Made by a program: the position numbers and the translations under genes. Below are positions 1 to 64,000 of a stretch of DNA of 64,000 nt, piece by piece (the first letter of the stretch is position 1; every line of letters starts with the position of its first letter). Location: assembly GCA_963710605.1 (NCBI GenBank), contig CAVQBA010000004.1, positions 1,024,001 through 1,088,000 of the forward strand. The letters run 5' to 3'. The stretch comes from an uncultured cyanobacterium (lineage in GTDB: Bacteria > Cyanobacteriota > Cyanobacteriia > Cyanobacteriales > Cyanobacteriaceae). The notes under the pieces are model-generated. The model saw only the letters and a program-made list of their open reading frames with translations. It was not told where the DNA came from and searched no databases.

Positions 1-150
1 AAAGTTTAGGATTAAAACCCGAAACCGTTGAAAGCTTGGTTGTTTCAACGCTCTGATTAGTGTTTCGTAGATTGAAAGCTAAATGGTTACTATCTCACAA
101 TCGTGATGGTTTAGTTTCAATGCTCTGATTAGTGTTTCGTAGATTGAAAG
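1..150 (+). CRISPR. 3' end of a CRISPR array, type V-K (CAST)-like repeats
   Basis: Two 37-bp repeats GTTTCAA(C/T)GCTCTGATTAGTGTTTCGTAGATTGAAAG at 42-78 and 114-150 (1 mismatch), with a 35-bp spacer at 79-113. The window starts with AAAG (1-4), consistent with the end of a previous repeat followed by a 37-bp spacer (5-41). The GT...TTGAAAG form is typical of Cas12k arrays. Confidence 0.9.
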
Positions 151-243
151 AAACTATTGAAAGCTAAAATTTTCTTCGATACGATCGCTATTCTCAAGTT
201 TCTCAACTATTATTTCTTTAATCTATTAAAATAGATAATGTGA

Positions 244-273
244 GTAAGATTGAAAGGCGCGCCTGTTTTGGGA
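244..273 (+). ncRNA. Delocalized (homing) crRNA: truncated repeat plus 17-nt tRNA-targeting spacer
   Basis: AGATTGAAAG (247-256) equals the last 10 nt of the repeat. It is followed by GCGCGCCTGTTTTGGGA (257-273), 16/17 identical to tRNA-Pro sequence GCGCGCCTGCTTTGGGA (minus strand 466-450), which is preceded by GGTA (GTN PAM). Confidence 0.88.
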
Positions 274-324
274 TTCAAAAATGATTATTGAGCTTATTTT
301 TGTATCTTGTAATGGTACTTTTTT

Positions 325-396
325 AAAGTAGCGACATTATTTGGTTAAACTGCGACAATAATGTGTGAACAACGACACTTAATTATTGAATGTACA
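325..396 (-). mobile_element. Tn7-like (CAST) transposon end, PAM-proximal, with three TnsB-binding-like repeats
   Basis: Minus strand reads TGTACATTCAATAATTAAGTGTCG-TTGTTCACACATTATTGTCG-CAGTTTAACCAAATAATGTCG. It has a terminal TGTACA (396-391) and three TGTCG-ending motifs spaced 20-21 bp apart (CGACA at 332, 353, 373). Confidence 0.85.
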
Positions 397-414
397 TAAG
401 GAGTATAGATGTAA

Positions 415-488
415 TCGGGATGACAGGATTCGAACCTGCGACATCCTGCTCCCAAAGCAGGCGCGCTACCAAGCTGCGCTACATCCCG
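415..488 (-). tRNA. trnP: tRNA-Pro (anticodon UGG)
   Basis: CGGGATGTAGCGCAGCTTGGTAGCGCGCCTGCTTTGGGAGCAGGATGTCGCAGGTTCGAATCCTGTCATCCCGA: 7-bp acceptor stem, anticodon loop TTTGGGA, GTTCGAA T-loop; CCA not encoded. Confidence 0.97.
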
Positions 489-557
489 TTATTTAATGAC
501 ATTTACTATGATAACTCACTCCCTAAATTTATGCAATACTTTTTCATAAGTTTGATT

Positions 558-1085
558 TTAATCTGGATACCAAAACATACCCTTAATTCCTTCTGGGTCT
601 GGGATAAAACCTAAACGAGAATAAAATTCGACCACTTGAGGATCAGCGAACAAAGTAACATTACTAATATCATTAGCACGTAACTTATTAATGATATATC
701 TCATAAAAGCTTTGCCTAAACCTTTACTTTGAAAACGTGGATGAATCACAACATCCCATATTGTGGCATTAAAAGAATGATCTGAAGTTGCACGAGCAAA
801 TCCAACCAAATAAGATTTTGCACCTCTAGATTCCCAAATAGAAGCGACTAGATAGCTATTCTCTAAGGCTTTCTTGACCTTCCTTAAAGGTCTTCTTGCC
901 CATCCGACTGAGTCACATAATTCTTCTAATTCGTATAAATCGATCGATTGATTTGTACTGAAAAAAATTTTACAGTTACCAAACAAATTAGGATCAACTG
1001 TAACCCAGTCTTTTTCTCCAGATTGTTCAGAGGAAGTATTAATATTGTCTTCAGTTTTGGTAAATAGTTTTTGTAACCAAACCAT
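558..1085 (-). CDS. ycf52: GNAT N-acetyltransferase, Ycf52/NSI-like
   Basis: [30 protein letters not shown] (acetyl-CoA motif), C-terminal GIKGMFWYP. Confidence 0.8.
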
Positions 1086-1370
1086 GCCTTTATGGTTTAT
1101 TTTGTGTAAAGGTTAATATTTTCGGGCTGATTTGCTTTATTCACAAACATTTAGAAAATCATAACATAATTTAGGTTCATCGGTAAATAGTTGTTCATTG
1201 TCTTAACTATCATTTTCTCAATCTAAAAAAAGGGTGAGTGATAGGTCAAAAGGGCAAAGGTAATTTTTGCTCATTAGTATGTCAAGATAGTTTTCTCAGA
1301 TTGAGCTAATATACACAAATAAGATAACTAGATTATTAAGGATTTTAAGACTATTTAAATTAACTATTAT

Positions 1371-1847
1371 TTATTGATTTAGCTGTTTTTGTAATTTATT
1401 TTTAAACTCGGAAGAATCTTCATCTGTGGGTATTTTTTCAGCTAGAATATCAATTAATTTTTGAGGTGTCAAATTGGGATTTTGAGTTACAGTTTTTTTA
1501 CATATTATGCCAGCGATAGGTCCTATATATTCTGATAATATATTTTTAACTAGAGCTAAAAATTCTTCATTTATCTCTTGTCGTGATGATTCTGTTTTCG
1601 CTGAACTAGATGAAGTTTTAGTTTTTACTAATTCTTTTTTTTCTTCCCATGATTGAAAATAATTTTTATTTTCAACTAAAATACATAAATTATTTTTATT
1701 TTCTTGACAATATCTAATAGCTACATCTTTATTTTGCAAAGAAAATATAGGACCTTTATTAATAACTCTTTGGTTATATATTTTTTGATTTTGATTTCCG
1801 TTACTACTAGATTTTGATTCAAATTCATGCCAACTTATTATTTCCAT
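1371..1847 (-). CDS. Hypothetical protein with C-terminal helical 'L.EYIGPIA' domain
   Basis: 158-aa ORF; C-terminal motif recurs in cyanobacterial signalling proteins; co-oriented with the upstream sensor gene. Confidence 0.65.
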   Translation of the reverse strand: MEIISWHEFESKSSSNGNQNQKIYNQRVINKGPIFSLQNKDVAIRYCQENKNNLCILVENKNYFQSWEEKKELVKTKTSSSSAKTESSRQEINEEFLALVKNILSEYIGPIAGIICKKTVTQNPNLTPQKLIDILAEKIPTDEDSSEFKNKLQKQLNQ

Positions 1848-1884
1848 TTTTATTTCATAAATATTATTAATTGTTAATTATTAA

Positions 1885-2802
1885 TTATGATTCATCAATC
1901 ATTCTAATTGCTTCTTTAAGACTAAAAATCATTCGGTTGAGAGATTTAGCTAATGTACCGATTTCGTCTTTACTTTTATGTTCAAATTGTAGTTGATGTT
2001 GCTCATCAGTAATATCTCCTGTACTGATTTGAGTCGATAAAGTCGCCATTTTTTTGATCGGTTGGATAATTGATTTTTTCAAGAATAAATTAGTAAGTAC
2101 GATCGCCATAATAAAAAACAAGGCAACTACTAACAAGACAGTAACCTGTAACCGATGAGCGGCTTGATAAACTTGATTAGCAGGAACAGTCACAACTTGT
2201 GATGCTACAATTTCGTTTAGTTGCCAACCAAAACCATTTTCACTACCATAAGTGTTAATCAAATTACGAGGAGCATTTTCAGGGGTACTATGACATTGTA
2301 AACAACTAGCTTTTTCAATAGCTAACGGTCTAGCAATATAATAAAATTCCTGACCATTATTAGTCCGAAACCCAGTCAACTCCGATAAATCTGAATTTTG
2401 GCGAAATTGTTGAGTTAAATCGGTTTCAAATCGATCGGCTTTATCCCTAAGATTAGTTGGATTAAGAGTAGCTTCTTTATAAAAAAAACTTTCGTAAGCG
2501 GGTTGTTTTCTTAACTCTTCAAAAACTTCTCTAGCAGAATACGCAGGTACAGTTTCAGGAATAAAATTAGTTTCTGTTGCAAGGCGAGAAGCTAATTCGG
2601 GTTGAACTTGATTACTGGTATAATTTCGGACTGAATTCATGGTTTCAATCATTAAAAAGGCTTGATTAGCAACGACTTGCTCAGTTTTAATTTCTAAAAT
2701 ATAAGAAAGAAAAAAACCGCAACTAACCATTGCTAAAATCAAAGTACCGATCAAGATTAAATTAAGTTTGACACCTAATTTTTGATTTTGGAAAATAAAC
2801 AT
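1885..2802 (-). CDS. Membrane protein with periplasmic c-type heme (DUF3365-like) domain and HAMP
   Basis: Two TM segments, CLQCH heme-binding motif, YKEATLNPTN, C-terminal HAMP (DEIGTLAKSLNRM); no output domain. Confidence 0.85.
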   Translation of the reverse strand: MFIFQNQKLGVKLNLILIGTLILAMVSCGFFLSYILEIKTEQVVANQAFLMIETMNSVRNYTSNQVQPELASRLATETNFIPETVPAYSAREVFEELRKQPAYESFFYKEATLNPTNLRDKADRFETDLTQQFRQNSDLSELTGFRTNNGQEFYYIARPLAIEKASCLQCHSTPENAPRNLINTYGSENGFGWQLNEIVASQVVTVPANQVYQAAHRLQVTVLLVVALFFIMAIVLTNLFLKKSIIQPIKKMATLSTQISTGDITDEQHQLQFEHKSKDEIGTLAKSLNRMIFSLKEAIRMIDES

Positions 2803-3037
2803 AATAGAGAAAAAACGATCGTTTTAAAATTAGATAGATAAAATTGATAATAATTATTACCATAAAATAAAAATCAAGGGCTAGACAATAATTTTTAATA
2901 AGATGGGAAAGTTATCAAAATACAAATTTATTGTATCTATTATTTGAGACTATTTCTCTATTCTACATAACTACCTAAGCGGAAAATAAGAATTAATTAA
3001 AGTTAGTAGATTTGACAGCCAAAACCGTGTTTATTTT

Positions 3038-3748
3038 TTATTGTATATAAGGAGTTATATCTTCTTGACAATCATCAGCTAAATAAGATAAAGAGCGAAA
3101 CCTTAAGCCAACTAGTTGTTCATAAAGAGGATTTAACTTGCACATGGGGGGAATATGAACAATTTTTTTACCAAAAAGAACGACATCTCTTTCAAAAGGA
3201 CATTGAGAAGGCACCATTTTACAAATAAAACGGGCTAATCGAGGATCTTCAACTTCCATCCCATCCAACCATGTTTTAATCGGTTTAAGGGGTTTTATTT
3301 TGGCTACAGTGCTTTTGTCTTCATTTTGTTGGCTACCGATTTGATTAGATAAAGTTTGAGTTTTATCAACAATTTCAGGATTCCATAGGGTTGATTTTAA
3401 GGACTCTAAAGCTTCTATTTTTAATCCTAAAGCTGACTGAAAATCAGTAACCACATCAGACTCAGCTTGGCTATAAACTCCATTAGAAAGAGCCACCATT
3501 ACCGCTGTACGTAAAAAATTTTCTTTGGTTTTATAATCGTCTCCTAGTGCTTTAGCTAATTCTTCTGCTGAGATAATCTCAAGATTACCTAATTGTGTTT
3601 CAGGGATAAGTTCATCTTGGGTTAGATTATTAATTAATTCTTGTTCTTCTTCGTCAAAATGACCATCAGCGTAAGCAATAGTCAATAAACCTCTTAACCA
3701 TGCAGAAATTTGTTGATCTGTGTATTGATGAATGCTTGGACTTGTCAT
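3038..3748 (-). CDS. TerB-like plus 'Mo-dependent nitrogenase C-terminal' domain protein
   Basis: IAYADGHFDEEE (TerB-like) and CKMVPSQCPFERD...HIPPMCKLNPLYEQLVGLRFRSL. Confidence 0.85.
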   Translation of the reverse strand: MTSPSIHQYTDQQISAWLRGLLTIAYADGHFDEEEQELINNLTQDELIPETQLGNLEIISAEELAKALGDDYKTKENFLRTAVMVALSNGVYSQAESDVVTDFQSALGLKIEALESLKSTLWNPEIVDKTQTLSNQIGSQQNEDKSTVAKIKPLKPIKTWLDGMEVEDPRLARFICKMVPSQCPFERDVVLFGKKIVHIPPMCKLNPLYEQLVGLRFRSLSYLADDCQEDITPYIQ

Positions 3749-4010
3749 AAATTAAATCAAAAATCATAAGTTAGTTGGTTACTAGATATTATTTTAACTC
3801 TTGTTTTTACTAGTCAAATATTTTTTTGACTAATTACCGACAAATAAGAAATTAAAGTTTTAGCTTTAACCTGTTTTTTGTAGTGCTATTGTCATTTATT
3901 ATGTAGTTATTACTAAATCGATCGAGATTCAGTTATCGTCATTTCAATGTTTTACCAAGACAGTAATCGTAATATTTCAAATAGAAGTATAAAACCCGCC
4001 GAAGAATGAC

Positions 4011-4233
4011 TAAGTAAGTAAACAAAATTAATTATCTACTTTACTTGCTTTGAACGATCGCACCAAGACAATAAAGCAATAAATATATCTGTGATTTGTT
4101 CTTTAGTAAGTAGCTCGATCTAAAAAAAAAGTTTGTCGTTACCCCTAATGGTGTCTCAAAAACTATTAAGATAAGGGCTTAAGCCCTTACTACGAACTTA
4201 GGCTTTTTGACGCTTAATTAATTGGGGCTACTT
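4011..4233. repeat. TAAGTA...TACTTA-bounded MITE-like repeat containing a GTAG-type REP hairpin
   Basis: Imperfect inverted termini TAAGTAAGTAAACAAAATTAATTA / TAATTAATTGGGGCTACTTA; internal AAGGGCTTAAGCCCTTACTAC at 4173-4193. Confidence 0.45.
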
Positions 4234-4308
4234 AACAGTTTAATCAAAAAAATAAATTTTTTAGTCAAAAGTAAAGTAATCCGTAAGCTTAAAAAGTTTA
4301 GACGGAAT

Positions 4309-4338
4309 AAAAAAAAGGCGAGCATTATTGCCCACCCT
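4309..4338 (-). terminator. Intrinsic terminator of groESL
   Basis: Minus strand GGTGGGCA-ATAA-TGCTCGCC followed by a T run, ~30 bp after the groEL stop. Confidence 0.7.
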
Positions 4339-4368
4339 TTTAATCATCTAATTTAAATTGATTAGTGT

Positions 4369-5995
4369 TTAGTAATCAAAATCACCAGCACCAGCACCAG
4401 CACCAGCTTTATCACTTTCTGGCTGATCAACGATAATACATTCGGTAGTTAATACCATACCAGCGATCGATGCCGCATTTTGAATTGCAGAGCGAGTCAC
4501 TTTAGCAGGATCGACAATACCAGCTTCAAGCATATTTGTGTACTGATTAGTAGAAGCATCAAAACCTGTATTAAAGTCTTTTTCTTTGACTTTTTCAGCT
4601 ACAACAGCACCATTCAAACCAGCATTTTCAGCAATACGTTTTAAAGGAGCGGTTAAAGCACGAGCCACAATTAATGCACCTGTTAATTGCTCAGCAGATA
4701 AATTGCTGTTTGCCCACTCACTTAATTTAGGAGCTAAATGAGCTAAAGTTGTACCACCACCGGGTACGATACCTTCTTCTACCGCCGCTTTAGTTGCGTT
4801 GATAGCATCTTCCAAACGTAGTTTACGATCTTTCATTTCGGTTTCGGTTGCCGCACCTACTTTGATGACTGCTACACCACCAGATAATTTAGCTAAACGC
4901 TCTTGTAATTTTTCTTTGTCGTAAGAAGAGTCACTTTCATCAATCTGACGACGAATTTGTTCGCAACGACTTTGAACTTCTTTATCATTACCTTCAGCTA
5001 CGATCGTGGTAGTATCTTTGGTAATAGTAATACGACGAGCAGAACCTAATTGCTCTACAGTAGTAGTATCTAGTCTTAAACCAGCATCTTCACTGATTAA
5101 TTGTCCGCCTGTTAAAACAGCAATGTCTTCTAACATTTGCTTACGTCTGTCACCAAAACCAGGTGCTTTAACAGCAGTTACATTCAAGACACCACGTAAA
5201 CGGTTAACGACTAAAGTTGCTAAAGCTTCTTTTTCAATATCTTCAGCAATAATCATCAAAGGTTTGCCTTGACGAGCAACTTGTTCTAAAACAGGTACTA
5301 ATTCTTGAACTAAAGTAATTTTTTTGTCGGTGATTAAAACTACAGGCTCTTCTAAGTCACATTCCATGCGTTCAGCATCAGTAACAAAATATGGAGAAAT
5401 GTAACCTTTCTCGAAACGCATCCCTTCGGTGATTTCAAGCTCGGTTTCCATCGACTTACCTTCTTCTAAAGAGATAACGCCTTCTTGCCCTACTTTGTCC
5501 ATTGCCTTAGCAATCATTTCGCCGACTTCGCTATCGTTACCCGCAGAAATTGTTCCGACTTGAGCGATCGCTTTACTGTCGCCTACAGGTTGTGCTTGTT
5601 CAGCAATTTTACCAACTAAATATTCAGTTGCTTTGTCGATGCCACGTTTAAGGGCAATTGGGTTAGCACCTGCGGCTACGTTACGTAAACCTTCTTTGAC
5701 GATCGCATGAGCGAGTACTGTTGCAGTGGTAGTACCATCACCGGCTACGTCATTAGTTTTAGAAGCCGCTTGACGAATTAAAGCTACACCTGTGTTTTCT
5801 ACGTGATCTTCTAATTCGATTTCTTTAGCGATGGTAACACCATCATTAACGATTTGAGGAGCCCCAAACTTTTTCTCTAAAACTACGTTACGTCCTTTAG
5901 CGACCAAGGGTTACGGCTACTGCTTCTGCTAGTAAGTCGATTCCTCTTTCTAAAGCACGACGAGCGTCTTCGTTATAAATAATTAATTTTGCCAT
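4369..5995 (-). CDS. groL: Chaperonin GroEL (apparent +1 frameshift at ~5901, probably a sequence error)
   Basis: True start [18 protein letters not shown] at 5995; removing C5901 restores [19 protein letters not shown] motif. Confidence 0.95.
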
Positions 5996-6074
5996 AATTG
6001 TCCGTTGTACTAATTGAGATTAATTTTGTAATGAATTGAAAATGAAACGATTAGGAGAATTCAAAATAACTGAA

Positions 6075-6386
6075 TTAGGAAACTACAGCGAGAATGTCTT
6101 TTTCCGAAAGTAAAACGTATTCTTTTCCGTCTAATTTGATGTCTGTACCTGCATATTTAGAGTAAAGTACTTTATCTCCTACTTTTACTTCTACGGGTAC
6201 TTTGTCGCCCTTATCATTGGTTTTACCTTGTCCGACGGTTACTACTTCACCAATTTGAGGCTTTTCTTTCGCATTATCTGGTAAATAAATACCACCTGCT
6301 GTTTTTTCTTCTGCTTCGCTAACCTTAACAAATACTCGATCGCTTAAAGGTGTAACTGTAGATACGTTAATCGAAATTGCCGCCAT
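6075..6386 (-). CDS. groS: Co-chaperonin GroES
   Basis: [30 protein letters not shown]; directly upstream of groEL. Confidence 0.98.
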
Positions 6387-6444
6387 AATTTATATACTCC
6401 AAATTTAGTTTATTTCTCTATTTTCAGGTTTAAGTTTTTTTGTT

Positions 6445-6471
6445 TTAGCACTCTCACCTTCCGAGTGCTAA
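6445..6471. promoter_or_regulatory. CIRCE element (HrcA operator)
   Basis: Perfect TTAGCACTC-N9-GAGTGCTAA upstream of groES, overlapping a candidate -10 (TAAATT, 6475-6470) with -35 TTGCTA (6499-6494). Confidence 0.97.
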
Positions 6472-6510
6472 TTTAACTAAATTTTGTCCCTAATAGCAAC
6501 TAGCCAATTT

Positions 6511-6526
6511 GTACGGGTTTCCGAAC
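6511..6526 (-). promoter_or_regulatory. K-box of the cyanobacterial groESL promoter
   Basis: Minus strand GTTCGGAAACCCGTAC fits GTTCGG-NNAN-CCNNAC. Confidence 0.85.
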
Positions 6527-6987
6527 GCACTGTCTTTTATTAATTATTAATTATCTAAATAAGTGATTGTTGATCGTTAAATCTTAACTGTTCGATCAAT
6601 CGATCGTTTTTTTAATTAATATGTTTAATTAATATGTTTAAGTATTTTTACTATTAGAATATTAGTATTACAATTTGCTAAATATAACTTAATAAAAATT
6701 AATATTTAAACATTTATCTGTTGAAAAAGTCTTTTTTTGAAGCGAAAATATGTGAGTTGAAATATCTAAAGTATTCTATATGTAACGATTTAAGCTGATG
6801 AGTAGTGCGTACATTCTTCTTTTTGCTTTAGTAATAGCTAATACTAATTAATGATAAATATTAGAAATATAACTTATATCTTATTAATAAAAGTTAACAG
6901 TAATTTAGGTAAAAACCACGTTTACGTTAAAATGTCCTTAATTATAAAATATAAATAGATAAGATAAAAAACGAAGAGAGTAATAAC

Positions 6988-7167
6988 ATGAAATTTTGTT
7001 TAAAATGCAAAGGCACAGGAAGAATTCTTGAACAAAGATTATCAGACTATGCGAATTCCTTTGATTATTATCCTGCACCATGTCCTGATTGTGTTAAACC
7101 CGCAGTATCATCGGCAGTAAAAACAGTTAATCAAGAGACTTCTCGGTATCGTATAACTTATCGATAA
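6988..7167 (+). CDS. Small 59-aa CxxC/CxxC zinc-finger protein (not in ORF track)
   Basis: MKFCLKCKGTGRILEQRLSDYANSFDYYPAPCPDCVKPAVSSAVKTVNQETSRYRITYR; purine-rich GAAGAGAG just upstream. Confidence 0.65.
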   Translation: MKFCLKCKGTGRILEQRLSDYANSFDYYPAPCPDCVKPAVSSAVKTVNQETSRYRITYR

Positions 7168-7529
7168 CGGTAAGCTGACAGCGAATTAATGATATTTAAT
7201 AACAATGCTCAATATTAAATAATTGAGACAGCGGTAAAGTTAGTTTAGTTTTTTTTTGAATAAGTTAACGCCAATTAACCTATTGAATTAATAAAAGCAT
7301 AATCCAAGATACTTTTATTTTTAAGCGAAACAAACTGTTTTGATTTAAGTTATTTTTATTAAAACTAAAAAATGTGTAGATCTTGTGGAGATAAATATAT
7401 ACTCAACAAGATCTAATTAAATTTATCGATAAATACAGATTTACATCAACAGTTAAGATTAAATTTCTCTATCTCTTTACCGAGAAACAAGGATTTAGAA
7501 GTTTTAATTTCGATCGTGTCAAACCTAAA

Positions 7530-10511
7530 TTAAGGTTCTGTACTTGGAGTGTCTGTTTCTAAACTAGGAATAATCGTATTGTCTAAAGAACGAATAATCG
7601 CTGAATTTTCTTCAGTTTGAGCAGGAGTAAATATATTGTTAAGAGCTTTTTCTAATGTTTCATCCATGACGATTTGGTTTTCGTAAACGACAATAACTCT
7701 GGCTAAAGTAGGAACACTATTTTTTTCAGCTTCTATATATAAAGGTTCGACATATAATAAAGATTCCTCGATCGGGATAATCAGTAAATGTCCTTGAATT
7801 ACTTTTGAACCTTGACGATTCCATAAGGAAATTTGTCCAGAAATAGCTGGCTCTTGGTTAATCAGTGCTTCAATTTGATCAGGTCCAAAAATTAGTTTTT
7901 GTTTAGGAAATTGATACAATAATAATTTACCGTAGTTTTCGCCATCACAACGGGCGGCTAACCAAGCGATTAGGTTAGGACGAGATATGGGTGTATAAGG
8001 ATGTAGTAAAATAAATTCTTCTTTTTGCCCGATCGGTAACTTCATAATCAAATAATATGGTTGTACTGACCTAACTTCATTTGCATAAATTTCTCCAGGT
8101 ACATTCCATTGATCTTCTCTGTTGTAAAATACTTGAGCATCAGTCATATGATAGCTAAGGAGTCTTTCTGACTGAGTACTAAATAAATCGATCGGGTAAC
8201 GAATATGTTCACGAATACTCGGAGGCATATCATCTAGTTTTTGAAACAAATTAGGAAATATTTTTTGCCAAACTTTGATGATTGGATCATCTTCATCACT
8301 AACGTAAAATTTGACATCGCCATTTTCGGCGTTGATTACAACCTTGACGGAGTTACGAATATAATTAAATTGGTTTTCGCCACCGTCAGAATAAGGATAA
8401 TAGTTCGAGATGGTATAACTATCGATTAACCAATACAGGTGATCTAAAGGATCTTCTTCTCCTTTGGCAACGACAAGATAAGGATCTCGATCGTAAGAAA
8501 GAAAAGGAGCGATCGCACTTAAACGAGTAGTAAGATCTCGACGAAACAAAATGCGTGTTTCAGGAGTTACGTTATTAGTCAATAACATCCGCCAATCTTT
8601 GAGATAAACAGAAAATAACAATTTATCCCAAAAAGAGGCAATATTAACACCCCCCGTACCATCATAAGTAGTATAAGTATTATCCTGTCCGCTAGGAAAA
8701 TCAAATTCAGGTACACTAGTGTTCGTCATCACATAATCAGTAGTAACTTCGCCATAATAAATACGAGGGCGATAAATAGGAATACTTGCTCTAACTTCTT
8801 CTGAAGAAGTATTTAATGCACCCGGATCACTTTCTGTACCAATATCTTGGATAAAATAATAAGGTAAACCACCTTCTGCAACCCGATTAACAGGAGACAT
8901 GGTAAATCCATAACCGTGGGTATATACTAAATGTTGGTTTACCCATGTTTGAGCTTGTTCGGGTAACAGTTTAGCGTCTAATTCTCTAGGAGAGATAATT
9001 ACCTGTTTACTTTCTCCTGAAGAAGAATTTTTTTGGATATTATAACGATCGATATCTGCATCATAAAAAACGTAATAAGGACGAATCTGTTGTAGTTGTC
9101 TATTAGTTTTTAAAATCGGTAAGGTATCCCACAGACGAATATTGTTGATAGTGAGATTGTTTCTTTCAATGTCTTCGGCGGTTAGATTACCTTCAGGATT
9201 AAAGGTTTGTACTTCGATTTTGTCTAGGTTGAAAGCGGCTCTGGTGGCATCAATGTTATTGTTGATATAAGGCTCTTCTAACGCTAATTCATTCGGTTGT
9301 ACGATTGTATTTTGAACTAATTGAGCGAGTAACAACCCCGTACCATAAAAGCTAAAATACAAAATTACAGGAAACATCGAAAGTGTAACTAAACGAAATT
9401 TTTTATTTTTAAGTGAAATACGGTTATCTTGCCCCGCACCTGTCAAACATTTAAATAACAACCAAATAGATAATCCTAAAGCAAAAATACTTGCACCTGT
9501 TTCTCTAGGTAGATTAATATTCATATCAGTATAAGCCGCACCGTGAACTACACCATCAACTGATAAAAGTAAAACGTAACGATTTAACCAGTGAATGAGA
9601 GCTAAAACGAGCATCAAACCGCTACCGATACCATAGAGATGTCTTAACTCAAAACGATCGAAACCTCTAAATTTACCATCAGAAACACTGTTGTGAGCTA
9701 ATAAATATTTGATTGTAACTGTAGCTAAACAAATAATTAGTAAACTTTCAAGCCAAAGACTAATTAATTGTAAAAAAGGTAATTGAAAAATATAAAAACC
9801 TAAATCATGACCAAAAATTGGTTCTTTTTCACCAAAAGAAATACTATTAAAAAAATGTAAAAAACGAAACCAGTATTGAGCCGAAATCAATGCCATTAAA
9901 AAGCTATAGTAAAAACAAATTACACCAATAAAAATATTAGTTTTAGCTAATAAAACTACTGTAATGACGATCGCTAAAACTACCACTTGCCAAATCGGTA
10001 AATCTAATACAGTTTCTAAACGAGGAATAACATTTAATAAAAAAGGAAAAGAAGAAATTGGTTTTAAATTAGGTAGTTCTAATCCAATATTAGATAAGGC
10101 AATAAAAATATCAGTAAAATAAAATAGCGTTGAGCTAATCAAGACAACAAAACTAAAAATAATTAATAATAAAGAATAAAGTTTCAAAGGCGGTGATTGC
10201 CCTCTAAAACTTGCACCTTGCCGAATTAAAACATTTTGTTTAGTAATTTGTTGCTCAGCTAGTTTTAAATTTAACCCTAAACAAATAGCTGAAATAACTA
10301 AAATAAATAAACCTAAACATAGTTTAGTAAATACTTGAGTTGTAAAAGCAGATAAGTAACCTACTTCTTGATACCAAAGAATGTTCGCCGTAATTTTACT
10401 AATGCAAATAATGGCAATATAGGCAAGCAAAATAGTCATCAAAAAGATAAGAATAAAGTTATGACGCTTTTTATCCTGAAATTTTGATAGTTTTTTGGTA
10501 GGATTAATCAT
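7530..10511 (-). CDS. UPF0182 family membrane protein
   Basis: LWYQEVGY, DLGFYIFQLPF, NIRLWD, HLVYTHGYG, NYIRNSVK. Confidence 0.92.
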   Translation of the reverse strand: MINPTKKLSKFQDKKRHNFILIFLMTILLAYIAIICISKITANILWYQEVGYLSAFTTQVFTKLCLGLFILVISAICLGLNLKLAEQQITKQNVLIRQGASFRGQSPPLKLYSLLLIIFSFVVLISSTLFYFTDIFIALSNIGLELPNLKPISSFPFLLNVIPRLETVLDLPIWQVVVLAIVITVVLLAKTNIFIGVICFYYSFLMALISAQYWFRFLHFFNSISFGEKEPIFGHDLGFYIFQLPFLQLISLWLESLLIICLATVTIKYLLAHNSVSDGKFRGFDRFELRHLYGIGSGLMLVLALIHWLNRYVLLLSVDGVVHGAAYTDMNINLPRETGASIFALGLSIWLLFKCLTGAGQDNRISLKNKKFRLVTLSMFPVILYFSFYGTGLLLAQLVQNTIVQPNELALEEPYINNNIDATRAAFNLDKIEVQTFNPEGNLTAEDIERNNLTINNIRLWDTLPILKTNRQLQQIRPYYVFYDADIDRYNIQKNSSSGESKQVIISPRELDAKLLPEQAQTWVNQHLVYTHGYGFTMSPVNRVAEGGLPYYFIQDIGTESDPGALNTSSEEVRASIPIYRPRIYYGEVTTDYVMTNTSVPEFDFPSGQDNTYTTYDGTGGVNIASFWDKLLFSVYLKDWRMLLTNNVTPETRILFRRDLTTRLSAIAPFLSYDRDPYLVVAKGEEDPLDHLYWLIDSYTISNYYPYSDGGENQFNYIRNSVKVVINAENGDVKFYVSDEDDPIIKVWQKIFPNLFQKLDDMPPSIREHIRYPIDLFSTQSERLLSYHMTDAQVFYNREDQWNVPGEIYANEVRSVQPYYLIMKLPIGQKEEFILLHPYTPISRPNLIAWLAARCDGENYGKLLLYQFPKQKLIFGPDQIEALINQEPAISGQISLWNRQGSKVIQGHLLIIPIEESLLYVEPLYIEAEKNSVPTLARVIVVYENQIVMDETLEKALNNIFTPAQTEENSAIIRSLDNTIIPSLETDTPSTEP

Positions 10512-10952
10512 TTAATAACAACGTGAAAAGTATCCGATTAAAAGAAATAGTTAAAAAAATTGCAAATACCTCAATACATATAGCTGATTATTTAATATCA
10601 AATTGGTTGCTGATATTCTTGGCTAATTTAGAACGTAATGATTATCTTGAAAAAAATTTGTTGATTGCAATTGATTATCTAATTATATGATATTAAGATA
10701 AGTCAGTAGCGAATATTTTCCTGATAGACGATCGTGGTTATAAAATTTGCTTAGCAAAAAGTGTATCTTAAAAATAAAGTACCTAATTTAACCACCAAAG
10801 AATGTAAATAATTGAGAATAGAGATACATCTAGCGTTGTAGCTATTTTAAATAAATATGAACGAAAAACCAACGAATAATGATGGTTAAAGTCAATAATT
10901 TCTCTTAACTATTAAGTAAAATCACAAGAGTTTGTTTGTCTTGAAATAAGTA

Positions 10953-11159
10953 TATAGCAATTATCACCATTATGAAGGACAAAAAGATCCCCCACTCATC
11001 CCCCTCTATCCCCCTTGCCACGGGGCTTACAAGCACAGCCAAATCAATTCAGGTGACAGCCCCTCCCCTTCGTAAGGGGGAAGATAAGCAGATGCTTCGC
11101 TTTTATGTCTGGGGACTTGAAAATAATTAATGTACCTCATAATTATGGGAAACGCTATA
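10953..11159. mobile_element. TATAGC...GCTATA-bounded MITE-like element with G/C hairpin core and a nested 49-bp module
   Basis: Imperfect TIRs TATAGCAATTATCACCATTATGAAGGACA / TGTACCTCATAATTATGGGAAACGCTATA; core related to 50187-50272; 11018-11066 repeated in inverted form at 30427-30475. Confidence 0.65.
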
Positions 11160-11563
11160 ATAATCAAAAAATCAAATTTAGCTAAACAACCTAAAATTGT
11201 TAAGATTAGTTAAGAAGTTATTTTATCTATAGTTTACAGAGGTTTGATTAGAAAAATCAATTTTAGCTAGAACAAATTAATTTTCTGCTTAAAAATACTT
11301 AAATAAATATCCCTAAAATAAGTAAAATAGTTTTGTTGATACTTACAGATTAAAAAAAGTTTGATAGCTTTTAGATAATAATAAATATAAAAAATAGTCT
11401 ATTATATAAAAATATAATTAATCATAAAAAAATAGTTAATCTATAATTTACCTAAAGTAAATATATGAGTTAATAGTTTTAGATTTTCTGCATAGATTGA
11501 AAAAATATTTTTTTTATTGATAAATATCTTCAGCACTCATAATATTAACCTTATATTTAACCA

Positions 11564-13123
11564 ATGTTTAAATCATTATCCGACGTAGTTAAATCATTCG
11601 GAAATGGCTCAAGTCAGACTCTTGCCAACCGTTATCTAATTATTAATCAAATAGGTAAAGGGGCGATGGGAGAAGTTTATAAAGCAATCGATAAACAATC
11701 TGGAGATTCTATAGTTGCAGTTAAATTTCTTTCTCAAGCATTAATCAAAGATAAAATGCTTAAAAGGTTTGAAAATGAAGCGAAGATAAGTGCTTTACTA
11801 GGAGAACAAAGTAATCATATTATCAAAGTCAAAGACTATGGAATCATTGACCAGACTATACCTTATTATGTGATGGAGTATTTAGAAGGAGATGATTTAG
11901 ATCATTTAATTAAATATAAAGCAATTTCGATCGCTAAATTTTTATATTTAACTCGTCAGATTTGTTTAGGATTAGAATGTGCACACAATGGTATTTTAGT
12001 CAATGGAGAATTAGCAACAATTATTCATCGAGATATTAAACCCAGTAATATTTTTTTAGCCCAAGACAAAAATAAGCAAATAATTTGTAAAGTATTAGAT
12101 TTTGGTATTGCTCAAGTAAACGATTCTGAGCAAGGAGAATCTCAGCACAAGTTTATGGGTACACCTGAATATTGTTCTCCTGAGCAAATGGCAGAAGATG
12201 AATTAAAACCGACTTCAGATATTTACAGTTTAGGGGTAATGATGTACGAAATGTTAGCCCAAAAAACGCCGATAACCGCCGATAATAAAAGTTTTCAAGC
12301 ATGGTTTCGAGCTCATAATGAAGCAATGCCTAAATCGTTACCTACTTATCTTAATTTACCTCGTCAGTTAGAAAATTTGATCATGAGATGTTTAGCTAAA
12401 TCTCCTCAAGATAGACCTCAAAATATCCAAGAAATTTTACAAATTATTACCCCTTTAGAAAGAGAATATAATAATCCGAAAAAAGCACAATCTAAAGCGA
12501 TTAAAGAAAAGTCTTTACCCTCAAATCAAAGTTCTACTCTTGATGAAAAAAAAATGGAGAAAGAAGTAGATTCAATTTCTTTATATCAAATATATATGCA
12601 AAGTAGTTGGCCAGAAGATAAACCACAACAAAAGATTGTTTTTCCTAGTTTAACAAATGCAAAAGAAGGTAATTTTTCTAGTTTATGGACAATGCTTGAA
12701 TCTAAAGAAATCAATATTTTTCAGCCACAATCAACATTTTGCTTTAATTATTTTTTATTTCAACTTAAACCACATCCGATGATTTTGTGGATTAATTTAC
12801 TTTATCAACGTAATTATAAGCCTAAGTGGCTAGCTTGTTATCTCGATTTAAAAACAGAAATTGGTTATCAAATAAGTAATAATTTGGTTTCCACACCTTT
12901 GTATTATATTCTTTTATTTGAGTTGGCAAAACCCGATAAATACAAGACTATGTTAATGACAGAAATTAGCCAAGAAAAGATTAATCAAATTGAAAATTTT
13001 ATTTTAAAAAGTGCTTCTGTCTCTGGGGCAAATAAAGTACAAGAAAGTAAATCTGCTCTTCAAAAACAATTTTTGACAATTAAAGATAAAATAATTTCAG
13101 CGATCGAAAAATCTCGTCTTTAG
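11564..13123 (+). CDS. Hanks-type Ser/Thr protein kinase (SpkA-like)
   Basis: GKGAMGEVY, VAVK, HRDIKPSN, DFG, GTPEYCSPE. Confidence 0.93.
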   Translation: MFKSLSDVVKSFGNGSSQTLANRYLIINQIGKGAMGEVYKAIDKQSGDSIVAVKFLSQALIKDKMLKRFENEAKISALLGEQSNHIIKVKDYGIIDQTIPYYVMEYLEGDDLDHLIKYKAISIAKFLYLTRQICLGLECAHNGILVNGELATIIHRDIKPSNIFLAQDKNKQIICKVLDFGIAQVNDSEQGESQHKFMGTPEYCSPEQMAEDELKPTSDIYSLGVMMYEMLAQKTPITADNKSFQAWFRAHNEAMPKSLPTYLNLPRQLENLIMRCLAKSPQDRPQNIQEILQIITPLEREYNNPKKAQSKAIKEKSLPSNQSSTLDEKKMEKEVDSISLYQIYMQSSWPEDKPQQKIVFPSLTNAKEGNFSSLWTMLESKEINIFQPQSTFCFNYFLFQLKPHPMILWINLLYQRNYKPKWLACYLDLKTEIGYQISNNLVSTPLYYILLFELAKPDKYKTMLMTEISQEKINQIENFILKSASVSGANKVQESKSALQKQFLTIKDKIISAIEKSRL

Positions 13124-13745
13124 TAAGTATTAATAAGTGATTATTAATTTAGTTTAAAAATAACCATTCGATATTTACTTGAAAATCAAAAAATAATAAT
13201 TGGATTAGCAAATAATGATTAATTTATTAATGCTAAATAGTTGACTCTCGATTAATTAACTCATCGCTCAAATGTTGAAGATAATCATTTATGATAGATA
13301 AATAGTAATAATTTTATTGTCACTCTTTGCCTTGTATTTGTTTTGTTAATGAGCCTAAATTATGATGAGATTCAAAAATCGATCGAACACATCCTCAAAT
13401 AAACTCGGTGAAAAAAGAGAGAATATTTAAAATACAATAGAGGTTTGATTAATTAATCTCAATTTGCGATAACCTAACTGAGTAACTAATGATAAACCCT
13501 TAATCAATTGACCGAAAAACTAACTTAAGCAAATAACTGTTTGAATTTGATTTATATTAGTCAAGTTAACTAACTACAAATTTATATTTATAGTTTCAGA
13601 CAAGGCGAATACGTTTTGAAGCTTAAAAACGAGATTTGAAACCAGATTTATTTGTTTAAACAAACTTTATTTCTAGCGATTATTTTTTTGCTCTTTAAAA
13701 GAAAAAGAGCTGACATTATTTAATTATTTATTTTATATACCAAAG

Positions 13746-16397
13746 ATGCAACCGACTGATCCAAATAAGTTTACCGAAATTGCTTGGGATGCCATTGTGC
13801 GATCGCAGGATATTTGCCGTGATTTTAAACATAAAAATTTAGAAGTAGAACATTTAATCTTAGCGTTACTAGAAGAAAATACGATCGCTAGCAAAATATT
13901 CGAGCATAGTGGGTTAGAAGTAACTCGCTTAGGCAAACAAATCAAAATGTTTGTCAGCCGACAACCAAAAATGTTTGATATTGCTCAGTTGTATCTAGGG
14001 CGTAGCTTAGATTTATTGTTAGACAGAGCAGAAAAATGCCGTGAAAGTTGGGATGATGAATATATTGGCGTTTCTCATATGTTGGTTGCCTTCGCTGAAG
14101 ATCAAAGATTAGGCAAAAAAACCTTACGTAATTTTAACTTAGATCCTCAGGACTTCGAGTTGAAAATTAAAGAATACAAAACTAAAGTTGAGCAGATGGA
14201 AGCCGAATCCACTGAAACAGGGGAAGAAGCGAATCAAAATATTGATAGTCAAACACCAGACTCTGAGCCTTCTTTAAATAAGTTTGGACGGGATTTGACC
14301 GCCGAAGCGGCTGATGGGAAATTAGACCCCGTTATCGGTCGTGATGATGAGGTTAGACGGATTATTCAGGTATTGTCTAGACGCTCTAAAAATAATCCTG
14401 TTTTAATAGGTGAACCCGGTGTTGGTAAAACTGCGATCGCAGAAGGATTAGCTCAAAGAATTGTTAATGGTGATGTACCAGACTCACTTAAAAACCGTCA
14501 ACTAATCTCTCTAGATATGGGTAGCTTGATTGCAGGTGCAAAATATCGAGGACAATTTGAAGAAAGACTTAGAGGTGTTTTAAAAGAAGTAATTAATTCC
14601 GATGGACAAATTATTTTGTTTATTGATGAACTACATACTGTAGTTGGTGCAGGTGCAAGAGAAGGCGGAGCGATGGATGCAGGAAACTTACTCAAACCAT
14701 TATTGGCTAGAGGTGAATTGCGTTGTATTGGGGCAACAACCTTAGATGAGTATCGCAAACATATAGAAAAAGATCCAGCTTTAGAAAGACGTTTTCAGCA
14801 AGTATATGTCAAGCAACCTAGTGTAGAAGATACCATTTCTATCCTCAGGGGGTTAAAAGAAAGATATGAAATGCACCACGGCGTAAAGATAACCGATTCA
14901 GCTTTAATTGCGGCGGCGACACTTTCTCATCGTTATATAACAGGGCGTTTTTTACCTGATAAAGCGATCGATTTAGTCGATGAAGCGGCGGCTAAACTGA
15001 AGATGGAAATTACCTCTAAACCTGTTGAATTAGAAGTACTCGATTGACGTTTGATGCAATTGCAAATGGAGCAGTTATCTCTTTCAGGAGAAGAAAATAA
15101 CGGTAAAGCTAGTCAAGAAAATTTAGAAAGAATATCAACTGAAATTGAAGGATTAAAAGTCAAACAAGAAGAATTATCGACTCAATGGCTAAAAGAAAAA
15201 GAATTACTTGATGAAATCAACGACTTAAAAGAAGAAGAAAAAGCTTTAAAAGTACAAGTTGAGCAAGCAGAAAGAGATTACGACTTAAACACCGCCGCCG
15301 AGCTTAAATACGGTAAAGTAGAAACCTTACATACAGAGATAGAAACCAAAGAAGCAAAACTAAGTGAAGTGCAATCTCAAGAAAATGCTATGCTTCGAGA
15401 AGATGTTACCGAAGACGATATAGCTGAAATTATTGCCAGTACGACGGGTATTCCTCTTAATCGTCTATTAGAAAGCGAAAGACAAAAATTACTCGAATTA
15501 GAATCTCATCTTCATCAAAGAGTTATTGGGCAAACCGAAGCAGTATCGATCGTCTCAGCGGCTATCAGAAGAGCCAGAGCGGGGATGAAAGACCCTAGTC
15601 GCCCTATTGGCTCATTTTTATTCATGGGTCCTACAGGGGTCGGTAAAACAGAATTAGCTAGAGCTTTAGCCGCTTTCTTATTCGACTCAGAAGATGCGAT
15701 GGTGAGAATTGATATGTCTGAATATATGGAAAAACATTCAGTTTCTCGTCTAATCGGCGCGCCTCCGGGGTATGTAGGTTACGAAGAAGGTGGACAATTA
15801 TCTGAAGCTGTTCGTCGTCGTCCTTATTCGGTTATCTTACTTGATGAGGTGGAAAAAGCTCATCGTGATGTTTTTAATATTTTATTACAAGTTTTGGATG
15901 ATGGTAGAATTACAGACAGTCAAGGGCGAATGGTTGATTTTCGTAATACTGTAATTGTGATGACTTCTAATATTGGTAGTGAGTATATTTTACAATTAGC
16001 AGGAGATGATGGTAATTATGAACCAATGAAAGACAAAGCGTTGCTTGCTTTACGTAAACATTTCCGCCCTGAGTTTCTCAATCGTATTGATGACTTGATT
16101 ATCTTCCACGGTTTGAACAAAGAAGAATTACGCCATATTGTTTCAATTCAACTCAAACGACTAGAAAACTTACTTTCAGAGCAAAGTATCAGTATCGAAT
16201 TAACGCCCGAAGCACAAGACTATATCGTTGATGCAGGATACGATCCAACTTACGGTGCGAGACCGATAAAACGTGCTATACAACGTGAGTTAGAAAATCC
16301 TCTGGCGACAAAAATACTAGATAATAGCTTCAGCGATGGAGACAAAGTGCTTGTTAGTCTAGAGGAGGAAGAGTTGATTTTTGCCAAAGCCGAATAA
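13746..16397 (+). CDS. clpB: ATP-dependent chaperone ClpB (in-frame TGA at 15045-15047, probably an error for CGA)
   Basis: Two AAA+ modules ([16 protein letters not shown]) and a coiled-coil M domain; both ORF-track pieces are in the same frame, and CGA restores 'DRRLMQL'. Confidence 0.93.
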
Positions 16398-16409
16398 TCA
16401 ACAACTATG

Positions 16410-16433
16410 GTAGGGGTGCAAGCTTTGCACCCT
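16410..16433 (+). repeat. GTAG-type REP hairpin
   Basis: GTAGGGGTGCAAGCTTTGCACCCT; near-identical copy at 21041-21064. Confidence 0.75.
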
Positions 16434-16843
16434 GTAATCCGCCTTAAATTTTAATTTCTCGGTGGGAGTTTTATGCTCATATTTGAAGTGGAATTATCGA
16501 TCGTCTCCGTTTAAATTGAAGTAACAATCGATTAATTTTTAGTAAGCTTGTGTTTAGAGTAGGTTCTATTATTTAATATTTCTAAAGTTTGTTGATAAGT
16601 CTTAACTTTTTGTGAACCTGATATGATGAGCTCGTATTTATCCTCTTCCAAAAAGGAATCAGATTTTTCTTGGTGTAGAAAATTCTCTGGTGACTCTTTG
16701 ACAAAATTGTTGGGCTGATGATTGAGTAAATTAATACCTTTAAAAGAACGATTTTCGCTATGGTGGTAATGCCAACAAACTAGCTCGCTTTTACTCTGAA
16801 CGAAGCATTGTGCGATCGGGGAGTAGATATTAACTTGAGAAAT

Positions 16844-17800
16844 TTAATCAGTATCTTTGACTCGAACAGAATTGGTAATTGCTTGTATTGACGGCATTAA
16901 TTTTTCTACTTCTTCAGCTTCTCCAGCAACAATTAATCTTACGTAAGAGGATGTATTTGCTGAAATCTTTAAATATTGCAATACAACTCCATCAGTTACT
17001 ATAGCTTCAATTAAATAACCATTTCCACCAGCGAAATTAATCGGTTTTCGATCGCTGATTATTGCATTAGTAAATCCTTCAGTATTTAGTAAAAGTCGCT
17101 CTGCAAAGGTGGCTAAGTCTGTGGTGTTTACTACCGAACCGATCGAACTCGCAATGACGATTACCGGTTTTTTTCCAGAGGAATCTGATTCGCCATTAGG
17201 AGTTAAGGCAACACCCGAACCAGAAATAGTTTGAAGTACTTGAAAAGGAGGAGCAACTTTGAATGTAAAGGGTAGCTGACTGATTTGTTCTTCTACAGAA
17301 GGAGTTGCCGAAATCTCGATCGATTCAATTGCTTTGATGACAGCTTCTTCGCCGAGACGATCGTCTGTAACATTAAATGTTAGCAAAATCGTTTTATCTC
17401 CACGTAGCAAAGCGATATACTTATCAACACTTACGTCATTAACGTTTTGAACTCCTGTGACAAAAGGAACTTGCATATTACCTACTATTACAGTCGATAC
17501 TTCTTTAACTAAAATCCCTTGACTAGCAAAGGCTTCGATCGCTGTCTGGGTGGAAGAAAATATGGTAGCAATTTCTGAATAACCTTCAAGAGGAAGTTCG
17601 GTGATGACGATACTTGAAAAATTATCCAGATTAACAAATCCTGAAAACTGTTCGGAGAGGCTAAAACCTACTGGCGGTTCTAATGATATACTCGTTCCTG
17701 GCACTGGAACTAATTGTGCGTTTGCGAAGGAGGAGAATGAAGCTACAGCAAATGCCGAACTAGTAGCGAGTAAGAATCTCTTAAGCCAATTTGTTTTCAT
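16844..17800 (-). CDS. Secreted hypothetical protein with two internally similar domains
   Basis: Signal-peptide-like N-terminus (…FANAQ); ISLEPPVGF and LPFTFKVAPPF begin two similar halves. Confidence 0.7.
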   Translation of the reverse strand: MKTNWLKRFLLATSSAFAVASFSSFANAQLVPVPGTSISLEPPVGFSLSEQFSGFVNLDNFSSIVITELPLEGYSEIATIFSSTQTAIEAFASQGILVKEVSTVIVGNMQVPFVTGVQNVNDVSVDKYIALLRGDKTILLTFNVTDDRLGEEAVIKAIESIEISATPSVEEQISQLPFTFKVAPPFQVLQTISGSGVALTPNGESDSSGKKPVIVIASSIGSVVNTTDLATFAERLLLNTEGFTNAIISDRKPINFAGGNGYLIEAIVTDGVVLQYLKISANTSSYVRLIVAGEAEEVEKLMPSIQAITNSVRVKDTD

Positions 17801-18137
17801 TTATCAATCTACCTACTAGAGACTCGGATAAATCATATCATTTTAGACCAAGTTCGTTTAATTAATTATAATAAAATCTTTACGATCGTATATTAAATGA
17901 AAAAAGTTATCGTAACTTTATTTTAATTCTTCATAATTGAATGACTAAAGTCATTACTACAAGCCCTATTTATAAGCAATCGACCGAACTTGATATTAGA
18001 CTAAATTTCTTTAATCTTTAATCTGTTTATCTTTATAATAAGTTCTGCTTCGACGATTTTCGTATCTTTGTTGGTGAGTTAAATCATCATTAACAACGAT
18101 CGTTATCACATCATCAACAGTTTCCTCTATCCATTCA

Positions 18138-18728
18138 TCATTGTCCTGAACTTCTTGGCATTCCGTATTTAGTTGAGATTCTGTTACAGTATTTTTTTGC
18201 TGATGTTTGAGAAAATTTGAAAGCATATCCTTCTTCTCCAGGGGCAATAGTTGTCCATCCCATTTCTTCCATCTTAACTTTATCTCGATAATAATCAATA
18301 GCGTCTTCGATCGCATCAAGTTCAAGAATCGATCCAAAAGAATTACCTTCACAATAGTAAAGAGCTATTTTCGTTGCATACCAAATTAGCCAAAAACCAA
18401 CAGGTGTTATATCTCTGTCTTGTATTCGGCAAGATTCTATATGCAATATCTCGACATATTCAGCCAGATTATTTGTTGGTGGATATGGATAAAGAGCAAA
18501 ATGAATCAAACCTAGAATTTGACCTTTCCAACTCAATTTAATTATACATTCACAATCCCAGTCAGCTTTTTGCCAAAACCTTTGCCAGTTACAAACCCAA
18601 TTATCTCGATTTAAAGATAGAATATCGATTTCTTTACAAGGAGTCAAACAAGCAACGGTTTGTTTCTCACTATTTTTGTTTCTAACATTAACGTGGTATT
18701 GAGGAAGTTGTTCTGGTTTATTCATCAC
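18138..18728 (-). CDS. Hypothetical protein, probable GNAT-fold acetyltransferase
   Basis: GQILGLIHF...YVEILHIES...PVGFWLIWYA...LELDAIEDAIDYY pattern resembles GNAT motifs A and B. Confidence 0.55.
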   Translation of the reverse strand: MMNKPEQLPQYHVNVRNKNSEKQTVACLTPCKEIDILSLNRDNWVCNWQRFWQKADWDCECIIKLSWKGQILGLIHFALYPYPPTNNLAEYVEILHIESCRIQDRDITPVGFWLIWYATKIALYYCEGNSFGSILELDAIEDAIDYYRDKVKMEEMGWTTIAPGEEGYAFKFSQTSAKKYCNRISTKYGMPRSSGQ

Positions 18729-18783
18729 ATATTATTTATATAATTATTTGAATTAAGTTGAGCGTAATTAAAGAATTTTTTTA

Positions 18784-21027
18784 TTACTTACTAACTAAAG
18801 GTTCGAGTATTTCTCTCTCTTCTCTAGCCAATTTCAATAAGACTCTTCTGTCTCCTTTTGTTTCTTTATATTCCACTGCTGTTTTTAATAAACGTAAAGC
18901 AATTGATAATTCTGGTTTATCTCCTACTATAGATTGCCATGTTTCTAACCAAGTACGAGCTAATTTATCGCTTACCATTTCTGACATCAAGTTAGGAATA
19001 TTATCGACAATTCCTTTACTTAAAGCAGAAATCACTAGGTGTTCATCATAAATTTTGACCAGAGTTTTAAGGCGAGATTTCCAAAGATTAATATCTGTGG
19101 TGCTATTCCAGATAATTTTGATATATTCAGTCGTATCTCCTGTATGGGATTCTTCTTCATGGGCAAAGCGATTTAGGGCATCATCTAATTCTTGAAATCC
19201 TTCTTGCCAATTGTTTAATTGAAATATTGCTTTAATACGGTCGAACCAAACGTAATAATTATCTGGTTGGATTGTGATGACTTGCTCGTAAGAAGTAATT
19301 ACTTCTTGATATCTTTTTAATTCATATAATGTAAGACCAAGATTATACCAAGCATAATAATTACTCGGATTAATTTCTATGGCTGTTTGATAATAAACAA
19401 TTGCTTCGTCATATCTTCTCAATTGATACAATAGAAATCCACAGTTATTAAACACATCATAATTATTTGAGTTGATTTGGATGGCTTTTTGATAAGAGGT
19501 AAATGCTTCGTCATATCTTTTTAAATCAAATAAGCTACAACCACGGTTATTCCAAGATTCAAAGTCATCTGGTTTAATTTTGATTACTTGTTCGTAACAA
19601 GTGATAGCTTCTTCATGTTTTTCTTGTCTATCCAATGCAACACCAAAGTTATACCAAATATTAGGATTACGATCGTCATTTTTAATTGCTTCGTAAAATA
19701 ACTCTGAAGCCTCTTCCCAATTTTCTCCTTTAGCTTGTTGAACAGCCGAAAATATTAAATTATCACTATTTTCTTTAATAGTTAAAACACGATCGATATA
19801 TTCTCTCTCTAAACAATATTCTGGCAATAACTTTAATTTTGCTTTCAACTCTTCTTCTGTGTACCAGCTCCTCAAAAAATCAATCAACAATTTAATTGGT
19901 TCACCTCGTTGCTTTTTCATTTCTAAACATATACGCATTAAAGGCTCTTGTAATTCATAAAAAGATTCTCTACCTAGTGATTCTTTTGTTACGTAACCTT
20001 TAGTTAATAAATCTTTTAACTGACTAGATGCCGTTTGATGGGTAATAAAACAACGCCTAGCAATCTCTTTAACTGATAAACGACCACCTTTATCGCAAAG
20101 CAATTCAATAATTTTTCTTTGTTGCGATGATAACCATTGCATCTTCGCTTGATAATAAGGGGTTAACTCATCTAAAGTTTGCATTACAGATTTAACTAAC
20201 TCGTCTAAAGAATTACGAGTCAAAAATTGGGAAAAAATAATATAAACTCGATGATTACCATTGGTTAAATTATGAATTGCTTGGATACGATCTTTTCCTG
20301 TAGTCGATTTAATAAAAGATTCTAATTCTCTGTCTTCTTGTACTTGAGCTATTTTACTTAATAAATTAGTAGCTTCTTCGATCGTTAATTTATCTAAATA
20401 TTGCGGAGCAAAAAAACCATAAAAAGGAGAATCTTTTTTACTAACTCCTGTAAACAAACTTTGACTGGTTGCAATAATAGTAATAAGGTTGTGATTTTGT
20501 AAATAAGCCCGAAATTGTTTTTGTCCGATATTACCTAAACCATTAAAAATTTCATCGAGGTTTTCGGTTAGTAATAGTAAAGTTCGATCGCTAATAAACT
20601 CTTTAAGTATTTTTTCGGCTTGACTAGTAGCATCTTCTGAAGATAGTTGATATAAAGATTCAACTTCAGTTTGTAACGTCTTTTGGTAATCTTGTGGATA
20701 TTCAATCTCTAAAGCCTTAAATATCCTCAGTAGTAAATCTAACCACGAACTAACTCCCCATTCTTCTTCTTTGAGCCAAGCAATTAATAACTTATCTTGT
20801 AAATCTGTTTGACTTTTAAGGCGGTGATAAGTTAGAGCAATGGTATGAGTTTTGCCAATACCTCTCATGCCAATCAATAAACGAAAATGTTTATTAGCGG
20901 TTTCGGCACTTTCACGAACTGATTCGATTAAATCTGCTACTAATTTATGTCTTTGCACAAATATAGCTTCTAAAGTAGCTGAAGACATCAAGCTGGGGGT
21001 AAAACTGGAAAGAAAGTTGTTATTCAT
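18784..21027 (-). CDS. STAND/AAA-like ATPase with winged HTH, TPR repeats and a C-terminal helical domain
   Basis: Walker A GMRGIGKT, Walker B region LLLLTENLDE, wHTH LSVKEIARRCFITHQTASSQLKDL, ~5 TPRs (WYNFGVAL, WNNRGCSL, WYNLGLTL). Confidence 0.85.
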   Translation of the reverse strand: MNNNFLSSFTPSLMSSATLEAIFVQRHKLVADLIESVRESAETANKHFRLLIGMRGIGKTHTIALTYHRLKSQTDLQDKLLIAWLKEEEWGVSSWLDLLLRIFKALEIEYPQDYQKTLQTEVESLYQLSSEDATSQAEKILKEFISDRTLLLLTENLDEIFNGLGNIGQKQFRAYLQNHNLITIIATSQSLFTGVSKKDSPFYGFFAPQYLDKLTIEEATNLLSKIAQVQEDRELESFIKSTTGKDRIQAIHNLTNGNHRVYIIFSQFLTRNSLDELVKSVMQTLDELTPYYQAKMQWLSSQQRKIIELLCDKGGRLSVKEIARRCFITHQTASSQLKDLLTKGYVTKESLGRESFYELQEPLMRICLEMKKQRGEPIKLLIDFLRSWYTEEELKAKLKLLPEYCLEREYIDRVLTIKENSDNLIFSAVQQAKGENWEEASELFYEAIKNDDRNPNIWYNFGVALDRQEKHEEAITCYEQVIKIKPDDFESWNNRGCSLFDLKRYDEAFTSYQKAIQINSNNYDVFNNCGFLLYQLRRYDEAIVYYQTAIEINPSNYYAWYNLGLTLYELKRYQEVITSYEQVITIQPDNYYVWFDRIKAIFQLNNWQEGFQELDDALNRFAHEEESHTGDTTEYIKIIWNSTTDINLWKSRLKTLVKIYDEHLVISALSKGIVDNIPNLMSEMVSDKLARTWLETWQSIVGDKPELSIALRLLKTAVEYKETKGDRRVLLKLAREEREILEPLVSK

Positions 21028-21040
21028 AGTAATAAATTCT

Positions 21041-21202
21041 GTAGGGGTGCAAGGTTTGCACCCTTAATATGACAAGATAGAAAATTTTGGTTGATGAGGT
21101 TATTTATGGTTTTGGGTTGAATGATATTTGGGTTGAATGATATTTGGGTTGAATGATATTTGGGTTGAATGATATTTGGGTTGAATGATATTCAACCCCT
21201 AC
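21041..21202. repeat. Inverted REP pair with a 5x16-bp tandem array
   Basis: GTAGGGGTGCAAGGTTTGCACCCT (21041-21064); (TTTGGGTTGAATGATA)x5 at 21111-21190 ending in the hairpin GGGTTGAAT-GAT-ATTCAACCC-CTAC. Confidence 0.9.
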
Positions 21203-21220
21203 GAAAGAATCTTGTATTGG

Positions 21221-22363
21221 TTATAATCCTCTCGATAACTCCCAATATTTTTGAACTATTTGATAACGAAATCCGTAAGTTTTACCCTGCCCAATTAGAT
21301 AATAATCTTTGAGTAATAATCTTAAAATGTCTCGTGTTGTTTCCTTGTCTGCCGTCTCGTTATCTAAAGCTAATCTGTTGTACAAATCCTGAAAAGATAA
21401 AGCTGTTTCGATCGCTAAAATATCTAAAATATTGAGGGCGTATGTTCGTTTTTCTGATTCGTAGTAATTATCAATTCTGTCACGATAATGATCCATTTTC
21501 CAAGGGTTGAGAGGATTAAGCAACGAATTATTAACTGCTTGTGTGACAGTATCACAATTTATTTCACCATCCATAAATTTAAGCTCACTTATTAAATGAT
21601 GAATATAAAAGGGAATACGATCGACTGATTTAGCAATTTCTTGAGCTATGATTTGAGTATCATTACTTTGAATCTTTTCTCCTTCAATCAAACTAGTTGC
21701 TAAGTTGATTGCATCTGTTGAAGATAAAGGTGGTACATCGATCGGATACATATCGTTAGTTGGCTCGTTACTATAGCCTTTTTGCTGTAATTGTTTCACC
21801 ACATGATGCAAACCAATAGAGCCTGTAAATACCATCCTGATATTAGGATAAGTTTGACGAAGCGATCGTAATGTATCTAAAACTTCCATTGCCAATTCAT
21901 CGCCAATATTATTAAGCATATAGGGCATCTCATCCCAAAGAAAAATTACCTGACGCTCTTGATTTGTAACTAAATCTTCGATCGTTTTGGTTAATAATGT
22001 TTTCCAATGAGTAGCGGCAATTTTAGGAAACTTAAAACCACTAAATTCAATCCCTTCTAAATTGCTCACAAAATCTCTAACCCGTCTGGCTTTACCTTTT
22101 TTACTAAGATACTTTTCTACATCTAGCCAAATTAATTCTACAAACTCAATAGGCGATCGTACACCTTCCAAATCTCGATAAACTGTTAATTTACTCTCCT
22201 CTACTTCTGCTTGCATCTTCTTAATGACGGTGGTTTTACCCATACGTCTTTCGGCACTTAGGATTATGCTTTGCTGTTCCAATTTTTGCCAGATTTGAGC
22301 AATTAACTTGTCTCTCCCAATTACGTTTTGAGGTGCAACAATTCCCCCTGGATTAGCTTTCAT
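21221..22363 (-). CDS. Stand-alone STAND/AAA-like (archaeal ATPase-type) ATP-binding protein
   Basis: VIGRD, Walker A SAERRMGKTT, Walker B IFLWDE, MVFTGSIGL, C-terminal winged-helix-like region. Confidence 0.85.
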   Translation of the reverse strand: MKANPGGIVAPQNVIGRDKLIAQIWQKLEQQSIILSAERRMGKTTVIKKMQAEVEESKLTVYRDLEGVRSPIEFVELIWLDVEKYLSKKGKARRVRDFVSNLEGIEFSGFKFPKIAATHWKTLLTKTIEDLVTNQERQVIFLWDEMPYMLNNIGDELAMEVLDTLRSLRQTYPNIRMVFTGSIGLHHVVKQLQQKGYSNEPTNDMYPIDVPPLSSTDAINLATSLIEGEKIQSNDTQIIAQEIAKSVDRIPFYIHHLISELKFMDGEINCDTVTQAVNNSLLNPLNPWKMDHYRDRIDNYYESEKRTYALNILDILAIETALSFQDLYNRLALDNETADKETTRDILRLLLKDYYLIGQGKTYGFRYQIVQKYWELSRGL

Positions 22364-22607
22364 TTTTTTGTACGATCAAATTAATATACGTTATTTTTAT
22401 TGTACGTTATTTTAAACGTATTAATAAAATTTTGAGTAAAATGAACCGATTGACGATCTATTTAAAAGTCTCTTTTTGATAAGGGGAGAAACACGAGGGG
22501 TTGTATTTAGGAGAAAAAACGATCGTATTTGAGCTACTTACATCAACCAAAACTCATCTTCTAATTTGAGTTATAATCAATTTTGGTTGCTAATCAAAAT
22601 ATAAAGA

Positions 22608-22709
22608 ATGAATAAAACTGATTGCTTAGGTTTGTTTATCGGTACTTTAGGTTTAAGTTTGACGACACAAATCGCTATTTTATTCTGGTATTACCCATAT
22701 TCTAATTGA
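22608..22709 (+). CDS. Candidate 33-aa single-TM small protein
   Basis: MNKTDCLGLFIGTLGLSLTTQIAILFWYYPYSN; TATAAT at 22572-22577 upstream. Confidence 0.35.
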   Translation: MNKTDCLGLFIGTLGLSLTTQIAILFWYYPYSN

Positions 22710-23452
22710 TGTATCAATGCTGTAACTAGCGATAAATTCTCGATCGTTTTTTCGTGCTTAGATACATTTATTTTTGTTTAATTACTACACATATTGCACC
22801 TAAAACAAAATTTTTGTAGCGTCAGTTGAGTCTTTGAGAGATTAATCTCTAACTAATAAATGACAAAAGTCTAACCAAGCAAGCATCAAAGTTTTACCAT
22901 AAAAAAGTTGAAAGACTATATTTGCGACAGTACTTTCAACTAATAAATAAAAATAGCAAGGAAAATTTAATTGTTAACTAATAACTTGTGGAGATAAATT
23001 AGTTCGATCAAAATTAGTTGGCTCATTGTTAATGTAGCTAAAGACTACAGCTAAATTTAGAGTACGATTATTTGAAATATTTTGAGTAGCAATTTTATTG
23101 ATTACACTTGAGTCTGTTTTGTTAGTTATTTTCATACTCTCTAATAATCATAGAATAAAACAAATGCTATCTTTTTTAAAATAGATAAATATCTATGCTC
23201 AATTTATAACATATTAATCTCAATCAAAGCAATATTTTATTATTCAGGATTACTAATTGTCTTAACAAGCTGAGGTTATCTATTATCATCATGAATATTT
23301 TTGGTAAAGTACAATCGATTGGGAAATCATGATTAATTTAGTCTCATTCAGATATAGCCAAACAATGAACTAAGTATTTTCATTGAAGATAAAAGATATA
23401 ATATAGTATAGGTCGGCAGTTATCGCCAAAAATCATCAATCATCCCTTAATA

Positions 23453-24593
23453 ATGTATTTGGAGCAAATCAAATTAAGTTATTTTCGTAACTACATAGAA
23501 GAAACAATTAACTTTGATAGCAATAAAATAATTATCTTAGGCGAAAATGCTCAAGGAAAATCTAATTTATTAGAAGCAATTCAATTATTATCCACTCTTA
23601 AAAGCTACCGCACCAGTAAAGACCAAGATTTAGTTTATCAAGATAGGTTATACGCCAAGATAAACGCTGAAGTGAAAAAAAAATATTCTAATTACAATTT
23701 AGGAATTAAAATTCCTCACAAAGGAAGAAAACAACTTGATGTCAATCAAGAAAAAAAATCACGTCAAATAGATTTTTTAGGAATAGTTAATACGGTATCA
23801 TTTTCTAGTATAGATTTAGATTTAGTCAGAGGAACTCCCGAATATAGAAGAAATTGGGTTGATAATTTGTTAATTCAATTAGAACCTGTTTATGCTTATA
23901 TTCTTAAACAATATCAACAAATATTGAAACAAAGAAATGCACTTTTAAAACAGCTTAAAAAACAACAAGTTGACAAATACGATCGTACTTTATCTGATGT
24001 GGCTAAAATACAACTAACAATTTGGGATGAAAAACTGGTAGAAACAGCCTGTAGAGTAACTAGAAGAAGAAATAGAGTTTTACAAAAACTAGAACCTTTA
24101 GCTAAATTTTGGCATCAGCAAATCAGTAATAATCAAGAACAATTAGGATTAATTTATCTTCCTAATGTTGAGTATCATCAAGATGATTTGGCAAAAATTA
24201 AAATGCAAATAGCGATCGCAATAGAAGAAAAACGCTCAGCAGAATTAGCTTTAGGAACAACATTGGTAGGCACCTCATCGTGATGATGTACAATTTATTG
24301 TTGATCACATTCCTGCTAAAAATTATGGCTCGCAAGGGCAACAACGAACCTTGGTTTTATCTTTGAAATTAGCTGAACTACAATTGATTGAAGAAATAAT
24401 TGGTGAACCACCTTTATTGCTACTAGATGATGTGATGGCAGAATTAGACTTAAAAAGACAACAGCAACTGCTTGATTCAATTGGTAATCGTTTTCAAACT
24501 GTAATTACAACTACTCATCTGAATTATTTTGAAGAACAATTGTTAAAGCAATCACAAATCTTTCAGGTTAAAAAAGGCAAGATTAGTCTTTAA
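23453..24593 (+). CDS. recF: DNA replication/repair protein RecF (apparent +1 frameshift at 24271)
   Basis: [35 protein letters not shown]; removing C24271 restores GTTLVGPHRDD. Confidence 0.93.
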
Positions 24594-24913
24594 TAAATTA
24601 TAATGTATTTGTTTTTTATTAAGTAAGACTAACAATACAACTAAACAGTGTTTATCTTAATTATTATCGATGTTTAATAATCAAAGATAATAACTTTAAC
24701 TATAAATTTTCACGAGAATACTTTTTGAGTTAAGATTATTAAGAATGATTACAACAATGATAGTTAGATATGCTAGATAATCTTTAAATTGGTTCTAGAT
24801 TAAAATAATGATTTTAATTAAATTAAGATACAAGATCAACGTAAAAATCGAACTTAGATTGTAGTTTTGTCTAGTATGATGTTTTGTTTGTGATAGTCAA
24901 CCATCTAAATCCT

Positions 24914-25873
24914 ATGACCGATTATAATCCGCAGAATTTTTTTATCTTTGCGGTAGATGACAACTCTGTAAATCGTATTTTATTAAAAAAAATATTAAAC
25001 AAAAAAGGTTATCGAACTGAAATCTTAGCTGATAGCCTAGACGTAATACCTTGGTTAGAAAAAAATGACAATGATCAACCAGATTTAATTCTTTTAGATT
25101 TGATGATGCCGAAAATGAATGGCTTGGAATTGTGTCAAAAAGTGAAGGAAAATCCTTGTTTAGAAGAAATACCAATTATTTTTATTACTGCGAGTAGCGA
25201 AAAAGAAGATATTTTGAAAGCTTTTGATTTAGGTGCTGTAGATTATATTCTTAAACCTTTTCATAATCAAGAATTACTAGCGCGTGTCAAAATTCATTTA
25301 GACTTAAAATTTACTAGAGATGAATTAAATAAAACGTTAAAAAAGCTTGAAACGCTAGCCATTACCGATGATTTGACTAGTATTTACAACCGTCGTCATT
25401 TTACTGAGTTAGCACAAAGAGAATTTGGTTTAGCACAAAGACAAAAAAGAGCTTTTTCATTATTGATTTTAGATATTGACTTTTTTAAAAATATTAATGA
25501 TTCTTATGGGCATTTAAGTGGTGATTGTGTTATAAAATCGATCGCTCAAGAATGTGTTAATTCTTTGCGTCAAGAAGATTTGTGTGCTAGATGGGGCGGA
25601 GAAGAATTTATTATTTTTTTGTCGGCAACTTCTTTAAATGAGGCAATAGTCGTCGCTAATCGTTTGCGTGAGCAAATAGAAAACAAAACTTTTGTCTTCG
25701 ATCAGAATTCTCATCAGCAAGTTACGGTAAGTATTGGTGTTTCTACTTATCATTTTGATGATCAAGAATTGAATCAAATTATTTCTCGAGCTGATTTAGC
25801 TTTATATCACGGTAAACAGACAGGTAAAAATAAGGTTATCTCCGAAAATTTTGTAATTACTTCTGGAGAATAA
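24914..25873 (+). CDS. Response regulator diguanylate cyclase (REC-GGDEF)
   Basis: AVDD, DLILLDLMMP, KPF, RWGGEEF; ATG at 24914 preferred over the upstream TTG. Confidence 0.92.
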   Translation: MTDYNPQNFFIFAVDDNSVNRILLKKILNKKGYRTEILADSLDVIPWLEKNDNDQPDLILLDLMMPKMNGLELCQKVKENPCLEEIPIIFITASSEKEDILKAFDLGAVDYILKPFHNQELLARVKIHLDLKFTRDELNKTLKKLETLAITDDLTSIYNRRHFTELAQREFGLAQRQKRAFSLLILDIDFFKNINDSYGHLSGDCVIKSIAQECVNSLRQEDLCARWGGEEFIIFLSATSLNEAIVVANRLREQIENKTFVFDQNSHQQVTVSIGVSTYHFDDQELNQIISRADLALYHGKQTGKNKVISENFVITSGE

Positions 25874-26005
25874 AAACTTTTTTCTTCATAATGATCAGTT
25901 TTTTTTATTTTTGTTAGTAACTATATAAGCGTTTTCTCGGCACTCGATCGTAATTTATCAATAATTACATCCGATTAGATTTTATTTCTTATTTGTCAGC
26001 AAGAT

Positions 26006-26413
26006 TTAATTAGATGATTGCTCAACTCTTTTTTCTATATCTTCAAATGTATTCAAGAGTAGTCTTTTTGCTTCGAGTCTCCAACCTAATTTTTGTATTT
26101 TGATAGCTAAAGGAATAGCAATTGCCGGGGCGATAAAGTCTAAATATTGTTGAGAAGAAATACCAAATAATAAACCCAAACCACCAATACCCCAAAAAGG
26201 TAATGCCCATGTCTGACGACTTTTTTCAATACTTTTTTCCCAGAAGGTTTGTGGCATTTGGGCTAATAATTCTGTTTTTAATTTTTTTTGTTCGACAAAA
26301 TTAAGCGAAATACCAATCTTGCGTCTTAATTTTTCTATTTTTCTAGCATCTGTACTATATTCTATTAATTGGTCTTCTGCTAAAAGAATTAAATTTTCTA
26401 AGGTAAGAGGCAT
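26006..26413 (-). CDS. Conserved cyanobacterial hypothetical membrane protein
   Basis: 135 aa with two hydrophobic segments (ALPFWGIGGLGLLFGIS; FIAPAIAIPLAI). Confidence 0.7.
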   Translation of the reverse strand: MPLTLENLILLAEDQLIEYSTDARKIEKLRRKIGISLNFVEQKKLKTELLAQMPQTFWEKSIEKSRQTWALPFWGIGGLGLLFGISSQQYLDFIAPAIAIPLAIKIQKLGWRLEAKRLLLNTFEDIEKRVEQSSN

Positions 26414-26561
26414 TTTTATTTATGACCATTAAACTATATAGGGTTTATTTTATCATTGTTTAATAATCAATCATTAGTTATTAAAGTAATTAACATTAGG
26501 AAAGAATAAAAGAGTAAAGAGTATTAATTGTTAGTTGTTCATTGTTCATTGTTCACTCTTT

Positions 26562-27389
26562 ATGACCTATTTAGTGTACGATCGTACATATTTCGCTCAA
26601 TCATCAATGTTTGCCAAAATTTTCCTCTTCTTTTTTTTAGTTTTCAATCTGGTTTTACTCAATCCTGTATCCGCTCACGCAACTAACCTCAACGAGCGTA
26701 TTAATCAATATCCGCAATGGAATAGCAAAATATCTTTACCTCAACCAGACAGAGATTTGATTTTTCCTGATTGGTTTGCGGGTAGATGGCAAGTTACAAG
26801 TATTTTAGAAGAGCAAATTGCGCCTCTCGCACCTCGATTTGAAACCCCCGGATTTAACCAAAATGAACAATATCTACACCAAATAGTTAATTTTGATGTG
26901 CAATATATTCCCGTAATTGAATTACCAAAAAGAGATAACTTTGTACCTACTGTTGTTAATTCAGCAGAGGTTATTATTGCCGATCGAGTTTTTAATGGTT
27001 TATCGATCGCAAAAGCATATTTAGGTCAAGATAATGCCATAAAAGTTATCGCTAATCCTAATAATTCAACTGAACAAATAACCACATTTAGTCAAAATAA
27101 CCAACTAATTTCAACAGTAATTGGTCGGCAACAAGAACAAACTTCTGAGGAAGAATTTACGACAAGTGAATTAACAAGCCAGTTTTTTCGTCGTTTAGAT
27201 AATATTTATTTAAACATTGTTGAAAATACCACAAAATATCATTTGGTTAAGCCTAATTTAATTGAAGCAATACAAGTTTCCGCTGTTTATTTATCACCTA
27301 AAGATCCTGATTATTTTGTAGCGATCGATAAACCTGTTGCTTTATATTACTATACTTTAAAACTTAAAAAATTGCCTAATAAATTATAA
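26562..27389 (+). CDS. DUF6816-like secreted hypothetical protein
   Basis: Signal-like segment, DLIFPDWFAGRWQVTS, ADRVFNG, AVYLSPKDPDYF; start uncertain (26562 or 26607). Confidence 0.7.
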   Translation: MTYLVYDRTYFAQSSMFAKIFLFFFLVFNLVLLNPVSAHATNLNERINQYPQWNSKISLPQPDRDLIFPDWFAGRWQVTSILEEQIAPLAPRFETPGFNQNEQYLHQIVNFDVQYIPVIELPKRDNFVPTVVNSAEVIIADRVFNGLSIAKAYLGQDNAIKVIANPNNSTEQITTFSQNNQLISTVIGRQQEQTSEEEFTTSELTSQFFRRLDNIYLNIVENTTKYHLVKPNLIEAIQVSAVYLSPKDPDYFVAIDKPVALYYYTLKLKKLPNKL

Positions 27390-27570
27390 TTAATATCTTT
27401 TTGAAAATTAGGTTTTTTATGATTTATTATTAACTAATAAGTAATAATAGCTTCTAGCTATTTTCTTATTTTTGAGAATGAAACAGCCCAGCCCGAAAGC
27501 AAAGGGAAACTTGCTAATTGAAAATGTACCTCACAAAGGTCAAAAGGGCACTCGTGCAAAGGGTAAGTTA

Positions 27571-27690
27571 GGTGGAATGGTGGAATGGTGGAATGGTGGA
27601 ATGGTGTTAAAAAAGGTACTCCATGTAAAAGTTAAATTCACTCATTCTCCTTACTGCTTACTCCTTACTGCTTACTGCTTACTGCTTACT
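27571..27690. repeat. Short tandem repeats (GGTGGAAT)x4 and (TTACTGC/TTACTCC)n, STRR-like
   Basis: Directly visible at 27571-27606 and 27651-27690. Confidence 0.85.
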
Positions 27691-27809
27691 CGACGATAAG
27701 ACTAACTTTTACAAAGAAACTTTCGTGATATTATTCTATAAGGTGTAAGATCCATAAAATTGCGTCCTGATAAAGTTTGATTTAGATACGATCGCAGATT
27801 AATAAATTC

Positions 27810-28655
27810 ATGCTGACTTCTACCAAAGACCTTTTAGAGAAAGCCCAAAAGTATTCCTACGCTGTGGGTGCTTTCAATTTATATAATCTTGAAGGTGCTA
27901 AAGCTGTCGTCAATGCGGCTGAAGCTGATAAGAGTCCCGCAATTATTCAAATTTTGCCCCATATCTTAAAGTATGGCGGTTCGCCTCTAATGGCACTATT
28001 TTTAGAAGCGGCAGACTCAGCAACCGTACCCATGTCAGTTCATTTAGATCATTGTGAAGAACCTGCTATCATCAAAATGGCTTTGGATGCAGGAATACAA
28101 TCTGTTTTGGCAGATGGTTCTAAATTTTCCGATCAAGAAAACCTTGCTTTTACTAGTGAAATGACTGTTCTAGCTCATGCTAACAACGCTACTGTGGAAG
28201 CAGAAATAGGTAGAATTAGCGGTACGGAAGATGGTATGACAGTTGCGGAAAAAGAAGCTAAAATGACCGATCCCGATCGAGCTAAGGAATTTGTTAAAAA
28301 ATCAGGTGTAGATTTTCTTGCTGTTACTATTGGTAATGTTCATGGTAAGTATTATAGCGAACCTAGATTAGATTTTGAGCGTTTAGCTAAAGTTCGTCAG
28401 CAACTCGACATTCCTTTAGTATTACACGGTGCTTCTGGCTTACCCGCTCTGATGATTAAACGATCGATCGAGTTGGGTGTATGTAAGTTTAATGTCAACA
28501 CTGAAGTACGACAAAAATATCTCCAGTTTTGGCGAGAGTATGGAAAAACTGATTCTAAAAGTGATCTTTTAGATTGCCAAAAAGTATCAACGGGTATGAT
28601 GCAAGAGGTTATTGCTCAAAAAATTAGGTTATTTGGTAGTGCAGGTAAAGCTTAG
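27810..28655 (+). CDS. Class II ketose-bisphosphate aldolase (GatY/KbaY-like)
   Basis: AVGAFN, HLDH, DGS, VEAEIG, GNVHG, LVLHGASG, KFNVNTE. Confidence 0.9.
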   Translation: MLTSTKDLLEKAQKYSYAVGAFNLYNLEGAKAVVNAAEADKSPAIIQILPHILKYGGSPLMALFLEAADSATVPMSVHLDHCEEPAIIKMALDAGIQSVLADGSKFSDQENLAFTSEMTVLAHANNATVEAEIGRISGTEDGMTVAEKEAKMTDPDRAKEFVKKSGVDFLAVTIGNVHGKYYSEPRLDFERLAKVRQQLDIPLVLHGASGLPALMIKRSIELGVCKFNVNTEVRQKYLQFWREYGKTDSKSDLLDCQKVSTGMMQEVIAQKIRLFGSAGKA

Positions 28656-28829
28656 TCAGTATTGGAAACGATTTATTAAACAGTGTTAAGTTATTAAGTT
28701 CGTTCATATTCTTCTCACCAATCACCACTGAATTTAGCGAATATGACGATCGGTTGCGATATACTTAATTGATAATTTCTGCATCAGAAGAGAGTAAATC
28801 TATTATTCTCTAAGACATTTATTCGATCG

Positions 28830-28945
28830 TATAGCTAAATAAATTTATAATTGCACTTTTTGTGTTGATGAAAGTCTCCCCCTTTGAAGGGGAGATTTAG
28901 AGGGGTTGGCGAGAGTATAAGTAATCACAAATTCATTCGGCTATA
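28830..28945. mobile_element. TATAGC...GCTATA-bounded MITE-like element
   Basis: TATAGCTAAATAAATTTATAATT / AATCACAAATTCATTCGGCTATA inverted termini; core TCTCCCCCTTTGAAGGGGAGATTTAGAGGGG. Confidence 0.6.
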
Positions 28946-28979
28946 TCAGTAGAACAACACAATTTAAACAAGGAAAAAT

Positions 28980-29390
28980 ATGAGAAAAACATTCAGATTA
29001 ACGCACCCAAAAATGAAAGTTGCCAGAATTGTAGAATCGATCAAACACGATGTCAAGAAGTACCTTAAAAGAGAGAGAAAAAAAGAGTTACCCGAAGGTG
29101 CAGATTTCTGGGATTTCAACTGTAAGTTTGGCGTAAATGCGGAAGAGTCAGAAACAATTCACCTGTCTGAAATTAATAAACTGATTGATGAAGCTCAAAA
29201 GAATGGATTAGAATCTTTTTATCTAGAAATTTTGGCTAAAGCTGGTTATAGACAGAAAAAACCGAACCCAACATCGCAAAGCGAAGATTTGAATGAAGCC
29301 CATACAGAAGGTACGATCGATAGAATACAAAATCCTGGAGAGCGAATATCAACCGAAGATGCCAAAAGGATTCTTGATGTGGAAGATTGA
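28980..29390 (+). CDS. DUF6172-like protein
   Basis: MRKTFRLTHPK...KYLKRERKKELPEGADFWDFNCKFG...FYLEILAKAG; AAGGA RBS. Confidence 0.7.
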   Translation: MRKTFRLTHPKMKVARIVESIKHDVKKYLKRERKKELPEGADFWDFNCKFGVNAEESETIHLSEINKLIDEAQKNGLESFYLEILAKAGYRQKKPNPTSQSEDLNEAHTEGTIDRIQNPGERISTEDAKRILDVED

Positions 29391-29437
29391 ATGGGATAGT
29401 AAAGCTCTTAAAGAAACTAAAAAGCTCGATCGATCGT

Positions 29438-29710
29438 TTAAGATATATCGGAAATGATATTAATTCCTTCAACAATCCTAATCGTGTTCAAATTATTTTC
29501 AGCAATAGGATAACCTTGTTTTGCAGATTTTTGATACCACTCGATCGCTTTTTTAATATCTACTTCTACTCCTAATCCTAGATGATATATATTACCTAAA
29601 ATACATTGTGCCTCTGAATTTCCTTCCTCCGCAAAAGGTATTAACAAACGTAAGGTTTCTTGATAATTCTTTTGCTTAAAAGCTTGTAAACCTTTTTCAA
29701 AATTAGACAT
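29438..29710 (-). CDS. Small Sel1-repeat protein
   Basis: GNSEAQCILGNIYHLGLGVEVDIKKAIEWYQKSAKQG. Confidence 0.85.
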   Translation of the reverse strand: MSNFEKGLQAFKQKNYQETLRLLIPFAEEGNSEAQCILGNIYHLGLGVEVDIKKAIEWYQKSAKQGYPIAENNLNTIRIVEGINIISDIS

Positions 29711-29746
29711 TTTAATTCTTTAATGTTTTAACAAATTATAAGTTTT

Positions 29747-29965
29747 TTATGCTACTAATTTGAGAATATTGGTCGGTAACTGATTTAAAGTTAATTCATC
29801 TAATTTAACTTTTTGACTAGCATTATCAATATCAATACCAACTATATTGCCATCTTCATCATAATCAGCAACAATTCCTTCGCTAATTTCTTCACTATCT
29901 ACACTAGCTTTATTTAATAAATCAATATAAAGAGAATCTGTATCAGGATAATAATTAATTTTCAT
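29747..29965 (-). CDS. DUF2283 family protein (putative antitoxin)
   Basis: MKINYYPDTDSLYIDL...GIVADYDEDGNIVGIDI. Confidence 0.88.
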   Translation of the reverse strand: MKINYYPDTDSLYIDLLNKASVDSEEISEGIVADYDEDGNIVGIDIDNASQKVKLDELTLNQLPTNILKLVA

Positions 29966-30204
29966 GGTTTAAATCTCCGATCGGTTCAAGCATTATGAAT
30001 TGTTATTTTATCTTCTAAAGTAATAACTCTTAAAAAACGATTATCAAATTCTTCTATCATTCCCCAAAATCGAAAACGATTATTTTCTTGTAACTCTATT
30101 TTAATCGGATTTTCAATGACATGGATACACCACTCTTTCTTTATGTACGGACGTTTAATTAAAACTTCATTTTCAAAATAATTAGTAAATTTATATTGTG
30201 TCAT
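29962..30204 (-). CDS. Putative RelE/BrnT-like toxin partner of DUF2283 (premature TGA at 29988-29986)
   Basis: KRPYIKKEWC...NRFRFWG...FLRVITLEDKITIHNA*TDRRFKP; the downstream stop overlaps the antitoxin ATG (ATGA). Confidence 0.7.
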
Positions 30205-30404
30205 TACGTATTACTCAGGGAACAAATTTTTTAAGGAAATAGGCATCAACGAATTTGCTGTCAATAGTTTATTAAACATTTATGACTTCGATTTAAGTAA
30301 TTATATAGCCGAAGATATTTTCAGCTATATCGTTACTTACTTAAAAAAAATATCTAAAAATACAGATCATTAAGAGTAAACGAGTTGTTTTAAACAGTTG
30401 AATG

Positions 30405-30490
30405 AAGTTCCCCATCCTTTGAAGGAGGAGGGGCTGTCATCTGAATTGACGTAACTATGCTTGTAAGCCCCGTGGGTTAGGGGTGGTAGA
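30405..30490. repeat. G/C-rich dispersed repeat carrying the 49-bp module shared with 11018-11066
   Basis: 30427-30475 is 43/49 identical to the reverse complement of 11018-11066. Confidence 0.8.
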
Positions 30491-30521
30491 GGATGTTCTA
30501 ACTTACTCGTTACTTGCTATA

Positions 30522-33518
30522 TTAAAAATTACCAGCTAAGGCTTCTTTACACCGATCGCAAATTAAAGGCTCATCAGTAAAACTACCCACGCTTGTGGAA
30601 TAATTCCAACATCGATCGCATTTTTCTCCATCAGCCGTAAACACACCTACTTTCAAAGAAGTTGAATCCCCTAACTCAATATCAGCTTGATAGTCGCTTT
30701 CGCTTAACGCCGACATATCCTCAACTAATTCCACTTGAGAAACTAACAACAAGTAACGTAACTCATCAACTCTATTACCATCATTAAGACTGACAGTCGG
30801 ATTAAGACTTTTCAACGACTCAATCAATTTAGTATCGTCTGAATACATCAATACTTTAGCTTCTAAAGACGAACCAATTAACTTAGCATTACGAGCGTTA
30901 TCTAAAACCTTATTCACCCCCGTACGAATCTCTCTTAATTGCTCCCATTTTGCCACCAAATCTTCGCTTTGAACCCAGTTTTGGTCTAATTTTACCCAAC
31001 CAGATTCAAAAATCGATTCTGTGGGTTTTTCGTAAGGAAGATTCTGCCAAATATCTTCTGCCATATGACACAATACAGGTGCGATCGATTTAGTAATATT
31101 TTCGAGTATGATTGCCATCACTGTCTGACAGCTACGACGACGAGGAGAATCAAGATTAGAAATATATAATCTATCTTTGGCGGCATCTAAATAGAAGTTA
31201 GATAAATCGACTACACAAAAATTCTGTACCTTTTGGAAAAACTTAAAGAATTGATAGGTTTCAAAAGCATCAGTAATCTCACTAAAAACAAGATGAGTTT
31301 GATGCAAAATATATTTATCTAACTCAGGTAAATCATCATAAGCGACAGCATCGGTAGCAGGATTAAAGTCGTGTAAATTACCTAATAAAAAACGAGCCGT
31401 ATTACGAATTTTACGATAAACATCAGCTAACTGTTTGATCATATTATTACCAATCCGCACGTCACCAGAATAGTCAGTAGAAGATACCCACAATCTCAAG
31501 ACATCGGCACCATAAGGAGGCTTTTCCTTTTTGTTATTACCACCGCTGATGATAAGGTTAGGATCGACGACATTACCTAAAGACTTACTCATTTTTCTGC
31601 CTTGTTCGTCTAAAACAAAACCATGAGTTAAAACAGTTTTGTAAGGAGCATGACCATTAACTGCTACACTAGTCAGAAGACTAGACTGAAACCATCCCCG
31701 ATGTTGGTCTGAACCTTCCAAATACAAATCGACAGGATATTTTAGAGCTTCTCTTTGCTTCGCCACTGCCGCCCAAGATGAGCCAGAATCAAACCAAACA
31801 TCCATGGTATCCGTACCCTTACGATAAGTTTTACCGTTGTTGCGGTAACTTTCAGGTAACAATTCTTCTACCGACAATTCCCACCAAGCATCACTACCTT
31901 TTTCTCTAACGATGTTTTTAACATAATCGATCGTTTCTTCATTTAATAAAGGTTCGTTAGTTTCCTCATCATAAAAAACAGGAATAGGTACGCCCCAATT
32001 TCTTTGACGAGAAATACACCAATCATTTCGCTCTTTCACCATTGGCGTAATCCGATTTTTTCCTTGGGAAGGAATCCAGTTAACTTCTTCGATCGATTTT
32101 AATGCTTGATCACGGAAACCATCAACAGAAGCAAACCACTGCTCAGTCGCCCGAAAAATTGTCGGTTTTTTGGTACGCCAATCATAAGGATATTTGTGAG
32201 CGTATTCTTCGTGTTTTAATAAAGCATTTTTAGCCGTTAAAGCGTCGATAATAGCTTGATTACCTTGACTGACTTTTTCATCACCTTTTGCAACTACCTG
32301 TAAACCAGCAAATTCTCCCGCTTCTTCGGTAAATTTACCTCCATTATCAACAGGAGAAAGAATGGGTAAATCATATTTTTGTCCAGTGATATAATCTTCT
32401 TGCCCATGCCCAGGGGCGGTATGTACCAAACCTGTACCCGATTCGGTGGTGATGTAATCTCCTCCTGCAACCACAGGGCTTTCTCTGTCAAATAAAGGAT
32501 GTTGATATTTACAATATTCTAATACTTCACCTTTGAAGGTAGTTTTAACAGTCAAATTTAAACCTAATGTTTGGCTAAGACTTTCAACCAAATCTTCAGC
32601 CACAATCAGGAATTTAGCCCCCCTTTCAAAGGGGGGTTTGGGGGGATTATTCTTATCGTCGGATTGTGAAGGAGGGTTAGAGGAATTATTCTCTTCTTCG
32701 GTTGGGGGGATAACTTCTACGACTGCATAAGTCAAATCAGGATTAATCGCCACAGCCAAATTAGCTGGTATTGTCCAAGGAGTAGTCGTCCAAATCGCTA
32801 CGGCTAAATCTGGGAAAAATTCTTGTAGTTGCTCTTTGGCTTTGTCTCCTAGTTTAGTTAAAGTGAAAGCAACATAGATACTAGGAGAAGTATGTCCTTC
32901 AGGATATTCTAACTCAGCTTCTGCCAAAGCAGTACGAGAGCTTGGACTCCAGTGGACGGGTTTTAAACCACGATAGATATATCCGTTTAGTGCCATCTGC
33001 CCGAATACTTCGATTTGAGCGGCTTCGTATTCTGGTTGTAGAGTTAGATAAGGATGTTCCCAATCGCCCCAAACACCAAACCTTTTAAATCCTTCGGCTT
33101 GTTTTTGCTGAGTTTCGATCGCAAAATCACGGGCTTTGTAACGCAATTCGATCGGTGTTAATCCTTTTCTTTCTTTTGATTTGAGACTTTGTAATACTTT
33201 AAGTTCGATCGGTAATCCGTGACAATCCCAACCCGGTACATAGTGGACGCGATGTCCTTGTAATAATTTATATTTATTAATAATATCTTTGAGAACTTTA
33301 TTTAAAGCATGACCCATATGCAAATCGCCGTTAGCATAAGGAGGTCCATCGTGGAGAACAAATAATTCTTTGGGGTTATTTTGACCTAATTTCTCATAAA
33401 TCTCTTCTTTTGCCCAATATTCCTGTAATTCTGGCTCTTTTTGGACTGCATTAGCTCTCATATTAAAGCTAGTCTGCGGCAAATTAACTGTATCTTTGTA
33501 ACTTTTATTCTCGCTCAC
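30522..33518 (-). CDS. ileS: Isoleucine--tRNA ligase (IleRS1 type)
   Basis: DGPPYANG-HMGH, PGWDCHGLP, WTTTPWT, KMSKS, C-terminal CDRC...CDRC zinc finger; GTG start at 33518 preferred. Confidence 0.98.
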   Translation of the reverse strand: MSENKSYKDTVNLPQTSFNMRANAVQKEPELQEYWAKEEIYEKLGQNNPKELFVLHDGPPYANGDLHMGHALNKVLKDIINKYKLLQGHRVHYVPGWDCHGLPIELKVLQSLKSKERKGLTPIELRYKARDFAIETQQKQAEGFKRFGVWGDWEHPYLTLQPEYEAAQIEVFGQMALNGYIYRGLKPVHWSPSSRTALAEAELEYPEGHTSPSIYVAFTLTKLGDKAKEQLQEFFPDLAVAIWTTTPWTIPANLAVAINPDLTYAVVEVIPPTEEENNSSNPPSQSDDKNNPPKPPFERGAKFLIVAEDLVESLSQTLGLNLTVKTTFKGEVLEYCKYQHPLFDRESPVVAGGDYITTESGTGLVHTAPGHGQEDYITGQKYDLPILSPVDNGGKFTEEAGEFAGLQVVAKGDEKVSQGNQAIIDALTAKNALLKHEEYAHKYPYDWRTKKPTIFRATEQWFASVDGFRDQALKSIEEVNWIPSQGKNRITPMVKERNDWCISRQRNWGVPIPVFYDEETNEPLLNEETIDYVKNIVREKGSDAWWELSVEELLPESYRNNGKTYRKGTDTMDVWFDSGSSWAAVAKQREALKYPVDLYLEGSDQHRGWFQSSLLTSVAVNGHAPYKTVLTHGFVLDEQGRKMSKSLGNVVDPNLIISGGNNKKEKPPYGADVLRLWVSSTDYSGDVRIGNNMIKQLADVYRKIRNTARFLLGNLHDFNPATDAVAYDDLPELDKYILHQTHLVFSEITDAFETYQFFKFFQKVQNFCVVDLSNFYLDAAKDRLYISNLDSPRRRSCQTVMAIILENITKSIAPVLCHMAEDIWQNLPYEKPTESIFESGWVKLDQNWVQSEDLVAKWEQLREIRTGVNKVLDNARNAKLIGSSLEAKVLMYSDDTKLIESLKSLNPTVSLNDGNRVDELRYLLLVSQVELVEDMSALSESDYQADIELGDSTSLKVGVFTADGEKCDRCWNYSTSVGSFTDEPLICDRCKEALAGNF

Positions 33519-33762
33519 GGCTATTTTATTTTTTCTAAATCGATTAGCTCTTTTGTGACAATTGTATCGTGAAGCAGGAAACAATGAGAATTGTTCAGTG
33601 CAAGAATTAAAAGTTGTAGTCAAGACTTTAATCCTTCTAGGAAAATGAACACTCTCGATCGTAATGATACAAAAGTTCACAATACTTATGAAAATATAAT
33701 ATAATTAGTAGGTAGTATTATATTTTTCTTACATAAACTAATTACAAATAAAGAGGTGTTTA

Positions 33763-34308
33763 ATGGTATCTTCAGAAATGACAAATAAACTTAACGAACA
33801 AATTGGCGTCGAAATATATTCCTCTCATATGTACTTACAAATGGGAGCTTGGTGTTCATACAAGTCATTAGACGGTTGTGCTAGTTTTTTGACTGCCCAT
33901 GCTGATGAGGAAGTTAATCATATGAAACGATTTTTAAACTACGTAAAAGAGATAGGCGGTTTGGCTAATATTGGTCAAATAAAATCTCCACCAGCTGAGT
34001 TTGATTCGATTGTAACTGTATTTGAAAAAATTTACAACCACGAGCAGTTTGTTACTAGTAAAATTAATGAATTAGTGACTTTAGCTGATAAAGAGTCTGA
34101 TTATTCAACACTTCAATTTTTGCAGTGGTATGTAGCCGAACAGCATGAAGAAGAAGCTCTGTTTAAAGGTGTCTTAGACAAAATCAAATTAATTGGTACA
34201 GAAGGACAAGGACTATTTTTTATTGACCAAGAAGTTGGTAAATTAGTAAAAAAAACAGACGAATCAGAAGTCGCTGAAAGCTTTGCCGTTGCTGAGGAAG
34301 TTAGTTAG
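33763..34308 (+). CDS. ftnA: Non-heme ferritin
   Basis: YSSHMYLQM, EEVNHM, HEQFVT, FLQWYVAEQHEEE; GAGGT RBS. Confidence 0.92.
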   Translation: MVSSEMTNKLNEQIGVEIYSSHMYLQMGAWCSYKSLDGCASFLTAHADEEVNHMKRFLNYVKEIGGLANIGQIKSPPAEFDSIVTVFEKIYNHEQFVTSKINELVTLADKESDYSTLQFLQWYVAEQHEEEALFKGVLDKIKLIGTEGQGLFFIDQEVGKLVKKTDESEVAESFAVAEEVS

Positions 34309-34394
34309 TTCATAGTTAATAGTTAATAGTTGACGGTTAAGAGTGAAGGATAAAAAATATTTAATCGTCAATTGTTAATTATTAACTTAGTTTT

Positions 34395-35270
34395 TCAAAG
34401 ATATTTTTTCAGGATAACTTCTAAGTCTTTTTTAGTTTGTACTGGTGCTTTGTCTAAAGGTGTAAAAACAGAGCTTTTAAGGGCTTGATGAGCCTCACTT
34501 ACAAAGTAATCGCTATTGATTAATTTGACTGTCTCTTGAATGATGTCTTGAGCATTTGCCGCATTTTTATGTAGGTTTTGGATAACTTGCTCAACGGTAA
34601 CATGATCGTGAGCTGGATTCCAACAATCGTAATCAGTAACAAGGGCAAGAGTTGCATAAGCTATTTCTGCTTCTCGTGCTAATTTGGCTTCGGTTAGGTT
34701 TGTCATGCCGATAATACTTGCTCCCCAACTACGATATAAGTTAGATTCAGCGATCGTGGAAAATGCAGGTCCTTCCATACAAAGATAAGTACCACCTTGA
34801 TGTAAGTCAATCTCTGGTAAATTAAGATTTTTGATTCCTTGTGCTAAAACATCAGCTAATTGCCCACAGACAGGATTACCAAAGGCAATATGAGCGACGA
34901 TACCGTTACCAAAAAAAGTAGCATCTCTATTTTTAGTCCGATCGATAAATTGGTCGGGGATAACTAAGTCTAAGGGTTTAATTTCTGCTTGTAATGAGCC
35001 TACTGCGGAGGCGGAAATGATATATTCTACTCCTAACTGTTTAAACCCGTGAATATTAGCTTTGAAGGGTAATTCTGAAGGTAAAAGATGATGGTTTCTA
35101 CCATGACGAGCTAAGAATACTACTTTTATATCATTTAGTTTACCAACAATAAAGCTATCGGATGGTTTACCAAAAGGAGTATCAAGAGCAATCTCTTCAA
35201 CTTCTTGTAATGCTTCCATTTTATAAAGTCCGCTACCACCGATGATACCTATTTTTATTGCTTCCATCAT
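34395..35270 (-). CDS. mtnP: S-methyl-5'-thioadenosine phosphorylase
   Basis: [33 protein letters not shown]. Confidence 0.95.
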
Positions 35271-35339
35271 TTATAGTTAAGAGTTAAGAGTTAAGAATTA
35301 AAAGTTGATAATTATTAATTGTTCATTACTAAGCATTTT

Positions 35340-36602
35340 TTATGGTGAATAATTAGGCGGAAATGATAAGGTGAATTTTGTCCCGTTTTTTTCTTGATTA
35401 TCAAGCCAACGATAAGGACTATCAACGTTAATTTCAAGGTTTATTTGTTCACATAATTGTTTGACTATTGCTAAACCTAAACCGCTACCATCTATATCAG
35501 AGTATTTTTGTTGACCTCGATAATGCCTGTCAAAAATCTTGCTTTGATCTTCAGGTGGAATACCATAACCTGTGTCGGCAACAGTAATTTGAGGAGAATG
35601 ATCTCGATCGTTATTAATTTCAATCAAAATACTACCATTTTTCGGAGTATATTTAACTGCATTTTCCATTAAATTATAGACAATCTCAGTCAAAGCTTTA
35701 GCGTTACTCATCACAGGAAATAAGTTCGGTTTAATTCGATCGTAAACAGTAATATTTTTTTCACTAGCAATAGTTTTGATCGTCTCGATGATGGGTGTGA
35801 CGACTTCTATTGTATTTGTGGGTGTTAAAGATTCGACATTTTCAGTTAAGAAAAAACTAGTAGATTGACTATCAGCTAAAGTATATGTTTGATAATCCTG
35901 TTTTTGCCACTGTTGATTAAAATCATTAATCAATTCTTTTAATCGATCGCCTTGTCTAATGATACTTTCACTTGTCTGATAATTAGAATCTTCAGGAACA
36001 ATTTTTCTTAATAAAACTTTAGCAAAAGTACCGATCGCTGTTAAAGGATTTTTAAGTTGATGAAGAAAATCATCTAAATGTTCATCTTTTAATTGTTGTA
36101 ATTTTTGAATTTGAGTATATTTTGTTTCTAAATGCTGTTGTTTTTGTTCTAAAAGACGAGCAATAGCAATAGTTTGAGCAACTTCTTTAATTTCAATTAT
36201 TTCATGAGACTGCCAAGACTCACTTCTACGAGTAGTTGCGAGTAAACCAAAAACCATATCTTGGTATAAAAGCGGTAATACTAACTGATTCGGACTAGTA
36301 TCATTAATCCGCTTTCGTTCTTGTTTGTCTGTCAGTAATTCTTCTTCTATAACATCGTCTAAAACATAACTCACCTTTTCATCGACAACAGTATCGAAAA
36401 AAGAAGGTAATAAATTTTGTTTGGAGATAGGAGATGAGTTAGGATAAACCACAACAGGAATCAATTTAGGTTCTTGGTGATAGTTTTTGGTTAAATAAAT
36501 CGCACTTTCTTGGACGAGAAAGTTTTGGAATAATAAACTAAGTTGAGATTCGCAAAGATCGATAAATTCATCACTAACCCTAATATCTTCATATTGAGGC
36601 AT
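35340..36602 (-). CDS. hik2: GAF-domain sensor histidine kinase, Hik2/CSK-like
   Basis: N-terminal EFIDLCESQL, H-box LHQLKNPLTAIGTF, NAVKY, DTGYG, GSGLGL. Confidence 0.75.
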   Translation of the reverse strand: MPQYEDIRVSDEFIDLCESQLSLLFQNFLVQESAIYLTKNYHQEPKLIPVVVYPNSSPISKQNLLPSFFDTVVDEKVSYVLDDVIEEELLTDKQERKRINDTSPNQLVLPLLYQDMVFGLLATTRRSESWQSHEIIEIKEVAQTIAIARLLEQKQQHLETKYTQIQKLQQLKDEHLDDFLHQLKNPLTAIGTFAKVLLRKIVPEDSNYQTSESIIRQGDRLKELINDFNQQWQKQDYQTYTLADSQSTSFFLTENVESLTPTNTIEVVTPIIETIKTIASEKNITVYDRIKPNLFPVMSNAKALTEIVYNLMENAVKYTPKNGSILIEINNDRDHSPQITVADTGYGIPPEDQSKIFDRHYRGQQKYSDIDGSGLGLAIVKQLCEQINLEINVDSPYRWLDNQEKNGTKFTLSFPPNYSP

Positions 36603-36655
36603 AGTATTGACTGACTAATTGATAATTATTTGAATTGTTTATCTATTATAGGTTG

Positions 36656-36685
36656 GGTTGGGTGTGGTTTCCTCTACCCAACTAC
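36656..36685 (-). repeat. GTAG-type REP-like hairpin
   Basis: Minus strand GTAGTTGGGTAGAGGAAACCACACCCAAC. Confidence 0.5.
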
Positions 36686-36705
36686 AGAATTTGAGATTAT
36701 TTGCT

Positions 36706-37806
36706 TTATTGATGAGCTATACAAGCGGTTAATTGTTGTTTAATCTTCTCTTCATCAAGATTTTGACCGATAAAAACCAATTTATTTTGTTTAGGTTGTT
36801 GGGGTTTCCACAAATCATCTTCGATCGTGAAACGTTTACCACTCAAATGAAATATATGTCTTTCGGGGCTTTCAATAAACCACAAAATACCCTTAGCTCG
36901 AAATACATCAGCCGATAACTGATTATCTAAAAAGTTTTGTAATTTACGAATATAAAATGGTTTGTCACTGACAAAAGAAACTGAGATAAAACCATCATTT
37001 TCTAAATGTGCCGAATGATGATGATGTTCGTGGTCATGATTATGATCGTGATCGTGATGAGCTTTTTCATCGTGGTGATGATGTTCGTGGTCATGGTTAT
37101 GATCATGATCATGATCGTGGTTATGTTCGTCTTCATTACTATCATAATACTTATCAGACTCAAACAAACCAACACTAAGAATTAAAGGTAAAGAAACTTG
37201 TGACTTTTTAGTTCGTATAATTCTCGCATCTGCTTTGATGTCTCTTAATCTTGTTTCTAATAAATCAACATCAGCGGTATCAACTAAATCAGTTTTATTA
37301 ATTAAAATAATATCACCATAGGCAATTTGGTTATAAGCGGCTTCACTGTTGAATAAATCAATACTAAAGTTTTCGCTATCGACTAAAGTAACGATCGAAT
37401 CTAGCCTTGTCATCTCTCTCAATTCTGTGCCTAAAAAAGTTAAAGCAACGGGTAAAGGATCGGCTATACCGGTTGTTTCTACTACCAAATAATCTACTTT
37501 ATCTTCTCTTTCTAAAATTTTATAAACCGCATCAACTAAGTCGGTGTTGATAGTACAACAAATACAACCATTACTTAATTCCACCATTGTTTCATCGGCA
37601 GAAACGATCAAATCATTATCAATACCAATCTCACCAAATTCATTAACTAAAACTGCTGTTTTGATTCCCTGTTGATTTTGCAATATATGATTGAGTAACG
37701 TGGTTTTACCACTACCTAAAAATCCAGTAATGATTGTAACAGGTAAACCATATTTAGGTACATCCATCCCTTCGACTGTTGGGGTTACTGATTTTACTTG
37801 AGCCAT
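36706..37806 (-). CDS. COG0523/CobW family metallochaperone GTPase with a His-rich tract
   Basis: GFLGSGKTT, NEFGE, GCICC, ETTG, NKTD, duplicated HDHDHNHDHEHHHH. Confidence 0.93.
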   Translation of the reverse strand: MAQVKSVTPTVEGMDVPKYGLPVTIITGFLGSGKTTLLNHILQNQQGIKTAVLVNEFGEIGIDNDLIVSADETMVELSNGCICCTINTDLVDAVYKILEREDKVDYLVVETTGIADPLPVALTFLGTELREMTRLDSIVTLVDSENFSIDLFNSEAAYNQIAYGDIILINKTDLVDTADVDLLETRLRDIKADARIIRTKKSQVSLPLILSVGLFESDKYYDSNEDEHNHDHDHDHNHDHEHHHHDEKAHHDHDHNHDHEHHHHSAHLENDGFISVSFVSDKPFYIRKLQNFLDNQLSADVFRAKGILWFIESPERHIFHLSGKRFTIEDDLWKPQQPKQNKLVFIGQNLDEEKIKQQLTACIAHQ

Positions 37807-38034
37807 AATAATTGCTATTTATTTTTTGTAACTATGCTATTTTTTGATCTTCAATCTTTATCATATCGTTCAATAATTAATAATTAATCATTAATAGTTA
37901 ATAATACTTCGATAATTCCATTAACTTGTTATGACAAGTACGAATAAACCTCAGTTTTTTTATTTTTAAGCAAGAATAACCAGTTTATTTGCTAATCATT
38001 AGTTAATAATTTCAGCTAAAATTTCTAAATTGAC

Positions 38035-38216
38035 GAAAATATTTGGTATCCTTGCCCCGTCGTTCACGACGGCTTTTTAGTTTTGTTTGCTATAATTTGA
38101 TACTATGTTAACTAATATCAAATTAATCCTGTGTTTGTTGTATAATATAAGGTCAGGGCAAGTAACTTCAATAAACCAAGAATCCCCCTTTTTCTTCTAG
38201 GGCGGGTAAGCGTCAA
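38035..38216 (+). mobile_element. Internally deleted IS200/IS605-family (TnpB-type) non-autonomous element
   Basis: Left hairpin CCGTCGTTCACGACGG preceded by TTGAC (38030-38034); right end AAGAATCCCCC...TAGGGCGGGTAAGCGTCAA ending in TCAA; only a short ORF stub inside. Confidence 0.6.
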
Positions 38217-38284
38217 GAAGCCTTCTTCGGAAGTTTGCTCTACATTATTTTCCGTTCGATTGCCCAAGTGCGATCTAGATAAAT

Positions 38285-38776
38285 ATGAAAACAGATTTTA
38301 ATAGTTTGAATCGTCAACCTTTAATAATTGCAGGTATATTACTCGGCTTAGGACAGGCGGGCTTTTTTGATGGAATTGTTTTTCATCAACTGCTGCAATG
38401 GCATCATATGTTTAGTAACGTTGAAACTACTAATACTGTTTTAGGCTTAGAATTAAATACTTTAGGTGATGGTTTATTCCATTTAGTGGACTGGCTATTG
38501 ACTTTGTCTGGCTTGATAGTATTATGGTTGACTATTAAAAGAAATGATGTAAATCTTTCTACTGCTGTTTTTATTGGTGCTTTTTGTATTGGTGCAGGAA
38601 TGTTTAACATCACCGAAGGTATATTAAGTCATCATATTCTTCAAATTCATCATGTCAAACCAGGAGAGCATCAGCTTGCATGGGATTTAAGCTTTATTGG
38701 CGGGGGGATTTTATCGGCAATTATTGGCGGGATAATTCTCAACCGCCCGACCAATCTTAATCTACCAAACGAGTAA
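38285..38776 (+). CDS. DUF2243 membrane protein
   Basis: GFFDGIVFHQLLQWHHM, DGLFH, EGILSHHILQIHHV. Confidence 0.9.
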   Translation: MKTDFNSLNRQPLIIAGILLGLGQAGFFDGIVFHQLLQWHHMFSNVETTNTVLGLELNTLGDGLFHLVDWLLTLSGLIVLWLTIKRNDVNLSTAVFIGAFCIGAGMFNITEGILSHHILQIHHVKPGEHQLAWDLSFIGGGILSAIIGGIILNRPTNLNLPNE

Positions 38777-38922
38777 AATAAGTCTATCTCGAGTGAGTCT
38801 AAATTTATTGAAAATAAACTTTAATCACACCTGAAATAGTCTCAGTCAACAACCAAGCGACTAAAATTCATCTTGTATAAGCATTATATCGAATTTTATC
38901 TTTTTATTTTGTTTAAGTACCG

Positions 38923-41097
38923 CTAACTTTGAGAAAGCAAATTTTCTTTTTTCAAACTAAGTAATTTTTGCATCAACTCCAGCCATTGTTTTTCTTCTGC
39001 GGTAACTTTTTCATCAGCAAAAGCATTTTCTAACCATTGCTCATCTTCGGTTGTAATTGTCATCAGCGGAATTTGAGCTAGACGAGATAAATCCCAACGC
39101 CATAATTTAATTGTACAATCAGCACTGGCACTAACCAAAGTATTACCATTAGGGCTAAATTTGACCACAGAAATGCTTTTTTGATGTCCTGTTAAAGTAT
39201 TAACTAATTCACCATTACTCAAATTCCATAGTTTAACAATACCATCAGTACTTCCTGTTGCTAGTAACTGACTATCATGACTAATATCGATCGAAACGAT
39301 CGCACTATCATTATCTGTCAAATCATATTTTAGTTCGTTTTTTTGTAAACACCAAACTTTAACTGTTTTATCTTCACTGGCACTAACTAAGGTATTACCA
39401 TCAGTACTAATCTTTAAACACCATATCGGTTGTTGATGCCCTGTTAAAGTAGTAATTTCTTGACCATCAATTAATGACCATAACTTAATTTGAGCATCTT
39501 TTCCTGCACTAGCAACGATCGTATCATCGGGATTAATAACCAAATCCCAAATCCCTTTCGTATGACCTTTAAAAGTATATTTTTCCTCTCCATCAGGTAA
39601 AGTATAGACTCTCACCGTATTATCGTTACTACCACCTGCACTAATTAATAGATTTTCATCATGACTAATAATTAGCTTTTGTACTTCTCTTTGATGCCCT
39701 TCTAAAACTTGATCTAATGTGCCCGGAGGATATTTCCAGAGGCGAACTTCTCGATAACCAGCACTAGCAATCACTTTCAAATCATCCGTCATCGCTAATG
39801 ACCAAACAGAGGAATTATTCCGAGATAAATTAGCAATCAAATTACCTTCTGGTAAACGCCATAAACTAATTGTTTGATCACGACTACCACTGGCTAACAT
39901 CGAACCATCATTATTTAGACAAAGACTAGTAACCCCTTTTAAATGACCTTTAAAAGTATCAATCAAACTTCCTTGATCAAGACTCCAATAATTGATAACT
40001 TCGCCTCCTGCACTAAGTAAAACTTGGCTATCAGCACTTATTACTAAAGACTCGATCGATTGAGAATGTTCATCTAAAGTATGAAGTAAACGGACTAATT
40101 TACCTTGAGGTGGAGTTTTCTGAGAAACTTTTTTCCACAATTGATCAAATTCTCCTAGTTGCATTTTTAGCTCAGGATTTTTAATCACCATACGTTTAGT
40201 TTTAAGTTTACTAACTATTTTTTGTGACCAGATAAGAGGAAAATAAGGTAGTAATGACCAAACTAATTGCCAATGCTGTCCTTGGAAAAGAACTTGTAAA
40301 AAAGTCTCCCATTCGTCATCTTTAATCTGATTTAATCTTCTTCCTTCTTTACCACCAAAACGCATCCATAACCATTCTAGACGACGTAATTTTTGTCCAT
40401 GTTCATCGATTCTCGTTTGTAAATTTGATGAACCTGTATAATAAGTTTCTTCTAAAAGTTTGTATTCAGAATCTGTATTACGATACTCATCCCATTGCTG
40501 AGTTAGATAATAAAATAAAGCGGCTTGCTCTGGCTTTGTCGGAATATAACCATTTTTAGTCGCTACTTCTAATGCTGTTTGATTATTTTCTTCTGTTGCT
40601 AAACGACAAACTTCTGCTTGTAATTCCTCGGTATCAAAAGAAGCTGACCATTCATTAGCTGTGTTTTTAATCCAACTTTGTTCATCATCAAGATAAGACA
40701 AAAGAGGTTTGACTACACTAACACCTTTTTCGGTGATAATTCCTTGCCAATTTAAATTCAGAGCAGTTAAAACTCGCAAGTGAAGGGGACGAGAGGCAAC
40801 CCAACCTTTTAACTTGAGCAGTGTACTTAATTCTGAATCTCTTTTTTCTGCCCAAACCTGACATACAGCATTAATTAATTCTTTTTCCTGAATTTTTAAT
40901 TGGCTTAATGCAGTATAAATTTGTTTACCAAACTTAGAATTTTGATGAAAAACTAATGCCTCAGCGAGTATTTTGATAGTGGAGAAATCTTTGGTTTCAA
41001 TAAGTTCTTTAAAAGCTTGTTGTTTGATGCGATCGCCTAAAAAAGGAGTTTCATTGTATAGTTTCTCTTCTAGTTTTTTGAGCTTACCCTCGTCCAT
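38923..41097 (-). CDS. WD40-repeat protein with a helical N-terminal region
   Basis: About 8 GH...W repeats (GHLKGV, GHQREV, GHTKGI, GHQQPI, GHQKSI). Confidence 0.92.
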   Translation of the reverse strand: MDEGKLKKLEEKLYNETPFLGDRIKQQAFKELIETKDFSTIKILAEALVFHQNSKFGKQIYTALSQLKIQEKELINAVCQVWAEKRDSELSTLLKLKGWVASRPLHLRVLTALNLNWQGIITEKGVSVVKPLLSYLDDEQSWIKNTANEWSASFDTEELQAEVCRLATEENNQTALEVATKNGYIPTKPEQAALFYYLTQQWDEYRNTDSEYKLLEETYYTGSSNLQTRIDEHGQKLRRLEWLWMRFGGKEGRRLNQIKDDEWETFLQVLFQGQHWQLVWSLLPYFPLIWSQKIVSKLKTKRMVIKNPELKMQLGEFDQLWKKVSQKTPPQGKLVRLLHTLDEHSQSIESLVISADSQVLLSAGGEVINYWSLDQGSLIDTFKGHLKGVTSLCLNNDGSMLASGSRDQTISLWRLPEGNLIANLSRNNSSVWSLAMTDDLKVIASAGYREVRLWKYPPGTLDQVLEGHQREVQKLIISHDENLLISAGGSNDNTVRVYTLPDGEEKYTFKGHTKGIWDLVINPDDTIVASAGKDAQIKLWSLIDGQEITTLTGHQQPIWCLKISTDGNTLVSASEDKTVKVWCLQKNELKYDLTDNDSAIVSIDISHDSQLLATGSTDGIVKLWNLSNGELVNTLTGHQKSISVVKFSPNGNTLVSASADCTIKLWRWDLSRLAQIPLMTITTEDEQWLENAFADEKVTAEEKQWLELMQKLLSLKKENLLSQS

Positions 41098-41218
41098 ATT
41101 GATTAATAATTGGTAATTGGTAATTGATAATTGATAATTGCGATAGAAATTTATTTAAATAATAAGCATCTACAGTCATATAATAGCTACTCAGACAGAC
41201 TCATTGGTTATATTATAT

Positions 41219-41698
41219 TCAATTTTTTTTAATTAATAACACGACTGCATAAGCACAAATAGCTTCTTCTCTACCAACCGGGCCAAGTTTTTCATTGGTA
41301 GTAGCTTTAATACTAATTTGATCTGACTCAATAGTGAGTTTGTTTGCAATTGAATCGATCATCTTTGGTAAATGAGGTTTTAGTTTAGGGCGTTCGGCAA
41401 CTACTGTACTATCAATATTACCAATACTCCAACCTTTGTCGGTAATCAGATTATGAACTTGCTCCAATAACATCATACTATCTGCTCCTGCCCACTGAGG
41501 ATCAGTAGGAGGAAAATAATGACCGATATCACCTAAACTTAAAGCACCCAGCATGGCATCCATGATGGCGTGAGTTAAAACATCAGCATCACTATGACCG
41601 AGTAAACCTTTACTGTGTTCTATTTTTATCCCACCTAAAATCAAAGAACGATTTTCTACTAATTGGTGTAAATCATAACCGTTACCGATTCTAATCAT
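41219..41698 (-). CDS. ispF: 2-C-methyl-D-erythritol 2,4-cyclodiphosphate synthase
   Basis: [34 protein letters not shown]. Confidence 0.97.
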
Positions 41699-41969
41699 TA
41701 TTTTTATTTTATTGGTTGATTTGAAACAAGTCACCGATCGTTATTTTATCTTATTGGTTTACACTCCTCAATATCTAAAAGCAAATAATTATTGATGGAA
41801 AAGTAATTAACGATCGAGAGAAAAGTTAGTATCATAGAGTCATTATTAACAAAGAATTATCGAGTCACTAAGTAAGAATCAAGTAAAAAGTACTCATTAT
41901 TTACGATTCATTGCTATTATTTTTGTTTCTATATTTTTATTATTGCCGAAAAAATCAATTTGTATTATT

Positions 41970-42221
41970 GTGAACGACGAAAACAAGCCAGAAAAAGAAC
42001 AATATCTTTATCCTAAAAGCTCATATCGAGGAAAATTCACCCCGGAAAATTTGGTACTTAATGCTAATCTTCAAGAATTTACTCAAAAAATCAGCTATAT
42101 TTGTAATTTAGAAACCAACGGTAAAATATCTCCTCAAGAAGCATATCGACAAATTAAAGATTTGTGGAAAAATTTTCATAATAGTGCTAAAAATTTAGGT
42201 ATCAACGACGAACAAAAATAA
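41970..42221 (+). CDS. Conserved cyanobacterial small protein (DUF7219-like)
   Basis: YRGKFTPENLVLNANLQEF...LETNGKISPQEAY; GTG start assumed. Confidence 0.75.
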   Translation: MNDENKPEKEQYLYPKSSYRGKFTPENLVLNANLQEFTQKISYICNLETNGKISPQEAYRQIKDLWKNFHNSAKNLGINDEQK

Positions 42222-42256
42222 TCTACAATTCAAATTGTTATCCTAATAGTTAAATT

Positions 42257-43282
42257 ATGTCTCGTGCTAAATCATTACAGTCTTATATAATTGCTCGTTT
42301 ACTGCTCGCTCCTCTCATGTTATGGATGATCGTCACGATCGTTTTTTTGTTATTAAGAGCAACCCCCGGAGACCCTGCTGATGCTATTTTAGGGACAAGA
42401 GCTCCTGAATCCGCAAAACAAGCATTAAGAGAAGAATTAGGTTTAGATGCTCCTTTAATCGTGCAGTATGGTACTTATTTAGCTCAAGTATTAAGGTTCG
42501 ATTTAGGTTCTTCTTTAACTAGTCGAGGACAAAATGTTTGGGACGTAATACAACAATATTTCCCTGCCACTGTCGAATTAGCTTTAATCGGTATCCTAAT
42601 TGCATTAACCATTGGGATGACTGTAGGTATTATTTCGGCAATGAATCCGAATAGCGGTTGGGATTTGGGCGGACGACTTTTTGGGATTATTACTTATGCT
42701 TTACCTTTGTTTTGGGTAGGTATGATTATGCAATTAATTTTTTCTGTGCAACTGAGGTGGTTTCCTTTAGGTACACGTTTTCCTGTGGGGATAGAAACAC
42801 CAAATACTATTACAGGTTTGTACACGATCGATAGTTTATTAACTTTTAATCTACCCCAGTTTTTTACTTCTGTCTATTATCTGACATTACCTTGTTTTAC
42901 TTTAGGGTTATTATTGAGTGGTATTTTTGAGCGGATTGTGCGAGTTAATTTGAGGATGACATTACAATCAGAATATGTCGAAGCCGCCAGAGCGAGGGGT
43001 ATTCAAGAAAGAAAAATTTTGTTTTCTCATGCTTTAAAAAATGCGATGATTCCTGTTATTACGGTGATGGGTTTAACTTTTGCCGCCTTATTAGGAGGTG
43101 CTGTTTTAACTGAGGTGACTTTTTCTTGGCCGGGTTTAGGTAATCGTTTGTATGAAGCGATTTCGTTACGTGATTATCCGACTGTACAAGGTATTATGGT
43201 CTTTTTTGGTTCGATCGTTGTTTTTGCTAGTATTTTGATTGATATCATTAATGCTTTAATCGATCCTAGAATACGCTACTAA
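42257..43282 (+). CDS. Peptide/nickel ABC transporter permease (DppB/OppB family)
   Basis: PGDPA, DLGSSL, EYVEAARARG, HALKNA, TFSWPGLG, DPRIRY. Confidence 0.93.
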   Translation: MSRAKSLQSYIIARLLLAPLMLWMIVTIVFLLLRATPGDPADAILGTRAPESAKQALREELGLDAPLIVQYGTYLAQVLRFDLGSSLTSRGQNVWDVIQQYFPATVELALIGILIALTIGMTVGIISAMNPNSGWDLGGRLFGIITYALPLFWVGMIMQLIFSVQLRWFPLGTRFPVGIETPNTITGLYTIDSLLTFNLPQFFTSVYYLTLPCFTLGLLLSGIFERIVRVNLRMTLQSEYVEAARARGIQERKILFSHALKNAMIPVITVMGLTFAALLGGAVLTEVTFSWPGLGNRLYEAISLRDYPTVQGIMVFFGSIVVFASILIDIINALIDPRIRY

Positions 43283-43394
43283 TCAATTGAGAATAAATAA
43301 TTAAACTACCTATTTACTCTAGAGACTATTATCTATTCGATCGTTTTGTTGGTTGTATAATTAAATTAATCATACTTATATAAACTTTAGAGTA

Positions 43395-44060
43395 ATGAAA
43401 AAAAAATCCTTGTCTTGGTTGTTAAAAACTGTTGGTTACTTAGAAGTTAGTCTTTTAACAGCAGTAACGATCGTAATTTCTAGTGAAGCAGTTATGGCAA
43501 AACCTCTTTGCTACTTAGTCGATGCTTATGGGCGTAGTATTAACCTTAGTTATATCTGTGCTATCAAACCTAATAATAACGCTAACTCTCAATCTTCATC
43601 ACCATCAACAAACTCTAATTCAAATCAAAATTCTACACAAACGACTCCAAATAACTCTCCGCAATCTTCCCCGAATAACAATGTCAACGTAAATAACCAA
43701 AATCTGAATAATCAAAACGTTGGTAACCAAAACCTCAATAACCAAAATAATAACAGCAACCCGAATGTCGATAATCGAAATATTGATAACCAGAATAACA
43801 ATTATCAAAATGTAGATAATCAAAATAATAATTATCAAAATGTAGATAATCAAAATAATAACAATCAAAACGTTGACAATCCGAATATTGATAATTCTAG
43901 TATTGATAACAATAGTCAGAATAACCGAAATGTTAATAATACTAATATGAATAATCAAAATATGAATAATCAAAATATGAATAATCAAAATATGAATAAT
44001 CAAAATATGAATAATAACCAGCGACAACCTACTAGACAGGTTCCTATTTTACCTAGATAA
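43395..44060 (+). CDS. Secreted Asn/Gln-rich low-complexity repeat protein
   Basis: Signal-like N-terminus, CYLVDAYGRSINLSYIC, then NNQNx pentapeptide repeats encoded by 15- and 30-bp tandem units. Confidence 0.8.
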   Translation: MKKKSLSWLLKTVGYLEVSLLTAVTIVISSEAVMAKPLCYLVDAYGRSINLSYICAIKPNNNANSQSSSPSTNSNSNQNSTQTTPNNSPQSSPNNNVNVNNQNLNNQNVGNQNLNNQNNNSNPNVDNRNIDNQNNNYQNVDNQNNNYQNVDNQNNNNQNVDNPNIDNSSIDNNSQNNRNVNNTNMNNQNMNNQNMNNQNMNNQNMNNNQRQPTRQVPILPR

Positions 44061-44154
44061 GTTATTGATTTAATTATTAATTAATGACAGATTCTTTCAA
44101 TTATCAACTATTAATTTTACTACCTAATTATTATTTAAATTAAAAAATAAAATA

Positions 44155-44799
44155 TTGCTTAATCTGCCTAATTCTATATCTTTTGTTATTCAAAATAATG
44201 CGGTTGATAATTTACCAAGTTTACTAACTTCTTTAACCGAACAAAAACAAACTTTAAATTGTCAAATAAACTCGATCGTTTTATCATCAGAAAAATTCGT
44301 AAAACAAGATAATTTTTTAACAAATATAGTCGATAAATTACAATCTATTATTAATAATAAAATAGGCTTATTTAATAATGAAAATAATGTAACTTATGCA
44401 GATTATCAAGATTTAAAAGCCATGATCAAAAGCGATCTTACTATTTTTATTCAAACTAAGTATCTTCCTCAACAACTGTGGTTAAAATCGATCGTTTCTG
44501 AATTTACTAATCCTGATGTAAACATTGTCGCAGGTAATGTAATCGAAGCAAACGATCGTGGTGAGACAATAGCTAACAATATGTTCGATAATTTATGCTT
44601 AGATACTCCTCAACAATATCTACAAGCATGGCAAAAACAGACGGCTAATTTAGCAGTAAGAACAGAATTTCTACACAAACTAAATAACTACAATTTAGTA
44701 ACCAATAATCAAAATCGTAATGCTTGTTTTTGTCGTATCTTAAGAGAATTAGAAAGCGAAATAGTTTATAATCCTAACGCTAAGGTGGTCATAAATTAA
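44155..44799 (+). CDS. Degenerate GT2 glycosyltransferase-like protein
   Basis: NLPSLLTSLTEQ, FTNPDVNIVAG and QTANLAVR resemble GT2, but there is no DxD motif. Confidence 0.5.
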   Translation: MLNLPNSISFVIQNNAVDNLPSLLTSLTEQKQTLNCQINSIVLSSEKFVKQDNFLTNIVDKLQSIINNKIGLFNNENNVTYADYQDLKAMIKSDLTIFIQTKYLPQQLWLKSIVSEFTNPDVNIVAGNVIEANDRGETIANNMFDNLCLDTPQQYLQAWQKQTANLAVRTEFLHKLNNYNLVTNNQNRNACFCRILRELESEIVYNPNAKVVIN

Positions 44800-44830
44800 T
44801 TCTCAATTCTCAATTCTCAATTCTCAATTC

Positions 44831-46033
44831 TCAATTCTTAGATGTGCTTCGCCAACTCAATTTAAGATTAATCCAATAATTCCAAATAGTAACAATCGCA
44901 ATAGCTAACAAATTAGCGAAATAACGATTAAAATCAAAAAGATTAAAGCAAATATTTAACAACACAACATTCATAATTAAGCCAGCCAAACAAACTAAAT
45001 TAAACTTGATTAATCGTTTTAACTTTTGTTTTTTACTCGGTTGCTTTTTCGCAATATCTCCAAAAGTCCAAATGTCATTCCAGAGAAAATTGTTGATAAT
45101 AGCAAATTCAGCCGCCATGATTTTACTACGAGTTAAAGGTAAAGCCAAAGTAGAAGGATCGCTTAGAAGATATAAAATAGTCATATCCACAAATACACCA
45201 CTCAAACCCACCAAACCAAAACGAATAAATCGACCAAATTCGCCGACAGACAGACGTAAACGAATCAAATGACGAATATATTCCCAATAATGTTGAATAG
45301 TTACCTTACTTTTACCACCTTTTCTTTCCTGAAAAACATAACCCACTTCACCAATCCAAGCAATTTTTCCCTTAGCTAAAACCTCAATCAAAATTTTGTA
45401 GCCTAAAGGATTGAGTCTAGATTCAGTTAAACAACGACGACGGACGAAAAAATAACCACTCATTGGATCGGATATTTTGCCAACAATACCGGGTAAAATA
45501 ATTAAACCCAGAATTTGTGCACCACGAGAGAAAAAACGACGAAAAATACTCCATTCACTTACTCCACCACCATCAACATTACGACTAGCGACAGCTAAAT
45601 CAGCACCTCTTTCTATTTCACGCCATAAGCCTTTTAAAGTTTCAGGAGGATGTTGTAAATCCGCATCAATTACCCCCAATACTTCGCCGTGAGATGTTTG
45701 CCAACCACGGATAACGGCTGTGGATAAACCTTTTTCTTGTTGACGATGAACAACTTTAAGTTGAGGATAAACGACTGTCAAATCTTGAGCTATTTTTCCT
45801 GTAAAATCTGGACTGTTGTCATCAACAATAATTAATTCATATTGCTGAGGTATTAATGAATTGAGAATTTGAGTTAGTTGAGCGATTAGGGTAGTAATAT
45901 TTTCGGCTTCATTATATGTAGGAATAACTAAGGATAATTTAATCGTCTGTTTTTCGGCTTTGGTGCTAGAGTCAATTAACAATGGTGATGGTTTCTGTTT
46001 GAGATATAAATTACGACATATAATTATAGCCAA
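44831..46033 (-). CDS. GT2 (polyprenol-phosphate mannose synthase-like) glycosyltransferase fused to GtrA
   Basis: VIPTYNE, VDDNSPD, IDADLQHPPE, DPMSGYF, RFGLVG GtrA domain; start uncertain. Confidence 0.9.
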   Translation of the reverse strand: MAIIICRNLYLKQKPSPLLIDSSTKAEKQTIKLSLVIPTYNEAENITTLIAQLTQILNSLIPQQYELIIVDDNSPDFTGKIAQDLTVVYPQLKVVHRQQEKGLSTAVIRGWQTSHGEVLGVIDADLQHPPETLKGLWREIERGADLAVASRNVDGGGVSEWSIFRRFFSRGAQILGLIILPGIVGKISDPMSGYFFVRRRCLTESRLNPLGYKILIEVLAKGKIAWIGEVGYVFQERKGGKSKVTIQHYWEYIRHLIRLRLSVGEFGRFIRFGLVGLSGVFVDMTILYLLSDPSTLALPLTRSKIMAAEFAIINNFLWNDIWTFGDIAKKQPSKKQKLKRLIKFNLVCLAGLIMNVVLLNICFNLFDFNRYFANLLAIAIVTIWNYWINLKLSWRSTSKN

Positions 46034-46408
46034 ATAAATCGATCGATAACCAAATCAATCCGAATACCTATTCTGTTTTTGGTATTGATTAAATATATTA
46101 GCAAACCCAGAGTCTTTGTTTTTGGTAAATAAATATTCTGACGAATACAAACAATCAAAGATAACAGTAAAATAAACATCGCTTATTTTCAAATTTCTCC
46201 TCCTCAAAAATTTGTGAGTTAAAACTAGTAAGTCTCTGTCTTTCCCTCTTTCCCCCTTTCTCTTTTTCTGTAAGTTATCAGCGTTCTCGGTGGTTGTTTA
46301 ATCAAGCAAAAATAACTCAAAAAAACGATTTTTAAATTGAATAATTGAAGGATTCAAACAAGTAGCGAAAACCTCAAAAAAGTGATATGCTAGTAGGGTT
46401 GTCAAAAA

Positions 46409-46482
46409 TCGCACATCTGAGCGATCGTCGGGTGTTTCTTGTACTCAAGAAATAAAACTGACTCAGATGGAGGATTAACCCG
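46409..46482 (+). promoter_or_regulatory. rpsB 5' leader (S2 autoregulatory RNA-like)
   Basis: CGCACATCTGAG...GGGTG...CTCAGATGGAGGATTAACCCG: stem CATCTGAG/CTCAGATG plus GGGT/ACCC pseudoknot-like pairing upstream of rpsB. Confidence 0.7.
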
Positions 46483-46500
46483 AAAAAAGGAGAAAAATTC

Positions 46501-47358
46501 ATGCCAGTAGTTAGCTTAAAAGAGCTGTTAGATTCTGGTGTCCACTTTGGGCATCAAACACGCCGTTGGAATCCAAAAATGGATCCTTATATCTACACAG
46601 CTAGAAATGGGGTTCATATTATTGATTTAGTGCAAACTGCACAATTGCTTGACGAAGCATTCGATTACTTGAAAAAAGCCGCTGAAAACGGTAAAAAAGT
46701 ATTGTTTGTCGGAACAAAACGTCAAGCCGCCGCTATTATTGCCGCTGAAGCCGCTCGTTGTGGTGGTTTTTATATCAACCAACGTTGGTTAGGTGGAATG
46801 CTCACTAACTGGGAAACTATTAAATCTCGTGTTAGTAGATTAAAAGAATTAGAAGAATTAGAAGATAGCGGTGCTTTAGATAGAAGACCAAAAAAAGAAG
46901 CTTCTGTCCTACGTCGTGAATTAAATAAATTACAGAAATATCTCGGCGGTATCAAAGATATGCGTCGCATACCAGATATTGTGGTAATTATTGATATTCG
47001 TCGTGAACACAACGCAATTAAAGAATGTGAAAAACTTAATTTGCCTGTAATCTCGATGTTGGATACTAATTGTAATCCTGATGTAGTTGATTATCCGATT
47101 CCTGCTAACGATGATGCTATTCGATTGATTAAATTAATTATCGGTAAACTAGCTGATGCAATTTATGAAGGTCGTTATGGTAAAGCCGCGGCAGAAGGAA
47201 CGATTGACGAATTAGAACAACAACTAGAACAATCTCTAGCTAATTACGACGAATCTCAAGCTAATTACGACGACGACGAACCTCAAACAGAAGATGACGA
47301 GAATGAGGCAGTTGTAGTAGCAGAAGAAGAAGAAAATACCCAATCAGAAGAAGAGTAA
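46501..47358 (+). CDS. rpsB: 30S ribosomal protein S2
   Basis: [33 protein letters not shown]; acidic tail. Confidence 0.98.
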
Positions 47359-47670
47359 TTATATTTTGGGTTTTACTGACCTAAAGTAATCTCAATAACT
47401 CTCAATTTTCTGAGCTTAGGAACAGATAATTTAACGACTAATAAATAATTAATAAGTACAAACTTAAATACTAGTTAATTGTGAATTAGTGATAGTGAAT
47501 TATTTTGTTCCTAAAAATTTTGAGAAAGTGAAAATTTTGCTCTTAACAGATAACTTTTTCAGTTAAATTTGAAATCAAGTTAATATTGTTGAATTCGTAA
47601 TTCGATTCAATCAGCTTCAATTCATGTCATCATAATTGAGGATAAATTTTATCAAACTAAAATAAATATC

Positions 47671-48330
47671 ATGGGAACTATATCGGCGAAATTAGTCAAA
47701 GAATTAAGAGATAAAACTAATGCTGGGATGATGGATTGTAAAAAAGCCCTAGCAGAAAACGATGGCGACATGACTAAAGCCACAGAATGGTTACGTAAAA
47801 AAGGAATTGCTTCTGCTGATAAAAAATCAGGTAGAGTAGCGGCTGAAGGTATTGTTGAAAGCTATATTCACACAGGCGGACGTATTGGTGTTTTAGTTGA
47901 AGTTAACTGCGAAACAGATTTTGTTGCTCGTAGAGAAGATTTCCAAGACTTAGCTAAGAATATTGCGATGCAAATTGCGGCTTGCCCTAATGTCGAATTT
48001 ATTAAAATTAGCGATATTGATCCCCAAGTTATCGAAAAAGAAAAACAAATTGAAATGGGTAGAGAAGATTTAGCTAACAAACCTGAAAATATTCGTGAAA
48101 AAATTGTTGAAGGTAGAGTACAAAAACGTTTAGGTGAAATGTGCTTGTTAAGTCAACCTTATATTCGTGAGCAAGGTATGACAGTAGAAGAGCTAATTAT
48201 TCAACAAGTTGCTAAAGTTGGTGAGAATATTCAAGTTCGTCGTTTTACTCGTTTTATTTTAGGCGATGGAATTGAAAAAGAATAAACTAATTTTGCGGAT
48301 GAAGTAGCGGCACAAACCGGCGTACAGTAA
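47671..48330 (+). CDS. tsf: Elongation factor Ts (in-frame TAA at 48283-48285, probably an error for GAA)
   Basis: [29 protein letters not shown]; the conserved tail [10 protein letters not shown] continues in frame after the TAA. Confidence 0.95.
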
Positions 48331-48605
48331 CGTTTATTAAGACAAATAGTTAATAATTATTAGTCAATATAATTAATTATAAATAGTTAGTTGATCTAAT
48401 TTTTATTGGCTATTTCTTAAACTAACAAAACTATAAATTTGGTTTAATATCTAATTAAAGAAGAACAATTATTTATGACTAAATATCAATTGTTGAGTAT
48501 CTAGTGATTTTTTTCAACTATTGATAATCTAATGCGTGTTTTGGTTAATAGTTAATTTGACATTATCAAGAGCAAACGCTAGTAAACTATAATGCGATCG
48601 CTAAA

Positions 48606-49529
48606 ATGACTAAATCGATTAAGCAAATAGATAAGAATTTAAAGGCTTTAAATATTCAAGTACAAGATTTAGCCAAAATTTTAGAGGGTTTAAATCGAGA
48701 TTATTTACGTTACTTAATTACAGTTGTCAAAAAACAATTAATGGTTGCGAGTTATCAAATTTGTACCCAGAAATACCCTGAAAGTTTTTTAAATTTAAGT
48801 TATTCTCAAAGAACAAAGTTACAAGAAAAAATCAAAGATTTAGCAGGTAACTTTTCAAAGAAATTAACTGAAGATTGGCAAAAAATAGATGATTTGTCTG
48901 ATAATCCAATTGTACAACAGCTACATCAAAATATTTTAACGATTGTCTCATCTTCAGAAAAAAAGCAAAACCTGACACAGACGATAACATCAGCCGATGG
49001 TAGTAATGATATTCAGCCCACAGCCGAAGAAGAAAACGTAACTTCTCCAGTTAATTTTGCTCAAGACGACATTGATGAGTTACAACCAGAATATTTAATT
49101 GAATTACAAATAGAATTTGATAATTGTTTAGAACAAGGTTTAATTGATTTGTCTAATAGTGTGAATCAATCTTTGCAAGAAGCAGAAATTATTTCTAACA
49201 AAATTCCTAACCAGATTTTAGCGATTGCATTACAAGCCGAAGATAATACTTCTATTGTAAGTGGTTCTCCTAATTTAGTTAGTATTTTAATTGAAAAAGA
49301 TACCCCATCTGAACAAGAGCAAATTGATATTACTCCAGTCATCGCTGTTTGCTTAAGAATAAATGATTCTGAATTTCATGATCCAAAATTAAATTTGCTC
49401 AAACAAAAAATCAATAAAGTTCTCGCTCAACTTAATTCTTTTGCTCAGAGGTATCAAGAGTTACAACAAAAATATACGATCGCTCAAGCAGAATCAGCAT
49501 GGCGTACAAGTTGGTATGAAGAAGAATAG
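48606..49529 (+). CDS. Conserved cyanobacterial hypothetical coiled-coil protein
   Basis: ASYQICTQKYPESFL, C-terminal AESAWRTSWYEE. Confidence 0.75.
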   Translation: MTKSIKQIDKNLKALNIQVQDLAKILEGLNRDYLRYLITVVKKQLMVASYQICTQKYPESFLNLSYSQRTKLQEKIKDLAGNFSKKLTEDWQKIDDLSDNPIVQQLHQNILTIVSSSEKKQNLTQTITSADGSNDIQPTAEEENVTSPVNFAQDDIDELQPEYLIELQIEFDNCLEQGLIDLSNSVNQSLQEAEIISNKIPNQILAIALQAEDNTSIVSGSPNLVSILIEKDTPSEQEQIDITPVIAVCLRINDSEFHDPKLNLLKQKINKVLAQLNSFAQRYQELQQKYTIAQAESAWRTSWYEEE

Positions 49530-49550
49530 AATAATCAATTTATTATAATC

Positions 49551-50153
49551 ATGGATAAGTCGCAAAAAATAGTTCCTCAATTGCTGATTGGTTTAGGAAA
49601 CCCCGAAGCAAAATATGATAATACTAGACATAATATCGGATTTGAAGTTTTAGATTATCTCGCCGACAAATGGGGATTTAGTTGGCAAAAAAATACTAAG
49701 TTTAATGCTTTATTCACTGAAGGTATTGCTCCTAATCGACGTAAAATTAGATTAGTTAAACCTTTAACTTACATGAATAATTCAGGGCAGTCGGTAAGAG
49801 CGGTTTTAAACTGGTATAAGTTAGAGGCAGATGATTTACTGGTGATTTATGATGATATGGATTTGCCCTTTGGTAGATTAAGATTAAGATTATCAGGCTC
49901 AGCAGGTGGGCATAACGGGATGAAATCGATTATTAGTCATGTAGGCGGACAAAATTTTCCTCGTTTGCGTTTAGGTATTGGTAAATCTGGAGGTAAAAAA
50001 TCTACAGTAGGTCATGTTTTAGGTAAGTTTTCATCAGCGGAAACAAAAGCGTTGAATGAGTTGATGAAGCTAACCCAAGAAACAATCAACATGAGTTTAT
50101 CTGATGGTGTGGAAAAGGCAATGAGTCTTTATAACCAAAAATCGATCGTTTAA
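49551..50153 (+). CDS. pth: Peptidyl-tRNA hydrolase
   Basis: GLGNPEAKYDNTRHNIGF, KPLTYMNNSG, GSAGGHNG. Confidence 0.98.
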   Translation: MDKSQKIVPQLLIGLGNPEAKYDNTRHNIGFEVLDYLADKWGFSWQKNTKFNALFTEGIAPNRRKIRLVKPLTYMNNSGQSVRAVLNWYKLEADDLLVIYDDMDLPFGRLRLRLSGSAGGHNGMKSIISHVGGQNFPRLRLGIGKSGGKKSTVGHVLGKFSSAETKALNELMKLTQETINMSLSDGVEKAMSLYNQKSIV

Positions 50154-50186
50154 GCTATTATTTAATACCAAATTTAAAATATGAAA

Positions 50187-50368
50187 ATCCCCCTCTATCC
50201 CCCTCTATCCCCCTTTGAAAGGGGGGAGGAAGTGCGGATGCTTCGCTTTTGCTTTTGGGGACTTGTTGAAAATAACTGTTCCAAATTTTATTGGAATTAG
50301 TATTATTACTCATTACTTCTTACTCATTACTTCTTACTCCTTACTCCTTACTCCTTACTCCTTACTTC
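50187..50368. repeat. G/C hairpin dispersed repeat followed by (TTACTYM)n heptamer array
   Basis: (ATCCCCCTCT)x2-ATCCCCCTTTGAAAGGGGGG...GATGCTTCGCTTTT...GGGGACTTG; heptamers at 50306-50368. Confidence 0.8.
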
Positions 50369-50372
50369 AATT

Positions 50373-52082
50373 ATGCAAAGTGTTGACTATACAACTTTAA
50401 TCGCAATTTGTAGCTCTTTAAACGATAGTTATGTACCTTCTCGGTTAGAGCAAGTATATCAAATCGATCGTTATACCATTAGTCTGTGTTTACGCACGGT
50501 ACAAAAAAAACACTGGTTAACTATATCTTGGCATCCCCAAGCCGCTAGAATTTGTTTAGGGAATCCTCCTCCTCGTGGTAAGGATACTTTTACTTTTAGT
50601 GAACAACTAAGGCATTTGATTAATGGTTATGCTCTTATTGGTATCAAAATGGTAGGTAATTGGGAGAGAGTCATTGATTTACAATTTTCTGGACGCCCGA
50701 ATGAAGAGCCATTAAATCATCTGTATGTAGAAATTATTGGTAAATATAGTAACGTTATTTTAACTAATGCTGATAATCAAATTATTACTCTCGCGCGTCA
50801 AGTTACGGCGAATAAATCTACTGTACGCACAGTAGAAACATCTCAGATTTATCAGTTACCACCTTCATTAACAGGTAATACACCTAAACTAAAAGAAGAT
50901 CAAGAACAATGGCAAGAAAAAGTTAGTTTGATACCCGGTAGGATCGATAAACAGTTAGTAAAAGCGTATCAAGGTGTAAGTCCTGTTTTAGCCAGAGAAT
51001 TATTACAACAAGCAGAAATTGAATCTACTCGCTCCAATCAAGAATTAAGTGAGCAAGAATGGCAGAAGTTGTATGGTAGCTGGCGTTATTGGTTAGAGAC
51101 GATCGATAAAAAACAATTTTCACCTCATTTAACCGCTCAAGGTTATAACGTAATTAGTCGTCAGCCATCATCACATAATCTACACGAATTAATTAATAAC
51201 TACTATAACCGACAACTTTACCTCGAAAATTTTACTCAGTTAAAACAACAGCTACAACAAAAGATCAAGAATATTTTAGGTAAATTAATCGTTAAGCAAA
51301 ATAAATATCAAGATCGATTAAATGAGTCTGATGATTGCGAAATATATAGTCAAAAAGCTGATATGTTAATCTCTTATTCCCATCAATGGCAACCAGGGAT
51401 GACAGAAATAGAATTACCATGTTTTGATACTCAAGAAAAAATAAAAATACAATTAGCACCCGACAAAAATATGGTGCAAAATGCTCAAAAATTATATAAA
51501 CAGTATCAAAAATTAAAACGAGCGAAAGTAATAGTTCAACCTTTACTCGAAGAAGTAACTGCTGAGATAAACTATTTACAACAAAATGCAACTACTATCA
51601 CTCAGTTAGATTACCAAGAAGCAGATGACTTAACTACCTTGCACGAAATCAAAGCTGAATTAATTAATCAGAAATATATTGAAGATAGTCAATATCGAGG
51701 TTTAAATAATCAATCAGAATCTCAACCTCGTAGTTATCAATCACCTTCAGGTTATCAGGTATTAGTAGGTAGAAATAACCGTCAAAATGATATTCTCTCT
51801 TTTCGTACTGTTACCGACTACGATTTATGGTTTCACGCTCAAGAAATATCAGGCTCTCATGTTTTGTTACGTTTAAATGCCGGTGATGTACCAGACGATC
51901 GAGATTTACAATTTACAGCTGATATTACTGCTTATTATAGTCAAGGTAGAGAAAGTGAACAAGTACCTGTTATTTATACCAAACCCGAATTTGTTTATAA
52001 ACCTAAAGGTGCAAAGCCGGGTATGGTTGTTTATGTTAAAGAAACGGTTATTTGGGGTAAACCTTTAACAGTTAAGAGTTAA
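50373..52082 (+). CDS. rqcH: NFACT/Rqc2 (RqcH, FbpA-like) ribosome quality-control protein
   Basis: WERVIDL, EIIGKYSNVIL, NAQKLYK, GRNNRQND, WFHAQEISGSHV, KGAKPGMVVY. Confidence 0.9.
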   Translation: MQSVDYTTLIAICSSLNDSYVPSRLEQVYQIDRYTISLCLRTVQKKHWLTISWHPQAARICLGNPPPRGKDTFTFSEQLRHLINGYALIGIKMVGNWERVIDLQFSGRPNEEPLNHLYVEIIGKYSNVILTNADNQIITLARQVTANKSTVRTVETSQIYQLPPSLTGNTPKLKEDQEQWQEKVSLIPGRIDKQLVKAYQGVSPVLARELLQQAEIESTRSNQELSEQEWQKLYGSWRYWLETIDKKQFSPHLTAQGYNVISRQPSSHNLHELINNYYNRQLYLENFTQLKQQLQQKIKNILGKLIVKQNKYQDRLNESDDCEIYSQKADMLISYSHQWQPGMTEIELPCFDTQEKIKIQLAPDKNMVQNAQKLYKQYQKLKRAKVIVQPLLEEVTAEINYLQQNATTITQLDYQEADDLTTLHEIKAELINQKYIEDSQYRGLNNQSESQPRSYQSPSGYQVLVGRNNRQNDILSFRTVTDYDLWFHAQEISGSHVLLRLNAGDVPDDRDLQFTADITAYYSQGRESEQVPVIYTKPEFVYKPKGAKPGMVVYVKETVIWGKPLTVKS

Positions 52083-52180
52083 GAGTTAAGAGTTAAGAGT
52101 TACAGTTCCAATATTATCAAAAGAAGAACTAATTTGATTTGAGTTTAATTTATTAAATGGTATCTATTAGCCTTAAATAA

Positions 52181-52341
52181 TATAGTTGTTTCAAATAAAA
52201 ATGAGACACGAGTGATGAATCTAAATTTCAGTTTAATTTATTAAACGAACAGGATATTAGCCTTGCACGATAGTTCAAGGCGGTTTTAATACTTTGGTTT
52301 CAGTATTGTTCTTACTGTCTTAATCTTAATTGAAATGACTA
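52181..52341. mobile_element. MITE-like element with imperfect TIRs
   Basis: TATAGTTGTTTCAAATAAAAATGAGACA versus the reverse complement of the right end, TCTAGTCATTTCAATTAAGATTAAGACA. Confidence 0.5.
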
Positions 52342-52373
52342 GAATTCAAGGCTAGGAAAATAATTATTTATTA

Positions 52374-52845
52374 TTAATTAAATAACAAAGCATCGAATCG
52401 AATATGCACCTGCACCCCATGTGATCAATATCATCAAAACTAAGATATAAATAAAAGCTTTCTCTTGAGAGGGTGGCTCACCTTTTCCATTTGGTCCATC
52501 ATACTCTCCTTTTGGTATCAAATAAGGATCGTCGGCTACAAAAGGTAAGTTTTGAGTAATTTCTAAAACCAAGGCAAATACCATTGAGCCTAATAAAGAA
52601 ATACTAACTAAAGGAGTTAGAAAACCAACAATTAGTAAAAAGCCGCCGAAAAACATTGATACAGCCGATAAAAAACATAAATAAATTGGCATTTTTAATG
52701 CTTGCGACCATTGTTGTAGATGAGTTATTTTAGGATAGCCATGTAAAACAAATAAAATTCCGAAGCCGACTCTTAAAGCGAATAAAGTCCAACCTTGAAT
52801 TCCATCGGGAAAGTTAAGATAAAATAAATTTAAAAACTCGACCAT
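52374..52845 (-). CDS. DoxX family membrane protein (probable 1-nt insertion at 52396-52397)
   Basis: LRVGFGILFVLHGYPK; removing one A restores GAGAYSIDALLFN*. Confidence 0.88.
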
Positions 52846-52999
52846 TAATAATAATTTAGTTATTTTAATAAACTGTTACAATCTTACCAGAAATTTTATT
52901 TCAAAGAACACAGAACAATTAACCATTAACCATTAACCATTAATTTTATAATAATCTTGCCTCAAACCCTTAAACAAAATAGTTAAAACAATTATTGAT

Positions 53000-53068
53000 T
53001 TACTTCTTACTCCTTACTCCTTACTTGTTACTCCTTACTTGTTACTTCTTACTCCTTACTCCTTACTT
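53000..53068. repeat. STRR-like heptamer array (TTACTCC/TTACTTG/TTACTTC)
   Basis: Directly visible; other heptamer arrays at 35275-35300, 41110-41140, 44800-44836, 52070-52101, 52919-52942. Confidence 0.85.
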
Positions 53069-53080
53069 AATCCCTAACAT

Positions 53081-54640
53081 CTAATCTTTACTAACTAAAT
53101 GATGAGGTGCAATTTGAAATTGATTACGACCTAATTTTTTAGCTAAATACAATGCTTTATCAGCTTGCTCAACTAATATTTTAGGTGATTGGTTAATATC
53201 AGGAGTCAAACCACTAATACCGATACTGACAGTAATACAAGATTTAACTGATGAAGTGAGATGAGATATTTGTAAATTATCAATATTGCGTTGTATTCTT
53301 TTTGCTACTGTTATCGCACCTTTAATGTCAGTATTAGGTAATAAAATAGTAAATTCTTCTCCGCCATAACGAGTCACTAAATCAGACGATCGCATACATG
53401 AAATAGTAAAAGCTTGAGCAATTTCAATTAAACATTGATCACCTTGCTGATGACCATAGGTATCATTATATAATTTGAAATAATCAACATCAATTAATAG
53501 TAAACACAACTGCTTTTTCGATCGATAAAGTCTTGTCCATTCTTTAGCTAACTGTTGATCAAAACAACGACGATTAGCAATTTTAGTCAACCCATCAGTA
53601 TTAACCATCTGAGCTAAACTATGGTTAAGTTGTTCTAAATCTATTTGAGTTTGTTGTAATTGTTTTGTTCTTTCAAAAACTTTACTCTCTACTGTTTCTA
53701 ATGTTTCTTTTAATGACAATTGAGTTTGTTCTTTTTCACTTAATATAGCTGTCAAAATCAAGGTAGTAATTGATAAAATGGCGATAAAAGATTGTAAAAA
53801 CAACAAAGATTCATCAACTGTCTTTTGATTGATAAAAACGCCGTAGCCGTTACTTGTATTAATTATTATACTTAAAGCGATAATAACGACAAGCAAACTA
53901 GAATAAAAACGAGAAAGACGAAATACACCCCAAATCAAAACCGCTAACAACAGATATTCAACCGACCATGATAACCAAAAAATGAAAATATCAACAAAAT
54001 AAACCAAAAAGCCAACTAGTATTATTTCCGCAAAACTAGCTGTAATTTTCAGAATATCTTTCTCACGATAAATGAGCCAACAAGGAGTAAAAATTAAATG
54101 GGCTACCGCACTAGCTAACCACCATCTAGAAATAAAAATAATAGTTTGGGAAAAGTCAATAACTTCTACATACCATAAAACTATCACACCAACTACAGCA
54201 CAAATAAGAGGTGAAAATATCGCCGCTACGATAAACACCCATACCGAATCAAGATTGGTAAAAATGTTAGTATATCTAGCGTATTTTTGTAGTAAATATA
54301 AACTTATTAAAGGTTGCAAACAATTAACCACAGCATAGACAACACAAATTAGGAAATAAGTCAACAACGATAATGAAGGTTCTGTCTTATTTAAATAGGG
54401 TATTATGCTGATTATAGAAGCGATCGTTATGCCGACCAAAACTTGATTTTGATAGATAATTACCATCACTAAACTAACGGCAGAAGCAAACCAGACTGAA
54501 GGTATATCATCAGGTAAAGTAGTTAATTGAAAACTTAACTCAACAGCTATCAAATATAAAACCGCCATTAAGATATTTAATATTATCCAGCGAGTTAATC
54601 CCTTGTTATTGTGCTGTGCAGAAGATAATATTTTAATCAA
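53081..54640 (-). CDS. MASE1-GGDEF diguanylate cyclase
   Basis: Multi-TM N-terminus (PSVWFASA, WWLASA), DGLTKIANRR, RSSD I-site, RYGGEEF. Confidence 0.9.
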   Translation of the reverse strand: MIKILSSAQHNNKGLTRWIILNILMAVLYLIAVELSFQLTTLPDDIPSVWFASAVSLVMVIIYQNQVLVGITIASIISIIPYLNKTEPSLSLLTYFLICVVYAVVNCLQPLISLYLLQKYARYTNIFTNLDSVWVFIVAAIFSPLICAVVGVIVLWYVEVIDFSQTIIFISRWWLASAVAHLIFTPCWLIYREKDILKITASFAEIILVGFLVYFVDIFIFWLSWSVEYLLLAVLIWGVFRLSRFYSSLLVVIIALSIIINTSNGYGVFINQKTVDESLLFLQSFIAILSITTLILTAILSEKEQTQLSLKETLETVESKVFERTKQLQQTQIDLEQLNHSLAQMVNTDGLTKIANRRCFDQQLAKEWTRLYRSKKQLCLLLIDVDYFKLYNDTYGHQQGDQCLIEIAQAFTISCMRSSDLVTRYGGEEFTILLPNTDIKGAITVAKRIQRNIDNLQISHLTSSVKSCITVSIGISGLTPDINQSPKILVEQADKALYLAKKLGRNQFQIAPHHLVSKD

Positions 54641-54809
54641 TTAACTAAATTTATGATGGTGATTATGAAAGTGTGAATAGTACACTAAAAAATATTATAA
54701 TACTTACTCACTCCGAATTAATCAGCAATAAGTTCTATTTAGATCGGATGATTAAGTTAATTCAAACTGAAATAATTCAACTATACTCATTAAGAAAAAA
54801 ATAGTTTAC

Positions 54810-55601
54810 TTATATTTTGTTTTCCAAATGAGACCATTGATTTTGCTCAAGAAACTGCTCAAACGATTCAGGCTCAGTTAAAAACCAAATTAAAATCCCG
54901 ACTAAAAACAACGCACCTAAAGCCAAGATACCAGAAATAAAATTAGGAATTAGGTTAAATTGATTGGCTGTTACTTTTTTTATTTTCTGTTTAGTAACAG
55001 TTTTATTACTAGTTTTTAGTATTTGATTTTTTTGTGGTTTGGCTACCATCTCGATTGAAGGATTAATCGATTGAGTTGTTGGATTTAAATTAGAATTAGT
55101 GAGTTGCTCGATTGTTTCAATGACTACAGTTGGTTTTTGTTGTGTTCTCAACCAGAGATTAAATTGAGCTAAAGTAAGAGTAATTAAGTTTTGAGTTTGA
55201 GTTTGAGCAAGGTTAGTTCGTAGATTTTGATTGTTAGTAACTAAAATAATTAGTTTTAAAGGAAGTTGAAGACTTAAATCATATACTGATTGAGCAATAC
55301 AATATTGTAATCGAGCTTTTTTGCTCAAGTTTTCTCCTTCAGCACGAACAAAAGTTTGGTGAGATGATAAACCTTTGTGTATCTGCCAATGAGAATTAGG
55401 AAAAAAACGCATAAATTCTCGTGCCGCTTTTTCTTCTTCAGGTAACACAGCCCGATTAGTTAAAAACTCTAACTCAGTTAAAGCTATTTGAGGTAGATAT
55501 GTTTCACCAAGACGATGATATTGACTCCAATCTTTTTCTTGATGGTTTAAAATTGTGCTTGGTTCAAAAACTAAGACGATCGTAATGTTATACTCAGACA
55601 T
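54810..55601 (-). CDS. PIN-like domain protein with a C-terminal TM helix
   Basis: LPQIALTELEFL, AAREFMRFFPNSHW, ILVTNNQNLR; acidic catalytic residues look degenerate. Confidence 0.65.
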   Translation of the reverse strand: MSEYNITIVLVFEPSTILNHQEKDWSQYHRLGETYLPQIALTELEFLTNRAVLPEEEKAAREFMRFFPNSHWQIHKGLSSHQTFVRAEGENLSKKARLQYCIAQSVYDLSLQLPLKLIILVTNNQNLRTNLAQTQTQNLITLTLAQFNLWLRTQQKPTVVIETIEQLTNSNLNPTTQSINPSIEMVAKPQKNQILKTSNKTVTKQKIKKVTANQFNLIPNFISGILALGALFLVGILIWFLTEPESFEQFLEQNQWSHLENKI

Positions 55602-56100
55602 GATAGTTAGTTAGTTTTCACGGGTAAAAATTAATTTTCAATCATGATTGATATATGATCATTAGAATCTTTTTTTTCTTTTTCGATGAAGATATTCAGC
55701 GTCTTAAATTTCCCACAAAATTAAGCTAATTTCTGTTTAATTCGCAATCAAAAGAGGTAAAATTAATTTATATTGTATCGTAAACAATTAATAATGACTT
55801 GTACTTTGTGTAGTTAAAATAATTGTTGACTAGATTAATTATAAATCATCTTTAGTTAACCTCCCCAGATTAATTGAGAGTATCATAATTATCTTTATTA
55901 GAGAAAGTACGATCGTATCCTATCAAAACTTTCAATATTTTTAGCGAGAATCTCACAGGCAAAAAAAATAGTGACGACATTTATCGCACGAAAACAATTG
56001 AGAGTGTAATTATTGACGAATATTTATATTCAGCTATATTTTATATATTATCATCATTATTATTGTTATTATTATTAACTTTGAAGCATTTAATTAAATA

Positions 56101-56739
56101 ATGTCTATTAATACTTTATCAACAAAAAATCTTGAATCATTAGCAGTAGTTTCTCGTATTGCATCTGTTTCTCGTACCACCAAAGAAACCGAAATTAATG
56201 TGACGGTTAATCTTGATGGAGAAGGAAAATGTAATGTTAATACGGGTGTTCCGTTCCTTGATCATATGTTACATCAACTATGTTCTCATGGTTTACTTGA
56301 TTTAGATATTCAAGCCACTGGAGACATTGAAATTGATGATCATCACACTAACGAAGATGTTGGTATTACCTTAGGAATGGCGATCGCTAAAGCTATTGGT
56401 AATCGCAAAGGAATCAATCGTTTTGGTCACTTTGTCGCTCCTTTAGATGAAGCTTTAATCCAAATTGCCCTTGATTTTTCTGGTCGTCCTCATTTAACCT
56501 ATGGTTTAGATATTCCGACTCAACGGGTAGGTAACTACGATACTCAGTTAGTGAGAGAGTTTTTTGTGGCGTTAGTTAATCATAGTCAAATTACTCTACA
56601 TATCCGTCAATTAGATGGCTTAAATTCCCATCATATTATTGAAGCTACCTTTAAAGCTTTTGCTAGAGCGATGCGTATGGCTTTGGAAATTGATTCTCGT
56701 CGTATTCACGAAATACCTAGTTCTAAGGGAGTTTTATAA
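56101..56739 (+). CDS. hisB: Imidazoleglycerol-phosphate dehydratase
   Basis: [37 protein letters not shown]. Confidence 0.98.
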
Positions 56740-56835
56740 TCTTTGATATTTAATAATCGATATCTATTAATTTAAAGTTAATATTTATTATTTGTTATTT
56801 ATTCATTATTAATTATTAATCACTAATTATTTTTT

Positions 56836-57897
56836 ATGTCTAATTCTAAATGTTTGTTAATCGCCTCTAGTGAGCCATATACAGGTAAATCAGCTACAAT
56901 TTTAGGAATTGCTCATCAGTTACAAAAAAAAGGAATTCAGTTAGGTTATGGTAAACCCATTGGTACTTATTTTAAAGCTGATGATACGATTCAAGATGAG
57001 CAAGATTTAAATTTTATTTCCCAAATTTTAGATTTACCTTCTACACGAGCAAAAGCACCTTTATTATTATTAAATGAAAAAACAATAATCGATGCACTAG
57101 CTCAAGAAACTAATTATCAGAGTCAATTGAAAGAATATTTTAATTCGATCGAAGGTGATTTAATTTTGTTAGAAGGAGGTGGTACTTTAACTCAAGGAAA
57201 TTTATTTCATCTTAGTGTACCTGAAATTGCTGAGCAATTAGATATACCTGTTTTATTAGTGGTTAAGTATGAGTCTTTACTAATTATCGGTCAAATTCTC
57301 CACGCTAAACAACTTTTAGGCGATCGTCTTACAGGTGTCTTAATTAATAATGTACCAACAGATAGTCTAGATACGATCGAAAATAATATTAAGCCTTTTA
57401 TGAAGAAAAAAGGGATCGATATTTTGGGTGTGATGCCAACTGATAGATTATTGCAAAGTGTCAGTGTACGTGAATTAGCTTCTCAACTTAACGCTGATAT
57501 ATTGTGTCGTGAAGATAGATTAGATTTAATGGTAGAAAGTCTGACAGTAGGAGCGATGAATGTCAACTCAGCATTAGAATATTTCCGTCGTGGTACAAAT
57601 ATGGCGGTAGTAACAGGAAGCGATCGTACCGATTTACAATTAGCGGCTTTAGAAAGCTCAACTAACTGCTTAATTTTGACAGGACATACTCCACCTCAAG
57701 AATTGATTTTAGCCCGTGCTAAAGATCTAGAAATACCTATTCTCAGCGTTAATATTGATACTTTAAGTACTGTAGAAATCGTTGATAAAGCTTTTGGTAC
57801 TGTGAGATTACACGAAACAATTAAAGTAGAATGTGTGCAAAATTTGATTGAAGAACATTTTCAAATCGATCGGCTTTTAGAAAAAATTAACTCTTAG
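56836..57897 (+). CDS. Phosphotransacetylase N-terminal (BioD-like plus DRTGG) family protein
   Basis: PYTGKSA, YGKPIG, LLEGG, VGAM, VVTGSDRTD. Confidence 0.88.
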   Translation: MSNSKCLLIASSEPYTGKSATILGIAHQLQKKGIQLGYGKPIGTYFKADDTIQDEQDLNFISQILDLPSTRAKAPLLLLNEKTIIDALAQETNYQSQLKEYFNSIEGDLILLEGGGTLTQGNLFHLSVPEIAEQLDIPVLLVVKYESLLIIGQILHAKQLLGDRLTGVLINNVPTDSLDTIENNIKPFMKKKGIDILGVMPTDRLLQSVSVRELASQLNADILCREDRLDLMVESLTVGAMNVNSALEYFRRGTNMAVVTGSDRTDLQLAALESSTNCLILTGHTPPQELILARAKDLEIPILSVNIDTLSTVEIVDKAFGTVRLHETIKVECVQNLIEEHFQIDRLLEKINS

Positions 57898-57910
57898 CAT
57901 TAATTTGTAA

Positions 57911-58085
57911 ATACAGCAATTAACTAATTAATTTATAATTTGTAACCACTCCTAACCCCTCCTTAACCCCATCTCTCTCTGCCTTTTGGCATCTCCCCTA
58001 TCCCCCCAAACGTCCCCAGAAAAAAAGGGGACAAAAGACTGGGGAATTCAATTTAGATGTCCTAACTACAGACGTTAACTGCTAT
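57911..58085. mobile_element. MITE-like element with C-rich/G-rich core
   Basis: TACAGCAATTAAC / GTTAACTGCTATA termini; core TCCCCTATCCCCCC...GTCCCC-N-GGGGAC. Confidence 0.45.
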
Positions 58086-58313
58086 ATAAGTAGTTGGGTT
58101 AAAATCACAAAACCTAAGGATTCCAACTTAAGTAATAAGATAAAATTAGACCAAAATGGTTTGAGAACAGTTTTTTTTGTTTTCAGTTGCGATATATTTT
58201 GAAATTAGCCCTTGCTTTTGCTTTAAATTTTTAATTTTGATTTCTAAGTTCAAGAAAATGCTAGTATATTTTTAAATTAAACGAAATCTTTATATTTTAT
58301 CAATATTTTATTT

Positions 58314-58892
58314 ATGTTGAATACACTTAATATTAGTAAGTTTTTAAGTATTGTTGTAGCTGTGTCTAGTATTTCATTACCTTGTTTAGCACAGTCGTCA
58401 CCGACGATGATTATTAGTCAAAGTACTGATGATGACACGATTAATGAAGAAATTGAAAATACTGTAACACCAGTCAATCAAACAGAAAGTTTGTTAAGTA
58501 TTGAAGGCGGGAAAAAACTAATGTCAGAAGCGACTGAAGCGATCGCACAAGAAAATTATGACTTAGCCTCAACTAAATTGCAACAAGCAAGAAAAATCTT
58601 TAATCAGCTATCTAATTTTTATGTGCAGTTAGGACAAAGTTTTTCGGGGATAGATAATAGACTAGCTGAAGGGCAAAGAGTTGATGCGTTAGAAACTGCA
58701 AGTCTTAGAGATGAAGCTACTTATCAGCTTGCTTTAGTACATAGGGCACAAAATAAACCAGAATTATCTGTACCTCTTTTAATTCAAATTATTCGTTCTC
58801 AAAATCCGACTAGTGAATTAGGCAAAAAATCTTATCAACAATTGTACGAAATTGGTTTTGTGAATAATCCTTTTGAAAGTGCCAATAATTAG
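58314..58892 (+). CDS. Secreted helical (TPR-like) conserved hypothetical protein
   Basis: Signal peptide; FNQLSNFY, RDEATYQLALVHRAQNKPELSVPLLIQIIRSQNP. Confidence 0.78.
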   Translation: MLNTLNISKFLSIVVAVSSISLPCLAQSSPTMIISQSTDDDTINEEIENTVTPVNQTESLLSIEGGKKLMSEATEAIAQENYDLASTKLQQARKIFNQLSNFYVQLGQSFSGIDNRLAEGQRVDALETASLRDEATYQLALVHRAQNKPELSVPLLIQIIRSQNPTSELGKKSYQQLYEIGFVNNPFESANN

Positions 58893-59168
58893 TAAACAAA
58901 AAGGTAAATTATTATAAAATAAGTTATTCGATGGGTGAAAGTAATTTTTGTTTTTAAAGTATTTAAATGATTGATAATTTTAGATTTATTTAATTATGTT
59001 ATTACTACTAAATAATTAAACAAATTGTTAGTAACCTGTTGTGATTTAAAAAAGCAAAAAATTGGAAACAAACTGATTATCTGCTTCCAAATTTAGTTGC
59101 TTAATTTCAGCAATAGATAAAAACGATCGCTAACTATGTCTTTGATTTATTCAAAGATAAACTAACTT

Positions 59169-60971
59169 TTAATAAGGTTTGGCTGGTAAATTTAAACCAC
59201 GATCGCGTAAATACTCACCTGTTTCACGAGAAGGATTGTAGTTATAACCAAAACCACTATTAGCATCACTATCATTAAGTATTTGAGGAGTAAGAATAAT
59301 GACAACTTCTGAGCGATCACGAGAAGTAGATGTGGAACGAAACAAACTCCCAATTAAAGGTAAATCACCTAAGATAGGAACTTTAGAAACTTGTGTTCTT
59401 TCATTGTCACTAATAATTCCAGAGAGAATTAAAGTTTGTCCATCTCGTAAACGAATTAAACCAGAAGTAACATTTCGCTCAACTAATGGTTGAATAAAGT
59501 TAATCGCTCCACCACTATCAAATTGTTGTCTATCACCAGGAAAAGTAACAGAAGGATTAACATTCAAACTAACAAAACCATTATCGTCAATTTTACTAAC
59601 GGCTAAATTAAGAATTAAACCAGCAGGTTCAATTTCAGGAGTAATAGTTCTCACACCACTCTCTACGTCAACTTCAGTTGTAATGCTAGTAACAACATTT
59701 TCAACTAATTCAACAGAGCCAACTTGACCTTCTTGAACAACTAAGGTAGGGTCAGTAAGTATTTTGGCATTTCCCGAACTAACATTAGCCCTGATTTGAG
59801 CGAGGAAAGCATTGGGTACATTAAAGTTTAAATTACCCGTAGTGTTAACATCACGTTGAAGAGCACCTGGCTGTGCGGCATCTAATACATCAACACCAGA
59901 AGGTGATACTTGACCTGAATCAGGGATAATCGAATTTATATTTCCATTATTAGTACCGAAGTTAATAACTCCAATCCCACCATCTTGAACAACACCAGTA
60001 TCGTCGATTCCAAAAGAAAAACTACTTCCAAAACTTTCATTTTGATCTAAGTTGATATCAACAACTTTAACATTCACCGCTACTTGACGACGACGAACAT
60101 CTAATTGGGTGAGAAAAGACGTAGCAGTTTGAATTAAGTGAGCTTCGCCAACTAATGTGATCGTATCATTAAGAGGATCAGCATGAACGGTTAAACCTTC
60201 TAATACCAAGTATTCGTTATCTTTAGGCGCACTATCTAAAGGCTTAACAGTGAATGTTCTTCTTCCTGTTTCTTCATCATCTTCGACTTCAACAATATTA
60301 CCTTTTGCCCCTTGGCTATTAAGGAATGTTGCCGCACCGATCGCACTATACTGATTTAAACGAATACTACGGGTAATTGTGCTTTTGACTGTAGGTGGTA
60401 ATTTATTACCAACAAAAACTGTGTTACCTTGACGATTAGCTTTTAATCCAGAAATCAATAAAACGCTATCAAAGACATCTTGTATTGGTTCGTTTTCTAA
60501 ATCTAAAGAAACTGTCGCATTAGTTTGACCTTCAACATTTGATTCAGTGAAAATAATATTTAAACCTGCCGCTCTAGTTAGTAAAGCTAAAACTTCAGTC
60601 GCAGGTGCATCCCGTAATACTAAACGAGGTACTAAGGCTGTTGTGCCTAAATTAATTGTCGGTACATTGTTACCAACATTAGAAACCGACATATCGCCTA
60701 CAGGTGGTGCAACCGCACGAGGGATAAAAGGTGGTGGTGTTTGTTGTCCACTAATGGGTTTACCATCTATTTTGAGGGTTGGATTAGGGATTAAAACATC
60801 TTGTTCTTGTTGAGCAAACATTTGAGCGATCGTCAACGGGGTTTCTTTTAGTTTAATTTTTGATTCAATCGTACTAGAGCCAGCGATTGCGATCGATTGC
60901 CAAGAAAGCAAAGCGACACTTGTAGCACTAAAAAATTTGATTTGATTTTGATTAAGAGAAAATTTAATCAT
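59169..60971 (-). CDS. pilQ: Type IV pilus secretin PilQ
   Basis: LDVRRRQVAVNVKVVD, AKILTDPTL, IRLRDGQTLILSG, KVPILGDLPLIGSLFR; last gene of pilMNOQ; ATG at 60971 with a GGAG RBS. Confidence 0.93.
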   Translation of the reverse strand: MIKFSLNQNQIKFFSATSVALLSWQSIAIAGSSTIESKIKLKETPLTIAQMFAQQEQDVLIPNPTLKIDGKPISGQQTPPPFIPRAVAPPVGDMSVSNVGNNVPTINLGTTALVPRLVLRDAPATEVLALLTRAAGLNIIFTESNVEGQTNATVSLDLENEPIQDVFDSVLLISGLKANRQGNTVFVGNKLPPTVKSTITRSIRLNQYSAIGAATFLNSQGAKGNIVEVEDDEETGRRTFTVKPLDSAPKDNEYLVLEGLTVHADPLNDTITLVGEAHLIQTATSFLTQLDVRRRQVAVNVKVVDINLDQNESFGSSFSFGIDDTGVVQDGGIGVINFGTNNGNINSIIPDSGQVSPSGVDVLDAAQPGALQRDVNTTGNLNFNVPNAFLAQIRANVSSGNAKILTDPTLVVQEGQVGSVELVENVVTSITTEVDVESGVRTITPEIEPAGLILNLAVSKIDDNGFVSLNVNPSVTFPGDRQQFDSGGAINFIQPLVERNVTSGLIRLRDGQTLILSGIISDNERTQVSKVPILGDLPLIGSLFRSTSTSRDRSEVVIILTPQILNDSDANSGFGYNYNPSRETGEYLRDRGLNLPAKPY

Positions 60972-61127
60972 TTGTTTAACTCCTTCACACAAATAATAAA
61001 AAACAAAGTTTGTCAACGAAAATAAATAATTACGACTTCGGTCAGATATTCAATTAACTATATAATCAAACAAGTGAAATCTTGATAAAAATAAAATTTG
61101 AGTCTAAGTCAAATTAAATAATTACGA

Positions 61128-61874
61128 TTATGGTGTTTCTCCCTCAACAGGTGGCTGTTCAGCTACAGGTGGTTTGACATCAGCAAAAACTGCTTGGAAA
61201 GTAACCGTTGTTTTCAAAGTTGGTTGCCCTACTGCTGATAGCTGATTATTTTGCAATAAGTATTTAGGTGGTTCAACTGTATCTGCATTCAAGTTTTTAA
61301 CTATCAGTAAAGGTTGTAAACGTTCTAAATCTTGCAAAAATGATTGTAATTCAGAAAAAGTTCCTTCCAAATCAAGATTGTATGTTTTTACTTGAACATT
61401 ATTAGTTGCTAAACTACCTAAAGATTCATCCGTTAAAGGTTCTTTTTCGCCTGTAGGTACATAACTATTGATAGTTACGTTAGTTAGTTCAGCAAAATTA
61501 CTCACATCTAAGAGTAATGTTTCTAACTCATTATCGCTAGAAAATAATTGAATTACCTCTTGTTTTAGATTTTGTGTTTGCTCTAACTCTGCACGTTTTT
61601 GAGCAATAATTACTTCTAATTGGTTAGAATTTAATTGGTTAAGTTGTCCTTCTTTTTCTTGTCTTTGAATTTTTAGCTCGGATAACTCTTTCCAAGCTGG
61701 AAGAACTTGATTAGAGATTAAATAAGCGGCAATTAATGTCCCAAGTACACCTAGTATAATACCAATAATTTTCGGTGTAAAAGTGACACCAAAGGCTTCG
61801 GGATAATCGGGTTCGCCGTCAAAACCGCCGCCTTGAGGATCAAATTCATCAGAAGTAGTAAAAGATGTGGTCAT
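61128..61874 (-). CDS. pilO: Type IV pilus assembly protein PilO
   Basis: N-terminal TM, coiled coil, TLLLDV, FLQDLERLQPLL; overlaps the pilN stop. Confidence 0.88.
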   Translation of the reverse strand: MTTSFTTSDEFDPQGGGFDGEPDYPEAFGVTFTPKIIGIILGVLGTLIAAYLISNQVLPAWKELSELKIQRQEKEGQLNQLNSNQLEVIIAQKRAELEQTQNLKQEVIQLFSSDNELETLLLDVSNFAELTNVTINSYVPTGEKEPLTDESLGSLATNNVQVKTYNLDLEGTFSELQSFLQDLERLQPLLIVKNLNADTVEPPKYLLQNNQLSAVGQPTLKTTVTFQAVFADVKPPVAEQPPVEGETP

Positions 61875-62695
61875 GGTTGAGTCTCTCCTTCAGATATTGG
61901 TTCGGTAACGTATATATCAGGAACTTGTAAGTCTAAAGCCCCTTTTCTTCTTAAAGTAGTAATTCGAGAAACTAAACCTGTTGCCCCTTGACGGTTAAGC
62001 TGGTTTAGATACTGAATCGAGGATTCTTCGGTGATTGCTGTGGTTATAGTATAAGATACTACCTTTGGTAATTCAACCTGTACTCCTGTTGGTTGACCAT
62101 TTTGTTGGTCGTTGTTTGTATTTAATTGTGAAAGATTAAATATAATTTGATTGGGATTGTCAACTAGACTAGTCGTATCTAATTTGGTAAATTCGGCATC
62201 TAATAAAGGAGAATTTTTTAAAGTTAATAATAAATCATTAACACGATCGTAAGAATCAGCATACCCATTAATTGATAATGTTTTGCTATCAACTTGAGAA
62301 ATGGCACTAATTTGCATATCTGAAGGTGTAACACTAGCAATTTCTGAGAGCATAGCTGACCAAGGTTTAAGTTGCTCAAAAACACTAACTAAAATCGCAA
62401 CTTCTCGGTTAGCATTGTCAATTTCAGCTTGAATTTGTTGTACTTCTGCTGTTTTACCTTGTAACCGTTGAATTTCACTATCTAGTTGGGCGATTTGTTT
62501 ATTTTGACTAGATTTTTGGGCATTTAAAAGTAATAATGCACCACCAGCAATTCCAATTAAAGCTACTGCTATCCCACCACCGATAAAAAGAGGTAGTTTT
62601 TCTTCGTTAGATACCGATTTTTTTCTATATGCGGTAGGGCTACTTAATGCATCTAGTTTACGGTCTTTTAAAAAATTAATATCAATATCATACAT
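61871..62695 (-). CDS. pilN: Type IV pilus assembly protein PilN
   Basis: MYDIDINFLKDR, TM, PWSAML, VNDLLLTLKNSP. Confidence 0.92.
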   Translation of the reverse strand: MYDIDINFLKDRKLDALSSPTAYRKKSVSNEEKLPLFIGGGIAVALIGIAGGALLLLNAQKSSQNKQIAQLDSEIQRLQGKTAEVQQIQAEIDNANREVAILVSVFEQLKPWSAMLSEIASVTPSDMQISAISQVDSKTLSINGYADSYDRVNDLLLTLKNSPLLDAEFTKLDTTSLVDNPNQIIFNLSQLNTNNDQQNGQPTGVQVELPKVVSYTITTAITEESSIQYLNQLNRQGATGLVSRITTLRRKGALDLQVPDIYVTEPISEGETQP

Positions 62696-62697
62696 AA

Positions 62698-63813
62698 TTA
62701 ACTTATTCTCATCCCTAAGCCTAAAACTGTACCTAATCCTGCTCTTTGCATAGCAGATAAATCATCTTTCATAGTCAAAGAAAGTGCCGAGATAGGATCA
62801 ATTCTCATAGTTGGTAAACTCACTTTTTTCGTGAAATATTCATCAATTTGAGCAAGTCCAGCACCCGGTCCTGCCAAGAACATCTGCACTACTTCAACAT
62901 CACCACTTTGGTTAAGATAAAAATTAATCGATCGACGTAATTCATCAACTAATTCACCCAAAACTCTTAAAAGCGAATCCATCCCTGGATTAATAAAAGT
63001 CTGACTATTAGTAGTACTTGTACTGGTTTTTTCTGATGGATTACTAGGAATAGTGATTTCTTGTAATATTTCTGTATTTTTAGAAGTAGGTAAATTCATA
63101 GCTTGTGCTAGGGCAGTTTGCATCTGATAAGTACCAATTGGAATTGTCCGAGTAAATTGAGGTACACCTTCAACAATAATAGCAATTTCGGTCGTATCAA
63201 ATTCAATATCAACTAAAACTACCGCCTCAGAAGGTGAAAACTGTTTTAATTGTTCTTTAATAGTTCTAATTAAAGCAAAGCTATTAATTTCGAGAACATT
63301 AACCTTTAAACCTGCTTGTTGAAAAGTTTCTAAATACAAATCAGTCACTTCTCGACGAGTTGCCACTAATAATACTTGTACTTTTTCAATTCCATCTTCA
63401 TCTACAAAATAACCTAATTTTTGATAGTCGATATCGACTTCTTCTCTAGGATAAGGTAGATAAAGAGCGGCTTCATGATTTAAAACCATGTCTTTCAACT
63501 CGGTATCATTTAATTCGGCAGGAATTGGAATCAGTCGTAGCACCGATTCTTTCATCGGTACTGCGGTAGCTACTTGTTTGGGTTTAACTTTTGCTTCTTT
63601 AACTAATTGGTCAATTAGCTCAGCTAAAGCCGAAGAATCAATTATTTGACCTTCTTCAAATATTTCATCAGGCACATCTAATGCCAAATATTTTAATAAT
63701 TTGTACTGTTGTCCTTTCTTTGTCAGTTGAACTAAAGTAATTTTATCGGGGTTTATTTCTATTCCCACACCATTACTGTTACCACCCAACATATTATCTA
63801 AAAAACTGGCCAT
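62698..63813 (-). CDS. pilM: Type IV pilus assembly protein PilM
   Basis: GVGIEI, YLPYPREE, ELRRSINFY, LAGPGA, LGLGMR. Confidence 0.95.
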   Translation of the reverse strand: MASFLDNMLGGNSNGVGIEINPDKITLVQLTKKGQQYKLLKYLALDVPDEIFEEGQIIDSSALAELIDQLVKEAKVKPKQVATAVPMKESVLRLIPIPAELNDTELKDMVLNHEAALYLPYPREEVDIDYQKLGYFVDEDGIEKVQVLLVATRREVTDLYLETFQQAGLKVNVLEINSFALIRTIKEQLKQFSPSEAVVLVDIEFDTTEIAIIVEGVPQFTRTIPIGTYQMQTALAQAMNLPTSKNTEILQEITIPSNPSEKTSTSTTNSQTFINPGMDSLLRVLGELVDELRRSINFYLNQSGDVEVVQMFLAGPGAGLAQIDEYFTKKVSLPTMRIDPISALSLTMKDDLSAMQRAGLGTVLGLGMRIS

Positions 63814-64000
63814 TTCTTAACTCCTTATCCGTAATTTTACGTAGGAAATATGAAGTCTTTATAAACTTATATTATCTTACCCAATTTAAACGATTTTGAC
63901 GATAAATTTATGGATATTTACAAACAAAGTATAATCTAAGATTGTCTAGTCTGGATCATAATGATAAAGTACCTGATTATTACATCTAGTCTGGTTGTTA

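Follow-up and report, generated by a model that had tools for sequence, protein, structure and literature searches.

Why the last repeats of a CRISPR array should lie beside a tRNA gene, in a region where no cas gene is to be seen, is the question raised by the start of this stretch. The window, by which we mean the whole 64,000-nt stretch of DNA that was analysed, corresponds to G000:C4:1024001-1088000 (window position 1 is C4 1024001), and had been read from its sequence alone as beginning with the end of a CRISPR-associated transposon (CAST) of type V-K, of which the tracrRNA, cas12k, cargo and tnsB/tnsC/tniQ were expected to the left. All of these were indeed found upstream, and in the published order, while the window itself contains no cas or tns gene, as the sequence-only reading had also stated. 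Window 1-396 forms the left end (LE) of a 20,271-bp CAST of type V-K (Cas12k; C4 1004126-1024396), which is arranged, from the LE side to the right end (RE) side, as tRNA, LE, anchor guide, array, tracrRNA, cas12k, divergent regulator, cargo, tniQ-tnsC-tnsB and RE. We consider it very probable that this V-K CAST reached its position downstream of tRNA-Pro(UGG) by homing, and its landing site is accounted for by a short guide that matches the neighbouring tRNA-Pro gene. Upstream features are given below by their positions on locus L001, with positions on contig C4 where these are needed.

The array consists of six repeats of 37 nt and five spacers of 35–37 nt, starts upstream of the window at C4 1023752 (L001 19752) and reads towards the LE. 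Its repeat ends in GAAAG, is identical in five of the six copies, and occurs six times in the genome, always in this one array. The array tail, noticed earlier and read directly from the sequence, occupies window 1-150 (plus strand), and comprises the last 4 nt of repeat 4 (1-4, completing the repeat begun upstream), the 37-nt spacer 4 (5-41), the 37-nt direct repeat 5 (42-78), the 35-nt spacer 5 (79-113) and repeat 6 (114-150), the latter with one mismatch and 72 nt apart from repeat 5. The array spacers gave no significant match in phage or plasmid collections (best E 0.5–0.6), nor a significant one elsewhere in the genome.

Beyond the array, the truncated-repeat guide of the sequence-only reading is present on the plus strand as a truncated repeat (R*, window 240-256), followed by a 17-nt anchor (homing, att-targeting) spacer (257-273). 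Positions 247-256 are identical to the 10 nt with which the array repeat ends. Of the 17 nt at 257-273, 16 are complementary to window 450-466 in the tRNA's anticodon arm, with the similarity ending exactly after nucleotide 17. The protospacer runs on the minus strand from 466 to 450 (tRNA nt 23-39, a segment that contains the anticodon), and is preceded by the 5' PAM TGGTA (471 down to 467), which is of the GTN type and lies 70 nt from the LE terminus. The sole mismatch is at guide nt 10 (T vs C), and gives an rU:dG wobble with the target strand. When up to two mismatches were allowed, the tRNA was the only other place in the 3.93-Mb assembly matching the anchor 17-mer. The attachment site itself is an intact tRNA-Pro(UGG) gene at window 415-488 (minus strand; predicted by ARAGORN, and Rfam RF00005 with 69.6 bits), which had been described as a tRNA pointing its 3' end towards the element; the 3' end does face the element, which lies downstream of the tRNA with its LE terminus 18 bp away.

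The LE terminus (window 328-396, minus strand) was identified before as a TGTACA end with three TnsB-like sites, and consists of the terminal TGTACA (391-396) and three contiguous repeats resembling TnsB sites (369-390, 349-370 and 328-349), each with a GTCG core. The second TGT..ACA end that was to be sought upstream was found as a TGTACA terminus at L001 126 (the RE), and the first 18 nt read inwards are the same at both ends (18/18, TGTACATTCAATAATTAA). The RE has four sites of the same type, two near the terminus and two further in, and each GTCG within the first 260 nt of either end falls in a similar 22-nt site. A stricter first pattern for the TnsB site matched one site, and a position matrix was used instead; this matrix of predicted TnsB sites was built from the same seven sites and is therefore partly circular, with leave-one-out scores of 4.9–15.8 bits. 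It gave no sites of at least 14 bits in the 20-kb interior, and six in 400 kb outside the element. About 400 bp to the left of the RE there is also a dispersed, MITE-like repeat of ~80 nt (L016 627-716, C4 1003627-1003716), with many copies in this genome and in G001 (75–96% identity).

The genes upstream of the window are those of a V-K system. The cas12k gene matches the NCBIfam model V_Cas12k (NF038191) with 873.7 bits (cut-off 150) over profile positions 2-628 of 629, and its open frame of 623 aa aligns with the ShCas12k PDB chains over residues 2-622 (E 7.8e-186). The tnsB, tnsC and tniQ genes, which follow each other in that order starting 235 nt inside the RE, align with ShCAST proteins of solved structure (E 1.8e-156, 5.5e-64 and 1.3e-54, respectively). 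The regulator gene, divergent from cas12k, encodes a 58-aa ribbon-helix-helix protein (RHH_5, 1.2e-18). There are 12 ORFs of at least 100 aa, of which ten were scanned for families, the other two being antisense inside tnsC and nrdA; no TnsA family and no adaptation or interference genes were found in these 10/12 ORFs. Type I or III cas genes, or a lack of Tn7-like genes, would have spoken against the sequence-only reading, and cas12k together with tnsB/tnsC/tniQ is what the upstream region contains instead. The sequence components, their order and the geometry of PAM, guide and distance are seen directly.

Between cas12k and the six-repeat array lie ~590 nt of non-coding DNA, in which we predict a tracrRNA of ~325 nt on the same strand (L001 about 19229-19555). 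An alignment of this region over 11 loci (this one and ten relatives) contains invariant blocks including GCTTTCTG and CCCAG.AA.AAG, and of the 52 pairs predicted in the consensus fold of the 11 loci, 26 show compensatory changes. The motif CTTTC is present as a single copy in the cas12k-array region (L001 19311), and the CTTTC-containing tracrRNA that was to be looked for corresponds to this conserved, structured RNA. A promoter-like TTGACA-18-TACTAT sequence is located at L001 19193-19222, 30–59 nt past the cas12k stop codon, and the tracrRNA start position reported in the relevant part of Ziemann et al. 2023 (PMC9938897) fits this site. The two insertions which lengthen the tracrRNA to ~325 nt were found only here and in G019, the genome with the closest Cas12k.

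The truncated repeat of the homing guide differs from the array repeat in its predicted pairing with this RNA. Window 240-249, the 10 nt upstream of TTGAAAG, can form 9/10 Watson-Crick pairs with tracrRNA positions L001 19542-19551, compared to 5/10 for the array repeat, and the same pairing in G019 amounts to 6/6 for the truncated repeat vs 4/6 for the array repeat. In total 17 nt of the homing repeat are complementary to tracrRNA segments, while 10 nt are identical to the array repeat. In RNA duplex prediction of the repeat against the tracrRNA, shuffled repeats performed as well or better. Better pairing with the tracrRNA may favour loading of the homing guide, a suggestion taken from sequence complementarity in two related elements only.

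Expression, RNA processing and the steps of transposition of this CAST can be proposed by analogy with ShCAST and AnCAST. A short crRNA consisting of the truncated repeat and the 17-nt anchor spacer (window 240-273) would pair with the tracrRNA and be loaded into a presumably nuclease-dead Cas12k, and the complex would recognise the PAM, TGGTA, together with the 17-nt protospacer that lies in the tRNA's anticodon arm. TniQ and TnsC would then be recruited, and TnsB bound to the repeats of both ends would insert the element at a fixed distance downstream, in this case 18 nt beyond the tRNA and 70 nt away from the PAM, with the LE as the end closer to the target and the tRNA left intact. The five full-length array spacers would direct transposition into other mobile DNA.

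Five nucleotides past the array, the sequence ATTGAAAG (window 156-163) is exactly the last 8 nt of the repeat, and together with the following 17-mer (164-180) it forms a possible second truncated unit (window 156-180, plus strand). This 17-mer has one exact, isolated match (17/17) at C4 1327250-1327266, inside an ORF, which is preceded by AAT and not by GTN; an isolated exact match of that sort is found for ~1% of the AT-rich 17-mers of this genome, and a Pfam search with the 47-aa piece of the matched ORF gave nothing. Alternatively, window 157-185 may be a weak promoter-like site (TTGAAA-17-TACGAT, 9/12 match) upstream of the homing guide, with the ATTGAAAG bases making up the -35 box. In G019 there is a ATTGAAAG+N17 unit at the equivalent place, and its 17-mer has no other exact copy in that genome, hence the relatives give no support for a second self-target.

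In the ~13.5 kb of cargo there are an anti-phage gene of the Avs2 type, a 561-aa ORF without a known family, an nrdA-CHAT fusion gene and a gene for a CHAT protein. The Avs2 (AVAST type 2) gene, with an N-terminal caspase domain, is located on the plus strand (L001 3543-8559, C4 1007543-1012559), and an apparent frameshift at profile position 971/973 divides it into two ORFs that overlap. The nrdA-CHAT gene is on the minus strand (L001 10640-14567, C4 1014640-1018567), and its nrdA part is a copy of the host class I ribonucleotide reductase alpha subunit, with 93% protein identity over 665 residues to the paralogue on contig C7 (C7 204287-206515). The nrdA C-terminus is fused to ~540 residues that include a CHAT protease domain, and these residues share 60% identity with the C-terminal portion of the adjoining 772-aa CHAT protein. 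Relative to the C7 paralogue the cargo nrdA has a 1-nt insertion, with the frameshift falling between the ATP-cone and the catalytic domain. In the CAST cargo nrdA-CHAT has Avs2 as its neighbour, and it may represent a defence or decoy module.

The one expectation of the sequence-only reading that failed concerned the flanks. Instead of a 5-bp duplication of window 397-401 (TAAGG), the element is flanked by a perfect direct repeat of 18 bp, TAAGGAGTATAGATGTAA, at window 397-414, with the second copy at L001 108-125 (C4 1004108-1004125), abutting the RE. There are exactly two copies of TAAGGAGTATAGATGTAA in the genome, each flush with a transposon terminus, and the two ends do not adjoin the same 5 bp, with TGTAA next to the RE and TAAGG next to the LE. 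ShCAST gives a 5-bp target-site duplication in E. coli. Such a duplication is a feature of a single simple insertion and not of the V-K family, and it is absent from this CAST; likewise, no matching 5-bp pair was found in the relatives' flanks in seven proposed end pairs (from ten segments), three of which are doubtful, with four mismatches. The 18-bp repeat is the sole feature that current descriptions of V-K CASTs leave unexplained.

Taken separately, the left junction has the look of an insertion with a TGTAA duplication, and the right junction that of an insertion with a TAAGG duplication located 13 bp further out. The reading that we prefer, itself a rather unlikely one, is that two independent homing insertions, of which one would have duplicated TGTAA beside the tRNA and the other TAAGG, took place 13 bp apart in different chromosome copies of a polyploid cyanobacterial cell, and that homologous recombination inside the element joined the LE junction of one to the RE junction of the other. 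The two implied offsets of 5 and 18 nt from the tRNA are both within the 0–20 nt range of the family, and the relevant part of Hsieh & Peters (bioRxiv 10.1101/2021.02.06.429022) holds that V-K elements, which are without TnsA, must rely on host recombination and have polyploid hosts. Rival readings of the repeat are an aberrant stagger of 18 bp, or a remnant of an earlier occupant of the site. If the two-insertion reading were general, natural V-K flanks would be expected to have hybrid junctions (duplications of more than 5 bp, or small deletions) rather than clean 5-bp duplications, and from such junctions one could read how TnsA-less elements become established in their native hosts. The comparison with an empty site, suggested earlier, succeeded in part: tRNA-Pro(UGG) without an adjoining element was read in G004 and in G001 (of the same genus as the genome studied here), but the pre-insertion sequence was not recovered from the relatives. 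The left-flank gene is not beside tRNA-Pro in the relatives, and alignment of the left flank with the DNA that follows tRNA-Pro in G004 and G009 gave no significant similarity, with a score of 47 vs a shuffle mean of 50.6.

The flanking repeat also bears on what kind of element this is, as a perfect 18-bp direct repeat around a tRNA-adjacent island is typical of integrase-driven islands, and one could imagine a tRNA-targeting island moved by a tyrosine or serine recombinase, with the 18-bp repeats as att core and the CAST parts as passengers. We hold this to be very improbable, given that the repeat lies wholly downstream of the tRNA and does not overlap its 3' end, that both copies abut perfect Tn7-type TGTACA termini with putative TnsB sites, that the ten ORFs scanned with Pfam contain no integrase or recombinase family (the 561-aa ORF being without a family), and that the geometry of guide, PAM and distance already explains the position. 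An ordinary defence CRISPR array near a tRNA, with the 17-nt match due to chance or to an accidental self-targeting spacer, would agree with the absence of cas and tns genes inside the window and with spacers lacking identifiable targets, but is refuted by the cas12k and Tns genes upstream and by the guide geometry. The match is exactly 17 nt long, directly follows a truncated repeat, and has the PAM of the family and the family's distance from a Tn7-like terminus; furthermore, adaptation and interference genes are missing from the 10/12 ORFs scanned, and the G019 element has the same design on another tRNA-Pro gene, which leaves such an array with next to no probability. As for a CAST that homed to its tRNA, the absent 5-bp duplication, the split tnsB and the failure to recover the pre-insertion sequence from relatives count against this reading, as does the one mismatch in the guide, though it is a wobble.

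We put the chances at about even that a V-K CAST once homed here and is now a decaying, immobile fossil, with guide and ends as functionless relics. The tnsB gene is in two frames, with L001 361-591 corresponding to ShTnsB residues 36-84 and L001 524-2053 to residues 79-566, and compared to the intact tnsB of G019 it has one extra base (a 1-nt insertion). Together with Avs2 and nrdA-CHAT this makes three frameshifts within 20 kb of assembly, and there is no second V-K-type tnsB in the genome, the best other match being 29% identical. Because gyrA and secA, two long housekeeping genes that were checked, are open, a generally error-ridden assembly is less likely and the frameshifts in tnsB, Avs2 and nrdA-CHAT are probably real; with tnsB frameshifted in the assembly, the balance tips slightly towards a copy that is unable to move by itself. 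Against decay stand the intact cas12k, tnsC, tniQ and regulator genes, the repeats (5/6 identical), the guide (16/17) and the termini (18/18), whereas the break in tnsB is a single base, and comes from an assembly. Moreover, the relevant part of Rybarski et al. (bioRxiv 10.1101/2021.08.16.456562) describes a split TnsB in several V-K CASTs, which is proposed to work as two chains. The control by housekeeping genes is also limited to those two, and rpoB (TIGR02013) was not found in the assembly, which has seven contigs and 3.93 Mb, is 84.9% complete and is missing parts of the chromosome.

Compared to published systems this CAST is one more natural V-K element, with an architecture that has been in print since 2021 (described 2021–2023). 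As with known V-K CASTs, Cas12k, TnsB, TnsC and TniQ are homologous over nearly their full length, no tnsA was found, and the repeats of 37 nt, the spacers of ~35 nt, the 17-nt homing guide and the GTN-type PAM are alike. The gene order is also the same, as the scheme in the part of Ziemann et al. 2023 (PMC9938897) dealing with the LE runs from tRNA, LE, anchor spacer with R*, array, tracrRNA, cas12k and divergent regulator to cargo, tniQ-tnsC-tnsB and RE, and agrees with the earlier placement of the array just inside the PAM-proximal end. The same source gives PAM-to-LE distances of 46–82 nt, which include the 70 nt observed here, and TGGTA is listed as the commonest natural V-K PAM in the corresponding part of Rybarski et al. 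(bioRxiv 10.1101/2021.08.16.456562). Truncated repeat-spacer units of V-K CASTs (delocalized crRNAs, anchor spacers) are credited to Saito et al. 2021 in papers citing that work, and those targeting tRNAs are described in the pertinent section of Hsieh & Peters (bioRxiv 10.1101/2021.02.06.429022) as units with ~13 nt from the 3' end of the repeat, a spacer of 17 nt and a PAM of the GTN type, located at or beyond the end of the array. The unit found here is no different in kind, being a partial repeat with a 17-nt spacer, apart from the array and beside the LE, and matching a tRNA just outside the element, with one wobble mismatch to its target. Differences from known V-K CASTs are the duplication of 18 bp and not 5 bp, the frameshifted tnsB and the target tRNA-Pro(UGG), while the regulator is of the RHH_5 type (the domain is called Arc_2 in the relevant part of Ziemann et al.) and not a MerR-type CvkR.

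The locus adds one further natural V-K CAST with a defined triplet of TGGTA, 17 nt and 70 nt on tRNA-Pro(UGG), and the recognition of its end from non-coding signatures alone means that the layout can be diagnosed from ~400 bp. The 18-bp repeat, the frameshifted tnsB and the better pairing of the homing repeat could inform on the behaviour of TnsA-less elements in native polyploid hosts, although none of these is established.

We also compared the element with those of other genomes. Matches to Cas12k were found in 21/41 genomes searched (this genome counted), of which G019 has the closest (71% identical), and most of the sampled relatives are ~50% identical or less. The sister element in G019 (contig C22, ~15.1 kb) is located at tRNA-Pro(GGG), and has nearly the same repeat, truncated repeat (GTGAGTAAGATTGAAAG), LE and RE termini and tracrRNA insertions. 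Its guide is fitted to tRNA-Pro(GGG), of which it matches the same arm, again at 16/17, whereas the guide described here is directed at tRNA-Pro(UGG), and its LE is 9 nt from the tRNA instead of 18 nt. The G019 element further differs in having an intact tnsB, a cargo of different size and no long flanking repeat. Together the two are a modest example, from nature, of a change of att site between isoacceptor genes.

An exact search with the 18-nt LE terminus, using one genome per species, gave 32 loci, of which the 16 cyanobacterial ones were examined, and the other 16, from unrelated phyla, were set aside unexamined as chance matches of an AT-rich word. A tRNA gene is present 0–20 nt beyond the LE terminus in 9/16 cyanobacterial loci (Ala, Phe three times, Pro, Cys, Lys twice and Thr), with the gaps to tRNA-Phe being 2, 7 and 11 nt in three genomes. 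In the cyanobacterial locus L068 (~3332-3355), the 20-nt flank between the LE and tRNA-Thr holds two more ACTGTACA motifs in tandem, which may be footprints of earlier termini at this site. In G012 a solitary Tn7-like terminus (L025 2153-2230, G012:C53; TGTACA and two repeats of the GTCA/GTCG type) lies 9 bp downstream of tRNA-Pro(UGG) with efp within ~430 bp, and looks like what remains of a different element at this attachment site. Finally, G002 has two CAST copies in opposite orientation (G002:C1, near 999086 and 1522103) with identical Cas12k scores, and the 5 bp beyond the RE of one copy (TGGGG) are found again directly beyond the LE of the other, with the ends assigned by matches with four mismatches; inversion by recombination between the two copies would fit these junctions.

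Follow-up and report, generated by a model that had tools for sequence, protein, structure and literature searches.

The first few hundred nucleotides of the window (the whole 64,000-nt stretch of DNA that was analysed, G000:C4:1024001-1088000) contain the tail of a CRISPR array, two short repeat-like units, the left end of a transposon and a tRNA gene. The array and the left end belong to a type V-K CRISPR-associated transposon (CAST) of roughly 20 kb, which spans about 1004126-1024396 of G000:C4 and lies mostly upstream of the window. The 21 kb upstream were covered by two sequences, L009 and L010, and a window coordinate equals the L010 coordinate minus 10000. Read from its far end, the element consists of an inverted terminal copy, tnsB, tnsC, tniQ, cargo, a gene for an RHH_5 protein, cas12k, a tracrRNA region and six repeats.

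The far end is marked by TGTACA at L009 1126-1131, an inverted copy of the left-end terminus. TnsB contains Mu-transpos_C and rve domains and matched ShTnsB with an E-value of 1.8e-156, TnsC contains TniB/AAA_22 domains, and TniQ matched ShTniQ (E 1.3e-54). The cas12k gene (L010 7292-9163, 623 aa) matched ShCas12k at E 7.8e-186 and has no other copy in the assembly. A promoter-like site, TTGACA-18-TACTAT, was observed 30 nt past the cas12k stop, and a putative tracrRNA region of about 500 nt was recognised solely by motifs common to related loci, with no Rfam family for the putative tracrRNA of this CAST. The CRISPR array comprises six 37-nt repeats (L010 9752-10150), and none of its spacers (first 17 nt, at most one mismatch) matched elsewhere in the assembly.

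Two further parts of the element were observed upstream of the array. The RHH_5 protein (58 aa, E 1.2e-18) is encoded at L010 6977-7153 on the minus strand, divergent from and just upstream of cas12k; the available portion of Ziemann et al. 2023 (PMC9938897) places CAST regulators, either MerR-like CvkR or Arc-type, at this cas12k-upstream site. The cargo consists of a 1318-aa caspase/NACHT-like protein (L009 4543-8499), a ribonucleotide reductase ORF whose C-terminal stretch is CHAT-like (L010 640-4272, minus strand) and a 772-aa CHAT/peptidase protein (L010 4658-6976, minus strand), which look like defence-type genes.

The features within the window, in window coordinates, were as follows.

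1 to 150, plus strand: array tail, beginning with the last 4 nt of repeat 4 (1-4), spacer 4 (5-41) and repeat 5 (42-78)
79 to 150, plus strand: array tail, continued, with spacer 5 (79-113) and repeat 6 (114-150), the latter with one C>T variant
156 to 180, plus strand: second truncated repeat-like unit, ATTGAAAG (156-163) and 17 nt (164-180), directly after the last repeat
227 to 232, plus strand: -10-like hexamer TAAAAT, conceivably a promoter element
239 to 256, plus strand: truncated repeat R*, TGTGAGTAAGATTGAAAG, its last 10 nt equal to the array repeat 3' end
257 to 273, plus strand: predicted homing (att, anchor) spacer, 17 nt, matching 466-450 at 16/17
329 to 396, plus strand: left end, terminating in TGTACA (391-396) and containing repeated sites with GTCG/CGAC, an inverted match to C4:1004125-1004170
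397 to 414, no strand: 18-bp flank TAAGGAGTATAGATGTAA, a direct repeat of the sequence outside the other end (L009 1108-1125)
415 to 488, minus strand: tRNA-Pro(UGG), the attachment-site gene, called by ARAGORN and Rfam
450 to 466, minus strand: protospacer, C allele, identified by its match to the guide
467 to 470, minus strand: PAM region GGTA (GTA fitting GTN), in the D loop, read from the sequence

The 17-mer GCGCGCCTGTTTTGGGA at 257-273 (plus strand) had a single other match in the window when up to two mismatches were allowed, at 450-466 on the minus strand with one mismatch, and these were also the only two sites in the whole assembly with at most one mismatch. No match of any kind was found in 100 of 100 dinucleotide-preserving shuffles, and none is expected by chance, which confirms the 16/17 match that the original prediction had reported. 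The one mismatch falls at guide position 10, T in the guide (T10) and C in the protospacer, and would form rU:dG on the target strand, as had been stated.

Immediately before the 17-mer, AGATTGAAAG at 247-256 is identical (10/10) to the last 10 nt of the CRISPR repeat; elsewhere in the window it was observed solely at the 3' ends of two array repeats, 69-78 and 141-150 (0.41 expected), and 13 nt of the truncated repeat align to the array repeat when a one-base insertion is allowed. The unit lies within the left-end region, separated from the last array repeat by 96 nt of AT-rich DNA. On the target side, the protospacer is preceded by GGTA (minus strand, 470-467), of which GTA fits the GTN PAM as had been proposed. 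The tRNA-Pro(tgg) called by ARAGORN at 415-488 (minus strand) scored 69.6 bits with Rfam and is single-copy, with no second tRNA-Pro(UGG) in the assembly; the protospacer starts with the 3' half of its D stem and takes in base 26, the anticodon stem's 5' half and the anticodon loop, and the PAM falls in the D loop. In the available portion of PMC9938897 the PAM-to-left-end distance is given as 46-82 nt, and the tRNA points at the left end. Here the distance is 70 bp (466 down to 397), and the tRNA, which is encoded on the minus strand and has position 415 as its 3' end, likewise points at the element, whose left end is 18 bp away.

From these features we conclude that 239-273 is very probably the attachment-site (homing) crRNA gene of a type V-K CAST, with a T10 wobble that is inherited and tolerated. 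The CAST context and the literature thus support the central claim of the original prediction, a delocalized Cas12k guide against the adjacent tRNA-Pro, and the match of the guide to this neighbouring gene explains the location of the transposon.

A homing mechanism can be outlined with steps taken from the published mechanism of the family. The truncated repeat would keep the part that pairs with the tracrRNA and would be followed by the 17-nt spacer, so that a guide RNA from 239/247-273 could pair with the tracrRNA of the element and load into Cas12k. By analogy, the Cas12k complex would recognise GTA as its PAM within the D loop of tRNA-Pro(UGG) and open an R-loop of 17 bp over tRNA positions 22-38, whereupon TniQ, TnsC and TnsB would insert the element a fixed distance downstream with its left end toward the target. 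An insertion just beyond the tRNA 3' end would leave the tRNA gene intact.

Whether the element can still move bears on how the guide should be regarded at present. The tnsB gene was observed in two frames: L009 1361-1558 (66 codons) matches residues 36-82 of ShTnsB (E 2e-10), and the main ORF of 509 aa (L009 1524-3053) matches residues 79-566. The split is either a one-base frameshift or an assembly error, so either the element may have lost its mobility or the assembly may be in error there; a one-base error is possible since this is a draft assembly with 85% completeness. In addition, both TGTACA termini are directly flanked by an 18-bp direct repeat, whereas a Tn7-like element should leave a 5-bp target-site duplication there, and the copy at 397-414 exactly fills the gap from the tRNA 3' end to the left end. 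The present junctions may therefore not record one simple insertion, and we speculate that the repeat may have arisen when two insertions, 13 bp apart and on different copies of the chromosome, recombined. A same-genus genome (G625) examined as an empty site contains the same C-allele tRNA-Pro(UGG) with an unrelated downstream flank, and so gives no information on the target-site duplication.

The frameshift that separates the N-terminal frame from the main tnsB ORF, together with the atypical flanking duplication, is what would be expected if the guide were a fossil that merely records a past insertion of an element no longer mobile. We regard this as a real possibility, if a somewhat doubtful one, because the other parts of the element (cas12k, tniQ, tnsC, the tracrRNA region and the six repeats) are intact, as is the guide, and the break in tnsB could be a one-base error of the draft. 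A fossil state would in any case concern present activity and not the identity of the unit as a homing crRNA gene.

To place the guide among its relatives, we searched 401 genomes of the order for Cas12k and took the 29 loci surrounding the best matches, with guides found by script. The same homing device was observed at 21 of the 29 loci; at the remaining 8 the available flank is probably too short, or the contig ends. Eleven of the 21 guide/protospacer pairs were perfect, nine had one mismatch and one had two, and the mismatches were at positions 7, 9, 11, 12, 13, 15, 15, 16 and 17 (duplicates counted once), with none at positions 1-6. A GGTA flank was observed in 14 of the 21 pairs. The closest relative, G606:C22, has a Cas12k 71% identical to that of this element and a nearly identical left end (329-396), and its R* is identical over 18 nt though the surrounding DNA has diverged; its guide aims at the same register of tRNA-Pro(GGG).

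The 17-mer with T at position 10 was found in only three genomes of the order sample (G000, G606 and G671, out of 401), in each as a CAST guide and never as a tRNA gene. The guide in G606:C5 (979-995) is preceded by TAGGATAGATTGAAAG and followed by a different, ShCAST-like left end that abuts a C-allele tRNA-Pro(UGG), 60 bp from the PAM, while the guide in G671:C17 (9245-9261) is preceded by TTGGATGGATTGAAAG, lies 62 bp from the PAM of a C-allele tRNA-Pro(UGG), and has upstream of it a cas12k about 52% identical to that of this element. The R* flanks and left ends of both differ from those described here, and the distances of the three elements to the PAM of the same tRNA-Pro(UGG) are 60, 62 and 70 bp. 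The CAST in G606:C5 (L201) is cut by the contig start, with one degenerate repeat left upstream of the guide (804-840); positions 1-680 of L201 are filled by a long minus-strand ORF that, by eye, may be an insertion sequence.

On the target side, the protospacer 17-mer was observed in 147 of 400 other genomes of the phylum, every listed copy being the C allele (one match unlisted), and in the same-family genomes of that sample the C allele was observed in 6 of 6. A guide with C at position 10 behind a canonical repeat end was not found in the order sample (401 genomes), where the C10 search gave two matches, one being a tRNA that belongs to a tRNA array and the other an odd inverted copy from G196, nor was one found in all 89 genomes of the family of G671 or all 20 of the family studied here. 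Metagenome scans for the repeat end plus guide, with Y at position 10, gave 0 matches.

The original prediction had taken the mismatch as a hint of horizontal arrival, a guide tuned to the tRNA-Pro allele of another host. This part is less well supported: the same T10 is found in two other, divergent CASTs beside a C-allele tRNA and thus tells nothing specific about the arrival of this element. The search it had proposed, for the exact T 17-mer among cyanobacterial tRNA genes, found none in the 400 other phylum genomes and 400 order genomes sampled. Since T10 is shared and mismatches are common in related guides, we take it to be inherited and tolerated and not evidence of recent arrival. In our reading T10 would be an old, tolerated feature of a guide common to at least two CAST lineages, and, as far as the sequence record goes, three separately made insertions with different offsets and flanks show that a T10 guide can work on the C allele. 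In a sample of three guides, T10 may equally go back to a C-to-T change, to a T-allele tRNA or to selection, and two accounts of how T10 arose need to be weighed.

The mismatch could record the acquisition of the spacer from a T31 allele of tRNA-Pro(UGG) in another host, followed by spread. Such an allele is genuine in other phyla, the T-type 17-mer being part of tRNA-Pro(UGG) in 79 of 123 of the matches listed (at least 120 loci) and standing behind GGTA in 59 of 123 of them, and the guide is old because it is common to three CASTs. We nevertheless consider this origin unlikely, as none of the 79 tRNA-Pro(UGG) T alleles among the matches listed had a cyanobacterial record title, the phylum and order samples contained no T-allele tRNA, and type V-K CASTs are, according to the available portion of Ziemann 2025, reported from cyanobacteria only.

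The wobble could also have been selected, as a retained design and not drift: a PAM-distal wobble or mismatch would slightly weaken the R-loop, so that Cas12k occupies a single-copy essential tRNA gene less but insertion is still permitted, or it would tune homing in some other way. Several observations would fit: T was observed in all three canonical guides for this site and C in none (401 order genomes plus the 89 and 20 family genomes), even though the Cas12k proteins of T10 elements are about 52% identical and the target base is C in all sampled cyanobacteria; tRNA-Pro(UGG) is single-copy here; the strand of the tRNA gene to which the crRNA would bind is the template strand; and mismatches were observed in 10 of the 21 related guides, all at positions 7-17. 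This account, too, seems to us improbable, since the three guides may stem from one common ancestor, wobbles make up only 4 of the 11 mismatches in related loci, and the tRNA-Thr site has both a perfect and a mismatched guide (L165 versus L184/L187). The available portions of PMC10370016 and bioRxiv 2025.08.27.672191 held no measurements of Cas12k mismatch tolerance at position 10.

That the whole match is a chance inverted repeat or a stray fragment of the tRNA gene would accord with its shortness (17 nt and nothing beyond) but is practically out of the question, as the shuffles (0 of 100 with any match) and the recurrence of the device at 21 of 29 related loci refute a chance inverted repeat, the match begins directly after a repeat remnant, and PAM, distance and orientation all fit.

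Within the homing crRNA gene, R* was compared with the array repeats in its computed pairing to the tracrRNA. The 14 nt of R* before GAAAG formed 11 Watson-Crick pairs out of the first 12 with the tracrRNA 3' anti-repeat AATCTCACTCACAT (L010 about 9541-9554), with a computed duplex energy of -17.1 kcal/mol, and the array repeat formed 7 of 12 with the same anti-repeat. Across the 13 of 19 loci in which pairs could be counted in a fixed register at an anti-repeat landmark (the six without the landmark were dropped), R* formed more pairs than the array repeat in 8, an equal number in 5 and fewer in none; the 13 loci are related, and the pattern is thus a trend and not a test. A free-sliding pairing search was discarded, as G:U pairing of G-rich repeats with U runs confounds it.

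A natural fusion was also observed, in which a second complete tracrRNA copy after the array runs into R* and the homing spacer in two related CASTs, with a third locus in which the fused copy is the only tracrRNA.

L180 (G074:C1), about 4110-4420, oriented, reverse strand: tracrRNA-guide fusion, second copy
L190 (G688:C305), about 4400-4653: tracrRNA-guide fusion, second copy
L185 (G490:C1), about 3530-3856: tracrRNA-guide fusion, only tracrRNA of the locus

These fused tracrRNA-guides look like natural single-guide RNAs for homing. A literature phrase search on tracrRNA-fused homing guides, with supplements and Saito et al. 2021 outside its scope, found nothing. Together, the R* pairing trend and the three fused guides suggest a privileged access of homing guides to Cas12k, which, if true, would bear on how the transposon chooses between homing and spreading.

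A dedicated promoter for the guide, which the original prediction had also proposed, is unproven. The hexamer TAAAAT is present at 227-232, 6 nt before the point at which the conserved R* starts, and similar hexamers were observed in two relatives, TATGAT at an equal distance from R* in G606:C22 and TATAAT two bases further in G606:C5. A consensus promoter scan, however, listed none at 227-232, and -10-like hexamers upstream of R* showed no positional peak over 22 loci (24 minus two near-duplicates). A consensus scan found no terminator-like sites between the tracrRNA promoter and the left end, and for Anabaena the available portion of PMC9938897 describes an array without its own promoter, with array and tracrRNA in one read-through precursor from the tracrRNA start. 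Public RNA runs (24 at 0.06 of sampled words, of which 4 were examined) gave contigs over the tRNA (L010 10413-10490) and a short conserved downstream stretch; none lay over the CAST, and these contigs are silent on expression.

Truncated repeat-spacer units of type V-K CASTs were described by Hsieh & Peters (bioRxiv 2021.02.06.429022), and the available portion of Ziemann et al. 2023 (PMC9938897) describes the same device as R* plus a 17-nt anchor spacer; the term 'delocalized crRNA' is credited to Saito et al. 2021 in the portions of reviews available to us. The published features, as far as these partial sources give them, are a remnant of about 12-13 nt from the 3' end of the repeat, a spacer of 17 nt and a protospacer in an adjacent tRNA behind GTN. 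The unit at 239-273 resembles such units in its position between array and left end, its remnant of about 10-13 nt, its 17-nt spacer, the GTN, the tRNA orientation and the distance. It differs from typical ones in its 16/17 match, as those of Hsieh & Peters (bioRxiv 2021.02.06.429022) match mostly perfectly, and from the described ones in that its mismatch recurs in two other elements and its R*, all 18 nt of which recur in the closest relative, has a computed pairing with the tracrRNA that extends beyond that of the array repeats.

The element is like ShCAST (Scytonema hofmanni, Tn7747) in that Cas12k, TniQ and TnsB align nearly full length to solved ShCAST proteins, and in its GTN PAM and left-end-proximal insertion, and unlike it in its other att tRNA, the RHH_5 gene upstream of cas12k, the diverged left end and the frameshifted tnsB. 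A likeness to the atypical-repeat guides of I-F3 CASTs (Petassi et al. 2020, as covered in the available portion of PMC11406308) lies in the use of a separate guide for a conserved chromosomal site. Those guides, by the same partial account, differ in using Cascade, full-length diverged repeats and protein-coding or ffs targets, and mismatch tolerance in I-F3 CASTs is argued there to aid recognition of diverged att sites (PMC11406308).

Known since 2021, the device is textbook material where V-K CASTs are concerned, so as a kind it is of little import; the guide described here is one more case, to which T10 sharing and the tracrRNA-pairing trend are modest additions, and this very guide may already be in supplementary catalogues (Hsieh & Peters, with more than 200 elements; Ziemann 2023). 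The three natural 16/17 insertions indicate that homing is compatible with rU:dG at position 10 of a Cas12k guide of 17 nt, and this compatibility bears on off-target prediction for Cas12k tools.

Another inverted copy of the target was observed in G196:C6, where a perfect C-allele 17-mer (L192 3059-3075, minus strand) follows the 3' end of tRNA-Pro(UGG) at a distance of 46 nt. Ahead of this copy stands GTTGTGAGA and no canonical repeat end, and no transposon end separates the copy from the tRNA; it may belong to a guide-bearing element that has decayed or is of a different kind.

The second truncated unit of the window, at 156-180, is uncertain as a guide. Its 17-mer has one exact copy, exactly 17 nt long, at G000:C4:1327250-1327266 (L220 1501-1517), 303 kb away, within a 234-aa ORF of no Pfam family and with a 5' flank of GAAT, not a GTN PAM; about 0.8% of 17-mers of like composition have an isolated copy of such kind. 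The corresponding 17-mer in G606:C22 had no genomic match under 2 mismatches, about the chance level. The similar unit there consists of TATTGAAAG plus 17 nt, and TATTGAAAG at the unit in the window forms a conserved island relative to G606:C22.

Follow-up and report, generated by a model that had tools for sequence, protein, structure and literature searches.

Two adjacent, co-oriented ATPase genes of a cyanobacterial genome, here termed A and B, may form a widespread, horizontally mobile and self-contained two-gene cassette that excludes the neighbouring gene C. We read it as an ORC/Cdc6-like, STAND-related pair of paralogs with self-regulation and tetratricopeptide repeat (TPR) sensing, and give this reading, jointly with the mechanism proposed below, an even chance of being right. 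No name was found for the cassette. Its features in the window (the whole stretch of DNA analysed, 64,000 nt) are:

18138..18728, minus strand: gene C, 196 aa, GTG start; GNAT fold, conserved cyanobacterial family; a neighbour of the cassette and not a member
18784..21027, minus strand: gene B, 747 aa, ATG start (ORF call)
18784..19227, minus strand: C-terminal domain of B, residues ~601–747 plus stop codon, helical, without family match
19258..19755, minus strand: TPR array of B, residues ~425–590, 4–5 repeats (Pfam)
19933..20151, minus strand: winged helix-turn-helix (wHTH) of B, residues ~293–365, ArsR/SmtB/MarR-like (Pfam and profile search)
20158..21027, minus strand: NTPase and lid of B, residues 1–290, paralogous to A
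21028..21220, no strand: A–B spacer, 193 nt, repeat-filled
21221..22363, minus strand: gene A, 380 aa, ATG start (ORF call)
22371..22420, minus strand: putative promoter-operator, three 16-bp direct repeats and an inverted TACGTT

The three ORFs given in the preliminary description for 18138..22363 are all present on the minus strand, C begins 55 nt past the stop codon of B (18729–18783) as it had noted, and the motifs it quoted, SAERRMGKT in A and LLLLTENLDE in B, are found. It had placed the genes in an accessory patch between clpB and recF. The position is correct, with the additions that both flanking genes are broken in this genome and that clpB and C are separated by another ORF of 318 aa. 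The accessory character is supported by the distribution of A, which was not found in any of the six genomes of the same family; the cassette DNA was likewise not found in the sole genome of the same genus, which is only 67% complete.

Protein A comprises an NTPase, a helical lid and a C-terminal winged helix (~residues 290–380). Its Walker A motif, AERRMGKT, carries E38, R39, R40, G42 and K43 in 33/33 sequences, and its Walker B motif, W-D144-E145, is equally constant (33/33); an N-terminal peptide (residues 2–13) is also conserved, with N4 nearly invariant and P5, G6 and G7 invariant. A exceeds the curated Pfam threshold of AAA_22 (PF13401; E 8.3e-7, 29.8 bits vs cut-off 27) and stays below those of ATPase_2 (PF01637; 20 bits vs cut-off 33.2) and nSTAND6. 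Prediction of A gave a model of moderate quality (pLDDT 77.3, pTM 0.49; P-loop region, residues 32–45, below 50). Its best fold match is SSO1545 (2fna; Foldseek E 5.9e-8; VIA Z 14.1, rmsd 13.2 Å, 291 aligned), followed by PABY2304 (2qen; Foldseek E 1.9e-7; VIA Z 12.9) and then by plant NLRs, Orc1/Cdc6 and MalT, and in structure comparison of the model residues 290–380 resemble MarR/ArsR/Fur winged helices (Z ~10). The NOD module (P-loop NTPase, helical lid, winged helix) is present in the A model and its matches, and B(1–415) aligns across the same module; this arrangement is common to STAND and ORC/Cdc6-type AAA+ proteins and does not discriminate between them. A ends at the winged helix and has no C-terminal repeat sensor; B has one.

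Protein B retains an intact Walker A motif (G53-x-R-G56-x-G58-K59-T60) and an invariant R173, together with a deviant Walker B of the form hhhh-[V/T/I/A/M]154-E155-N156 that lacks Asp in 33/33 sequences. Its NTPase is matched by AAA_16 over residues 29–159 below threshold (20.9 bits vs cut-off 32.6), and the cut-offs of AAA_22 and ATPase_2 are not reached. The wHTH is matched in Pfam by MarR_2 (1.8e-9) and HTH_24 (1.1e-7) over residues 300–355, and a profile of the N-terminal half of B, compared with PDB sequences, found SmtB (2.5e-5) as well as AspA, CzrA and CadC. This MarR/ArsR-like element after the NTPase is the sole HTH of B: GerE/LuxR, Trans_reg_C and BTAD do not occur among the best 25 of 49 Pfam families, and the same profile matched GerE (1fse) only at E 0.29. 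The repeat sensor is the TPR array (TPR_1, E 4.2e-41, residues 425–590). Residues 600–747 have no Pfam match, and this C-terminal domain is kept in homologs at 26–78% identity; the array varies in length, with 499–1258 aa (median 882; 54 loci) from the N-terminal module to the C-terminal domain. In 150/150 of the best among 5055 B-type representatives the NTPase module begins at residues 1–47, indicating no N-terminal fusion. The initial view of B as an ATPase–wHTH–TPR protein with an atypical Walker B (TENLDE) and its own C-terminal helical domain agrees with these results.

A and the N-terminal half of B are, on profile evidence, distant paralogs: hhalign aligned the A profile with that of B(1–415) at a probability of 87.6% (E 3.5e-6; 292 columns; A 14–356, B 23–346). 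Their genes are also linked. Across 80 loci, the best of 228 found by patterns from a short form of A and not independent since many are closely related Microcoleus, the N-terminal module of B comes immediately after A in 73 (gap −3 to 686 nt), and six of the seven loci without a detected B hold at most 417 nt of DNA beyond A. In an order-level sample, B follows A in 9/14 loci. Named loci include members of Cyanobacteria, Planctomycetota, Verrucomicrobia, Gamma- and Betaproteobacteria, Entotheonella and Gemmatimonadaceae; plasmids of Moraxella and Clostridium carry distant pairs (23–24% identity; A-like proteins E 1e-37 and 2e-31, B-like 7e-53 and 5e-43) in the same order with overlapping genes. 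The distribution of A is patchy, with 18/151 genomes of the order, 0/6 of the family and plasmid copies, and only 4/72,556 plasmid records match at E ≤ 1e-10. Five genomes of a single genus, in which no B was found, carry an XRE HTH-fused form of A, so A is not strictly dependent on B. For the same reason the earlier reading of A as an ATPase without sensor or effector stands only in part: neither domain is recognisable, but "helper without sensor" is too simple. The neighbourhood survey that had been called for returned a conserved, co-oriented ATPase pair.

The complex modelling called for at the same time also supported the pair. Structure prediction of A with B gave an ipSAE of 0.65 (runs 0.62, 0.65 and 0.66) vs 0.00 for the best of three controls. 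The mark applied is reached by 116/157 solved complexes and 2/215 mismatched pairs, a calibration that holds only roughly here because the A–B prediction used alignments made in this analysis. The runs share at least 92% of contacts, with a partner pLDDT of at least 76, and place A residues 2–13, 44 and 144–145 against B residues 28–48, 167–180 and 203–210. The prediction supports binding of A to B; its score is the model's own confidence, and the pass may reflect likeness to solved AAA+ or ORC-like assemblies.

The region upstream of A contains conserved direct repeats of 16 bp (TTRACGTACRWT). In the window they read TAACGTACAAT, TAACGTATATT and GATCGTACAAA, with CGTA cores at 22406–22403, 22390–22387 and 22374–22371; an inverted TACGTT at 22420–22415 belongs to the same element, a putative promoter-operator that terminates 8 nt short of the A start codon (ATG). 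Upstream of A in relatives, the CGTA cores are spaced by 16 nt in 53/68 successive intervals, and ACGTA occurs at least twice in 37/75 upstream regions vs 0/74 coding controls. The 150 nt preceding A contain CGTA-N12-CGTA in 50/80 loci, with six matches in the other 915,105 bases; the exact two-site match is missing in 30/80. A single copy of the triple pattern is present in the window (0/100 shuffles with a match), and no second one exists in the 3.93-Mb genome, so that it is confined to the promoter of the cassette itself; the only other AT-rich two-site match in the genome falls inside a coding region. The repeats vary with protein clade, other ones being carried by the distant plasmid pairs and by the XRE-fused A genes that lack B. 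Which protein may bind them is suggested by correlation. The repeat unit includes −35-like and −10-like hexamers, and part of its conservation may be that of the promoter itself; in a simple promoter scan, whose hits overall did not exceed chance (21 found vs 22.6 expected), the window site was not flagged.

No nuclease, protease, SIR2, TIR or similar effector was detected in A or B by Pfam or PADLOC, as the preliminary description had stated for nuclease, TIR and SIR2 domains. It had also recognised no named system, and indeed neither protein matches a named-system model in the 2023 PADLOC-DB: the PADLOC matches are only weak ones to PDC-S27 (2.1e-4) and PDC-S01 (1e-3) for A, and only generic TPR and wHTH (Csa3/CasR) ones for B. 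Six homolog accessions are absent from the smaller supplementary tables of a 2026 STAND survey. The neighbourhoods of related loci contain no conserved third gene around the pair. Among 110 neighbouring ORFs of 18 annotated loci, chiefly housekeeping or metabolic, clear defence genes were present at one locus only (SpbK-like TIR and HerA), and the remaining defence-type neighbours are a few generic helicase, PLD and Uma2 matches; the suggested link to defence islands is not clear from these loci (1/18). In most of these loci the 3.5–5 kb pair is isolated among housekeeping genes, with no integrase, Rep or partition gene beside it. One distant plasmid pair adjoins Qat genes, and phage records gave no match.

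In the mechanism we propose, A and B would form an AAA+-style heteromer. A, with Walker A and Walker B intact, would be the hydrolysing subunit, and B, with an intact P-loop and no Walker B Asp, would set its invariant Arg173 region against the nucleotide site of A. The ArsR-like wHTH of B, possibly with the winged helix of A, would bind the 16-bp repeats that overlap the cassette promoter, and the cassette would therefore be self-regulated. The variable TPR array and conserved C-terminal domain of B would bind a trigger that alters nucleotide state, oligomer and DNA binding. Because no enzyme domain is present, DNA binding or oligomerisation may itself be the output. As for role, conflict-type sensing of mobile elements or phage is slightly favoured over housekeeping regulation.

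A more specific version of that role, which we consider unlikely as it stands, is an effector-less NLR-like conflict or immune module. Sensor B and engine A would assemble, on a trigger, an ORC-like ATP-dependent nucleoprotein complex whose sequence-specific or spreading DNA binding is the response, blocking invader or host transcription or replication. If true, this would give bacteria an equivalent of the paired sensor/helper NLRs, one that targets DNA directly.

Also doubtful in our estimate is a MalT-, IniR- or AfsR-like pair of ordinary transcription factors that respond to a signal: the TPRs would sense a metabolite or host protein, and an ATP-dependent oligomer would turn unlinked chromosomal genes on or off along with its own promoter. 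Known STAND regulators show just this combination of NTPase, TPR and HTH, and IniR has been described as joining a DNA-binding domain to an ATPase domain like that of SSO1545 and a sensor like MalT domain III (PMC5760070). The largely housekeeping or metabolic neighbours and the likeness of the B wHTH to ArsR/SmtB repressors fit as well. However, the patchy and seemingly horizontal distribution described above argues against this pair, as do the absence of a conserved neighbouring gene as possible target in related loci and the restriction of the triple repeat to the cassette's own promoter.

That A and B are mere neighbouring paralogs acting separately, or that the copy in this decaying genome is non-functional, appears distinctly improbable. 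The A–B spacer measures 193 nt here vs 3–21 nt in most relatives, and contains a 16-nt × 5.1 tandem repeat (21111–21192) and one copy of a dispersed hairpin repeat (21045–21063), with no CGTA repeat pair within 21028..21220; this interruption by invading repeats may weaken A–B coupling in this genome. Both genes are degraded in the closest relative, clpB and recF are broken here, and XRE-fused A works without B elsewhere. Nevertheless, both ORFs are full-length with every invariant motif, the linkage in 73/80 loci extends across phyla with gaps of few bases or overlaps, and the predicted A–B complex passed its controls.

We think it very improbable that the pair is a module for mobile-element maintenance or replication control, with initiator-like ATPases on iteron-like repeats. 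The fixed 16-bp period, the plasmid-borne distant members and the resemblance to Orc1/Cdc6, including its heterodimer solved on origin DNA, would suit such a function. Yet plasmid matches are as rare as given above and phage matches absent from the records searched, the pair mostly stands alone without mobility or partition genes, and the repeats sit immediately before the A start codon, as in an operator.

Gene C was described at the outset as GNAT-like, which holds at the level of fold only. Its model is confident (pLDDT 94.0, pTM 0.91), and its best Foldseek matches in the PDB are GNAT acetyltransferases (50 at E ≤ 0.001, best E 2.1e-5, TM ~0.6), whereas no Pfam, NCBIfam or PADLOC entry matches at E ≤ 1. 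Apart from a few entries annotated merely as uncharacterised, the Foldseek matches listed for C are all GNAT acetyltransferases. With PA3270 (1yre, 8gxj) it shares the fold (TM ~0.6, E 2e-5), but sequence identity to such GNATs is 9–18% and no Pfam or NCBIfam GNAT model matches. The C family conserves R105-x3-P109-V110-G111, presumably at the place of the acetyl-CoA-binding GNAT motif Q/R-x-x-G-x-G/A. A three-gene system with C as the output of the ATPase pair, as first proposed from its orientation, GNAT fold and 55-nt distance from B, is scarcely credible, given that no C homolog was found in the 14 + 80 loci with A relatives, that C is on another contig than A–B in three genomes holding both (G044, G036 and G066), and that its family has its own patchy distribution (19/151 genomes) and its own conserved small downstream ORF; by gene content, C is an unrelated passenger.

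Among known systems, the archaeal PF01637 proteins SSO1545 and PABY2304 match A over nearly its whole length and are of similar size (~350 aa), although the PF01637 sequence score of A falls below the Pfam cut-off. They have no known function and are therefore uninformative on the role of the cassette; neither a paralogous partner with TPRs nor operator repeats are known for them. Archaeal Orc1/Cdc6 (2qby) likewise joins AAA+ to a winged helix and, as proposed for the cassette, acts as a paralog pair on repeated DNA. As a match to A it ranks third in Foldseek, below the PF01637 proteins, at E 2.2e-6 with a low TM of 0.29, and the cassette differs in that B adds a TPR array and a further C-terminal domain and in that its context is not one of replication, with no origin or replication genes nearby in the window and annotated loci. 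MalT (8bob, among the structural matches of A), IniR and AfsR/SARP-type STAND regulators also unite a P-loop switch with a helical-repeat sensor and a DNA-binding domain. Each of these is one polypeptide whose DNA-binding domain, LuxR-type or OmpR-type, is terminal, whereas the cassette places its wHTH after the NTPase, splits the switch over two paralogous genes and has no linked target operon. From Avs and bacterial NLR-like receptors the cassette is set apart by the lack of a fused effector, of a PADLOC Avs or NLR model match and of frequent defence neighbours, but it has in common with them an NTPase–winged helix core, a variable TPR sensor and a patchy, mobile distribution, and plant NLRs are among the structural matches of A (Z 11–12).

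The preliminary description of the window proposed a tandem pair of STAND-like ATPase genes, here A and B, with a GNAT-like gene, here C, as a candidate defence or signalling system. ORF listing returns the three co-oriented reading frames on the minus strand exactly where it had placed them, and the motifs it quoted are found in A and B. The locus is laid out as follows.

Features of the locus and its flanks (window coordinates)
13746-16397, plus strand: clpB, split by an in-frame TGA at 15048-15050
16844-17800, minus strand: 318-aa ORF between clpB and C
18011-18226, minus strand: small ORF at the 3' end of C, 71 aa from an internal ATG
18138-18728, minus strand: C, 196 aa, GTG start, 55 nt after B (ORF listing)
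18784-21027, minus strand: B, 747 aa (ORF listing)
21028-21220: A-B spacer, 193 nt, with a 16-nt x 5.1 tandem repeat and a hairpin element
21221-22363, minus strand: A, 380 aa (ORF listing)
22371-22406, upstream of A: three putative operator repeats (sequence reading)
22415-22420, upstream of A: inverted TACGTT (sequence reading)
23453-24593, plus strand: recF, broken, frame lost near 24281

Both ATPases of the pair are full-length and keep every invariant motif, and each occurs once in the host genome (3.93 Mb in 7 contigs, marker-gene completeness 84.9%), where the remaining 29 matches to B cover only its TPR part. G+C content across A-B-C (0.31-0.35) lies within the 0.26-0.40 of the surrounding 20-kb profile. 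Between A and B the spacer is 193 nt, against 3-21 nt in most relatives; a hairpin element at 21045-21063, one of 22 in the genome, and a perfect tandem repeat at 21111-21192 fill it, and the A-B junction of this copy has been invaded by small dispersed repeats.

A was found in 18 of 151 genomes of the same order, strongly in 14 apart from the window's own, and in none of six same-family genomes; the one same-genus genome (67% complete) shows no cassette. Among the 14 order-level loci fetched, B lies directly behind A in nine; at one of these nine, both genes are degraded. The other five belong to a single genus; their A is 471-473 aa long, begins with an XRE-type HTH and has no adjoining B, and no B was found anywhere in these five genomes, which gave only weak matches to small ArsR-like ORFs. 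The XRE-fused A genes (L021-L025, genus g39) stand alone between housekeeping genes. A wider scan of one genome per species, biased towards the short form of A because its peptide patterns were drawn from that form, gave 228 loci; in 73 of the best 80, many of the cyanobacterial ones being closely related Microcoleus and not independent, the N-terminal module of B (NTPase, lid and winged helix) follows directly 3' of A. Six of the seven loci missing B have at most 417 nt after A, and the seventh (L073) retains only a 43-residue remnant of the B C-terminal domain. The A-to-B gap ranges from -3 to 686 nt and is often 3-9 nt. Among the 80 loci, 17 bear non-cyanobacterial names (Planctomycetota, Verrucomicrobia, Gamma- and Betaproteobacteria, Entotheonella and Gemmatimonadaceae). 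The C-terminal domain of B is also conserved (26-78% identity); the span from N-terminal module to C-terminal domain runs from 499 to 1258 aa over 54 loci, which marks the TPR array as the variable part. The closest relative (L033/L101, 78-85% identity) has a decaying cassette, in which A is interrupted by a TAG and reduced by an internal deletion to residues 1-189 plus 312-380, and B is 536 aa long and has no TPR array.

The family extends well beyond these loci. The A family gave 2150 matches, and the B-type module 5055 representatives at 50% identity clustering, 3047 of them at E<=1e-30. In all of the 150 best B-type representatives the module starts at residues 1-47, so no effector is fused N-terminally. 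Distant relatives at 23-24% identity occur on four of 72,556 plasmid records, and both loci opened, on Moraxella and Clostridium plasmids, hold an overlapping A-like and B-like pair (A-like E 1e-37 and 2e-31, B-like E 7e-53 and 5e-43, respectively). Phage records gave no match to A. Source names for the A and B proteins are all generic ('AAA family ATPase', 'ATP-binding protein', 'tetratricopeptide repeat protein').

Domain searches place neither protein in a named system. For A, AAA_22 barely exceeds the Pfam cut-off (29.8 bits vs 27), with ATPase_2 (PF01637) and nSTAND6 below threshold; for B, Pfam gives a sub-threshold AAA_16, a MarR_2/HTH_24 winged helix at 300-355 and four to five TPRs at 425-590, and residues 600-747 have no Pfam match. 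No named-system model in PADLOC is matched by either, the matches being weak PDC-S27 and PDC-S01 for A and a generic TPR and Csa3/CasR-type wHTH for B. BLASTP between A and B gives no significant alignment. By comparison of profiles, A (30 homologs) aligns with B(1-415) at a probability of 87.6% (E 3.5e-6), the 292 aligned columns pairing A 14-356 with B 23-346, and the two proteins are paralogs, a relation visible at the profile-profile level only. B thus comprises an A-like NTPase, lid and winged helix, followed by the TPR array and C-terminal domain.

AlphaFold models A with middling confidence (pLDDT 77.3, pTM 0.49, pLDDT below 50 in the P-loop region). The best matches of the model are the archaeal PF01637 proteins SSO1545 (2fna; Foldseek E 5.9e-8, VIA Z 14.1; 291 residues aligned at an rmsd of 13.2 Å) and PABY2304 (2qen, Z 12.9); behind them come plant NLRs (Z 11-12), Orc1/Cdc6, ORC subunits, RuvB and MalT. 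Because the domains are oriented differently, rmsd is high and TM low (0.36-0.38), and this family placement is one of architecture. Residues 290-380 of A resemble MarR/ArsR/Fur-type winged helices (Z about 10), and the profile of the B N-terminal half matches ArsR/SmtB DNA-binding repressor sequences at residues about 293-365 (SmtB, E 2.5e-5). The profile of A finds nothing meaningful among PDB sequences (best E 0.05), and PH0952 (PDB 6mfv) is absent among the matches listed for A by PDB profile, Foldseek and VIA and for the B N-terminal half. ESM Atlas returned only unnamed 'AAA family ATPase' clusters for A, and for the B C-terminal domain scores all <=0.84, with no lead.

Catalytic motifs were compared over 33 paired A/B sequences. 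A carries AERRxGK[TS] (E38, R39, R40, G42 and K43 in 33/33), W-D144-E145 in 33/33 and a conserved T180-G-S-I-G-L-H186. B has a canonical P-loop, with GxRGxGK[TS]H conserved, and an invariant R173; its Walker B, hhhh-[V/T/I/A/M]-E155-N156 in 33/33, never has the usual aspartate, which bears out the earlier remark that this motif is atypical. For the complex of A with B(1-415), predicted from a 33-sequence alignment of each, ipSAE was 0.65 (runs 0.62, 0.65 and 0.66), against 0.00 for the best of three controls, so the complex modelling suggested in the preliminary description favours A-B binding. Among solved complexes 116 of 157 attain this mark, as do 2 of 215 mismatched pairs, a yardstick that is rough with custom alignments; solved AAA+ and ORC assemblies exist, and likeness to them may account for part of the pass. 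At least 92% of contacts are shared between the runs, with partner pLDDT of at least 76. In the modelled interface, the conserved N-terminal peptide of A (2-13) is set into B 28-48, and A T44 and D144/E145 lie beside B 167-180, the stretch holding R173, a predicted geometry resembling that of a composite AAA+ ATP site to which the neighbouring subunit contributes an arginine. The model favours A-B binding, short of demonstration, and A and B probably form a heteromer.

The region upstream of A contains a conserved, putative control site. Direct repeats with consensus TTRACGTACRWT followed by an A-rich spacer are common to A upstream regions across several phyla, with successive CGTA cores spaced 16 nt in 53 of 68 intervals. 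ACGTA occurs at least twice in 37 of 75 A upstream regions vs 0 of 74 coding controls, and 50 of 80 loci have an exact CGTA-N12-CGTA no further than 150 nt upstream of A; elsewhere this pattern has 6 matches in 915,105 bases, four of them at two loci where the A N-terminus is apparently displaced. The window has three repeats plus the inverted TACGTT, and the element ends 8 nt short of the A ATG. Its triple repeat pattern occurs once in the window, with 0 matches across 100 shuffles, and once in the whole 3.93-Mb genome; one further AT-rich two-site match, at C6:230867, falls within coding sequence and was judged to be chance. The repeat unit includes -35-like and -10-like hexamers, and a simple promoter scan of the window did not flag the site. 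CGTA pairs 16 nt apart are found neither in the longer A-B spacers of 21 related loci nor in the window spacer. XRE-fused A genes lack the CGTA repeats and have instead a different conserved upstream inverted repeat, AATCTTAAAGCAA ... TTGCTTATGAT (L021-L025), and in the distant plasmid pairs the repeats differ again, being centred on a TTGAC box. The cis-element therefore changes with the protein clade, as expected of a site read by the cassette's own proteins, a correlation rather than proof that they would do so.

Gene C encodes a confidently modelled GNAT fold (pLDDT 94.0), with 50 Foldseek matches at E<=0.001, the best being PA3270, BH2621, PaiA and Naa10-type acetyltransferases at 9-18% identity; it has no match in Pfam, PADLOC or NCBIfam. 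Its family is conserved and mostly cyanobacterial (56 matches; 19 invariant residues among 46 aligned members) and occurs in 19 of 151 genomes of the order. The proposal that this acetyltransferase-like protein is the output of the ATPase pair did not hold: none of the 14 + 80 loci holding A relatives contains a C homolog, and in the three genomes holding both (G044, G036 and G066) C lies on another contig than A-B. C is, from this distribution, a passenger and not the output of the pair. A small ORF overlaps the 3' end of C in another frame, and its part beyond the C stop is conserved across loci (L118-L127; W.ET.DDV.T...M[ST]H.ER). The ATG of this ORF is forced by the conserved GYAF codons of C, so its start is putative; it has no Pfam match at relaxed threshold. 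The conservation suggests that C and the small ORF form a separate two-gene unit, in which the small ORF may be the partner gene. Internal stop codons occur in the C copies of four of the 19 carrier genomes (G036, G129, G006 and G114), and one public homolog (P0128) carries an XRE HTH, through either fusion or mis-joining. The three-gene reading of the window is thereby corrected, the GNAT-like gene being a member of a separate small family.

In 18 diverse loci, 110 ORFs were annotated up to about 4.5 kb from the pair; most have housekeeping or metabolic roles, they vary from one locus to the next, and no conserved third gene appears in these annotated loci. PADLOC marks clear defence genes at one locus of the 18 (an SpbK-like TIR and HerA). 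At two other loci, both non-cyanobacterial, it marks a co-oriented gene directly behind B, namely an SNF2-family helicase (ZorD/DpdE-like; L096:10708-14046) and a PLD-like gene (L107:7395-8120), which may be occasional added effectors; its remaining neighbour matches are generic (RecD, ABC, Uma2). The Moraxella plasmid pair adjoins QatD, transposases and a gene annotated 7-cyano-7-deazaguanine synthase, which we take to be the QatC-type component of Qat; the Clostridium pair adjoins DUF3800, GIY-YIG and integrase genes. Conservation of the pair (73 of 80 loci) was upheld and enrichment in defence islands was not, and from this survey the cassette behaves as a mobile accessory module whose association with defence islands is not evident in this clade.

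The insertion site is not a conserved one, since clpB and recF are not adjacent in relatives. The clpB TGA falls between LD and RLMQLQ; all 12 same-family genomes compared have an intact best match to clpB (open frame 878-886 aa in 11; the match in G152 is partial, 775 aa). The loss of frame in recF leaves a 276-aa and then an 80-aa ORF, against open frames of 381-439 aa in relatives. These broken genes, together with 84.9% completeness in 7 contigs, suggest either widespread gene breakage in this genome or errors of assembly. A second ClpB-like copy, at another place in the genome (G000:C7:65995-66753), contains a TAG. The 318-aa ORF has no Pfam match, also at relaxed threshold, no PADLOC match and no relative in the 14 order-level loci fetched around A homologs.

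No description of the cassette was found in the open-access literature searched, which is no proof of its being unpublished. The accessible portion of Kaur et al. 2020 (PMC7159879) does not describe the pair, and that of a 2026 STAND survey (PMC13581612) mentions MNS, nSTAND and non-defence STAND clades and not the pair; six homolog accession numbers are absent from six of its supplement files, and two others, MOESM3 and MOESM4, may list the clade. The system as originally proposed survives as a conserved pair, probably a heteromer, with no effector, and loses its GNAT-like member. The pair is best read as a putative self-regulated ATP switch of ORC/STAND-like type, built from two subunits and equipped with a TPR sensor; its output would be DNA binding or assembly. 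With a conserved cis-element, a predicted composite ATP site (A Walker motifs vs B Arg173) and no more than two genes, this large family lends itself directly to testing. As an immune or conflict module, if it is one, the pair would exemplify a STAND/ORC-like switch working without an enzymatic effector; if a regulator, it would represent a new split form of MalT/AfsR logic.
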